Positions 1-39,378 of a stretch of DNA of 39,378 nucleotides are shown one piece after another. The notes under the pieces were generated by a model. The model was not told the origin of the DNA and did no database searches. It saw nothing but the letters and a program-made list of their open reading frames with translations. The translations under genes were made by a program, and so were the position numbers. The stretch is from NCBI GenBank assembly GCA_016781885.1, contig JADDPM010000001.1, positions 1 to 39,378 on the forward strand. The letters are read 5' to 3'. The DNA comes from Rubrobacter sp. Lineage in GTDB: Bacteria; Actinomycetota; Rubrobacteria; Rubrobacterales; Rubrobacteraceae. Position 1 is the stretch's first letter, and each line of letters starts with the position of its first letter.

Positions 1-1
1 T

Positions 2-316
2 GCCCGAAGCGGCGCTCCGGTCGAGATGTTCCGCAAACACTACGACAAGTACCTGAAGAACTACCGGGGTTACGTGGAGCTGGCCGAGGGGCTCTATCGG
101 AGGCGGGACGCCGGGGAGGTGCCGTCCGGGCCCGCGGAGCGCGAGTGGGAGGAGAAGCTGCGTCGGGTAGAGAGCGGCATAAAGAGGACTACCGCTAGGC
201 TGGATATCCTGGAGGGGCACAACACCGAGCTAGTGGCCGACGACGAACGCGTCTCCCGCCGCGCCGCCGTTGCTCGCAGGTACTCGGAGATCCAGAGGAA
301 CAGGCGGGGCCGCTAG
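2..316 (+). CDS. Hypothetical protein, probably truncated at the 5' window edge (helical/coiled-coil C-terminus)
   Basis: Frame is open from base 2 to TAG at 314-316, with codon usage like neighbouring genes; no family recognised. Confidence 0.55.
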   Translation, partial: ARSGAPVEMFRKHYDKYLKNYRGYVELAEGLYRRRDAGEVPSGPAEREWEEKLRRVESGIKRTTARLDILEGHNTELVADDERVSRRAAVARRYSEIQRNRRGR

Positions 317-407
317 GAACCCAAAGAGGCGACGGCTGGATCCTTTTATGCGGAGGTGCCAAGCTCGCACGCTTTCCCGGTGCGTCGAGCGCGCCGTACT
401 TCGAGGT

Positions 408-413
408 TAGAAT
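408..413 (+). promoter_or_regulatory. -10 element (TAGAAT) of a probable leaderless holA transcript
   Basis: TAGAAT ends 6 nt before ATG 420; no Shine-Dalgarno (SD) sequence in between. Confidence 0.55.
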
Positions 414-419
414 AAACGC

Positions 420-1346
420 ATGACCGTCTACCTCTTGCTCGGCGACGACGAGGAACGCAAGGCACGCGGCGTGGAGAAGCTTCGCGGGAACCGTGCTACC
501 GAGGTATACGACGCTGCCGAGACGAGCCCGGAGACGGTCGTCTCGGCCCTGAACTCCTACTCGCTCTTTGGGGATGGGCCGTTCGTCCTCGTAAGGAACC
601 TGGACGCCTGGAACGCTTCCCAGAAGGCCAGGATCCTAGGATACCTGGAGGATCCGTCCCCCGAAGCGGACCTCGTCATGCTCGGCGCGAAGCTCGGCGC
701 GCGAGAGAAGCTGCTCGCCGCCGTCAAGAAGGGGGGCGAGGTACACGACTTCAAACAACCGACCGGCAAGGCGCTCGCCCGCTGGGCAATAGGGTATGCG
801 AAGAAGCAGGGTTTGGAGTTGCCAGAGGATGTGGCCGAGGAGCTGGCGGCGCGCTGCTCGGACGACAAGGCGAGGGTATCGAGGGAGACGGAGAAGCTCG
901 CTCTCTACGCTGAGGGTGCGGCAACGATGGAGGACGTTGAAGTATTGTGCCCGCCGGACCTCCAGTCGAACATCTTCCAGTTCGTCGATGCTCTGGGTGT
1001 TGGGGATAGAGGACGGGCGCTGCATCTCCTCGAAGCGTTGCTAGGTACCGGCGAGCCGCCACTACGGATCTTGTACATGATCCGTCGCCAGTTCCGCCTA
1101 CTCGCCCGCGCCCGCTCGCTCCTGGAGGACGGTGCCCCACGCCCCGAGGTGGCGAGCATGCTCAAGGTCCCGCCGTTCGTCGCCCGCAAGCTCGAAGAGC
1201 AGACCCGGAAGATGGGGGAGGAGGACCTCGAACTGGCTCTTGCACTCGTGCTCGACCTCGAGCGTGGCCTCAAGGGCGGCAGCGACCTCGGGGACGAGCT
1301 TCAGGTAGAGTTAGCCGTATTCGCGCTCTCGGGTTTCGAGAGCTGA
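420..1346 (+). CDS. holA: DNA polymerase III delta subunit
   Basis: N-terminal VYLLLGDD, SLFG, E-x-E-KLALY and NIFQFVDAL motifs; converges on rpsT as usual. Confidence 0.93.
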   Translation: MTVYLLLGDDEERKARGVEKLRGNRATEVYDAAETSPETVVSALNSYSLFGDGPFVLVRNLDAWNASQKARILGYLEDPSPEADLVMLGAKLGAREKLLAAVKKGGEVHDFKQPTGKALARWAIGYAKKQGLELPEDVAEELAARCSDDKARVSRETEKLALYAEGAATMEDVEVLCPPDLQSNIFQFVDALGVGDRGRALHLLEALLGTGEPPLRILYMIRRQFRLLARARSLLEDGAPRPEVASMLKVPPFVARKLEEQTRKMGEEDLELALALVLDLERGLKGGSDLGDELQVELAVFALSGFES

Positions 1347-1376
1347 CTCTCCGCCGGCCATCCGAGTGACCAGGTT

Positions 1377-1922
1377 TTACCCTTGCTCGCGCCTCCATAG
1401 CCCCTGGGACGGCACGCGCAGGGCGCGGTTGAACTTGCTGGAGGCGTTCTCCCAGGCGATTATCTCGGTGAGCTCGACCAGGGCGTCATCACCGTAGAAC
1501 CGCCGCAGGCGCGAGAAGAGTTCGTCGCTCACCTCGCGATCGGTGATCGTCATACAGTCGGCATACTCGAGAGCGACACGCTCCTTCTCGCTGTAGAGCG
1601 GGCTGGTAGCGTATTCCTCCAGGGCGAGTATCTTCTCCTCAGGTATCCCCAGTTCGCTGCCCACGGCAGCGTTGATATCCTGTCAGAAGACGCAGCCGTT
1701 GAGGGCGGCGACTCGGCGGTTTATCAAGGCTGTAAGCCTACCGTCAATGAGGCCCGAGGAGTCGAGCCCCGCCCACATCGCCCGAGCTCCTCGAAAGATC
1801 GAGGGCCGGCGCGCGTAGAGCAGGTGGTTCAGGAGAGGAGCGCCCCACTTCTTGGCCTGGGCCTCGAGCACGGCCCTGACGTACCCTTCAGCGTGGTCTG
1901 GATCTATACCCCCGATACGCAT
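1377..1922 (-). CDS. AhpD/carboxymuconolactone decarboxylase-fold (YnjA-like) redox protein, probable selenoprotein with C77-V-F-U80 (181 aa with UGA readthrough)
   Basis: ORFs 1683..1922 and 1377..1664 share a frame and are separated only by TGA (1685-1683): ...ALNGCVF*QDINAAVGSELG...SPLYSEKERVALEYAD...ELTEIIAWENASSKFNRAL; the TGA falls at the second Cys of the family CxxC; a hairpin follows. Confidence 0.85.
1640..1682 (-). promoter_or_regulatory. Candidate bacterial SECIS element
   Basis: Immediately 3' of the UGA: lower stem CAGG(A)UAUC/GAUACCUG; upper stem CGCUGCC/GGCAGCG (1671-1655) with a G-first apical loop GUG starting 18 nt after the UGA. Confidence 0.65.
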
Positions 1923-1972
1923 CGCGGGCCCGGCTCTTTTCGTGCCCGCGATTGATCTACCGGAAACGCCTG

Positions 1973-2236
1973 CTAGCTCTCGCTCCCAGCTCCAGAGAGA
2001 GCCTTGTCGAGGCGGCTGGTCTTGCGGGCCGCCTTGTTCTTGTGGATGATGCCCTTCGTGGCGGCCTTGTCGTAGGACTTCTGGGCCTCGTCGCGGAGCT
2101 GGGTCGCCCGCTCGGTGTCGCCAGACTGGAGGACCTTGTAAAAGTTTTTTGAGATGTTGCGAAGGTGAGTACGCACGGGCTTGTTCTGCTCGTGCTTCCT
2201 GATGCTCTGCTTGTCGCGCTTGGATGGTGCGGGCAC
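1973..2236 (-). CDS. rpsT: 30S ribosomal protein S20
   Basis: DKAATKGIIHKNKAARKTSRL motif; GTG start at 2236 preceded by GAGGAG; the upstream ATG at 2305 is unlikely. Confidence 0.95.
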   Translation of the reverse strand: MPAPSKRDKQSIRKHEQNKPVRTHLRNISKNFYKVLQSGDTERATQLRDEAQKSYDKAATKGIIHKNKAARKTSRLDKALSGAGSES

Positions 2237-2276
2237 TCTCGAAGCTCCTCTTATCTCATTTCGTACAGACCGAGAG

Positions 2277-2305
2277 AATGTAACATATCGGGAACAAGAG
2301 GGCAA
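2277..2305 (-). promoter_or_regulatory. Sigma-A-type promoter of rpsT
   Basis: Minus strand TTGCCC-17 nt-TACATT with an extended TG; back to back with the lepA promoter. Confidence 0.55.
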
Positions 2306-2308
2306 TCA

Positions 2309-2317
2309 TGGTAGAAT
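2309..2317 (+). promoter_or_regulatory. Extended -10 (TGgTAGAAT) of a probable leaderless lepA transcript
   Basis: TAGAAT 2312-2317 ends 6 nt before GTG 2324. Confidence 0.55.
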
Positions 2318-2323
2318 CTGCTG

Positions 2324-4102
2324 GTGCAAAACATCGAGCGTACGCGCAACTTCTGCATAATCGCACATATTGATCACGGCAAGAGCACTCTGGCCGACCG
2401 GCTCCTTGACATCACCGAGGCGGTCCCGGAGCGGGACCGGATGGCCCAGATCCTGGATACGATGGACATCGAGCGGGAGCGGGGCATCACCATAAAGGCT
2501 CAGGCTGTGCGCGTCCTCTACCGACGGGACGACGGCGAGTGGACGCTGAACCTCATCGACACCCCGGGCCACGTGGACTTTTCCTACGAGGTCTCGCGAG
2601 CTATCGCGGCGTGCGAGGGGGCACTCCTCATCGTGGACGCGAGCCAGGGGATACAGGCCCAGACGCTCGCAAACCTGTATCTGGCGATGGAGCACGACCT
2701 GGAGATCATCCCGGTCCTAAACAAGATAGACTTGCCCGCCGCCGACGTGCCCGCCGTGACCGAGGAGCTAGTCGAGCTGTTGGGCGTGGACGAGTACGAC
2801 ATCATCAAGATCTCCGCGAAGACCGGTGAGGGAGTAAGGGACGTACTCGATGCGATCGTGGACCGCGTCCCGGCCCCGAAGACTACCCAGGAGGAGGCGC
2901 GAGGGCTTGTCTTCGACTCCTACTATGACCCGTACCGGGGCGTAGTCTCGCTGGTCCGCCTCGTGGACGGTGAGCTAAAGAAGGGCGACGAGGTCAAGGC
3001 GATGGGCTCCGAGGAGCGGTTCGAGCTACTGGAGGTCGGCTGCTACACGCCGAAGCCCACAGCACTCCCGGGGCTCTACGCGGGCGAGGTCGGCTACATC
3101 GTAGCGGGCCTGAAGGACATCGAGGCCCTGCGTGTCGGTGACACGGTGACGCGGGTGGAGAGCCCGGCCGAGGAGCCGCTGCCCGGTTACGCCCAGGTGC
3201 TCCCGATGGTCTTCAGCGGGCTCTACCCGACGGTGGGGGATGACTTCGAGCGGCTGCGAGAGGCTCTGGCGAAGCTGCAGCTCAACGACGCTTCGCTGTT
3301 CTTCGAGCCGGAGAACTCGCGGATGGGGTTCGGGTTCCGGTGCGGGTTTTTGGGGCTTCTTCACATGGAGATCGTGCAGGAGAGGCTTGAGAGGGAGTTC
3401 GATCTCGACCTCATCGCCTCGTCACCGAGCGTGCGGTATGAGGTTGTGGTCGAGGGTGAAGTACGTGAGATCACCAACCCCAGCGAGTTGCCGGAGTTCT
3501 ACGAGGAGATCCGGGAGCCCGTGGTGCGCGCCACGATCATAGGCCCGAAGGAGTACGTCGGCGCCGTTATGGGTCTCTGCCACGAGAGGCGTGGGCGTTC
3601 TATCGGGATGGAGTACATCTCGACGCGCAGAGTCCAGCTCACCTATGATCTGCCGCTCGCGGAGATCATCACCGACTTCTTCGACGCGCTGAAGAGCCGC
3701 ACTCGCGGCTACGCTTCTTTCGACTACGAGTTCAAGGAGTACGAGGCTTCAGATCTAGTAAAGGTCGAGGTCTTGGTCTCGGGGGAGCCGGTCGACGCGC
3801 TCTCGATCATCGTCCACCGCGACAAGGCGTACTACCGGGGGCGGGCTCTCACGGAGAAGCTCAAGGAGCTGATCCCGCGCCAGCAATTCGAGGTACCGGT
3901 GCAGGCGACGATGGGGAAGCGTGTGATCGCGCGCGAGACCGTCCGCGCCTACCGCAAAGACGTTACCGCGAAGTGCTACGGCGGCGACATCTCCCGCAAG
4001 CGCAAGCTGCTGGAGCAGCAAAAGAAGGGCAAGAAGCGAATGAAGCAGGTCGGGAGCGTGGAGATACCGCAGGAGGCGTTCCTGGCGGCTTTGAGGATCT
4101 GA
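2324..4102 (+). CDS. lepA: Translation elongation factor 4 (LepA)
   Basis: [42 protein letters not shown] and [14 protein letters not shown] motifs. Confidence 0.99.
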
Positions 4103-4149
4103 GGGGACCGTAAAGTTGCCCTCTCTGGAGCCGGAGCGGACGGCCCTCG

Positions 4150-4158
4150 TGTTAAAAT
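4150..4158 (+). promoter_or_regulatory. Extended -10 (TGtTAAAAT) of a probable leaderless hrcA transcript
   Basis: TAAAAT 4153-4158 ends 7 nt before ATG 4166. Confidence 0.55.
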
Positions 4159-4165
4159 CCCGTGC

Positions 4166-5194
4166 ATGATGATCTCCGCCAGACAGCACGAGATACTGGT
4201 TAAGACGCTAGAGATGTACATCCAGACGGGCGTCCCCGTAGGCAGTGCGGCGCTTGCGGACGCGGTTAGTGTGAGCAGCTCGACGATCCGCTCGGAGCTG
4301 GCCACGCTTGAAGCCGAGGGACTCTTGACCCATCCTCACACCTCCGCCGGCCGCGTACCGACCGACGCCGGCTACCGCTACTACGTTAATACCCTTATGG
4401 CCGAGGACCATTCCGGGGCTTCGCCGGGAGAGGGGATGCCGTTCCGGGCCCCGGAGGGCTACGGTAACGTGGACGAGTTGCTGCAGGGGGTCTCCGAGGG
4501 GATGAGTGAGGTAACGCGCCTCTTGGCGGTGGTCGCTGGACCTTCAGCTCTAGGGGACTCGGTAGCCCGGGTGGATCGCCTGCCGCTCCGCGAGGGGGCG
4601 CATCTCATAGTGGTCTCGACGGAGAGCGGCCTCTCGACGAGCACGACCATAACCCTCCCCTCCTACGTCGAAGAGGAGGAGCTGCGCGAGATTCTGGCCT
4701 CCCTCAATACTTACCTTGGCGACCGGCCTGCAGGCGCGAATCCTCTAGCAACCGTTCGCAGCTTCCTCGCCGACTACAACCCGCTCGCAGTGGGCGCGGT
4801 CCTGGAGGCCGTCGAGATCCTGGGAAGAGCTACGGAGCGGGGCCTCTTTATTCGGGGGGCTTCGGCGCTGCTCGCTCGTCTCGACGACCTGGATCCAGCG
4901 AGCCTCTCGGCGGTCGTGGAGGTCTTCGAGCGCAGGCGTTGGCTCCTGAAGCTGGTCGGTGACGCCCTGGAGAGATCCGTGTCCAGCAGCGGGGTGGTCG
5001 TCTCGATCGGAGTTGAGTCGGGTTTCTACAACCTGGTGAACACGAGCCTCGTAGCCGCCGCCTACAACCACCGCGAGCGTCCCTACGGCGTTGTGACCCT
5101 TATAGGCCCGAAGCGGATGGAGTACGACGCTGCTATCTCGACGGTCCGCTCGGCTGCCGAGGCTCTGACCCAACACCTGGACTCGAGGTTCTAG
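4166..5194 (+). CDS. hrcA: Heat-inducible transcription repressor HrcA
   Basis: PVGS, SSSTIR, HPHTSAGRVPTDAGYRYYV and IGPKRMEY motifs. Confidence 0.97.
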   Translation: MMISARQHEILVKTLEMYIQTGVPVGSAALADAVSVSSSTIRSELATLEAEGLLTHPHTSAGRVPTDAGYRYYVNTLMAEDHSGASPGEGMPFRAPEGYGNVDELLQGVSEGMSEVTRLLAVVAGPSALGDSVARVDRLPLREGAHLIVVSTESGLSTSTTITLPSYVEEEELREILASLNTYLGDRPAGANPLATVRSFLADYNPLAVGAVLEAVEILGRATERGLFIRGASALLARLDDLDPASLSAVVEVFERRRWLLKLVGDALERSVSSSGVVVSIGVESGFYNLVNTSLVAAAYNHRERPYGVVTLIGPKRMEYDAAISTVRSAAEALTQHLDSRF

Positions 5195-5200
5195 CGCAGC

Positions 5201-6346
5201 TTGGCGAGCAAGCGCGACTACTACGAGGTACTCGGACTCTCCCGCGAGGCCTCGGAGACGGAGATAAAGAAAGCGTACCGCAGGCTAGCCCGCGAGCACC
5301 ACCCCGACGCCAACCCCGGCGATCAGGGCGCGGAGGACCGCTTCAAAGAGCTTACCGAGGCCTACGAAGTCCTCTCCAACACCCAGGCGCGACAGGCCTA
5401 CGACACCTACGGTCACCAGGTTCCTCGCGACGCGGGCCAGGGCGGAGCACCCGGCGGCGACCCGTTCGGCGGCTTCCAGGATATCTTCGAGACCTTTTTC
5501 GGTGACCGCTTCGGCGAGAGCGGTTTCGGCTCCTTCTTCGGCGGCACCGGAGCCCGCGCCCCGAGCCGTGGCGGTGACGCTGAAGTAGAGATCGATCTCA
5601 CGCTCCGGGAGGCGGCATCCGAAACAGAACGTGAACTTAAAGTTCAGATCGTAAAAGAGTGTTCCATATGTAGTGGAGCTGGGGGGACGGAGACACGCCA
5701 GTGCGGTACTTGCGGCGGGGCTGGGGCGGTTAGGACGGTCAGGCAGAGCTTGCTGGGCCAGATGGTGAGCACGCAGGCGTGTTCCACGTGCAGCGGGCGT
5801 GGGAGTATCATCATCGTCGAATGTGATAACTGCCGGGGGAGCGGGCGGGTCGCGGAGGTAGTGACGCGACGGATACAGATCCCCGCCGGTATCGAGGACG
5901 GGATGAGTATAAGGGTCACGGGCGGCGGCCACGCCGGGGAGAGAGGTGCCCCAGCGGGGGATCTATACGTTAGGGTAAGAGTCAAGGAAGATACCGAGTT
6001 GATGCGGGACGGCGACGATCTGATCCACCGTATGCAGGTCAGCTTCGTCGAGGCCGCCCTGGGTACGGAGGCGGAGGTGCCTGCGCTCGACGGGAGCAGG
6101 GCTGTGCGGATAGAGCCCGGCACGCAGCCGGGAGCCACGCTCACCCTGCGTGGAGAGGGGATGCCGCGTCTCAGGCGCCGCGGGCGAGGGGACCTCAAGG
6201 TCGTCGTGGACGTAATGGTGCCGACCCGGCTCAGTGGCGAGCAGCGGGAGTTGTTGAGGCGCTTCGAGGAGATCAGCGGCGAGGAGACGTACAACAACGG
6301 CGGCGGTGAGTCCTTCTTCGACCGGCTCAGGAGCGTCTTCCGGTAG
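5201..6346 (+). CDS. dnaJ: Chaperone DnaJ
   Basis: J domain with HPD, G/F-rich region, four CxxCxGxG repeats. Confidence 0.98.
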   Translation: MASKRDYYEVLGLSREASETEIKKAYRRLAREHHPDANPGDQGAEDRFKELTEAYEVLSNTQARQAYDTYGHQVPRDAGQGGAPGGDPFGGFQDIFETFFGDRFGESGFGSFFGGTGARAPSRGGDAEVEIDLTLREAASETERELKVQIVKECSICSGAGGTETRQCGTCGGAGAVRTVRQSLLGQMVSTQACSTCSGRGSIIIVECDNCRGSGRVAEVVTRRIQIPAGIEDGMSIRVTGGGHAGERGAPAGDLYVRVRVKEDTELMRDGDDLIHRMQVSFVEAALGTEAEVPALDGSRAVRIEPGTQPGATLTLRGEGMPRLRRRGRGDLKVVVDVMVPTRLSGEQRELLRRFEEISGEETYNNGGGESFFDRLRSVFR

Positions 6347-7075
6347 GTGGAGATCACCCGCGTCTTCTACCGCTCGCCTCTGGAGACTGGTGAATCTTTG
6401 CGTCTCTCGGAGAGGGAGAGGCATCACGTCTATAAGGTCTTGCGGGGCCGCGCAGGGGACAGGATCGAGGTCGTGGATAGCGTGGGAAGGCTCTTCGTCG
6501 CCGAGCTCATCGGAGACGGGGAGGCGAAGGTGTTGGAGGAACGGACTACCTCCGGCGGCGAAGAGGGGGAAGTTACCTTATATCAGGCGGTCCCGAAAGG
6601 TCGGCACATGGACCTTGTCGTCGAGAAAGCGACCGAACTCGGGGTTGGGCGCATCGTGCCGCTCATGACGGAGCGAGGCGTGGTTAGGCTCTCGGAGGGG
6701 GACGGCAAGGTAGGGCGGTGGCGGCGGGTGGCCGGGGCCGCGGCCCGGCAGTCCCTGCGGCTCCGGATACCGGAGGTCACGGAGGCAGTCTCCTTCTCAG
6801 AGGCGGTGCGTGAGGCGGGAGAGAGGGGGATTCTCTTGCACAACGAGGCGGGTCTGCCGCCTCTGGAGGACGTGGTGGCGGGCGGAGAGGTTGGCATGTT
6901 GGTGGGACCCGAGGGGGGGGTCAGTGAGGGGGAGTTGGAGGTGGCGCGAGTGGCCGGTCTCTCGCTGGCGTCCCTCGGGACGTACAGGTTGCGGAGCGAG
7001 ACGGCGGGGATTGTGGCGGTAGCGCGGGCCTGCGCCGTGTTGGAACGAGCGAAGAGTGTTGGGAGGAGCCGATGA
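6347..7075 (+). CDS. rsmE: 16S rRNA m3U1498 methyltransferase
   Basis: HVYKVLR, EKATELGV, VGPEGG and LRSETA motifs. Confidence 0.96.
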   Translation: MEITRVFYRSPLETGESLRLSERERHHVYKVLRGRAGDRIEVVDSVGRLFVAELIGDGEAKVLEERTTSGGEEGEVTLYQAVPKGRHMDLVVEKATELGVGRIVPLMTERGVVRLSEGDGKVGRWRRVAGAAARQSLRLRIPEVTEAVSFSEAVREAGERGILLHNEAGLPPLEDVVAGGEVGMLVGPEGGVSEGELEVARVAGLSLASLGTYRLRSETAGIVAVARACAVLERAKSVGRSR

Positions 7076-7416
7076 GTGAGAACGATTGCGTGTTCTGCCA
7101 GATAGTGCGTGGGGAGATGGACTCGGAGGTGGTACACGACGAGGAGGAGGTGCTGGCCTTTCAGGACATCGGGGGGCAGGCACCGGTGCATGTGCTCGTT
7201 ATACCCAAGCAGCATATCTCGTCGCTCGCGGAGATCGGGGACGTCTCGGACGGCGTGGCGAAGCGCCTCCTCGAGGTTGCCCATGAGGTGGCGAAGAAGA
7301 TGGACGTCGCCGAGTCGGGGTACGCTTTCAGGATCAACAACGGCCCGGACTCGGGCCAGGAGGTCTTCCACCTGCACGCGCACGTGATGGGCGGCAGGAA
7401 GCTGGAGATGCCGTGA
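7072..7416 (+). CDS. Histidine triad (HIT/HinT) nucleotide-binding protein
   Basis: DCVFCQI start and GQEVFHLHAHVMGG triad. Confidence 0.95.
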   Translation: MSENDCVFCQIVRGEMDSEVVHDEEEVLAFQDIGGQAPVHVLVIPKQHISSLAEIGDVSDGVAKRLLEVAHEVAKKMDVAESGYAFRINNGPDSGQEVFHLHAHVMGGRKLEMP

Positions 7417-7859
7417 GCATACGGGACGACATCTCGCGCGACACAAAGGAGGGGATGAAGGGCCGGGACAGGCCCCGCGTCGAGGCCCTTCGCATGCTCA
7501 GCTCTGCGCTGAAGAACGCCGAGATCGAGGAGGGTAGACCCCTCAGCGAGGAAGAGGAGATGGCGATCCTCAGGCGCCAGCTAAAACAGCGCGAGGAGTC
7601 CGCCGAGGCTTTCCGAAAGGCCGGACGCGAGGAGCAGGCCCGGGCCGAGGAGGCGGAGGCGGAAATCATACGCGGCTATCTCCCCGCTCCGCTCTCCGAC
7701 GAGGAGTTGAAGACGATCGTCGAGGAGGCGATAAACGAGACGGGTGCGACGAGCATGCGGGAGATGGGTACCGTGATGGGCCGGGCGAATGCGATCGCCG
7801 GGAACCGGGCGGACGGTAGGAGGCTCTCCCAGCTCGTGCGGACACGGTTGCAGGGGTAG
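7413..7859 (+). CDS. GatB/YqeY domain protein
   Basis: KQREES..F.KAGR, YLP and MREMG.VM motifs; usual position before phoH. Confidence 0.93.
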   Translation: MSIRDDISRDTKEGMKGRDRPRVEALRMLSSALKNAEIEEGRPLSEEEEMAILRRQLKQREESAEAFRKAGREEQARAEEAEAEIIRGYLPAPLSDEELKTIVEEAINETGATSMREMGTVMGRANAIAGNRADGRRLSQLVRTRLQG

Positions 7860-7903
7860 AATGCAGGCGCGATACAAGGTTAGACCGAGGAGGGAGCACG
7901 GAC

Positions 7904-8875
7904 ATTACTTCTAGCAATCAGGTAGAGGCCAAGCTGGTCGTGCCGCCGGGGCGGATGCTGGAGGTCTTTGGAGACCGGGACGCGGTGTTGCGGCGGGTCG
8001 AGGAGCTCGTGGAGTGCGAGGTGATCGTGCGGGGAAACGAGATCCTCTTGCACGGCGACGAGGCCGCGGTCGAGAGAGCCGAGGCGGTCTTCGACGGGCT
8101 CGTGGGCCTCGCGGAGGCCGGTAATCACCCGACGCCCGAGACTGCCGAGCGGCTCTACAGGATGGGTGCCGGCGGGGGCGGTAAGGAGGTCTTAGGTGAC
8201 GTCATCGTCTCGCATCGGGGACGTCGCGTGGCGCCGAAGACCCGTAACCAGAAGGCCTATACCGACGCCATTCGCCAGAACCAGGTCGTCTTCGGTAGCG
8301 GGCCGGCGGGGACCGGGAAGACTTACCTCGCGGTGGCCCTGGCGGTCGATGCGCTCAACAGGGGAGAGGTCACCAGGATCATCCTGACCCGGCCGGCGGT
8401 CGAGGCGGGGGAGTCGCTCGGATTTTTACCAGGAGACGTGATGGCGAAGGTCGACCCGTACTTCAGGCCGCTCTATGACGCCCTATATGAGATGATCGAT
8501 CCGGCCAAGTTCCAGGCGCACCTGGAGCGGGGTATAATCGAGATCGCACCTTTGGCGTTCATGAGAGGCCGTACCTTGAACGACGCGTTCGTCATCTTGG
8601 ATGAGGCGCAGAACACGACGCCGCAGCAGATGAAGATGTTCCTCACGCGGCTCGGTTTCGGCTCGAAGATGGTCATAACCGGGGATACAACCCAGGTAGA
8701 CCTGCCGAAGGGGACGTCGAGCGGTCTGGAGGACGCCCAGAGGAAACTTACTGGCGTCGAGGGCGTCTCCTTCGTACGCCTCAAGCGCGACGACATCGTG
8801 CGTAGCGACCTCGTAATGCGGATCGTGGACGCCTACGAGGTAGTGGCCGGCGAGCCCTCCGGGGTCAGGGGATAG
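7904..8875 (+). CDS. phoH: PhoH-like ATPase (start uncertain: ATT 7904 or GTG 7940)
   Basis: GPAGTGKT, TRPAVEAGESLGFLPG, RGRT and DEAQN motifs; strong SD 7 nt upstream of the in-frame ATT. Confidence 0.95.
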   Translation: MTSSNQVEAKLVVPPGRMLEVFGDRDAVLRRVEELVECEVIVRGNEILLHGDEAAVERAEAVFDGLVGLAEAGNHPTPETAERLYRMGAGGGGKEVLGDVIVSHRGRRVAPKTRNQKAYTDAIRQNQVVFGSGPAGTGKTYLAVALAVDALNRGEVTRIILTRPAVEAGESLGFLPGDVMAKVDPYFRPLYDALYEMIDPAKFQAHLERGIIEIAPLAFMRGRTLNDAFVILDEAQNTTPQQMKMFLTRLGFGSKMVITGDTTQVDLPKGTSSGLEDAQRKLTGVEGVSFVRLKRDDIVRSDLVMRIVDAYEVVAGEPSGVRG

Positions 8876-8893
8876 GCGGTCCCGGGGGCGGAG

Positions 8894-10468
8894 ATGAGCG
8901 AAGAAAACGGAAACCCGGACCGAGAAGCGCCCGCTAGCGTACCAGCGGACATGAACGCGGACGCGTCCACGAACGGCTCGCCCGCCAGGAAGCAGGAGGA
9001 GTTCCACCGGCCGCCGACGCGGCTGGAGAAGCTGCGAGCCAAGCTCGAGGTAGTGCCCCCAAGGCGGTTCTACGTGGGGTTGGTCCTCGCCATGTGGGCC
9101 TCACTGACGCTCCTGATCGGGGTGGACCTGCGCACAGTCACTGTGCCTAACCCGAACCCCTGGACCATGTTTCTGGGGGTCGGGATAGTGGTGGCGACCG
9201 AGATGTGGGTTATCTGGTATTTCCTGGAGCGGTTCGGAAAGAAGATCCTCCGGGCCAACGCTCTCATCCGCATCCTGCTCGCGGCCTCGCTTTTGATCCT
9301 CTTCACCGCGCTCGCCAGGATCTTCGTCTTGCTTTCGCTCCCGCCATACCTCATCCCGCTTGCAGGTTTGAGCATCCTCGGCACCATCCTCCTGGGGCCT
9401 CGGTTGATGTTCGTTATGGTCGTCATCACGAGCGTCAACGTCGGCATCATCGCGGACAGCGATTTCTTTCTTACTTCGGCGCTCCTACTGACGTCGGGGT
9501 TTGCGATCTACACGGTTCTGCGAGTGGGGCCACGGATAGAGCTATTGCGAGCCGGGCTGCTCATCGCCCTCGTCTCCGGGGTAGTTATGTTCGCGGTCGC
9601 CCTGATCGGGGGCGGCACCCTGAGGTTCGCAGCAGAGCTCGGCGGGATAGGGCTCGCCAACGGCCTCCTCTCCCTGATGCTCGCGATGGTCCTCTTGCCG
9701 CTTCTGGAGAACACGTTTAATATTCTCACGCCCCAGAAGCTCCTGGAGCTCTCCGACACGGGCCATCCCCTTCTGCAGAAGCTTCTGCGCGGCGCGACGG
9801 GGACCTTTACCCACTCTATGCAGGTCGGCTACCTTGCCGAGCACGCCGCGGAGCGCATAGGGGCAGACCCCCTGCTCGCGCGCGTGGGCGCTTACTACCA
9901 CGACGTCGGCAAGCTCGAGCATCCCAACTACTTTATAGAGAATCAGATCTCGCGTATAAACCCGCACACGACCCTCACCCCTGTCCTCTCCGCCCGGATC
10001 ATCAAACGCCACGTGAAGGACGGCGTGGAGCTCGGGCACGAGTGGAATCTGCCTCAAGAGGTACTGGACATGATCGCCGAACACCACGGCACGACCCGCA
10101 TCGAGTACTTCTACCGCACGGCCCTTCAGGATGCCGCCGCCAACGGCGCGACCGTCAACGAGACAGACTTCCGCTACCCGGGTCCCCGCCCGAAGAGCAA
10201 GGAGGCCGGCATCCTTATGCTCGCCGACTCCATAGAAGCGACCGTGAAGTCGCTCGACAAACCGACCCCCAAACGTATCGGGGACATCGTCAGCGGCACC
10301 ATTCGGGGCAAGCTCGAGGACGGCCAGTTCGACGAGTGCGAGCTGACGATGCGCGAGATCCACGAGACCGGCGAGGCCATCCTCGAAGCCCTCATAGGCT
10401 TTATAGGCCCCCGGATCGAGTACCCCGAAGCCCCCGCCGAAAAAACCCCTCCTTCCCCAACCCCCTGA
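8894..10468 (+). CDS. Membrane 7TM-HD phosphohydrolase, PgpH-like (probable cyclic-di-AMP phosphodiesterase)
   Basis: Several TM helices, then GTFTHS, YYHDVGK, YFIENQ, EHHGT, FRYPGPRP and MLADS motifs; phoH-HD-ybeY synteny. Confidence 0.88.
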   Translation: MSEENGNPDREAPASVPADMNADASTNGSPARKQEEFHRPPTRLEKLRAKLEVVPPRRFYVGLVLAMWASLTLLIGVDLRTVTVPNPNPWTMFLGVGIVVATEMWVIWYFLERFGKKILRANALIRILLAASLLILFTALARIFVLLSLPPYLIPLAGLSILGTILLGPRLMFVMVVITSVNVGIIADSDFFLTSALLLTSGFAIYTVLRVGPRIELLRAGLLIALVSGVVMFAVALIGGGTLRFAAELGGIGLANGLLSLMLAMVLLPLLENTFNILTPQKLLELSDTGHPLLQKLLRGATGTFTHSMQVGYLAEHAAERIGADPLLARVGAYYHDVGKLEHPNYFIENQISRINPHTTLTPVLSARIIKRHVKDGVELGHEWNLPQEVLDMIAEHHGTTRIEYFYRTALQDAAANGATVNETDFRYPGPRPKSKEAGILMLADSIEATVKSLDKPTPKRIGDIVSGTIRGKLEDGQFDECELTMREIHETGEAILEALIGFIGPRIEYPEAPAEKTPPSPTP

Positions 10469-10473
10469 GGCCG

Positions 10474-10893
10474 ATGACATTCTCCGTTGCCGTCGTGGAC
10501 GAGGTCGGGTACGACGGACTCACCCCCGAGCGGGCCACACAGCTTTGCATAGCCGCCTTCTTCGCCCGCGGCCTCGATGTGAACCGTATGGGTGAGGTCT
10601 CGGTCGCACTAGTGTCCCTGAACGTAATTCATGAGTTGAACCTGAAGTACAGGAACATAGACTCTCCGACCGACGTGTTGAGCTTCGAGATAGACGGGCC
10701 GTATGGGGAGATGGTTGGTGAGATCGTGGTAGCGCCCGAGTATGTGCGTTCCGACCGGGCCGGGGTCGAGGAGTTGGCGATCCACGGGGCGTTGCACCTT
10801 GCGGGAATGGACCACGGGGACGAGTTCGAGGGGACGGAGATGGCAGCTGTTCAGGAGATCGTATTGGGGGAGACCGGTGTTCGGGAGCGATAA
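10474..10893 (+). CDS. ybeY: rRNA maturation endoribonuclease YbeY
   Basis: LNLKYRNIDSPTDVLSF and HGALHLAGMDH motifs; ATG at 10474. Confidence 0.95.
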   Translation: MTFSVAVVDEVGYDGLTPERATQLCIAAFFARGLDVNRMGEVSVALVSLNVIHELNLKYRNIDSPTDVLSFEIDGPYGEMVGEIVVAPEYVRSDRAGVEELAIHGALHLAGMDHGDEFEGTEMAAVQEIVLGETGVRER

Positions 10894-11632
10894 GAAAGGA
10901 GGCACGAAGGGTACGAAGCCCGTGAAGGGGCAGCAGGGAGTTGCGCGCTCCTTCAACCACGCTTACCGGGGACTGGTCTACGCGGTGCGTACCCAGCGCA
11001 ACATGCGTTTTCACGTGGTCGCGTCGGCGGTCGTCCTGGTATTGAGCCTGCTCGTCGGGGCGAGCAGGCTAGAGCTGGCGCTGCTCGTGCTCGTCATCGC
11101 GGCCGTCTTCGTTACCGAGATGCTCAATACGGCCCTGGAGTTTACGGTGGACCTCGTAACTCGCGAGTATCATCCGCTCGCCAAGCTTGCCAAGGACGTC
11201 TCGGCGGGGGCCGTGCTCGTAACCAGCATCGCGGCGGTCGCAGTAGGGTACCTGATCCTGGGCGACGACCTAGGTCCTTTCTCACTAGAAACGCTGGAGC
11301 GTGTCCGTCGCTCTCCGGCTCACCTGACGCTGGTCGCGCTCGTGCTCGTGGCGATAGCCGTGCTCCTCGTAAAGGCGCTCACCCGCGCCCCGAACGCCTT
11401 CCTTGGCGGGATGCCCTCCGGGCATGCGGCGGTCTCGTTCGCCGGTTGGGTCGCGGCAAGCTTCATTGCAGCAGAGGGACACTACGCGGGTCTCATCTCC
11501 CTCATAACCCTCCTCATGGCCCTGCTGGTCTGCCAGAGCCGCGTCGAAGCCGGTATCCATACTACCTACCAGGTGACGGCCGGCGCTGCCATAGGCATCC
11601 TCCTCGCCGTGGCCGTCTTCCAACTCCTCTAG
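10877..11632 (+). CDS. dgkA: DgkA-family (diacylglycerol/undecaprenol) kinase fused to a PAP2-like phosphatase domain
   Basis: SF.HAY.GL, RNMRFH, EMLNTALE and AKLAKDVSAGAV motifs; C-terminal GMPSGHA and SRV...IH. Confidence 0.88.
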   Translation: MFGSDKKGGTKGTKPVKGQQGVARSFNHAYRGLVYAVRTQRNMRFHVVASAVVLVLSLLVGASRLELALLVLVIAAVFVTEMLNTALEFTVDLVTREYHPLAKLAKDVSAGAVLVTSIAAVAVGYLILGDDLGPFSLETLERVRRSPAHLTLVALVLVAIAVLLVKALTRAPNAFLGGMPSGHAAVSFAGWVAASFIAAEGHYAGLISLITLLMALLVCQSRVEAGIHTTYQVTAGAAIGILLAVAVFQLL

Positions 11633-11750
11633 CCGGCTCCGGGGCTTGCAAATAAATTACAAGCGAATACAAGAAACGGTCTTCTGTTCAGAATCGAACT
11701 ACCACTTCTAGTCTCTGACTCCGACCTTTGGTGCAACGCCCCGGCTCCGG
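11633..11750. repeat. 10-bp direct repeat CCGGCTCCGG flanking a 98-bp lower-GC segment (possible MITE-like insertion)
   Basis: Repeats at 11633-11642 and 11741-11750; insert ends GGC-TTGCA and (reverse complement) GGCGTTGCA. Confidence 0.5.
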
Positions 11751-11763
11751 TAGAATCAACCGC

Positions 11764-12159
11764 ATGGACCTGACTAACCTTATCGAAGCCGCGCGTGCCG
11801 CCTCCGGCAAGTCTTACGCTCCCTACAGCAACTTCCGGGTCGGAGCGGCGCTCCTGGCCGCAAACGGAGAGATATACGCCGGCTGCAACGTCGAGAACGC
11901 CTCCTATGGCCTGAGCATGTGCGCCGAGCGCACAGCCATCTTCGCAATGTTCGCCAACGCCATGGATGAGGACGAACGCAAGATCCGCGTGGTCGCGGTC
12001 GTAAGCCCGGACGCGGCGCCCTGCCTCCCGTGTGGGGCCTGCCGACAGGTATTGCGGGAGTTCGGGTGCGAGGAGGTCGTAGTGGAGGAAGGCGCGGGGA
12101 TTCGACGGTACCCGTTCGCGGAGTTGCTTCCGCACGCCTTCGGTTCGGAGGCGCTGTAA
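11764..12159 (+). CDS. cdd: Cytidine deaminase
   Basis: YAPYSNFRVGAA, GCNVENASY, CAE and PCGACRQ motifs; TAGAAT 7 nt before ATG 11764. Confidence 0.97.
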   Translation: MDLTNLIEAARAASGKSYAPYSNFRVGAALLAANGEIYAGCNVENASYGLSMCAERTAIFAMFANAMDEDERKIRVVAVVSPDAAPCLPCGACRQVLREFGCEEVVVEEGAGIRRYPFAELLPHAFGSEAL

Positions 12160-13064
12160 TGCAAGCTGGCACGAACGGTTTCAAGAGCGGCTTCATCGCG
12201 GTCGTAGGAAGGCCGAATGTCGGGAAGTCTACGCTGGTCAACCGGCTCGTCGGGGCGAAGGTCTCCATTACCTCGCCCCGGGCCCAGACTACGCGCAGCC
12301 CGATCCGGGGCGTCCGCAATGGCCAGGGGTACCAGGCGGTCTTCGTGGATACTCCTGGCTCCCAGAAACCCCGCGACACTCTTAGGAACCGCATGCAGCA
12401 ACAGGTCCTCGACAGCCTCTCCGAGTCCGACGTCGTGCTCGTACTCTTCGACGCGGCACAGGTGCAAGGGGCTCTCGGTACAGGCGACCGATACGTGGCC
12501 CGGCTCGTTTCCGAAGCTGGGACGCCTGCTATTGCCTGTCTGAACAAGGTGGACCTCCTGCGTGACCCGTCCGAGGCCTTCCCGGTCATCGAGGAGATCT
12601 CCGGGCTCGCGAAGTACGAGGACGTCTTCCTCTTGAGCGCGAAGCAGGGCCTCAACGTCAGGCCTCTTATAGAGACGGTGATCGGACTGTTACCGTCCGG
12701 TCCCCGCTACTTCCCGGAGGGGACGGTAACGGACTACCCGGAGTCGCTGGTGCTCGCCGAGTACGTTCGGGAGAAGGCGCTCGCCGTGCTGCGCGAGGAG
12801 GTGCCGCACGCCGTCGCCGTCGAGATAGACGAGGTCGAGCGCAAGGACAACGTTACGATCGTCTACGCTATCATCCACGTCGAGAGGGCGTCGCAGCGCA
12901 TGATTGTGCTCGGCAAACACGGCAAGACCATCAAGCTGATCGGCACCGAGGCCCGCCGCGATGTCGAACGTCTCCTCGGCACCCGCATCTACCTCAACTT
13001 GAAGGTAAAGATTACTCCTGGCTGGCGGAACGACCCGCGGTTCCTGGAGCGGTTGGGGTTATAA
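12159..13064 (+). CDS. era: GTPase Era
   Basis: GRPNVGKS, QTTR, DTPG, NKVD and a C-terminal KH domain; ATG overlaps the cdd stop. Confidence 0.97.
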   Translation: MQAGTNGFKSGFIAVVGRPNVGKSTLVNRLVGAKVSITSPRAQTTRSPIRGVRNGQGYQAVFVDTPGSQKPRDTLRNRMQQQVLDSLSESDVVLVLFDAAQVQGALGTGDRYVARLVSEAGTPAIACLNKVDLLRDPSEAFPVIEEISGLAKYEDVFLLSAKQGLNVRPLIETVIGLLPSGPRYFPEGTVTDYPESLVLAEYVREKALAVLREEVPHAVAVEIDEVERKDNVTIVYAIIHVERASQRMIVLGKHGKTIKLIGTEARRDVERLLGTRIYLNLKVKITPGWRNDPRFLERLGL

Positions 13065-13115
13065 TCCGGTCTGTAGCAGAGGCTGTGGACGTTTTTATTC
13101 CGAGGAGCGTGACCC

Positions 13116-13823
13116 GTGGGCATGAGGGTGCGGGAGTTTGCGAAGACCGTGGATCATACCCTCCTCAAACCGGACTCGGCGGAGACTGACGTGCGGCGGT
13201 TGTGCGAGGAGGCGGCGCACCACCACTTCGCGGCGGTGTGCGTGCTGCCGTGCTATGTAAGGCTCGCTTCGCGGGAGTTGCGCGGGACGGACGTGAAGGT
13301 GGCGACGGTGATCTCCTTTCCCTTTGGGGCGGATACGACAGCGGTTAAAGCGGCGGCGGTGCGTGATGCGATCCAGGGCGGGGCTGTCGAACTCGACGTG
13401 GTGATGAACGTCTCGAAGTTCCTCTCGGGGGATTTCGGATACGTGGCGGATGAGCTGAAGAGCCTCAACGGCGAGGTCGGGGCGGTGGCGATGAACAACG
13501 GGCTCAACGACGCCGTGTTAAAGGTCATTGTCGAGACGGGATATCTCTCGGACAAGATGAAGCGGCTGGCTGTCCAGATCGTGGCCGCCAGCGGCGCGGA
13601 TTTTATCAAGACCTCGACCGGCTTCGGACCCGTCGGGGCCACCACGGAGGACATCGCGCTTCTCAGGCAGGAGGCCCCCGAGGGGCTTGCGGTAAAGGCC
13701 GCCGGGGGGATACGGACGCTGGAGGACGCCCTGGATCTGCTTAACGCCGGGGCGTCGAGGATCGGGGCGAGCGGGAGCGTGGAGATCATGCGGGAGGCCG
13801 AAGATGGCGGTCTACAAGAGTAA
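13116..13823 (+). CDS. deoC: Deoxyribose-phosphate aldolase
   Basis: DHTLLKP, ADFIKTSTGF, VKAAGGIR and RIGAS motifs. Confidence 0.97.
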   Translation: MGMRVREFAKTVDHTLLKPDSAETDVRRLCEEAAHHHFAAVCVLPCYVRLASRELRGTDVKVATVISFPFGADTTAVKAAAVRDAIQGGAVELDVVMNVSKFLSGDFGYVADELKSLNGEVGAVAMNNGLNDAVLKVIVETGYLSDKMKRLAVQIVAASGADFIKTSTGFGPVGATTEDIALLRQEAPEGLAVKAAGGIRTLEDALDLLNAGASRIGASGSVEIMREAEDGGLQE

Positions 13824-14580
13824 GGGTATAGTCTTGCGCTCGATCCGCTACGGCGAGGCCGACCGCATCCTGGACCTCTACACTCGGGACTCCGGCCTCG
13901 TCTCGGCGATAGCCAAAGGTATCCGGCGCACCAAGTCGCGCTTCGGTGGCCGTCTCGAACCGCTGTCGTGCGTGGATTTCCTCGCCTATGAGGGCCGTAC
14001 TCTAGATACCGTAACTCAAGTCGAGGTCTTGCGCTCCTTCCACGGCGTGCGCGAAAACTTGAAGCGCCTCAAAGCGGCGGGCGGCATGATCTCCGCCGTC
14101 CGGGCTCTCTCCGGGGGAGACGAGGCTGACCGCCGGGTCTTCAACCTCCTCTACCACGCCCTCGACGCCCTTGAGAGCCGCGAGACAGACTTTGACGCCG
14201 TAGGCTCGGCCTTCGCCCTGAAGCTCTCGATCCTCGCTGGCTACACCCCTCGGCTCGACGCCTGCGTAAGCTGCGAGCGTGACCTCGCCGAGGTCACCGG
14301 CGAAGGCCCTCTCTACTTCGCCCCGCCTTTGGGTGGCGTACTCTGCGCCGGGTGCCGCTCCCCGAGCCGCGAGGCCGGTCTTGTCGGGGACTCCTTCCCC
14401 TTGTCGCCGGATACTCTCGCCGCGCTGCAAGACCTCGTGGTACGCCCTATCCGGGAGGTAGCCGTGGAGGATGGACTAGAGGAGAGCGTCCGACGGGTCG
14501 TCTCCGCGCACGTCCTCGCCCACGCCCCCGGCAACGCTTCCTTCGCCGCTCCCGACCGCCGCACGCTTCGCCCAGCATGA
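13804..14580 (+). CDS. recO: DNA repair protein RecO
   Basis: GIVLR...GEADRI, AKGIRRTKSRFGGRLEP and CxxC...CxxC zinc finger. Confidence 0.96.
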   Translation: MAVYKSKGIVLRSIRYGEADRILDLYTRDSGLVSAIAKGIRRTKSRFGGRLEPLSCVDFLAYEGRTLDTVTQVEVLRSFHGVRENLKRLKAAGGMISAVRALSGGDEADRRVFNLLYHALDALESRETDFDAVGSAFALKLSILAGYTPRLDACVSCERDLAEVTGEGPLYFAPPLGGVLCAGCRSPSREAGLVGDSFPLSPDTLAALQDLVVRPIREVAVEDGLEESVRRVVSAHVLAHAPGNASFAAPDRRTLRPA

Positions 14581-14629
14581 GGGAGAGAACCCCAGAAACG
14601 ACCAAGCCCCCGGCGCGGTGGGCCTCGAG

Positions 14630-15565
14630 ATGAGCGCCGGACGGCCAGTACCCGAGCCACCAGATGGAGTGCGCAATCCTTTCCAGCGTGACCGCGACCG
14701 CATCATCCACGCGAAGGCCTTTCGCCGCCTTATGCACAAGACGCAGGTCTTCATCTCTCCCGACGGCGACCACTTTCGCACCCGTCTAACGCACACTCTG
14801 GAGATGATGCAGATCTCCCGCACCATCGCCCGCTCTCTGGGCCTCAACGAAGACCTCACCGAAGCTATAGCTTTGGGCCACGACCTCGGCCACACCCCCT
14901 TCGGCCACACCGGCGAAGAGGCTCTCTCCCGCGTACTTGTGAACCTCGGCCACGGGCGGCGCGGCTTCAGGCACAACGAGCACTCTCTGAGGGTCGTGGA
15001 CGCTCTGGAGAAGGGAGGACAGGGATTGAACCTTACCCACGAGGTCAGGGACGGTATTCTCAACCATACCGGAAAGGGTTACCCTTCTACGCGAGAAGGT
15101 GAGATCGTACGCATCGCCGACCGGATAGCCTACGTAAACCACGACGTTGACGACGCTATCAGGGCGGGGGTCATCTCCTGGTCGGACCTCCCCAAAGAGC
15201 CCCTAGCCGTTCTCGGGGAACAGATGAGCGTGCGGATAGATACGCTGGTGCGCGACATGATCCTCACGTCGAGAGAGCGGGAGGAGATAGCCCTCTCCGA
15301 AGGGGTATACGAAGCCCTCATGCAACTGCGGACCTGGCTCTTCAAGAACGTCTACTACAACCCGCTCGCGCGCGAGAGCCGCAAGGCCGGGGCTGTGGTC
15401 GCCGCCCTCTTCGAGTACTATCTCGAAAGGCCCGAGGAGCGGGCGAAGAGCGACCCTGACCCCGTGACTGAGACCATAGACTTCGTCGCCGGCATGACCG
15501 ACCGTTACGCCCTCGCGACCTACAATCGTATCTTTCTGCCCCGCACCGACGCCATCTTTGACTAA
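14630..15565 (+). CDS. dgt: Deoxyguanosinetriphosphate triphosphohydrolase (short dGTPase; start ATG 14630 or GTG 14618)
   Basis: FQRDRDRIIH, KTQVF, RTRLTH, HDLGHTPFGH and AGMTD motifs. Confidence 0.95.
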   Translation: MSAGRPVPEPPDGVRNPFQRDRDRIIHAKAFRRLMHKTQVFISPDGDHFRTRLTHTLEMMQISRTIARSLGLNEDLTEAIALGHDLGHTPFGHTGEEALSRVLVNLGHGRRGFRHNEHSLRVVDALEKGGQGLNLTHEVRDGILNHTGKGYPSTREGEIVRIADRIAYVNHDVDDAIRAGVISWSDLPKEPLAVLGEQMSVRIDTLVRDMILTSREREEIALSEGVYEALMQLRTWLFKNVYYNPLARESRKAGAVVAALFEYYLERPEERAKSDPDPVTETIDFVAGMTDRYALATYNRIFLPRTDAIFD

Positions 15566-15626
15566 CGGCCAACCCCGACTCTCCGTGATAGAGAAGGGGT
15601 ATGCTAGATGAACTGGAGGATCTCTA

Positions 15627-16208
15627 TTGAATGCCGTGTGCGTGTTCTGCGGTTCCAGCGAAGGTCTACGTCCATCCTACACCGCGGCGGCGCGACGGAT
15701 GGGGGCGATGTTTGCGAGGCGGGGCATCCTGCTGGTCTACGGCGGGGGGAGGGTCGGGCTCATGGGCGTCTTGGCGGACGCAGCCCTGGAGGAGGGCGGC
15801 GAGGTCGTCGGCGTAATCCCCGAGGCACTCGTTGCCAGAGAGCTTGCCCACGCGAACCTCACGCAGCTGCATGTCGTCGGCTCGATGCACGAACGCAAGG
15901 CGCTCATGGCCGACCTTTCGGACGGCTTCGTCACGCTACCAGGAGGCTACGGGACGCTGGAGGAGTTCCTGGAGGTCCTCTCCTGGGCGCAGCTCAGCAT
16001 CCACAAGAAGCCGTGCGCTCTGCTCGACGTGGACGGCTACTGGGAGCCGCTCGCCGCGCTCTTCGACAAGGCCGTTACCGAGGGTTTCGTTCACCCGAAC
16101 CAGCGCTCCCTCGTCCTCACCGGAGAGGACCCGGAGCTACTGCTCGACCAGATGGAGAATTACACTCCACCGGAGATGAAGAAGTGGATCGAGCCGAAAG
16201 AGAGATAG
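15627..16208 (+). CDS. LOG family nucleotide phosphoribohydrolase
   Basis: CVFCGSS, VYGGG, MHERK and PGGYGTLEE motifs; GGAGGA SD before TTG. Confidence 0.95.
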   Translation: MNAVCVFCGSSEGLRPSYTAAARRMGAMFARRGILLVYGGGRVGLMGVLADAALEEGGEVVGVIPEALVARELAHANLTQLHVVGSMHERKALMADLSDGFVTLPGGYGTLEEFLEVLSWAQLSIHKKPCALLDVDGYWEPLAALFDKAVTEGFVHPNQRSLVLTGEDPELLLDQMENYTPPEMKKWIEPKER

Positions 16209-16712
16209 GCAGATCTAGCTAACGTTCGTAGCCGGTAACCGACAGATCCACCTGAGCCGCGCCGGCGCGCTCCCTGAAGAGACTCCTGCAGTAGGTTATC
16301 GGGCTAGGACTCATACTGCCTTCGCCGCTGAATACGATAGTAGGGCTCGACGATGTTCGAGTTAAAAGTACACCGGGAAAACCCGCGCGGTCCTGCCCAA
16401 CTCTTCCGGTTCGGTTTCACGAGCGAAGCGCAGCCGCTTGCAGGGCACACGGCCCTCCTTCGCTCCGAGCGTTCCTGTGCTCGATCACACGACCTGTTTG
16501 AATCTCTCCCGAGCAGGTTTACGCCGCGTTCAAAGTCTCGTTCTTCTTGACGCTCACCCCAACGGGTAGATTCGCAAAATCCCGCCACACGCTCCCCCAC
16601 TAACCGCCCTGGTACCGTCGCTCGCGCTCTACAGCAAAATCCGCCCTGTTCTGCATCGTGAGTCACCGGTAATATTCGTGCGGATCGGACGACGAAGGAG
16701 GAACGGCAGAAT

Positions 16713-18500
16713 TTGAGGATCGCAGCGCAGAGCATCGAGGAGGTACGCGAGGCAGCACAAATAGCCGAGGTCGCCTCCGAGTTCACCGCGCTCCGCCGGG
16801 TGGGCGCCCGTTTCAACGGCCTCTGCCCGTACCCGGACCACAACGAAAAAACCCCCTCCTTCAGTGTCTCCCCTGACAAGAGCTTCTACTACTGTTTCGG
16901 CTGTTCACGGGGTGGCGACGCTATAAAGCTCGTGATGGAGCTAAAATCCTTCTCCTTCAGCGAGGCAGTCTCGCACCTCGCCGAGAGGTTCGGTGTTGAG
17001 CTCCGGTTTGAGGGCCGCTCCCCGGAACAGGAGAGAGCCGCCGAACAGCGTAACGCCCGCCGCCGTTCGGCCTACAAAGCCCTCGCCGCCGCAACCGCTT
17101 ACTATCACAAGTACCTGCTCAAGTCGCCCGCTGCGGAGGAGGCGCGCCGTTACCTCAAGGAGCGAGGCTTCGAGTATTCTACTATAGAAGAATTTCGTTT
17201 GGGGTATGCGCCACCGCGCGGGAGGCAGGGCTTTGTTGAGGCTGCTCGTGGGGTGGGATTGGGGCGAGAGGCGTTGGAGGCGGCGGGGTTACTATCGTCG
17301 CGCGGGGGGGAGCGGTTCGGGGATCGGGTGATGTTTCCGATCTCCGACCGGCGAGGTAGGATCGTCGGCTTTGGCGCCCGCTCGTTGGGGGAGGCTAAGC
17401 CCAAGTACCTCAACTCCCCCGAAACCGAGCTGTTCAACAAGCGTTCCCTACTCTACGGATTTCCACAGGTCGCGGAGGCGATGCGCCGTGAGAAGGCGGC
17501 CCTCGTCGTCGAGGGCTATACGGATGTGCTCATGCTCTACCAGTCGGGGATAAAGAACGCGGTGGCTACTCTGGGCACGGCGATGACGGAGCAACATCTC
17601 AAGACGTTAAGCGGGCACGCCGAGAAGATCTACCTGCTCTTTGACCCGGACGAGGCGGGGGAGAAGGCAGTCGAGAGGGTAATGGTAACGGCTGCCGAGC
17701 TCAGACTAGACCTCCGGGTCCTGCGCCTCCCGCAGGACCCGGCTGATTGGCTTCTCGAGCACCCTCCTGAGGAGTTCACAGACCTCCTCTCGGGGGCCGT
17801 GCCGGTCCTTGAGTACGGCATCCGGCGCATCGTCGGCCGTGCTCGGGGCGCGGGAGCCGCCAGCCGCGCCCGTGCCGTACCCGAAGTAAAAGCCCTTCTG
17901 GGTCGCATAGAAGACCCTGTCCTGAACCGCGAGGCCTTCCGCCTCGCCGCCGAGGCCCTGGGCGTAGACCCCGAAACGCTTCGCGATGAGTCCAGGTCTA
18001 CGAATAGCATGGAGCGTACCACTCCCCGCAGCAGGGCGCGGAACGTACCGGGGGATCCCTTGGCCGAGGCTGGACGCGAGCTCCTCGCCCTGGTGCTAAC
18101 CCGTCCAGACTTGGCCTCAGGTGCTTTACGTGCGGGGATGGAGGCTCCAGATCTCCTCAACGCACCGGTTGTGCTGGGTCCTGATGACTTTGGCGACGAT
18201 GTACAGGGCCGCATCTTCGCCCTGCTGTCCGAGCATGCGGGGGAGGATCTGAGCACCGTCCTCTCCGACGAGCGGGCCCGGGCTTTGCTAGATGAGATCT
18301 CCGCCCTTCAGGCGGAGGGGGAGAGACTCTATCCTTCCGAAGCATCCTTGCGCGCGGCCTGGTTTCGGCTCGCCTCCCTGAGTCGAGAGAGGGCGAAGCT
18401 TTTCACCGAGGACTTCGACGAGAAGCATCGTCTGCACCTGGAGACCAAACGCCTCAACAGGGCCGCCGTGAAGGTGAGCAACCTTACCCTCGAATCTTGA
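16713..18500 (+). CDS. dnaG: DNA primase
   Basis: CHC2 zinc finger (CPYPDH...CFGC), KYLNSPET, VEGYTDV and Toprim DPDEAG; AAGGAGG SD upstream. Confidence 0.98.
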   Translation: MRIAAQSIEEVREAAQIAEVASEFTALRRVGARFNGLCPYPDHNEKTPSFSVSPDKSFYYCFGCSRGGDAIKLVMELKSFSFSEAVSHLAERFGVELRFEGRSPEQERAAEQRNARRRSAYKALAAATAYYHKYLLKSPAAEEARRYLKERGFEYSTIEEFRLGYAPPRGRQGFVEAARGVGLGREALEAAGLLSSRGGERFGDRVMFPISDRRGRIVGFGARSLGEAKPKYLNSPETELFNKRSLLYGFPQVAEAMRREKAALVVEGYTDVLMLYQSGIKNAVATLGTAMTEQHLKTLSGHAEKIYLLFDPDEAGEKAVERVMVTAAELRLDLRVLRLPQDPADWLLEHPPEEFTDLLSGAVPVLEYGIRRIVGRARGAGAASRARAVPEVKALLGRIEDPVLNREAFRLAAEALGVDPETLRDESRSTNSMERTTPRSRARNVPGDPLAEAGRELLALVLTRPDLASGALRAGMEAPDLLNAPVVLGPDDFGDDVQGRIFALLSEHAGEDLSTVLSDERARALLDEISALQAEGERLYPSEASLRAAWFRLASLSRERAKLFTEDFDEKHRLHLETKRLNRAAVKVSNLTLES

Positions 18501-18525
18501 AGCCAGGCCCCCTGAGCCTTATACT
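18497..18525 (+). promoter_or_regulatory. Sigma-A-type promoter of the tRNA pair
   Basis: TTGAAG-17 nt-TATACT. Confidence 0.65.
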
Positions 18526-18542
18526 TTCAACCTGAAGCACCT

Positions 18543-18614
18543 TGCCCTGTAGCTCAATGGCAGAGCATCCGGCTGTTAACCGGAGGGTTGTAGGTTCGAG
18601 TCCTACCAGGGCAG
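18543..18614 (+). tRNA. tRNA-Asn(GTT), CCA not encoded
   Basis: Cloverleaf: acceptor TGCCCTG/CAGGGCA, anticodon stem TCCGG/CCGGA with GTT at 18575-18577, T loop TTCGAGT. Confidence 0.97.
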
Positions 18615-18630
18615 CTCACCGCCCGTCTCC

Positions 18631-18704
18631 GGGCCCATAGCTCAGTTGGTTAGAGCATCCGACTCATAATCGGACGGTCCCAGGTTCGAGTCCTGGTGGG
18701 CCCA
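18631..18704 (+). tRNA. tRNA with CAT anticodon, most likely tRNA-Ile2 (lysidine)
   Basis: Acceptor GGGCCCA/TGGGCCC, CAT at 18665-18667; paired 1-72 and no three G:C pairs in the anticodon stem, so not initiator; Ile2 over elongator Met is by resemblance. Confidence 0.9.
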
Positions 18705-18837
18705 CCTTTTTAAGTGTCTGCGAGGCGGAGATCAACACCGAGTATCCTCGGTGTACCGCAGGATCCCCTTACATATTTTCGATTGACTCAACATGTCGGG
18801 TTAAAAAGGGTCGCCCCCACAACATATACCATAAACA

Positions 18838-18987
18838 CGCCTGACTAGGAGCCTTCCATGTTAAACCTGGAGGAAGGCTCCTCAGATAGCTCTCTGGCAC
18901 AATATAAATGGGCTCCTCATCCCTAGGGAGGAGGGACAAGAGGACGAGAAAAGGTTCTTGAAGACTGCAAAGAGCCTTAGTCAGGCG
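18838..18987. ncRNA. Candidate multi-stem structured RNA or inverted-repeat element upstream of mraZ
   Basis: 10-bp closing stem CGCCTGACTA/TAGTCAGGCG enclosing an 11-bp hairpin, a 9-bp hairpin and weaker ones. Confidence 0.45.
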
Positions 18988-19031
18988 CTCTCGTTGCAGG
19001 TTTTCCCAGCATATGCGAGAATTTCGATGTC

Positions 19032-19057
19032 GTGGGACAAAGTGGGACATAGTGGGA
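19032..19057 (+). promoter_or_regulatory. MraZ-binding repeats, three GTGGGA boxes at 10-nt periodicity
   Basis: GTGGGA at 19032, 19042 and 19052, directly upstream of mraZ. Confidence 0.85.
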
Positions 19058-19067
19058 GGACGAGGTC

Positions 19068-19508
19068 CTGGCCCTTCTCGGAGAGTACGAGCACACCCTG
19101 GACGAGAAAGGGCGGTTGACTCTCCCCTCCCGGCTACGGCCCTATTTCGAGGGCGGTATCGTTATTACCAAGGGGGTTGACCGGTGTCTGTTTGCGTTTC
19201 CGCCCGAGGAGTGGGCTACGTTTAAGGCGAACATAAAAGCCAATGCGGACCTCTCTGCCAAGGGGCGGCAGTTAAGCCGGATGTTCTTCTCGATGGCGTT
19301 CGAGGCGGCGTTGGATCGGCAGGGGCGAGTTTTGATCCCGGCCAAGCTCGCCCGGTATGCTGGCCTGAGCCGCGACGTCACCCTTACCGGTGTAGACGAC
19401 CGGTTGGAGGTCTGGGACACCGCCGAGTGGGAGCGTTACGTCTCGGGTGCCGATGATTCCTTTGCGGAGATAGTCGAGGAGTTCGCCGGCAGGGAGTTCG
19501 GGGTTTGA
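19068..19508 (+). CDS. mraZ: Transcriptional regulator MraZ (probable CTG start)
   Basis: (M)ALLGEYEHTLDEKGRLTLP...LDRQGRVLIP...RLEVW; two DxxGR motifs. Confidence 0.96.
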   Translation: MALLGEYEHTLDEKGRLTLPSRLRPYFEGGIVITKGVDRCLFAFPPEEWATFKANIKANADLSAKGRQLSRMFFSMAFEAALDRQGRVLIPAKLARYAGLSRDVTLTGVDDRLEVWDTAEWERYVSGADDSFAEIVEEFAGREFGV

Positions 19509-20464
19509 TGGCGGCGGGTCACTATCCGGTGATGCTCGAAGAGGTAGTCGAGGCGCTCGCCCTCGCGGACGCCGGGACGACGATCGTGGACGCCACCTTC
19601 GGCGGCGGGGGACACGCCCGGCGGATACTCGAAGAGCTCGGACCCGAAGATCGGCTGGTCGGTATAGACCGCGACCCAGAGGCGGCGGAGAGGGGACGCG
19701 TTCTGACCGGGGAGGATCCACGCTTCGTCTTCAGGGGAGGGGCCTATGACGAGGTTCTGGCGGAGATGGCCGTGGAGGGGGAGAGGGTAGATGCCATCCT
19801 CTTCGACCTTGGGCTATCTAGTTACCAGATAGACGAGGCCGGACGGGGCTTCAGCTACGTCCGAGAGGGGCCGCTGGACATGCGGATGGATCCGGGGCGC
19901 GGGGTATCGGCGGCGGAGTTCTTGAATGGCGCGGAGGCGCCGGAGATCTCTGACGTGCTCGTCCGATTCGGGGACGTACCGCGCGGTGAGGCCCGGCAGG
20001 TGGCGAGGGAGGTCGTCCGGAGGCGGCCTCTCGGGACGACGCTGGAGCTTTCGGAGGCGGTGCGGGCGGCGGTCGGTTGGAAGGAAAGGGGCGGCAACCC
20101 TGCGAAAAAAGTCTTCCAGGCGGTGCGGGTTTACGTGAACGACGAGTTGGATGGCCTGGGGCGGGCGCTTGAGGCTGCGGAGAGGCTGTTGTTACCGGGA
20201 GGGCGGATCGTGGCGATCACGTTCCACTCCGGGGAAGACCGGATGGTGAAGCGGTTCATCTCTGAGCGTGCCGGGCAGTGTGTGTGCCCGCCGGAGCTGC
20301 CGGTATGCGTCTGCGGGGCGCGGCCCATCCTCCGCAAGGGCGCGGTGCGGAAGCCCTCGGAACGGGAGATCGAGGAGAACCCCCGCAGCGCCTCCGCCCG
20401 CCTGCGCTCAGCCCTGCGAACCCAGGAGCCGCTCGGAGTCGACTCGCCGGCGGGCTCTTCCTGA
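19508..20464 (+). CDS. rsmH: 16S rRNA m4C1402 methyltransferase
   Basis: HYPVML, DATFGGGGH, DLGLSS, PLDMRMD, FHSGEDR and NPRSASA motifs. Confidence 0.97.
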   Translation: MAAGHYPVMLEEVVEALALADAGTTIVDATFGGGGHARRILEELGPEDRLVGIDRDPEAAERGRVLTGEDPRFVFRGGAYDEVLAEMAVEGERVDAILFDLGLSSYQIDEAGRGFSYVREGPLDMRMDPGRGVSAAEFLNGAEAPEISDVLVRFGDVPRGEARQVAREVVRRRPLGTTLELSEAVRAAVGWKERGGNPAKKVFQAVRVYVNDELDGLGRALEAAERLLLPGGRIVAITFHSGEDRMVKRFISERAGQCVCPPELPVCVCGARPILRKGAVRKPSEREIEENPRSASARLRSALRTQEPLGVDSPAGSS

Positions 20465-20871
20465 TGGCGGCGCCACAGAGGAGGCCGGTAGTACGGTCTC
20501 CTCTGAAGCGTTCCGTCCGGCGCGAAAATCCTGAGGGGCGGAAGAGCGGCGCGTGGTCCTCGAGAGCGTTTGTAGCGCTCGTGTTGGTTCCGGTGGCGCT
20601 GATGCTGGGGAGCGTCTACACGCACACCGTGGCGGTCGGGACGGGTGCAGAGGTGGCCCGGCTCGAGGAGGAGAAGGCTGCGGCCGAGGCCGAGGGTGAG
20701 AGGCTCAAGGTGCGCGTCGCGGAGCTCTCCGAGTCGGGGAGCATCCGGGAGTCGGCCAAAAAAGACCTCGGAATGCAGGACCCGGGCGGCAAGGATCTTG
20801 GGACTTACGGGAGCGAAGGGGAGGACGTAGTAGATGGCGGGGAGGAGAGCAAAAAAGGAGCGGGCGAGTAA
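20464..20871 (+). CDS. ftsL: Cell division protein FtsL-like
   Basis: Basic N-terminus, one TM helix, coiled coil ending in AKKDLGM; lies between rsmH and ftsI. Confidence 0.8.
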   Translation: MAAPQRRPVVRSPLKRSVRRENPEGRKSGAWSSRAFVALVLVPVALMLGSVYTHTVAVGTGAEVARLEEEKAAAEAEGERLKVRVAELSESGSIRESAKKDLGMQDPGGKDLGTYGSEGEDVVDGGEESKKGAGE

Positions 20872-22723
20872 CGTCCCCGGGGCAAGAAGCCCGAGGGGCG
20901 CGACGAGACCCTCTATCGGAGGCCCCCGCAAGAATAACCGGGGACGCAAGAGTGGTCGCGTGAGCGGCGGATCCCGCGCCGGTGCGAGAGTCGTGCCGTT
21001 CCCGCAAGGTCGAAGGTCGGGGCGTCGTAGGTCCGTGCCGGAGCGCGAGGGGCCGAGAAGGAGGGTCGGTCATTGGCGGCTCCGGGTGGTCGCGGGGGCC
21101 GTGGCTTTGGTCTGCGTCTCTTTAGGGGTGCGGGCGGTGCAGTTGAGCTTCGCGGATGATGAACGTTTCCGGGCCCTCTCCAACGAGGCGCTCGCCTCCG
21201 AACAGTCCGGCAACCCCGGTAGGGGCGCCATAATCGCGGCAGACGGACAACCTCTCGCAACCAGCCTGGACGCCGCGAAGGTGATCGCCACCCCGTACCA
21301 GATCGAGGACGCGGAGGAGACCGCCGAGGCCCTTGATGGGGTACTCGGAACTAAGGCGGGCGACGTAGAGGAGATCGAGAGCAAACTCGAGGAGGAGAAC
21401 GACGAGGGCGAGCTCGCAGGCTATAGCGTCGTGGCAGAGGAGATCGAGCCCGAGGAGGCGCGCGAGGTCCAGAAGCTAAACTTACCGGGCATCTCGATCT
21501 CGCCGGACGAGATCCGTGTCTACCCGAACGGGGCTCTCGCCAGCCAGCTCCTTGGCTATCTCGGGACCGACATGGCCTACGGCGGCGTCGAGGCCCGCTA
21601 CGATGAGGCCCTCAAGGGTGGACAGGAGTTGAACCTGACCGTGGATACCGCTGTGCAGCAGGAGTTGGAAGAGGTGCTCGCTGGGGCCACGGAGGAGTAC
21701 GAGGGCAAGAGCGCCCTCGGGCTCGTAATGCGCGTCGAGGACGGGGCGATAGTGGCCCTCGCCAACTCGCCCGGCTACGACAACAACGACTTCGGGGAGG
21801 CCCCCGAGGAGGATAAGCGAGACCGGATCCTGACCGACCCCTACGAGCCGGGCTCGACGTTCAAGGCTTTTACGATGGCGGCGGCCCTCGAAGAAGGGGC
21901 GGTCACTGAAAAGGACACGTTTATCGTCCCGGACTCTATCGCGGTCGCAGACAGAATGATATACGACTCCGAGAAGCACGAGACGAAAGTCCTCAACCCC
22001 GGAGGTATCCTCGCGCAGTCAACTAACGTCGGGACGATTCAGGTCGCCCAACTCCTCGGCGGAGAACGCCTGAGCGAGCGTATAAGAGGTTTCGGATTCG
22101 GGGAGGCGACCGGGGTAGACCTCTGGGGCGAGGACATAGGGGTGGTGCCGCCGTTCGAGGAGTGGAGCGGCTCCTCCATCGGCAATATTCCCATCGGGCA
22201 GGGGCTGACGGTGACGCCTTTGCAGCTCGCCGCCGGCTACTCAGCTCTCGCTAACGGCGGGCTGCAGGTAACGCCCTACGTGGCCCGGGACGCCGCCCCG
22301 CAAGGGCCCGGACGCCGGGTGATAAGCGAGGAGACCTCGACTATAGTACGCGGGATGCTCCAGAGCGTGGTCGACGAAGGGACGGGGCACCTCGCCCTTA
22401 TCCCCGGATACACCGTGGCCGGCAAGACCGGTACCGCACAGAAGGTGGACCCCAAGACCGGGACCTATGGCGATGAATACATAACCTCGTTTATCGGCTT
22501 CGCCCCCGCCAGCGACCCGAGGTATCTTATCCTCATAGCGGTGGACGAGCCGCAGAAGGATCTCTTTGGCGAGGTCGTGGCCGCCCCCGCGTTCCAGGAT
22601 GTCATGGGCTTCACTTTGGGATACTTCAACGTTCCCCCGGATCGCGCGAGCACGAAGGACGAACCCCCGCCGCCCGACCCTACCCCCGCCCAGGACGCGA
22701 AGAAGGAGGACAGGTTCCGTTGA
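20834..22723 (+). CDS. ftsI: Class B penicillin-binding protein (FtsI/PBP3)
   Basis: RGAI, RVYPNG, YEPGSTFK (SxxK), STN (SxN) and KTGTAQ motifs. Confidence 0.95.
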   Translation: MAGRRAKKERASNVPGARSPRGATRPSIGGPRKNNRGRKSGRVSGGSRAGARVVPFPQGRRSGRRRSVPEREGPRRRVGHWRLRVVAGAVALVCVSLGVRAVQLSFADDERFRALSNEALASEQSGNPGRGAIIAADGQPLATSLDAAKVIATPYQIEDAEETAEALDGVLGTKAGDVEEIESKLEEENDEGELAGYSVVAEEIEPEEAREVQKLNLPGISISPDEIRVYPNGALASQLLGYLGTDMAYGGVEARYDEALKGGQELNLTVDTAVQQELEEVLAGATEEYEGKSALGLVMRVEDGAIVALANSPGYDNNDFGEAPEEDKRDRILTDPYEPGSTFKAFTMAAALEEGAVTEKDTFIVPDSIAVADRMIYDSEKHETKVLNPGGILAQSTNVGTIQVAQLLGGERLSERIRGFGFGEATGVDLWGEDIGVVPPFEEWSGSSIGNIPIGQGLTVTPLQLAAGYSALANGGLQVTPYVARDAAPQGPGRRVISEETSTIVRGMLQSVVDEGTGHLALIPGYTVAGKTGTAQKVDPKTGTYGDEYITSFIGFAPASDPRYLILIAVDEPQKDLFGEVVAAPAFQDVMGFTLGYFNVPPDRASTKDEPPPPDPTPAQDAKKEDRFR

Positions 22724-24099
22724 AACCCGTCTCCCTGAAATCGATAGTGCAGACCGTCGGCGGCTCCCTGGTAGGCGGGGACGAGACGGCGCTCGCGACG
22801 GGAGCCTCGGTAGATTCTCGCTCCGTGCGCCGCGGGGACCTGTTCTTCGCGCTCAAGGGGAGGGTGGACGGCGCGGACTTCGCTCCGGAGGCGCATCTTC
22901 GGGGGGCGGTCGCGGCGGTGGCCTCCCGTCCGCTCTCGGGGCCGACTGTGGTGGTCGAGGATCCCCTGTCAGCGCTGCAGGAGTTGGCCCGGTGGAGCCT
23001 CGTCCGAGAGGGCGCCCCGACGGTCGTCGGGGTCACGGGCACAGTCGGCAAGACCACGGTAAAGGACGCACTGGAGGCAATCCTTCGCGCCAACGGCCTC
23101 AAAGTCTCGGCGACGGCCGGGAACTTCAACAACGAGATAGGGCTCCCCCTCACGGTTCTCGCCGCGAACGAGAAGACGGAGGTGCTGGTCTTGGAGATGG
23201 GGGCGACCCATAAAGGAGACATCGCCCATCTCTGCAAGATCGCACCACCCAGCGTGGGCGTCCTCACGGCAGTCTCGCCGGTCCACCTGGACTCCTTCGG
23301 GGACCTCGAAGGGCTGGCCGCTGCGAAGGGCGAGCTCGCCCTGGCCCTCCCCGATCACGGAACGCTCGTCTCGCCGTTGAGCGTGCCGGCGGCGGCGACG
23401 GGGCCGAGGCGCGAACTGGCGCGGCGCCTGACCTTCGGTCCCGACCATAGGGCCAACCTGTGGGCGACGTATACTTCGGAACTCGAGAGCGGTCTCTACT
23501 TTAGCCTGCACGTCAGGGAAGGCTCGGAGGAACATCAGGTCGAGGTCAAGAGCCCCGTCTTCGGGACGCACCTCGTCGAGCCGCTGCTGGCGGCGGTTGG
23601 AGGCGCTCTGGCTTTGGGACTGCGGCCGGAGGAGTGCGCGCGGGGGCTGCAGAGGCTGCGGCGGACGGGTCTGAGGGGAGAGGTATACCGTCTGCGCGAC
23701 GACATACTCGTCTACGACGACTCCTACAACGCCTCGCCAGCGGCGGTCGCGGCGGTCTTGAGGTATGGAGCGGAGGGGGCGAGGCGGCAGAATCGTCGCC
23801 TCGTCGCCGTTCTCGGCGGGATGTTCGAGCTCGGGGCCGGGGCAAGGGAGTATCATCGGGAGGCCGGACGGCTCGCGGAGGAGGTCGGGGTGGACCTGTT
23901 GGTGTGCGTGGGGGACGAGGCCCGTTGGTACGCTGAGACTTTCCCCGGTGAAACGCTGTTCTACGAGGACGCGGAGGTGGCGGCCAAGGGGCTACACGCC
24001 ACGCTGCGCAGGGGCGACTATGTAGTCGTCAAGGGGTCAAGGGGTGTAGGATTAGACCGTTTGACCCGAAAGTTGAAGGAGAGGCTATCTCTTGTTTAG
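22720..24099 (+). CDS. murF: UDP-MurNAc-tripeptide D-Ala-D-Ala ligase
   Basis: GTVGKTTVK, NFNNEIGLPLT, DDSYNASP and VKGSRG motifs. Confidence 0.96.
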   Translation: MKPVSLKSIVQTVGGSLVGGDETALATGASVDSRSVRRGDLFFALKGRVDGADFAPEAHLRGAVAAVASRPLSGPTVVVEDPLSALQELARWSLVREGAPTVVGVTGTVGKTTVKDALEAILRANGLKVSATAGNFNNEIGLPLTVLAANEKTEVLVLEMGATHKGDIAHLCKIAPPSVGVLTAVSPVHLDSFGDLEGLAAAKGELALALPDHGTLVSPLSVPAAATGPRRELARRLTFGPDHRANLWATYTSELESGLYFSLHVREGSEEHQVEVKSPVFGTHLVEPLLAAVGGALALGLRPEECARGLQRLRRTGLRGEVYRLRDDILVYDDSYNASPAAVAAVLRYGAEGARRQNRRLVAVLGGMFELGAGAREYHREAGRLAEEVGVDLLVCVGDEARWYAETFPGETLFYEDAEVAAKGLHATLRRGDYVVVKGSRGVGLDRLTRKLKERLSLV

Positions 24100-25090
24100 C
24101 GTTATCCTGGCGGCGGCGATCGCCTTCGCGGTGACCGTCACCCTGGGTTCGAAGTTCATAGAGTTCTTGCAGACCAAGAAGTTCGGGCAGTTCGTGCGGG
24201 AGGAGGGACCTCAGACGCACCTCATCAAGCAGGGCACGCCGACGATGGGCGGGGTGGTCATACTGGTGGGGCTCGTCTCGGCGCTCTTGGTCGTGGCGCG
24301 GCCGAACCTGGCGACGCTGACGACGTTGTTGCTCGTCTCGGCGGTCGCGGGGATCGGGCTCTACGACGACTGGCAGAAGATCTCCAACAGGCGCAACGAG
24401 GGCTTGAGCGTGCGCTACAAGTTCTTGCTCCTGACTCTAGCCGTCGTCGTCGCGGACGTCATGGCGCTGCGCTACGTTGGCGTGACCCAGAACGTCATCA
24501 TCCCCGGCTTCGAGAAGAATCTGGTGCTCGGTCCCGGGGTTATCGGGATAGCGTTCTTCAGCTTCCTGATGCTGCTGGTCATCGTCGGCACGACGAACAG
24601 CGTGAACCTCACCGATGGCCTCGATGGGCTCGCGGCGGGGGCGGGGGGCATCGCGCTGCTCGCGTACACGGCCATCGCGTTCCTGGAGCGGCAGTACGAC
24701 GTGGCGATCATTTGCGGGGCGATGGTCGGGGCTATCATTGGGTTTCTCTGGTACAACTCCCACCCGGCGCAGATATTCATGGGCGACACGGGCTCGCTCG
24801 CCATCGGCGGGGTGTTGGCGGCGGCGGCGGTCATCACCAAGACAGAGATGTTGCTGCCGATCATCGGGGGGCTCTTCGTAATAGAGGGACTCTCGGTCAT
24901 CATACAGTACGGCTTCTTCAAGCTGACCGGGCGGCGGGTCTTCAAGATGGCCCCGATCCACCACCACTTCGAGCTCTCCGGTTGGCAGGAGAACAAGGTA
25001 GTGGTGCGGTTCTGGATCGTGCAGGCCGCCTTTACCGCCGCCGGCTTCGTCATCTACTACTTCACCCTCTACAACGACGCCATCCTGTGA
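24092..25090 (+). CDS. mraY: Phospho-MurNAc-pentapeptide transferase
   Basis: KQGTPTMGG, DD, NLTDGLDGLA, FMGDTGS and MAPIHHHFE motifs. Confidence 0.98.
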   Translation: MFSVILAAAIAFAVTVTLGSKFIEFLQTKKFGQFVREEGPQTHLIKQGTPTMGGVVILVGLVSALLVVARPNLATLTTLLLVSAVAGIGLYDDWQKISNRRNEGLSVRYKFLLLTLAVVVADVMALRYVGVTQNVIIPGFEKNLVLGPGVIGIAFFSFLMLLVIVGTTNSVNLTDGLDGLAAGAGGIALLAYTAIAFLERQYDVAIICGAMVGAIIGFLWYNSHPAQIFMGDTGSLAIGGVLAAAAVITKTEMLLPIIGGLFVIEGLSVIIQYGFFKLTGRRVFKMAPIHHHFELSGWQENKVVVRFWIVQAAFTAAGFVIYYFTLYNDAIL

Positions 25091-26427
25091 AGACGCTCGT
25101 CTACGGCCTCGGAGAATCCGGCCTCGCCGCCTCGCACGCCCTCCTCGAAAAGGGCGAGGAGGTTGTCGTCGCCGACTCGAACGACTCAGAGCGTCTCAGA
25201 AGTAGCATCTCGAAACTAGGCGTCGAGGGACGTCTGGGGACCGGGCCGGAGATCCTGGCGGAGGACTTCGACCGGATCATCGCGAGCCCTGGCGTCCGGC
25301 CGCGCGACGCGGTGCTCGCCGCAGCCGAGGAAGCTGGGGTACCCATACTTTCCGAGGTCGCTCTGGGGCTGGATCTGCTCGGCCCAGAGCTCAGCGTCGC
25401 GGCGATAACCGGGACGAACGGGAAGACGACGGCGGTTGACATGCTGCGCGCCATCCTAGCCGTCTCCGAGGTCCCGCACGCCGTCGCCGGCAACTCCTGG
25501 CGTGCCCTGACCGGTTGTCTGGACGAAGTTCGCGACGCGGGCCTGCTCCTCCTGGAGGTCTCATCTTTCCAGCTTCACTACATGGAAAATCTAGGCTTCG
25601 GCGTGGCGGCACTGCTCAACATCCGCCCGGACCACCTCAATTGGCACGCCTCGTTCGAGGAGTATGCCACAGACAAGCTGCGCATCTTCGATGGCCAAGG
25701 GGCGGGGGATCTCGCGCTCGTAAGCGCAGCCGATCCTGTGGGGAGGGGTGCTGCCGGAAGGTTGGCAGCGGAGACGCTGGTCGTCGGGGAGGGGGAGACG
25801 GGCGTCGCGGGCGGCCGTTTGACGCTGCGAGGGAATGGTATCGCCGCCGTCGAGGAGTTGCCGTTCGTCGGGCCGCACAACTACGAGAACGCGCTCTTCG
25901 CGGCTGCGGCGGCGGAGAGGCTCGGGATCGGTTTGGATGGTATCCGGGAGGGGTTGCTAGGGTATCGGCTCAAGCCACACCGGATGCAGGTCGTGGCCGA
26001 GCGCGGAGGTGTGACCTACGTCGACGACTCCAAGGCGACCAACCCCGCGTCCGTCGCGGCGGCGCTAGCAAGCTTCGAGGGACCAGTGGTACTTATCCTC
26101 GGGGGCTCCGAGAAGGAGACGGACTTCGCCGAGGTGCTGCCGTACATGGAGCGCTGCCGGGCGGTGATCTCCCAGGGCGAGGCGGGTCCCAGGATCTGTG
26201 AATTCCTGGAGGAGAAGGGCGAGGGTATGGGCGTCTGCCTCTTCCTGGAGCCCGACCTCGCTGCGGCGGCAGCCAGGGCGAACAAAGTCGCCCATCCGGG
26301 GGACGTGGTGCTCCTTTCTCCCGGATGCGCGAGCTTCGATCAGTTCACCGGGTACGCCCTGAGAGGAGAGGCCTTCGCCGTGCTGGTCGCGGAGCTCGCG
26401 CGAGCAGGGGGCGGGGTCGGACGATGA
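25087..26427 (+). CDS. murD: UDP-MurNAc-L-Ala D-glutamate ligase
   Basis: GTG start overlaps the mraY stop; GLGESG, ITGTNGKTT, EVSSFQL, DDSKATN and LSPGCASFDQF motifs. Confidence 0.97.
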   Translation: MKTLVYGLGESGLAASHALLEKGEEVVVADSNDSERLRSSISKLGVEGRLGTGPEILAEDFDRIIASPGVRPRDAVLAAAEEAGVPILSEVALGLDLLGPELSVAAITGTNGKTTAVDMLRAILAVSEVPHAVAGNSWRALTGCLDEVRDAGLLLLEVSSFQLHYMENLGFGVAALLNIRPDHLNWHASFEEYATDKLRIFDGQGAGDLALVSAADPVGRGAAGRLAAETLVVGEGETGVAGGRLTLRGNGIAAVEELPFVGPHNYENALFAAAAAERLGIGLDGIREGLLGYRLKPHRMQVVAERGGVTYVDDSKATNPASVAAALASFEGPVVLILGGSEKETDFAEVLPYMERCRAVISQGEAGPRICEFLEEKGEGMGVCLFLEPDLAAAAARANKVAHPGDVVLLSPGCASFDQFTGYALRGEAFAVLVAELARAGGGVGR

Positions 26428-27599
26428 CGACGCTCCGGACCAACCTCTTCGTAGTGGCGCTGGCGCTCGCCCTGCTCGGGAACGTCATGGTCTACTCGGC
26501 GACCGCCAAGGAGTACGGGACGTACTACCTCGTGGTGCGCTTCGCCCACCTAGCGCTCGGGGTGGCAGCGTTCTTTATTGCGAGTAGAGTACGCTACACT
26601 TCCTGGCGCAGGCTCTCGCCCTATCTCTACGTAGCCGTTCTGGTAAGCCTCGTCTTCGTTCTCATACCGAGCATAGGGTTGGAGGTCTACGGGGCGAGGA
26701 GGTGGTTAGATCTCGGCCCGGTAAACTTCCAGCCGGCGGAGTTCGCGAAGCTAGCGGGGATCTTGTTGCTCTCCTGCGCCGTCGCCCGGGTGAGGCCGGG
26801 CTCCGGCCTGCCGCTCTGGCCGGTGCTCGCCGTGGGCCTGCTCTTCGTGCTCGTGCTCGTCGAGCCGGACTTTGGCACCTCGGTTGTAGTCGCGGCGGGC
26901 GCGGCCGGGGTCTTGTGGGCCTCGGAGCTCAGGACGAGCGACCTGCTGCTAGCAGGGGCGGCGGCGGTCGTGGCGCTCTTCGGGGCGATGTTCCTGGAGC
27001 CCTACCGGCGCGCCCGCTTCCTCACTTTCCTTGACCCGTGGAGCGTCTCGGATGGGTCGGGGTACCAGATCGTGCAGTCCATGGTCGCTATAAAGGCGGG
27101 CAGCATCTTCGGGGCCGGGGCAGGCGCGGGGGAGGGAGGCGTGGTCGTTCCCGAAGCGCAGACGGATATGATCTTCGCGCTTATCGGGGAGGAGCTCGGC
27201 CTGTTGGGGATGGTGCTCGTTATCGGAGCCTTCGGCTTCCTCGCGCTCGGGGGGTTCGCCATTGCACTGAACGCGCCCTCGATTATGGGCAGGTGCATGG
27301 CGGCCGGGATCGCGACGATGTTCGCCGTCCAGACGTCCTTCAACGTCGGGGCGGCGATGGGCGCCATCCCTCTGGCCGGGATAACCCTTCCCTTCGTAAG
27401 CTACGGCGGCTCCAGCGTGCTCGTTTGCTTCGCCGCCGTCGGGATCCTGTACCGAATATCGGAGGACGGTGAGATTGCGAGAGAGGCCAGACCCCGCGGG
27501 GTCACGACAGGCGGACGCGCAAAGCAGAGGCCCGCGAGTTCTGATCGCCGGCGGTGGAACGGGGGGGCACGCGATCCCCGCGCTGTGCGTGGCGGATAA
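26424..27599 (+). CDS. ftsW: SEDS peptidoglycan polymerase FtsW
   Basis: MVYSA, GARRW, QPAEFAK, EPDFGT, PEAQTD.IF..IGEE and PFVSYGGSS motifs; ATG at 26424. Confidence 0.96.
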   Translation: MTTLRTNLFVVALALALLGNVMVYSATAKEYGTYYLVVRFAHLALGVAAFFIASRVRYTSWRRLSPYLYVAVLVSLVFVLIPSIGLEVYGARRWLDLGPVNFQPAEFAKLAGILLLSCAVARVRPGSGLPLWPVLAVGLLFVLVLVEPDFGTSVVVAAGAAGVLWASELRTSDLLLAGAAAVVALFGAMFLEPYRRARFLTFLDPWSVSDGSGYQIVQSMVAIKAGSIFGAGAGAGEGGVVVPEAQTDMIFALIGEELGLLGMVLVIGAFGFLALGGFAIALNAPSIMGRCMAAGIATMFAVQTSFNVGAAMGAIPLAGITLPFVSYGGSSVLVCFAAVGILYRISEDGEIAREARPRGVTTGGRAKQRPASSDRRRWNGGARDPRAVRGG

Positions 27600-28611
27600 G
27601 CTGCGCGCTCGAGGCGCAGAAGTACGCTTCGTCGGCTCGACCGCCGGAATCGAAGCAACCCTGGTCCCGGAGGCGGGCTACCCTCTGCACGCCCTTCCAC
27701 TCGCCAGCCTCTCGGGCGGACCCGCCGCCCGCGCTCGCGCCAGCCTACTCCTACTCAAAGCTGTACTCAGGTGCCGCGCGATATTGAAAGAGCTCCGCCC
27801 CGGAGCGGTGCTCGGCGTCGGCGGCTACGCGAGCGCCCCGGCCGTCCTCGCGGCGAGCGCGCTGAAGATTCCGACCTTCCTGCATGAACAGAACTCCGTC
27901 CCTGGCAGGGTCAACCGCTTCGCGGCCCGGTTTACGCGAGGGGTCCTCGTAACCTTTCCGGCTGCCTCTGAACGCCTCCAGGACGCCGTCCCGGTCGGGA
28001 TGCCTACTCGCGAGGAGTTCTCGAGAACGTCCAAAGAGGAGGCGCTGAAGGGGCTCGATCTCGAGCCGCCGGTCGTGCTGGTCTTTGGCGGCAGCGGCGG
28101 CGCCTTGAAGCTGAACCTCGCCGCCGCCGAGGCGTTCGGGGACACAACGCCGTACTCGGTCTATCAGATCTCCGGCAGAAGGGACTTCGCCCGCCTCTCG
28201 ACCGATAACTCGCGGCACAGGATCGTGGCTTACGAGAACGAGCTCTGGTACCCGCTGGCCGCCGCGGACGTCGTGGTAACGCGGGCGGGGGCGGGTTCGC
28301 TCTTCGATGTGGCGGCGGTCGGGAGGGCGTCGATCATCGTCCCCTACCCTTATGCCACCGCCGATCACCAGCTCCACAACGCTCGCTACTTCACCGACAG
28401 GGACGCAGGCGAACTCCTCCTCGACGACGAGGTGACCGCCGGCACCATGCGGAACCGCGTCGAGGCCCTGCTCAAAGACGATGAGCGGCGGGGAAGGCTC
28501 GCGAAGAACATGCACGCCCTCGCGACGCTCGGAGCCGCGGACGAGGTCGCCGACCGGCTGCTTGAAGCGGCGAACGCTGTGGCGACGGAGACGAAAGGAA
28601 ACTCAAGATGA
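27469..28611 (+). CDS. murG: Lipid II GlcNAc transferase MurG (start GTG 27469 or TTG 27475)
   Basis: AGGGTGGH, GGYAS, HEQN, FGGS.G, RAGA and HQ..NA motifs. Confidence 0.97.
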   Translation: MRLRERPDPAGSRQADAQSRGPRVLIAGGGTGGHAIPALCVADKLRARGAEVRFVGSTAGIEATLVPEAGYPLHALPLASLSGGPAARARASLLLLKAVLRCRAILKELRPGAVLGVGGYASAPAVLAASALKIPTFLHEQNSVPGRVNRFAARFTRGVLVTFPAASERLQDAVPVGMPTREEFSRTSKEEALKGLDLEPPVVLVFGGSGGALKLNLAAAEAFGDTTPYSVYQISGRRDFARLSTDNSRHRIVAYENELWYPLAAADVVVTRAGAGSLFDVAAVGRASIIVPYPYATADHQLHNARYFTDRDAGELLLDDEVTAGTMRNRVEALLKDDERRGRLAKNMHALATLGAADEVADRLLEAANAVATETKGNSR

Positions 28612-29954
28612 AGATACATATGATCGGGATCGGCGGCGCTGGGATGAGCGGCATCGCCGAGATCTTGCACAAAAACGGGCATGAGGTTAGCGGCTCGGAC
28701 CTCAAGGAGTCGCCGTACACGAGGCGGCTGAAGGAGGCAGGCATAAAAATCTACGTCGGTCACGCCGCCAACCAGGTCGGGGGCGCGGAGCAGGTAGTGA
28801 TCTCGACCGCCATCCCCTCGACTAACCCGGAGCTTCTCGAAGCCCACCGCCGTTCGATCCCGGTGGTCCCCCGGGCAGCGGCCCTCTCCCGCATCCTCGC
28901 GGGCGGGCGGAGCGTCGCCGTTGCGGGTACCCACGGTAAGACCACGACCACGAGCATGACCACCCACGCCCTCAAGTCTCTGGGCGAGAACCCCACCGCC
29001 CTGATTGGCGGCGAGCTGAACGACATCGGGAGCAACGTAGTCGCCGGGGCTTCGGACCTCTTCGTCGCCGAGGCCGACGAGAGCGACCGCTCGCTCCTCT
29101 ACCTCGAACCGTCGGCCGCTGTCGTCACTAACGTCGAGTTCGACCACCCGGACTTCTACTCCTCCCTCGACGACGTCATCTCGACCTTTGAGAAGTTCGT
29201 CGCCGCCCTACTGCCCGATGGCCATCTAGTCACCTGCGCCGACGACGCGAACTGTCTTCGACTCGCCGCCCTCGCCTCCTGCCCGGTTACGACTTACGGT
29301 CTCGCTGGCGGGGATCTTCAGGCAAGGATTCTCTCCCCCAACTCCTACGTCCTTATGGAGGATGGCGAGGAGCGAGGCGTCGTGGAGCTGGGCGTCGCGG
29401 GGAGACACAACGTCCTGAACTCCCTGGCAGCGGCCGGGGTCGCTCGCTGGCTTGGCCATGACGCTTATGAAGCTGCCGCGAGCCTGAAGAGCTTCTCCGG
29501 CGTGAGACGACGCTTCCAGCTCAAAGGGGAGCGCGGCGAGATCCGCGTAGTCGACGACTACGCACACCACCCGACGGAGCTCTCGGCGACGCTGGAGGTG
29601 GCGCGGGGGACGAGGCAGCCGGAGGGTCGGGTAATAGCGGTCTTCCAACCGCACCGTTACTCGCGTACCCGCACCCTATACCGCGAGTTCGGCGAGGCAC
29701 TGACCGCGGCAGACGCTGTCCTCGTCATGGACGTCTACGGCGCGGGCGAGATGCCTCAGCCGGGGGTGAGTGGCAAGCTCATCGTTGACGCCGTCTGCGA
29801 GACCCACCCGCGCCCCGAGGTCTACTACATCCCAAATCAGCACGACATCTCTGGTGTACTGCGCATCATCGCCGAACCGAGGGATACCGTGCTGACTATG
29901 GGCGCCGGCGACGTCTCGCGGGTCGGCGACGAGCTGCTGGGGATGCTGGGATAG
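28608..29954 (+). CDS. murC: UDP-MurNAc L-alanine ligase
   Basis: GIGGAGMSG, GTHGKTTT, EADESD, DDYAHHP and FQPHRYSR motifs. Confidence 0.98.
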   Translation: MKIHMIGIGGAGMSGIAEILHKNGHEVSGSDLKESPYTRRLKEAGIKIYVGHAANQVGGAEQVVISTAIPSTNPELLEAHRRSIPVVPRAAALSRILAGGRSVAVAGTHGKTTTTSMTTHALKSLGENPTALIGGELNDIGSNVVAGASDLFVAEADESDRSLLYLEPSAAVVTNVEFDHPDFYSSLDDVISTFEKFVAALLPDGHLVTCADDANCLRLAALASCPVTTYGLAGGDLQARILSPNSYVLMEDGEERGVVELGVAGRHNVLNSLAAAGVARWLGHDAYEAAASLKSFSGVRRRFQLKGERGEIRVVDDYAHHPTELSATLEVARGTRQPEGRVIAVFQPHRYSRTRTLYREFGEALTAADAVLVMDVYGAGEMPQPGVSGKLIVDAVCETHPRPEVYYIPNQHDISGVLRIIAEPRDTVLTMGAGDVSRVGDELLGMLG

Positions 29955-29971
29955 GAGAAGGGCGGAACGAC

Positions 29972-30643
29972 TTGGAGCGGCTCTCCCCGCTAAACTTGAT
30001 CCGGGCCATAGGGATCTCCTTCGCCGTCGCCGCTCTGACCGCTCTGACCGCTCTCACCGCCTCCTACCTCCTCTTCCCCGTGGCCGGTGTAGAGGTTCGG
30101 GGCGCTCGCATGTTCCCCGAAAGGATAGCGTGGGAGGCCCTCCCGCGCTACGCAAGCCTTCCCTCCCTGAATACCGCAACCCTGGAGCGTGAGATAGAGG
30201 CTAATCTCTGGGTTAAAGGTGCGGAGGTGCTTAAAGATTGGGAGTCCGGTATAGTTACGGTTGAGGTTGAAGAACGCAGGGCCGTGCTCGACGCAGACCT
30301 GGGGGGCCGTAGGATCGTGCTGGCGGCGGATGGAACGGAGCTCCCGGGGTTCGGAGGGCCTGGTCTTACGCGGCTCAGGCTCGACGAGACGCAGTTGGAG
30401 GAGATCTTGGCGGTTGGCGAGGTGCTTGAGAGGAACGGGGTAGCGCTCGACTCGGTAGACGCGGTGGGTGCGGAGGGCATCGAGACGACCGCCGAGGGCT
30501 ACCGCGTACTCTTCGCAGGGGGTGTGGGGGACGGGCAGGCCAGGGTCCTGAAGGGTCTCATGGAAAAGCATCCCGAGGCAGCCTACTTCGATCTCCGCTC
30601 GCCGGATCGGGTCGTGGTCGGCCCCGAGAAGTCGGACGGTTAG
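29972..30643 (+). CDS. ftsQ: Cell division protein FtsQ/DivIB (short)
   Basis: TM helix, POTRA-like region (WVKGAEV...V.V.VEER) and C-terminal YFDLR; lies before ftsA. Confidence 0.8.
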   Translation: MERLSPLNLIRAIGISFAVAALTALTALTASYLLFPVAGVEVRGARMFPERIAWEALPRYASLPSLNTATLEREIEANLWVKGAEVLKDWESGIVTVEVEERRAVLDADLGGRRIVLAADGTELPGFGGPGLTRLRLDETQLEEILAVGEVLERNGVALDSVDAVGAEGIETTAEGYRVLFAGGVGDGQARVLKGLMEKHPEAAYFDLRSPDRVVVGPEKSDG

Positions 30644-30652
30644 CAGGTACCC

Positions 30653-31918
30653 GTGGCGTCGAAGCTGGTCTACGGGATCGACGTTGGCACTACGAAGGTG
30701 GTGGCCATAGTCGGCCGTGCTGACGGCCGCCGGGGATGGGCCGAGGTCTTGAGCCTGGGGGAGGCGCCTAGCCACGGCCTCAGGCGCGGCATGGTCGTGG
30801 ATCGGGAGGCTACGACCGAGTCGGTAACCGCCGCGATCGAGGAGTGCGGGGGGTTCCCGCGCGGCGTGCCGGTAAGCGTCGGCATCGCCGGCGGGCACAT
30901 CTCCTCCTTTAACACCGAGGTTACGCTCCTCAACCGGGCACGCAACCGGACCATCACGGGGCGGTTCCGCAAGCGGCTGGAGACCGAGGCCCGTCAGATG
31001 CATGTCGGGGAGGACGAAAAAGTCATACACGTTGTTCCGCGCTCCTTCGTCCTCGACGGCGCGGAGGGGGTCACGCAGCCCGTCGGGCTCGCCGCAAGGA
31101 AGGTGACGATGCGCGCGCATGTGGTCGCTGGCGCCATCTCCGGCATCCAGAACCTCCTCGGAGCGGTCGAGGACTGCGGCGTCAAGGTCTCGCAGGTCGT
31201 CCTGGAGCCGCTCGCCTCCAGCGATGCCTGCCTGCTTGACGAGGATCGCTCGATGGGCGTCGCCCTCATAGACATCGGAGGCGGCACGACGGACATCGCC
31301 AGCTTCCTGCGCGGCGCTCTCACGCACACGGACGTGATCCCCCTCGGCGGCGAGAGCTTCTCCGCCGACGTAGCCTACGGGCTAAAAATCCCCTTCGAGA
31401 CCGCCGACGCCCTCAAGCTCAGGTACGGAACCGTCCTCTCCCAAACCATCGATGACGTCGCCGCCGTAAAGCTCGAAGACAAGCACTATAACGCCCGGTT
31501 TATCAGTCAGATCCTCGAGTACCGTGCCTATGAGGTTCTGGAGTACGCTCGCGACTCTCTGGAGAAGGCCGGGGTCCGCAATCTCCTGCCCGGCGGGGCG
31601 GTCCTCACCGGCGGCGGCTCGCTGTTAGAGGGTATGGACGAGCTCGCCGAGAAGGTGCTGGGCATGCGGACCAGGATCGCTACACCTCGCCGTATAAAGG
31701 GGGACTCTGTACCTGTACGCAAGCCTCAGTATTCAACGGCTGTAGGTCTGTTATACTTCGCCGCGAAAAACGGTGACCCTGGACAAAAGAGTAAAGGTGC
31801 AAGGGCAACCAGTTTTGGTAGCATAGTATCGGCTGTCAAAGAGTGGTTCGGTTTCTTCGGGGAGGATGGCCCGGGGGGAGCCGTAAGGGGCAAGCCGGAG
31901 GCGGGCGGGAGAAGCTAA
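30653..31918 (+). CDS. ftsA: Cell division protein FtsA
   Basis: GIDVGTTKV, DIGGGTTD, LTGGGS and a C-terminal amphipathic helix (SIVSAVKEWF). Confidence 0.96.
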   Translation: MASKLVYGIDVGTTKVVAIVGRADGRRGWAEVLSLGEAPSHGLRRGMVVDREATTESVTAAIEECGGFPRGVPVSVGIAGGHISSFNTEVTLLNRARNRTITGRFRKRLETEARQMHVGEDEKVIHVVPRSFVLDGAEGVTQPVGLAARKVTMRAHVVAGAISGIQNLLGAVEDCGVKVSQVVLEPLASSDACLLDEDRSMGVALIDIGGGTTDIASFLRGALTHTDVIPLGGESFSADVAYGLKIPFETADALKLRYGTVLSQTIDDVAAVKLEDKHYNARFISQILEYRAYEVLEYARDSLEKAGVRNLLPGGAVLTGGGSLLEGMDELAEKVLGMRTRIATPRRIKGDSVPVRKPQYSTAVGLLYFAAKNGDPGQKSKGARATSFGSIVSAVKEWFGFFGEDGPGGAVRGKPEAGGRS

Positions 31919-31938
31919 GGACGAAGGGTTAGAAGAAT

Positions 31939-33009
31939 ATGTTGGATTCGGGTACGAACTATCTGGCGGTAATAAAAGTGGTCGGGATCGGCGGTGGGGG
32001 AACCAACGCGGTGAACCGGATGATCAACTCCGGGCTATCGGGGGTTGAGTTCATCTCGGTCAACACCGACGCGCAGGCGCTCCAGATGACCGACGCCGAC
32101 ATAAAGATCCACATCGGCGAGAAGCTGACGCGAGGGCTCGGGGCCGGGGCCGATCCGAAGGTCGGGATGGAGGCCGCCGAGGAGAGCAAGGCGGAGATCG
32201 AGGAGGCGATGAAGGGCGCTGACATGGTCTTCGTCACGGCGGGCAAGGGCGGCGGTACGGGCACGGGCGCGGCGCCGGTCGTCGCCAAGATCGCCCGGGA
32301 GAGCGGCGCTCTTACGGTCGGGGTGGTGACACGGCCGTTCGCGTTCGAAGGACGGCGGCGCTCGACTTACGCCGAGGAGGGGATCAAGCGCCTCAAGGAG
32401 AACGTAGACGCGCTCATCATCATCCCCAACGACAGGCTCTTGCAGGTGGCAGAGAAGCGCACGAGCATGATGGACGCCTTCAAGATGGCCGACGACGTGT
32501 TGCGCAAGGGCGTGCAGGGGATCACCGACCTCATCACGGTGCCGGGGCTCATCAACCTGGACTTCGCGGACGTACGCACGATCATGCAGAACTCGGGCTC
32601 GGCCTTGATGGGTATCGGGGAGTCGAGCAGCGAGAATAGGGGCCAGGAGGCGGCCAGGACGGCGATCTCGAGCCCATTGCTGGAGGCGAGCATCGAGGGT
32701 GCTACCGGGATCATCCTGAACATCACGGGTGGGCAGGACCTGGGGCTCTTCGAGGTGAACGAGGCTGCGGAGATCGTCCACAACGCTGCCCACCAGGACG
32801 CAAACCTGATCTTTGGGGCGGTGGTGGACGAGACATTCGGTGAGCGCGTGAGCGTCACGGTGATCGCCACGGGCTTTGACCAGCGGCTCGTCACGAGACG
32901 GCGCGACGAGCAGGCTGTTGCCAATGATTCTCCTACTCGCGAGGAGCCTCCTTCGCAGCAGCCCGAGGGCGACGTCCTGGACATCCCGGCCTTCCTCCGG
33001 CGCCGCTAG
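31939..33009 (+). CDS. ftsZ: Cell division protein FtsZ
   Basis: [22 protein letters not shown] and C-terminal [10 protein letters not shown]. Confidence 0.99.
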
Positions 33010-33033
33010 GGCCGGGGCTTCTAACCCAGCTTC

Positions 33034-33768
33034 TTGCAGACTGTACCGTGGGAGGAGCACACCGGCGAGGCAGGCGGCGCGAGCTACATCGCGCCCGTAC
33101 CCGAGCCGGAAGTCGCCCGGATATGGTTCTTTACTCGCAAGGGCGGCTTTTCTGAGCCTCCATACGATAGCCTCAACGTCTCGACCCTCGTCGGCGACGA
33201 GCCCGAAGCGGTCACCAGGAACCTCTCGCGTATAAAGACCGTCATGGGGGAGAGACTCTCGGCCTGGGTGCGTCAGGTTGCGGGGGACGGTATCGTAAGG
33301 GTGAAGGGTCCAGGCTTCGCGGGCGAGGGCGACGCGCTCGTTGCAGGAGAGAGAGGTTTCGCGCTCGTCGTCGCGATCGCAGACTGCGTGCCGGTGGCGC
33401 TGGTGGGGGAGGGGATCGTGAGCATGGTGCACTCCGGGTGGCGCGGGACGTTGTCCGGTATCAGCGGCAAGGCCGCGCGCGGCATGGACGGGGAGGTGTG
33501 TGCTTATATAGGGCCGGGGATACGAGGCTGCTGCTACGAGGTTTCGGAGGAGCTAGCGGAGAGGTTCGCCGGGAGGTTCGGGGCGGGGGTCGTCTCCGGG
33601 CGGGACCTCTCGCTGCCGGAGGCGATCCGGCGGGATCTGAAGGAGGCCGGGGTGGGCGAGGTCCACGACCTCGGACTGTGTACGGGGTGCCGGCCGGACC
33701 TGTTCTACTCACACCGCAAAGAGGGGCCGAAGACCGGGCGCAACCTGGCGGCGGTGGCGCTGCGGTGA
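33034..33768 (+). CDS. pgeF: PgeF/YfiH (YlmD) family protein
   Basis: FTRKGG.S..PY.SLN, ADCVPV, HSGWRG, IGPGI..CCYEV and FYSHR motifs. Confidence 0.93.
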   Translation: MQTVPWEEHTGEAGGASYIAPVPEPEVARIWFFTRKGGFSEPPYDSLNVSTLVGDEPEAVTRNLSRIKTVMGERLSAWVRQVAGDGIVRVKGPGFAGEGDALVAGERGFALVVAIADCVPVALVGEGIVSMVHSGWRGTLSGISGKAARGMDGEVCAYIGPGIRGCCYEVSEELAERFAGRFGAGVVSGRDLSLPEAIRRDLKEAGVGEVHDLGLCTGCRPDLFYSHRKEGPKTGRNLAAVALR

Positions 33769-34487
33769 GCAGCAGCGTGAGGATGATGGAGGAGATCATC
33801 CGGGAGCGGCTGGGCGAGGTGAGGGAAAATATCACCGAGGCCCTCAAAAAGAGCGGGCGCGGTCCGGACGGGACTAGGATACTGATCGCCAGCAAGTACT
33901 ACTCGCCGGAGCAGATGGCGGTGCTTGGTAAGGCCGGGGTCGAGCTTTTAGGGGAGAACAAGGCCGAGGACCTGGTCTCGAAGCAGGAGAAGTTCGGGGA
34001 TGCGTTCGAGTGGCACTTTATCGGGCACGTGCAACGCCGCAAGGTGAGGGACATCGTCTCTCGCGTCGCCCTCATTCATTCGGTGGACTCGGTACGGCTT
34101 ATCGAGGAGTTGGCGAAACGCGCGCCGGAGGGAGGAGTTGAGGTCTTGCTCCAGGTCAACGTCAGCGGAGAGGAGTCCAAGTATGGGGTTGGGGAGGGCG
34201 AGGTCGAGCATTTGCTGGAGGCGGCGGCTCGGACCGGGGAGAGGGTGCGAGCTCGGGGGTTTATGACGCTGGCACCTGTAGTTGAAGAGCCGAAAGATGT
34301 GCGTTATGTTTTTGTAAAACTGCGGTCGATTCGTGATAGGCTACTCAGAGGATGGGGTTCCCAGTTCGACCTTTCGGAGCTTTCCATGGGTATGAGCAAC
34401 GACTACAGGGTCGCCGTGGAAGAAGGGGCCACCATTGTCAGGATCGGGCGGGCCATGATCGAGGAGACGGGAGAGGCCCGTTCGTGA
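33765..34487 (+). CDS. yggS: PLP homeostasis protein, YggS/YlmE family (start 33765 or 33783)
   Basis: ASKY, GEN, WHFIGH.Q, IHSVD, SMGMSND and VRIGR motifs. Confidence 0.95.
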   Translation: MSSSVRMMEEIIRERLGEVRENITEALKKSGRGPDGTRILIASKYYSPEQMAVLGKAGVELLGENKAEDLVSKQEKFGDAFEWHFIGHVQRRKVRDIVSRVALIHSVDSVRLIEELAKRAPEGGVEVLLQVNVSGEESKYGVGEGEVEHLLEAAARTGERVRARGFMTLAPVVEEPKDVRYVFVKLRSIRDRLLRGWGSQFDLSELSMGMSNDYRVAVEEGATIVRIGRAMIEETGEARS

Positions 34488-34496
34488 GGAGGCTGG

Positions 34497-35090
34497 ATGG
34501 GAGTTAGAGATCAACTCGACCGCGTTGCGGCTTGGTTCGGCTTCGGCGTCGACGAAGATGATTACTACGAAGACGATGAAGAGAGGCGATCCTCCCCTTA
34601 CGCGAAGGATCGCCATTCCCAAGGCCGCGACGTTGCGGAGGACGAGCCGGGTCCGGCGGTCCGCCGCCTCGGCCGCACGGAGCGCTCCTCAGCCTTCGGC
34701 ACCTCTCTTGGTGACCTCTTCGGCGGTGAGGCCTCCGGTAGCCGGGAGCGCTCCTATAGTGCTCAGGGCGGGCAGGGGCACTTGAGGGCCGTTCCAGACC
34801 AGAGGATGCCGCCGGCGCGGGTGAGCGTGGTTAACCCGGCGAGCTTCAACGACGCACAGGCCCTGGCTGACCGCTTCAAGCGCCAGCAGCCGGTGATACT
34901 GAACCTCCAGCAGGCGGATCAAGAACTCAGTCGTAGGATGGTGGACTTCTGCTCCGGGATGACCTACGCTCTAGACGGGCAGATACAAAGTGTCGCCAAC
35001 CGGGTGTTTCTATTGACGCCGCGCAACGTCGAGGTCTCCGCCGAGGAACGCAAACGGCTCGCCGAGAGGGCGTTCTTCAATCAGCTCTAG
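34497..35090 (+). CDS. sepF: Cell division protein SepF
   Basis: N-terminal amphipathic helix; core P.SF.DA...PVILNL, RRMVDFCSG and FLLTP. Confidence 0.96.
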   Translation: MGVRDQLDRVAAWFGFGVDEDDYYEDDEERRSSPYAKDRHSQGRDVAEDEPGPAVRRLGRTERSSAFGTSLGDLFGGEASGSRERSYSAQGGQGHLRAVPDQRMPPARVSVVNPASFNDAQALADRFKRQQPVILNLQQADQELSRRMVDFCSGMTYALDGQIQSVANRVFLLTPRNVEVSAEERKRLAERAFFNQL

Positions 35091-35094
35091 TTCC

Positions 35095-35880
35095 TTGAAG
35101 AGGGTGGGGATCATCGGGGTAGGCAGGATCGGGGGCTCTCTCGCTGCCCGGCTCGCCGCCTCCGAGGACTTCGAACTCACCGTTAGCGACGCCTACGAAG
35201 AGCAGGCCAGGCGCTTCACGCAAGAGCACCAACGAATCCGGCTAGCGTCCGACAACCTCGAGGTCGCCCGCTTCAGCGACGTCATCGTCGTGGCCGTAAA
35301 GCCCTGGGACGTGGCAACGGTGCTCGAAGGTATCGCGCGAGAGGTAGGGGAGAAGGCGGTCGTGAGCGTGGCCGCCGGGATCCAGATCTCTGCTATCGTC
35401 GATAGGCTGCCTGAAGGGGCGGCGGTACTGCGGGTGATGCCGAACGTGTGTGCGGCCGTGGGGAGGGGGTCGGCGGTAGTGGCGGCAAACGGGGCCGGTG
35501 AAGCGTACCTTCCGAGGGTGATTAAGATGTTCGGCCACGTCGGCGACGTGATGGAGCTACCGGAGCAACTCTTCGACGCGGCGACTGCGCTGCACGGCTC
35601 GGGGCCGGCTTACGTGGCGCTCTTCGCGGATTCCCTCGTTCAGGCGGGCGTCAGGGCGGGCATCCCGCGCGAGACGGCGAGGAGGCTCGTCAACGGGACT
35701 ATAGAGGGTACGGCGGTCTTGCTCAAGGACAAGGCGGCGCACCAGCTCCGGGATGAGGTCATGACGCCCGGCGGCACGACCGCGGCGGCGCTCGTGGCGA
35801 TGGAGAAAGCGGGGTTTGTGGGAGCCGTGCACGACGGCGTGGAGGCTGCAACCGAACAGTCTCGGAGGTTGGCGGGGTGA
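35095..35880 (+). CDS. proC: Pyrroline-5-carboxylate reductase
   Basis: IGVGRIG, AVKP, RVMPN, GSGPAY and TPGGTT motifs. Confidence 0.96.
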   Translation: MKRVGIIGVGRIGGSLAARLAASEDFELTVSDAYEEQARRFTQEHQRIRLASDNLEVARFSDVIVVAVKPWDVATVLEGIAREVGEKAVVSVAAGIQISAIVDRLPEGAAVLRVMPNVCAAVGRGSAVVAANGAGEAYLPRVIKMFGHVGDVMELPEQLFDAATALHGSGPAYVALFADSLVQAGVRAGIPRETARRLVNGTIEGTAVLLKDKAAHQLRDEVMTPGGTTAAALVAMEKAGFVGAVHDGVEAATEQSRRLAG

Positions 35881-36236
35881 CGGCATCGTGGACGGCGCTC
35901 GCGCTGGCGCAGGATTATTTCGGGTTCAGCGTGGCTCAGTTGCTCGCAAACATCGTGAATTATGCGTACTACATACTCTTCGGGTTCATAATTGCGTCCA
36001 TCCTGTTCAGCTTCTTCCCGCGTTACCCCTCGAATCCCTTTATGCAGGCGGTCTACAGCGCGGTGAGAGCCGTCGTGGACCCGATCCTCATGCCGATAAG
36101 GAGTGTGATCCCGAGCCTGAAGCTCGGCGGTTTCGCTCTGGACCTCTCGCCCTTAGTCGCTATCATTGGTTTGTCTATAGGGCGGTCACTGTTGTTGATA
36201 ATAATCGGGAACTTCATAGAACCAGTTACGGGGTGA
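35877..36236 (+). CDS. YggT/YlmG family membrane protein
   Basis: ILFSFFP, DPILMPIR.VIP and DLSP motifs. Confidence 0.92.
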   Translation: MTASWTALALAQDYFGFSVAQLLANIVNYAYYILFGFIIASILFSFFPRYPSNPFMQAVYSAVRAVVDPILMPIRSVIPSLKLGGFALDLSPLVAIIGLSIGRSLLLIIIGNFIEPVTG

Positions 36237-36240
36237 TCCA

Positions 36241-37293
36241 ATGGCGATAAGACCTACTGACATCAGGCGCAAGGAGTTCAAGAGCGGCTTCCGCGGCTAC
36301 GATGCGAACCAGGTGGACGACTTTCTGGACGAGGTCGCGGACGAGTTCGAGCGCACCTTCGCAGAGAACAAGCGCCTTACGGACGAGATGGCGAGCTTGA
36401 AGGACCGCTTGCAGCAGTTCGAGGATCTGGAAGGCGCAATACGGGAGGCTCTCGTGCAGGCCCAGCAGGTCGCGCGGGACCTGCGCCAGAACGCGGGTAA
36501 GGAGGCGGAGCTGATCATACGCGAGGCGAAGGAGCAATCGCACCGCATCCTTGCTGATTCCTCCTCCCGGGTCGAGCGGGTGCAGGAGTCCTACGAGGTC
36601 CTGCGCAAGGCGAAGCAGGACTTCGCCAACGACTTCAGGCACCTCCTCAAGAGCTACATATCAGTGATGGACAACGTTGACGTCACCTCAGCCAAGGAGA
36701 TAGAGGCCTCCTTGCGCGAGCGTCTCGACACGGAGTCCATCGCCGTCGCCCACGAGGCCGCCGAGACCAGAAGGAGGGATCACGACGATGCGACCCGGGA
36801 GTACGGCGGCGCGCAAGACGATGGTCAGAGCATCGAGGAGACCCGGCACGCGGAGACCGGCTCCGCTCAGCAGACCAGCGATACGGGCCAGACCGACTCT
36901 ACGCAGCAGGATGGCGTTATGGAGGAGACGCGGAGCATGGAGGCTGCTGCGACCCCCGCCGTCGGAACGAGCGGGAACGAGCGCGGCCCACAGCCCGAGG
37001 TCGAGGAGCCGGAGGTAGACCCGTCCAGCACCGAGAGCGTCTCCCAGAGCGCTTCCGTACCGGCGACCCCGCCTTCTGAGAAGGCGGATGTCGAGCAGCC
37101 CACAACCCAGAACGTCCCCGCCCCTGCACCCCGGACCTCCGAGGAGGCAAACCGTGAGGACGAGGAGCCCGTACCAGCCGGGCGGGGTGAGGGCCGTGCC
37201 GCCGACGAGTTCTTCGGACGGGGCGCAGGGCGTGACGAAGACGAGGAGCGTAAGATCTTCCGGGCGAGCCGCTTCCTGCGTCGACGTGGCTGA
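36241..37293 (+). CDS. divIVA: DivIVA/Wag31 family protein with a long acidic C-terminal tail
   Basis: P.DI..KEF...FRGY...VDDFLD followed by coiled coils. Confidence 0.95.
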   Translation: MAIRPTDIRRKEFKSGFRGYDANQVDDFLDEVADEFERTFAENKRLTDEMASLKDRLQQFEDLEGAIREALVQAQQVARDLRQNAGKEAELIIREAKEQSHRILADSSSRVERVQESYEVLRKAKQDFANDFRHLLKSYISVMDNVDVTSAKEIEASLRERLDTESIAVAHEAAETRRRDHDDATREYGGAQDDGQSIEETRHAETGSAQQTSDTGQTDSTQQDGVMEETRSMEAAATPAVGTSGNERGPQPEVEEPEVDPSSTESVSQSASVPATPPSEKADVEQPTTQNVPAPAPRTSEEANREDEEPVPAGRGEGRAADEFFGRGAGRDEDEERKIFRASRFLRRRG

Positions 37294-37624
37294 GGGCGGG
37301 GACTTTGTTCGCCCCAAGAAAGCCGGGGTTTACGTAAAACTCCGGGTCTCACCCGGGGCCAGGAGAACCGAAGTCAAAGGTCTCTACGGGGAAGAGGCTC
37401 TCAAAATCTCCATCGCTGCCCCACCCACCGAAGGTAAGGGTAACGCGGAGATCGAACGCTATCTTTCATCCCTCTTTGGGGTGCCCCGATCTGAGATAGC
37501 CGTAGTCAAGGGTGTGTCGAGCCGGGATAAGCTCGTGCGCGGGGCGGAGGCCGGGACTGTCCGGGAAGGGCTGGGTTCCGTAGCCGCCCACGGGGGAACT
37601 TTCGCCGGGGCTCGTTCTTTTTAG
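37286..37624 (+). CDS. DUF167 (YggU) family protein
   Basis: VSPGARR, LKISIAAPP.EGK.N and KG..SRDK motifs; GTG 37286 overlaps the end of divIVA. Confidence 0.9.
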   Translation: MAEGGDFVRPKKAGVYVKLRVSPGARRTEVKGLYGEEALKISIAAPPTEGKGNAEIERYLSSLFGVPRSEIAVVKGVSSRDKLVRGAEAGTVREGLGSVAAHGGTFAGARSF

Positions 37625-37630
37625 AAGAGG

Positions 37631-38536
37631 TTGGTCGAGTTGGACGGTGCCGTAGAGCGGTTCGAGGTTGGGCCGGAGGAGACCGGGGAGCGGTTGGACA
37701 GGCTCCTCGCCCGGCGTCTCGACGTAAGCCGGAGTGCGGCTCGACGCATGATCGAGCACGACCTCGTGCTGGTCGGAGGTGAAGAGGCCACGCCTTCTCA
37801 CAAGGCGCGCGCCGGAGAGCGAGTCGAGGCTCGGATCACGGAACAGAGGCTCGCGGCCGAGGAGATACGCGTACCGGTGATCTTCGAGGACGAGCATCTC
37901 CTGGTGGTGGACAAGCCCGCCGGGCTTGTGGTACATCCAGGCGCGGGGAACCGCTCGGGAACGCTGGTCAACGCGCTCCTTCATAAAGGCATCTCGGGAG
38001 GAGAGGACCCGGAGCGTCCAGGGATCGTTCACCGGTTGGACCGGGATACCTCTGGGCTCATGGTTGCGGCGAAGGACGAGGAGTCCTACTCCGGGCTCGT
38101 TGCGGCGCTCTCCGCGCGGCGGGTGGGGCGCATCTACCGAGCGCTGGTCGTCGGAACGGAGTTGCCGGCGACGGGGACGGTCGATTCGCCGGTGGGAAGA
38201 GACCCCGAGAACCCCACTCTCATGGCGGCGGGTGTCGGGAGGCCGGCGGTGACGCACTTCGAGGTCGTCCACGAGGCGGCGGGGTATTCGATGCTAACCG
38301 TGCGCCTGGAGACGGGGAGGACGCACCAGATCCGGGTGCATCTGTCGGCTATCGGGTACCCCATCTACGCCGACCCGCTCTACGGCGAGCCCGTTCCGGG
38401 CCGCCGCCTCTGGCTCCACGCCGAGCGCCTGAGCTTCATGCATCCGGCCACCGGGGAGACGATGGAGTTCGAGGCCCCGATCCCCGAGGACCTGTGTGAG
38501 GCGGCCCGGATGTTGGACCCGGGCTTCGCTGCTTGA
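37631..38536 (+). CDS. rluD: RluA-family (RluD-like) pseudouridine synthase
   Basis: S4 domain RLD, VDKPAGLVVHP, HRLDRDTSG and TGRTHQIRVH motifs. Confidence 0.94.
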   Translation: MVELDGAVERFEVGPEETGERLDRLLARRLDVSRSAARRMIEHDLVLVGGEEATPSHKARAGERVEARITEQRLAAEEIRVPVIFEDEHLLVVDKPAGLVVHPGAGNRSGTLVNALLHKGISGGEDPERPGIVHRLDRDTSGLMVAAKDEESYSGLVAALSARRVGRIYRALVVGTELPATGTVDSPVGRDPENPTLMAAGVGRPAVTHFEVVHEAAGYSMLTVRLETGRTHQIRVHLSAIGYPIYADPLYGEPVPGRRLWLHAERLSFMHPATGETMEFEAPIPEDLCEAARMLDPGFAA

Positions 38537-38561
38537 CGGCGCCTTACCCCTCTGGTAGCTT
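38533..38561 (+). promoter_or_regulatory. Sigma-A-type promoter of the pyr operon
   Basis: TTGACG-17 nt-TAGCTT with an extended TG. Confidence 0.7.
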
Positions 38562-38576
38562 CTCAAGGACTACCGA

Positions 38577-39378
<802 letters not shown>

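What the first reader, a model, noticed from the sequence alone, without database searches (positions are those of the whole stretch)
1377..1922. Hidden selenoprotein: AhpD/YnjA-like oxidoreductase with a CxxU motif, split by ORF callers
Seen: the two minus-strand ORFs are one frame, AAC GGC TGC GTC TTC TGA CAG GAT ATC AAC (NGCVF*QDIN), giving 181 aa on readthrough, and both halves look intact. Known: AhpD/CMD proteins carry a CxxC here; from memory E. coli YnjA has CEFCVDI and a similar C-terminus. A TGA at a catalytic Cys position is the classic sign of selenocysteine, and AhpD-like selenoproteins have been reported. Inference: this is a Sec-containing YnjA-subfamily enzyme with N in place of the AhpD His after the motif. 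It would normally be annotated as a pseudogene or two fragments and may be undescribed in this lineage.
Basis: partly seen in the sequence, partly recalled or inferred. Interest (0 to 1): 0.85.

Follow-up and report, generated by a model that had tools for sequence, protein, structure and literature searches.

The report
Known AhpD-like (YciW-related) selenoprotein gene
The apparent stop codon in the middle of this small gene most likely encodes selenocysteine, giving one intact, predicted redox enzyme that gene callers cut in two, but it belongs to a selenoprotein family that is already catalogued, so the find is correct and ordinary.

Summary
Confirmed: window 1922-1377 (-) is one 181-codon frame with one TGA (1683-1685) in C77-V-F-U80. 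Selenocysteine is strongly supported. TGA stands at this column in 87 of 87 close copies from several phyla. Selection after the TGA equals selection before it (dN/dS about 0.10). A hairpin that fits the bacterial SECIS model follows it and is conserved. The genome has selA, selB, selC and selD, and contigs of other runs show no other base at the codon. It is not new: the read-through protein scores 342 bits (cut-off 310) on NCBIfam NF053654 'YciW-related (seleno)protein', and AhpD-like CxxU selenoproteins have been in print since 2005. This scan reported the same family in three other genomes. The fold is AhpD-like, but the Glu/Tyr/His proton relay is replaced (A65, F79, N84), so it is not an AhpD in the strict sense. 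Most likely a stand-alone selenol/thiol reductase of peroxides or similar oxidants; substrate untested.

The parts
1377..1922 (-). Gene for a 181-aa YciW-related (AhpD/CMD-fold) selenoprotein, ATG to TAA
   Evidence: NF053654 342.2 bits against cut-off 310; PF02627 35.3 bits; model pLDDT 95, all-helical
1683..1685 (-). In-frame TGA, codon 80, predicted selenocysteine (second position of CxxU)
   Evidence: TGA in 87 of 87 close copies; aligns with Cys51 of PA0269 and the second Cys of Atu0492, Bmp8 and YnjA
1692..1694 (-). Cys77, first position of CxxU, predicted resolving thiol
   Evidence: Cys in 87 of 87; aligns with Cys48 of PA0269
1656..1670 (-). Upper stem and apical loop of the predicted bacterial SECIS (5-bp stem, loop C-GUG-G, 17 nt after the UGA)
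   Evidence: fold z -3.4 for 1635-1682; 99.5% of 390 cells paired in 78 distinct variants; fits the consensus in PMC13188914; lowest synonymous change in the gene
1640..1682 (-). Longer predicted hairpin that includes the SECIS upper stem; its lower stem was not tested for conservation and changes with the window folded
1671..1673 (-). Asn84, in place of the AhpD relay His (PA0269 His55, M. tuberculosis His137)
   Evidence: N in 87 of 87; alignment; residue roles from PMC3141380 passages
1728..1730 (-). Ala65, in place of the AhpD relay Glu (PA0269 Glu36)
   Evidence: counted from the alignment; Ala in 84% of 87
1973..2236 (-). rpsT (S20), upstream neighbour on the same strand, stop 50 nt before the ATG; not a conserved partner
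   Evidence: TIGR00029
420..1346 (+). holA (DNA polymerase III delta), convergent neighbour ending in TGA, 30 nt from the gene's stop; not a conserved partner
   Evidence: TIGR01128

Best explanation
This is one intact gene whose UGA is most likely read as selenocysteine, giving a member of the curated YciW-related (seleno)protein family NF053654 that is predicted to act as a stand-alone selenol/thiol oxidoreductase on the AhpD fold. Recoding (strongly supported, not shown at the bench): SelB carrying Sec-tRNA(UCA) would bind the hairpin 17 nt after the UGA and insert Sec at residue 80. Catalysis (inferred from AhpD, PA0269 and Bmp8): the U80 selenolate would attack an oxidant, most likely an organic or hydrogen peroxide, Cys77 would resolve it to a selenenyl-sulfide, and a cellular dithiol system would re-reduce it. 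The AhpD Glu-His relay is absent (shown); that the more acidic selenol makes it unnecessary is a guess. Confidence: about 0.97 for Sec, about 0.9 for a redox role of CxxU, about 0.5 for peroxide as the substrate.
For: Machinery in the same genome: selA 258 bits, selB 260 bits, selD 354 bits and itself with an in-frame TGA plus hairpin, tRNA-Sec 62.8 bits against 47 (also ARAGORN). TGA in 87 of 87 close copies at 68-82% identity, from records titled Rubrobacteraceae, Acidobacteriota, Chloroflexota, Methylomirabilota and Vulcanimicrobiota; each runs on 95-115 codons past the TGA (one ends at a contig edge). pN 0.184 before and 0.147 after the TGA; dN/dS 0.097 and 0.101. SECIS: codon 85 is GCT in 85 of 87, whereas GCT is a minority at invariant Ala codons outside the hairpin (20 of 87 at A72, 11 of 87 at A121 and A167); pS falls to 0.43 at codons 80-89 against a median of 0.71; pairing beats 500 of 500 shuffles and slid controls (17-62%). 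tRNA-Sec in 5 of 5 carrier genomes from other phyla; selA in 17 of 22 genus genomes and 8 of 8 near-complete ones. Family and fold.
Against: No direct evidence of Se incorporation, transcription or activity; the RNA runs laid held only short diverged pieces. dS is near saturation, so the ratios are rough. The stem also encodes AAVGS, so protein constraint inflates pairing; 5 of the 6 double changes come from one distant subfamily. A Cys motif plus hairpin alone is unspecific (33 of 10016 TGA sites passed a crude genome scan, most in apparent shadow frames). selA is interrupted by a run of N in the held sequence and selB is split over two contigs, so neither was read whole. The relay residues tied to AhpD peroxidase activity are missing, no AhpC-type peroxiredoxin was found with PF10417 in this 79%-complete genome, and no conserved partner gene points to a substrate. 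Relay loss does not track Sec: YnjA has Cys without His, and a second CxxU gene of this genome keeps His.
Confidence: 0.85

Rival explanations
1. Same selenoprotein, but it reduces a non-peroxide substrate, for example removing halogen from an aromatic compound as the AhpD-fold debrominase Bmp8 does, or reducing HOCl/HOSCN-type oxidants or disulfides.
For: Best fold match is Bmp8 (TMq 0.85, E 7e-8) and it ranks second by sequence. The peroxidase relay is absent, while another set of polar residues is 99-100% conserved (H33, R38, R39, R47, N68, R69, R70, D82, W157, E158, N159, K163, N165). Bmp8 is proposed to debrominate through cysteine-to-disulfide oxidation (PMC5577590 passage).
Against: Identity to Bmp8 is only 20-21%, and other AhpD-like structures match almost as well (TMq 0.79-0.82). 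Bmp8 His88 and Asn170, recalled from memory as catalytic, align with I83 and S162. No halogenase or aromatic-catabolism gene stood out among the 25 commonest neighbour clusters, read by eye.
Confidence: 0.25
2. Adaptor role as in M. tuberculosis: the protein passes electrons from a lipoamide or thioredoxin system to an AhpC-type peroxiredoxin.
For: Same fold and CxxC/U helix as AhpD; the role is described for M. tuberculosis AhpD (PMC3141380 passage).
Against: No ahpC beside the gene here, and none stood out among the commonest neighbour clusters of 87 loci; PF10417 found nothing in the own genome (79% complete); TIGR00778 score 13.6 against 27.8; M. tuberculosis AhpD is a distant fold match (TMq 0.52).
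Confidence: 0.1
3. The TGA is a real stop: a pseudogene, a base-call error, or two separately made fragments (79 and 95 aa).
For: ORF callers give two ORFs; 74 of 120 listed database hits are C-terminal fragments, many starting at the GTG of codon 87; the G004 copy is broken into three frames.
Against: The same TGA in 87 of 87 copies across phyla; equal constraint on both halves, including codons 81-86 that lie before the supposed GTG start; a conserved hairpin; other assemblies agree.
Confidence: 0.02
4. TGA is read as Trp (or Cys) through a changed genetic code, as the database translations with W suggest.
For: 29 of the 120 listed hits carry W at this column.
Against: The genome has RF2 (prfB 502 bits) and only tRNA-Trp(CCA); holA next door ends in TGA; 39 of 87 copies use TGA as their true stop too; no copy has TGG here. 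The W is most likely a gene caller's code choice on short contigs (inference).
Confidence: 0.01

Closest known systems
NCBIfam NF053654 GroundWater_YciW, 'YciW-related (seleno)protein' (equivalog, release 20.0)
   Same: 342.2 bits against cut-off 310, residues 2-178 on model 3-179; CxxU/CxxC; the family name already allows Sec.
   Different: Nothing of substance. This copy is from a Rubrobacteraceae-type soil genome and sits between rpsT and holA, a site not used in 19 congeners. No paper on the family was found.
AhpD-like selenoprotein (COG2128/YciW, CxxU) and CMD-like selenoprotein (PF02627, CxxU) of the Sargasso Sea and GOS surveys (PMC1088965, PMC2398784; reviews PMC9312934, PMC13188914; passages seen)
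   Same: Same superfamily, same CxxU position and a downstream bSECIS; 27 and 299 sequences reported for AhpD-like.
   Different: Those are broad, mostly marine groups; the 2026 review ties 'AhpD-like' to TIGR01926, on which this protein scores 26 against 81.8. Their example sequences were not compared directly.
E. coli YnjA (b1753, NP_416267.1, AhpD-like domain protein)
   Same: 39% identity over 119 aa, CEFC motif, no His four residues after the second Cys, similar C-terminal PxQGL end.
   Different: Cys not Sec; Thr not Asn at +4; no alignment over the first 58 residues; 101 bits on NF053654; lies in the ydjXYZ-ynjABCDE cluster, which is absent here.
AhpD of M. tuberculosis and PA0269 of P. 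aeruginosa (PMC3141380, abstract and passages seen)
   Same: All-helical fold with the two-helix CxxC motif (PA0269 rmsd 1.2-1.3 A over about 137 columns).
   Different: Three of five relay residues differ (Glu36 to A65, Tyr50 to F79, His55 to N84), Cys51 is Sec, and there is no ahpC linkage.
Bmp8 debrominase (PDB 6OHI/6OHJ)
   Same: Best structural match over the full length (TMq 0.84-0.85); CxxC at the same place.
   Different: 20-21% identity; the residues recalled as catalytic (His88, Asn170) are not kept; no bmp-like cluster seen.

Membership tests
NF053654 YciW-related (seleno)protein | HMM score at or above the curated cut-off (310 bits) over the full model | tested here: met
   342.2 bits, 2-178 on 3-179 of 179, with U read as C; 336.5 bits from DNA with the TGA inside
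NF053654 YciW-related (seleno)protein | Sec or Cys at the second position of the Cxx[CU] motif | tested here: met
   C77-V-F-TGA
Bacterial selenoprotein | In-frame UGA aligned with a conserved Cys of homologs | tested here: met
Bacterial selenoprotein | UGA kept in other organisms, with coding constraint on both sides | tested here: met
   87 of 87; dN/dS about 0.10 on both sides
Bacterial selenoprotein | bSECIS: 3-9 nt loop, G in the first two loop positions followed by G/U, 16-37 nt from UGA, stem of 4 bp or more, MFE at most -7.5 | tested here: met
   loop CGUGG, 17 nt spacing, 5-7 bp stem, -18.5 kcal/mol; criteria from PMC13188914; conservation
Bacterial selenoprotein | selA, selB, selC, selD in the genome | tested here: met
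   all over cut-off; selA has a run of N and selB spans two contigs
Bacterial selenoprotein | Selenium shown in the protein | not testable with these tools
   needs 75Se labelling or MS
AhpD in the strict sense (M. tuberculosis AhpD / PA0269 type) | Two-helix CxxC motif in an all-helical fold | tested here: met
AhpD in the strict sense (M. tuberculosis AhpD / PA0269 type) | Proton relay Glu-Cys-His/Tyr-Cys-His | tested here: not met
   A65, C77, F79, U80, N84
AhpD in the strict sense (M. tuberculosis AhpD / PA0269 type) | TIGR00778 core-domain score at or above 27.8 | tested here: not met
   13.6 bits
AhpD in the strict sense (M. tuberculosis AhpD / PA0269 type) | Peroxidase or AhpC-reducing activity | not testable with these tools
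   no ahpC neighbour seen; PF10417 not found in the 79%-complete genome
E. coli YnjA orthologs | Full-length similarity, same curated family and ydj/ynj gene cluster | tested here: not met
   aligns only over query 59-177; YnjA is below the NF053654 cut-off; cluster absent
Bmp8-type debrominase | His and Asn catalytic residues beside the CxxC (His88, Asn170; recalled, paper not held) | tested here: inconclusive
   they align with I83 and S162, but their role rests on memory

The most novel reading that the evidence does not exclude
NF053654 is a nearly obligate soil selenoenzyme (TGA in 87 of 87 genome copies; one exact Cys-motif match in 241 million metagenome records) that has dropped the whole AhpD peroxidase relay and built another conserved active site, and it works as a selenocysteine-dependent reductive dehalogenase on the AhpD/Bmp8 fold, a bacterial counterpart of deiodinase chemistry spread across several soil phyla.
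Probability: 0.07. Interest if true: 0.65.

Novelty: new member of a known kind. Interest (0 to 1): 0.17.

Why it matters
As found, it corrects an annotation: a gene that callers split or translate with Trp is one selenoprotein, and it adds to the selenoproteome of an aerobic soil lineage whose genus carries up to three AhpD-fold CxxU families. The family is already curated, so a specialist would not be surprised. The open point worth bench time is its chemistry. The family is widespread, almost always Sec-coded and lacks the AhpD relay, and I found no activity for it in the papers searched. If it proved to be a dehalogenase or another non-peroxide reductase, that would be a new selenoenzyme activity in soil.

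Tried and rejected
Pseudogene, base-call error and TGA=Trp: rejected (see rivals). Broken selA: the two Pfam pieces lie in different frames, but a run of N separates them, so no frameshift is shown. Operon partner: ORFs within 2.5 kb of 87 loci were clustered; the commonest neighbour occurs in 24 of 87, all in Acidobacteriota-type records, and the 25 top clusters were read by eye only. 'Sec makes the His dispensable' as a rule: not supported, since YnjA has Cys and no His, a second own CxxU gene keeps His, and the Cys sister clade has His in 4 proteins but Asn in L147. Direction of Sec/Cys change: the 105-row tree was only the quick one, with long-branch warnings and an unresolved base, so no order of events is claimed. 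Expression: RNA runs X19 and X20 held only short diverged pieces, no evidence either way. Promoter/terminator scan of 1200-2400: no promoter, no minus-strand terminator. Rfam found only two tRNAs in the window, no SECIS family hit. A crude genome-wide CxxU/UxxC-plus-hairpin scan was too unspecific to list the selenoproteome. Papers: no hit for ynjA+AhpD or Bmp8+debrominase; Haft and Tolstoy 2025 and the Bmp8 structure paper were not held, so whether they or their supplements discuss this family is unknown. The profile search over cluster representatives and the atlas look-up gave no result, so the wider Cys/Sec and His/Asn distribution is open.

Full report
Observation. The minus strand at 1922-1377 is one frame of 181 codons with a single internal TGA at codon 80 (1683-1685), in NGCVF*QDIN, ending in TAA. 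The ORF lister cuts it into 79 and 95 aa. The gene lies between rpsT (same strand, 50 nt upstream) and a convergent holA, before lepA-hrcA-dnaJ. Its GC (0.63; GC3 0.78) matches holA and the genome. Contigs from 4 other runs of 2 studies cover the codon and list no other letter or indel at it. These are contigs, not raw reads; run X1 may be the source and is not counted.

Machinery. The genome (79% complete) has selA, selB, selD and tRNA-Sec, all over their cut-offs. selD has its own in-frame TGA followed by a hairpin whose stem also starts at position 16. selA came as two pieces in different frames; a run of N separates them, so no break is shown, and selB follows selA directly and ends on the contig that carries selC. 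RF2 is present and the only tRNA-Trp is CCA, so TGA is not reassigned. selA was found in 17 of 22 genus genomes and 8 of 8 near-complete ones; G009, a 79%-complete carrier of the gene, had no match (the tally includes unpublished G008, G016, G019). tRNA-Sec was found in 5 of 5 carrier genomes chosen from other phyla.

Conservation. A scan of one genome per species confirmed 133 loci from a capped candidate list and kept the best 80; the other 53 were not seen. With 9 loci from the genus search and 2 duplicates dropped, 87 close copies remained, this one included. All 87 have TGA at the column, although one of the six search patterns asked for Cys there; all have C77 and N84 and run on 95-115 codons. 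Record titles name Rubrobacteraceae, Acidobacteriota (mostly Pyrinomonadaceae), Chloroflexota (Ktedonobacteria), Methylomirabilota/Rokubacteria and Vulcanimicrobiota; these are kin-rich samples, not independent draws. The window's copy groups with Rubrobacteraceae records (SH-aLRT 90, quick tree). Against the 86 others, pN is 0.184 before and 0.147 after the TGA, dN/dS 0.097 and 0.101, with dS near saturation. Cys forms are rare: an exact Cys-motif pattern gave 1 match in the metagenome collection, and 3 of 120 listed proteins have C-x-x-C with N84 (their DNA was not seen). In the genus, 9 of 22 genomes match NF053654 at E 1e-30 and 6 pass its cut-off.

SECIS. The 48 nt after the UGA fold at -18.5 kcal/mol, z -3.4, 0 of 200 shuffles as good; longer windows score less well (z -2.2 and -1.1). 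The upper stem GCUGC/GCAGC closes the loop CGUGG 17 nt after the UGA, which meets the four criteria given in PMC13188914 (passage and figure legend). In 78 distinct variants 99.5% of 390 cells pair, against 96.8% in shuffles (0 of 500 as high) and 17-62% in slid controls; 6 cells change on both sides, 5 of them in one distant subfamily (one of the 78 rows, L031, is from unpublished G019). Codon 85 is GCT in 85 of 87 copies, and codons 80-89 have the lowest synonymous change in the gene (0.43 against median 0.71). Caveats: the stem also encodes conserved residues, the structure was derived from this sequence, and a Cys motif plus hairpin alone is common by chance (33 of 10016 sites).

What it is. 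The read-through protein scores 342 bits on NF053654 'YciW-related (seleno)protein' (cut-off 310) and 35 bits on Pfam CMD, but is below cut-off on TIGR01926 and TIGR00778. The AlphaFold model (31-row alignment, U as C) is confident and all-helical (pLDDT 95). Its best matches are Bmp8 (TMq 0.85), uncharacterised peroxidase-related proteins (0.79-0.82), Atu0492 and PA0269 (rmsd 1.2-1.3 A); M. tuberculosis AhpD is distant (0.52). PMC3141380 (abstract and passages) names Glu36, Cys48, Tyr50, Cys51 and His55 as the PA0269 relay and calls both Cys and His55 invariant. These map to A65, C77, F79, U80 and N84, so the relay is gone. E. coli YnjA is 39% identical over 119 aa and also lacks the His (Thr) but is outside NF053654. 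No neighbour is conserved across lineages, and 0 of 19 congener rpsT loci hold the gene, 18 of them with holA in range (these include unpublished G005, G008, G012, G016, G019). It is a stand-alone gene at a variable site.

How it most likely works. Shown: frame, TGA, hairpin, machinery, conservation, family score, predicted fold, missing relay. Inferred: SelB-dependent Sec insertion; U80 as the reactive selenolate and C77 as the resolving thiol, by analogy with the sulfenic acid-to-disulfide cycle of AhpD (PMC4674687 passage; which Cys attacks in AhpD rests on my recall) and the disulfide-forming Bmp8 (PMC5577590 passage); re-reduction by a cellular dithiol. Peroxide is the most likely substrate at about even odds. 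Dehalogenation, other oxidants or an adaptor role remain open. That Sec replaces the need for the relay is only a guess, and two counter-examples were found.

Novelty. AhpD-like CxxU selenoproteins were reported in 2005 and 2008 (PMC1088965, PMC2398784; passages and tables) and are listed in the 2022 and 2026 reviews (passages). Rubrobacter xylanophilus is listed with 5 selenoproteins, not itemised in the passages seen (PMC1794560). NF053654 is not named in the main text of the 2026 review, and searches for selenoprotein+YciW, AhpD+CxxU, CMD/NCBIfam and soil-lineage terms found no paper on this family; Haft and Tolstoy 2025 was not held and no supplements were read. Three earlier reports of this scan reached the same verdict on other genomes; I had reached mine before reading them. 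Verdict: a correct call, a new member of a curated family, interest 0.17.

Noticed in passing
G000:C321:2-349 (+), locus L055; relatives L042, L043, L046, L047: A second AhpD-fold CxxU gene in the same genome (CAYU-LSVH), TIGR01926-like, keeping the relay His and with a similar hairpin; it passes TIGR00778 but no curated selenoprotein model.
   Followed up: partly
L030, L031 (unpublished G019), L032, L034, L050: A third CxxU subfamily in relatives (CPFU-LDIG, about 40% identical, 104-109 bits on NF053654 for the two scanned) with the same hairpin and a compensatory G-C to U-A pair; not found in the own genome with this query and over no curated cut-off.
   Followed up: partly
L147:324-857 (-): A Cys-coded (TGC) member of a 54%-identical sister clade keeps the stem GCUGC/GCAGC but has GCG in place of GUG in the loop, like a relic SECIS after Sec loss; other members of that clade have His at +4. 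Direction not established.
   Followed up: partly
G000:C90, + strand, near 2295: A glutaredoxin-like frame with PGU-MFC (UxxC) and a hairpin, a likely further selenoprotein; seen only in the crude scan.
   Followed up: no
L029 (G004:C1 2847483-2848020, -): The G004 copy keeps the TGA and hairpin but is split over three frames: a pseudogene or assembly indels. G014 carries two TGA copies and a further N-terminal fragment.
   Followed up: no
window 1347-1972; L153:1750-2470, L158:1750-2465: The rpsT-holA interval is a variable slot: about 110-180 nt in some congeners, 430-750 nt in others, where L153 and L158 hold what look like pieces of another, related-looking gene.
   Followed up: partly
protein database hits P0002-P0121: 29 of 120 listed homologs carry W at the Sec column (27 or more from one source) and 74 are C-terminal fragments, a systematic mis-annotation of this family.
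   Followed up: yes
window 18543-18614 and 18631-18704 (+): Two tRNA genes; no other Rfam match in the window.
   Followed up: no
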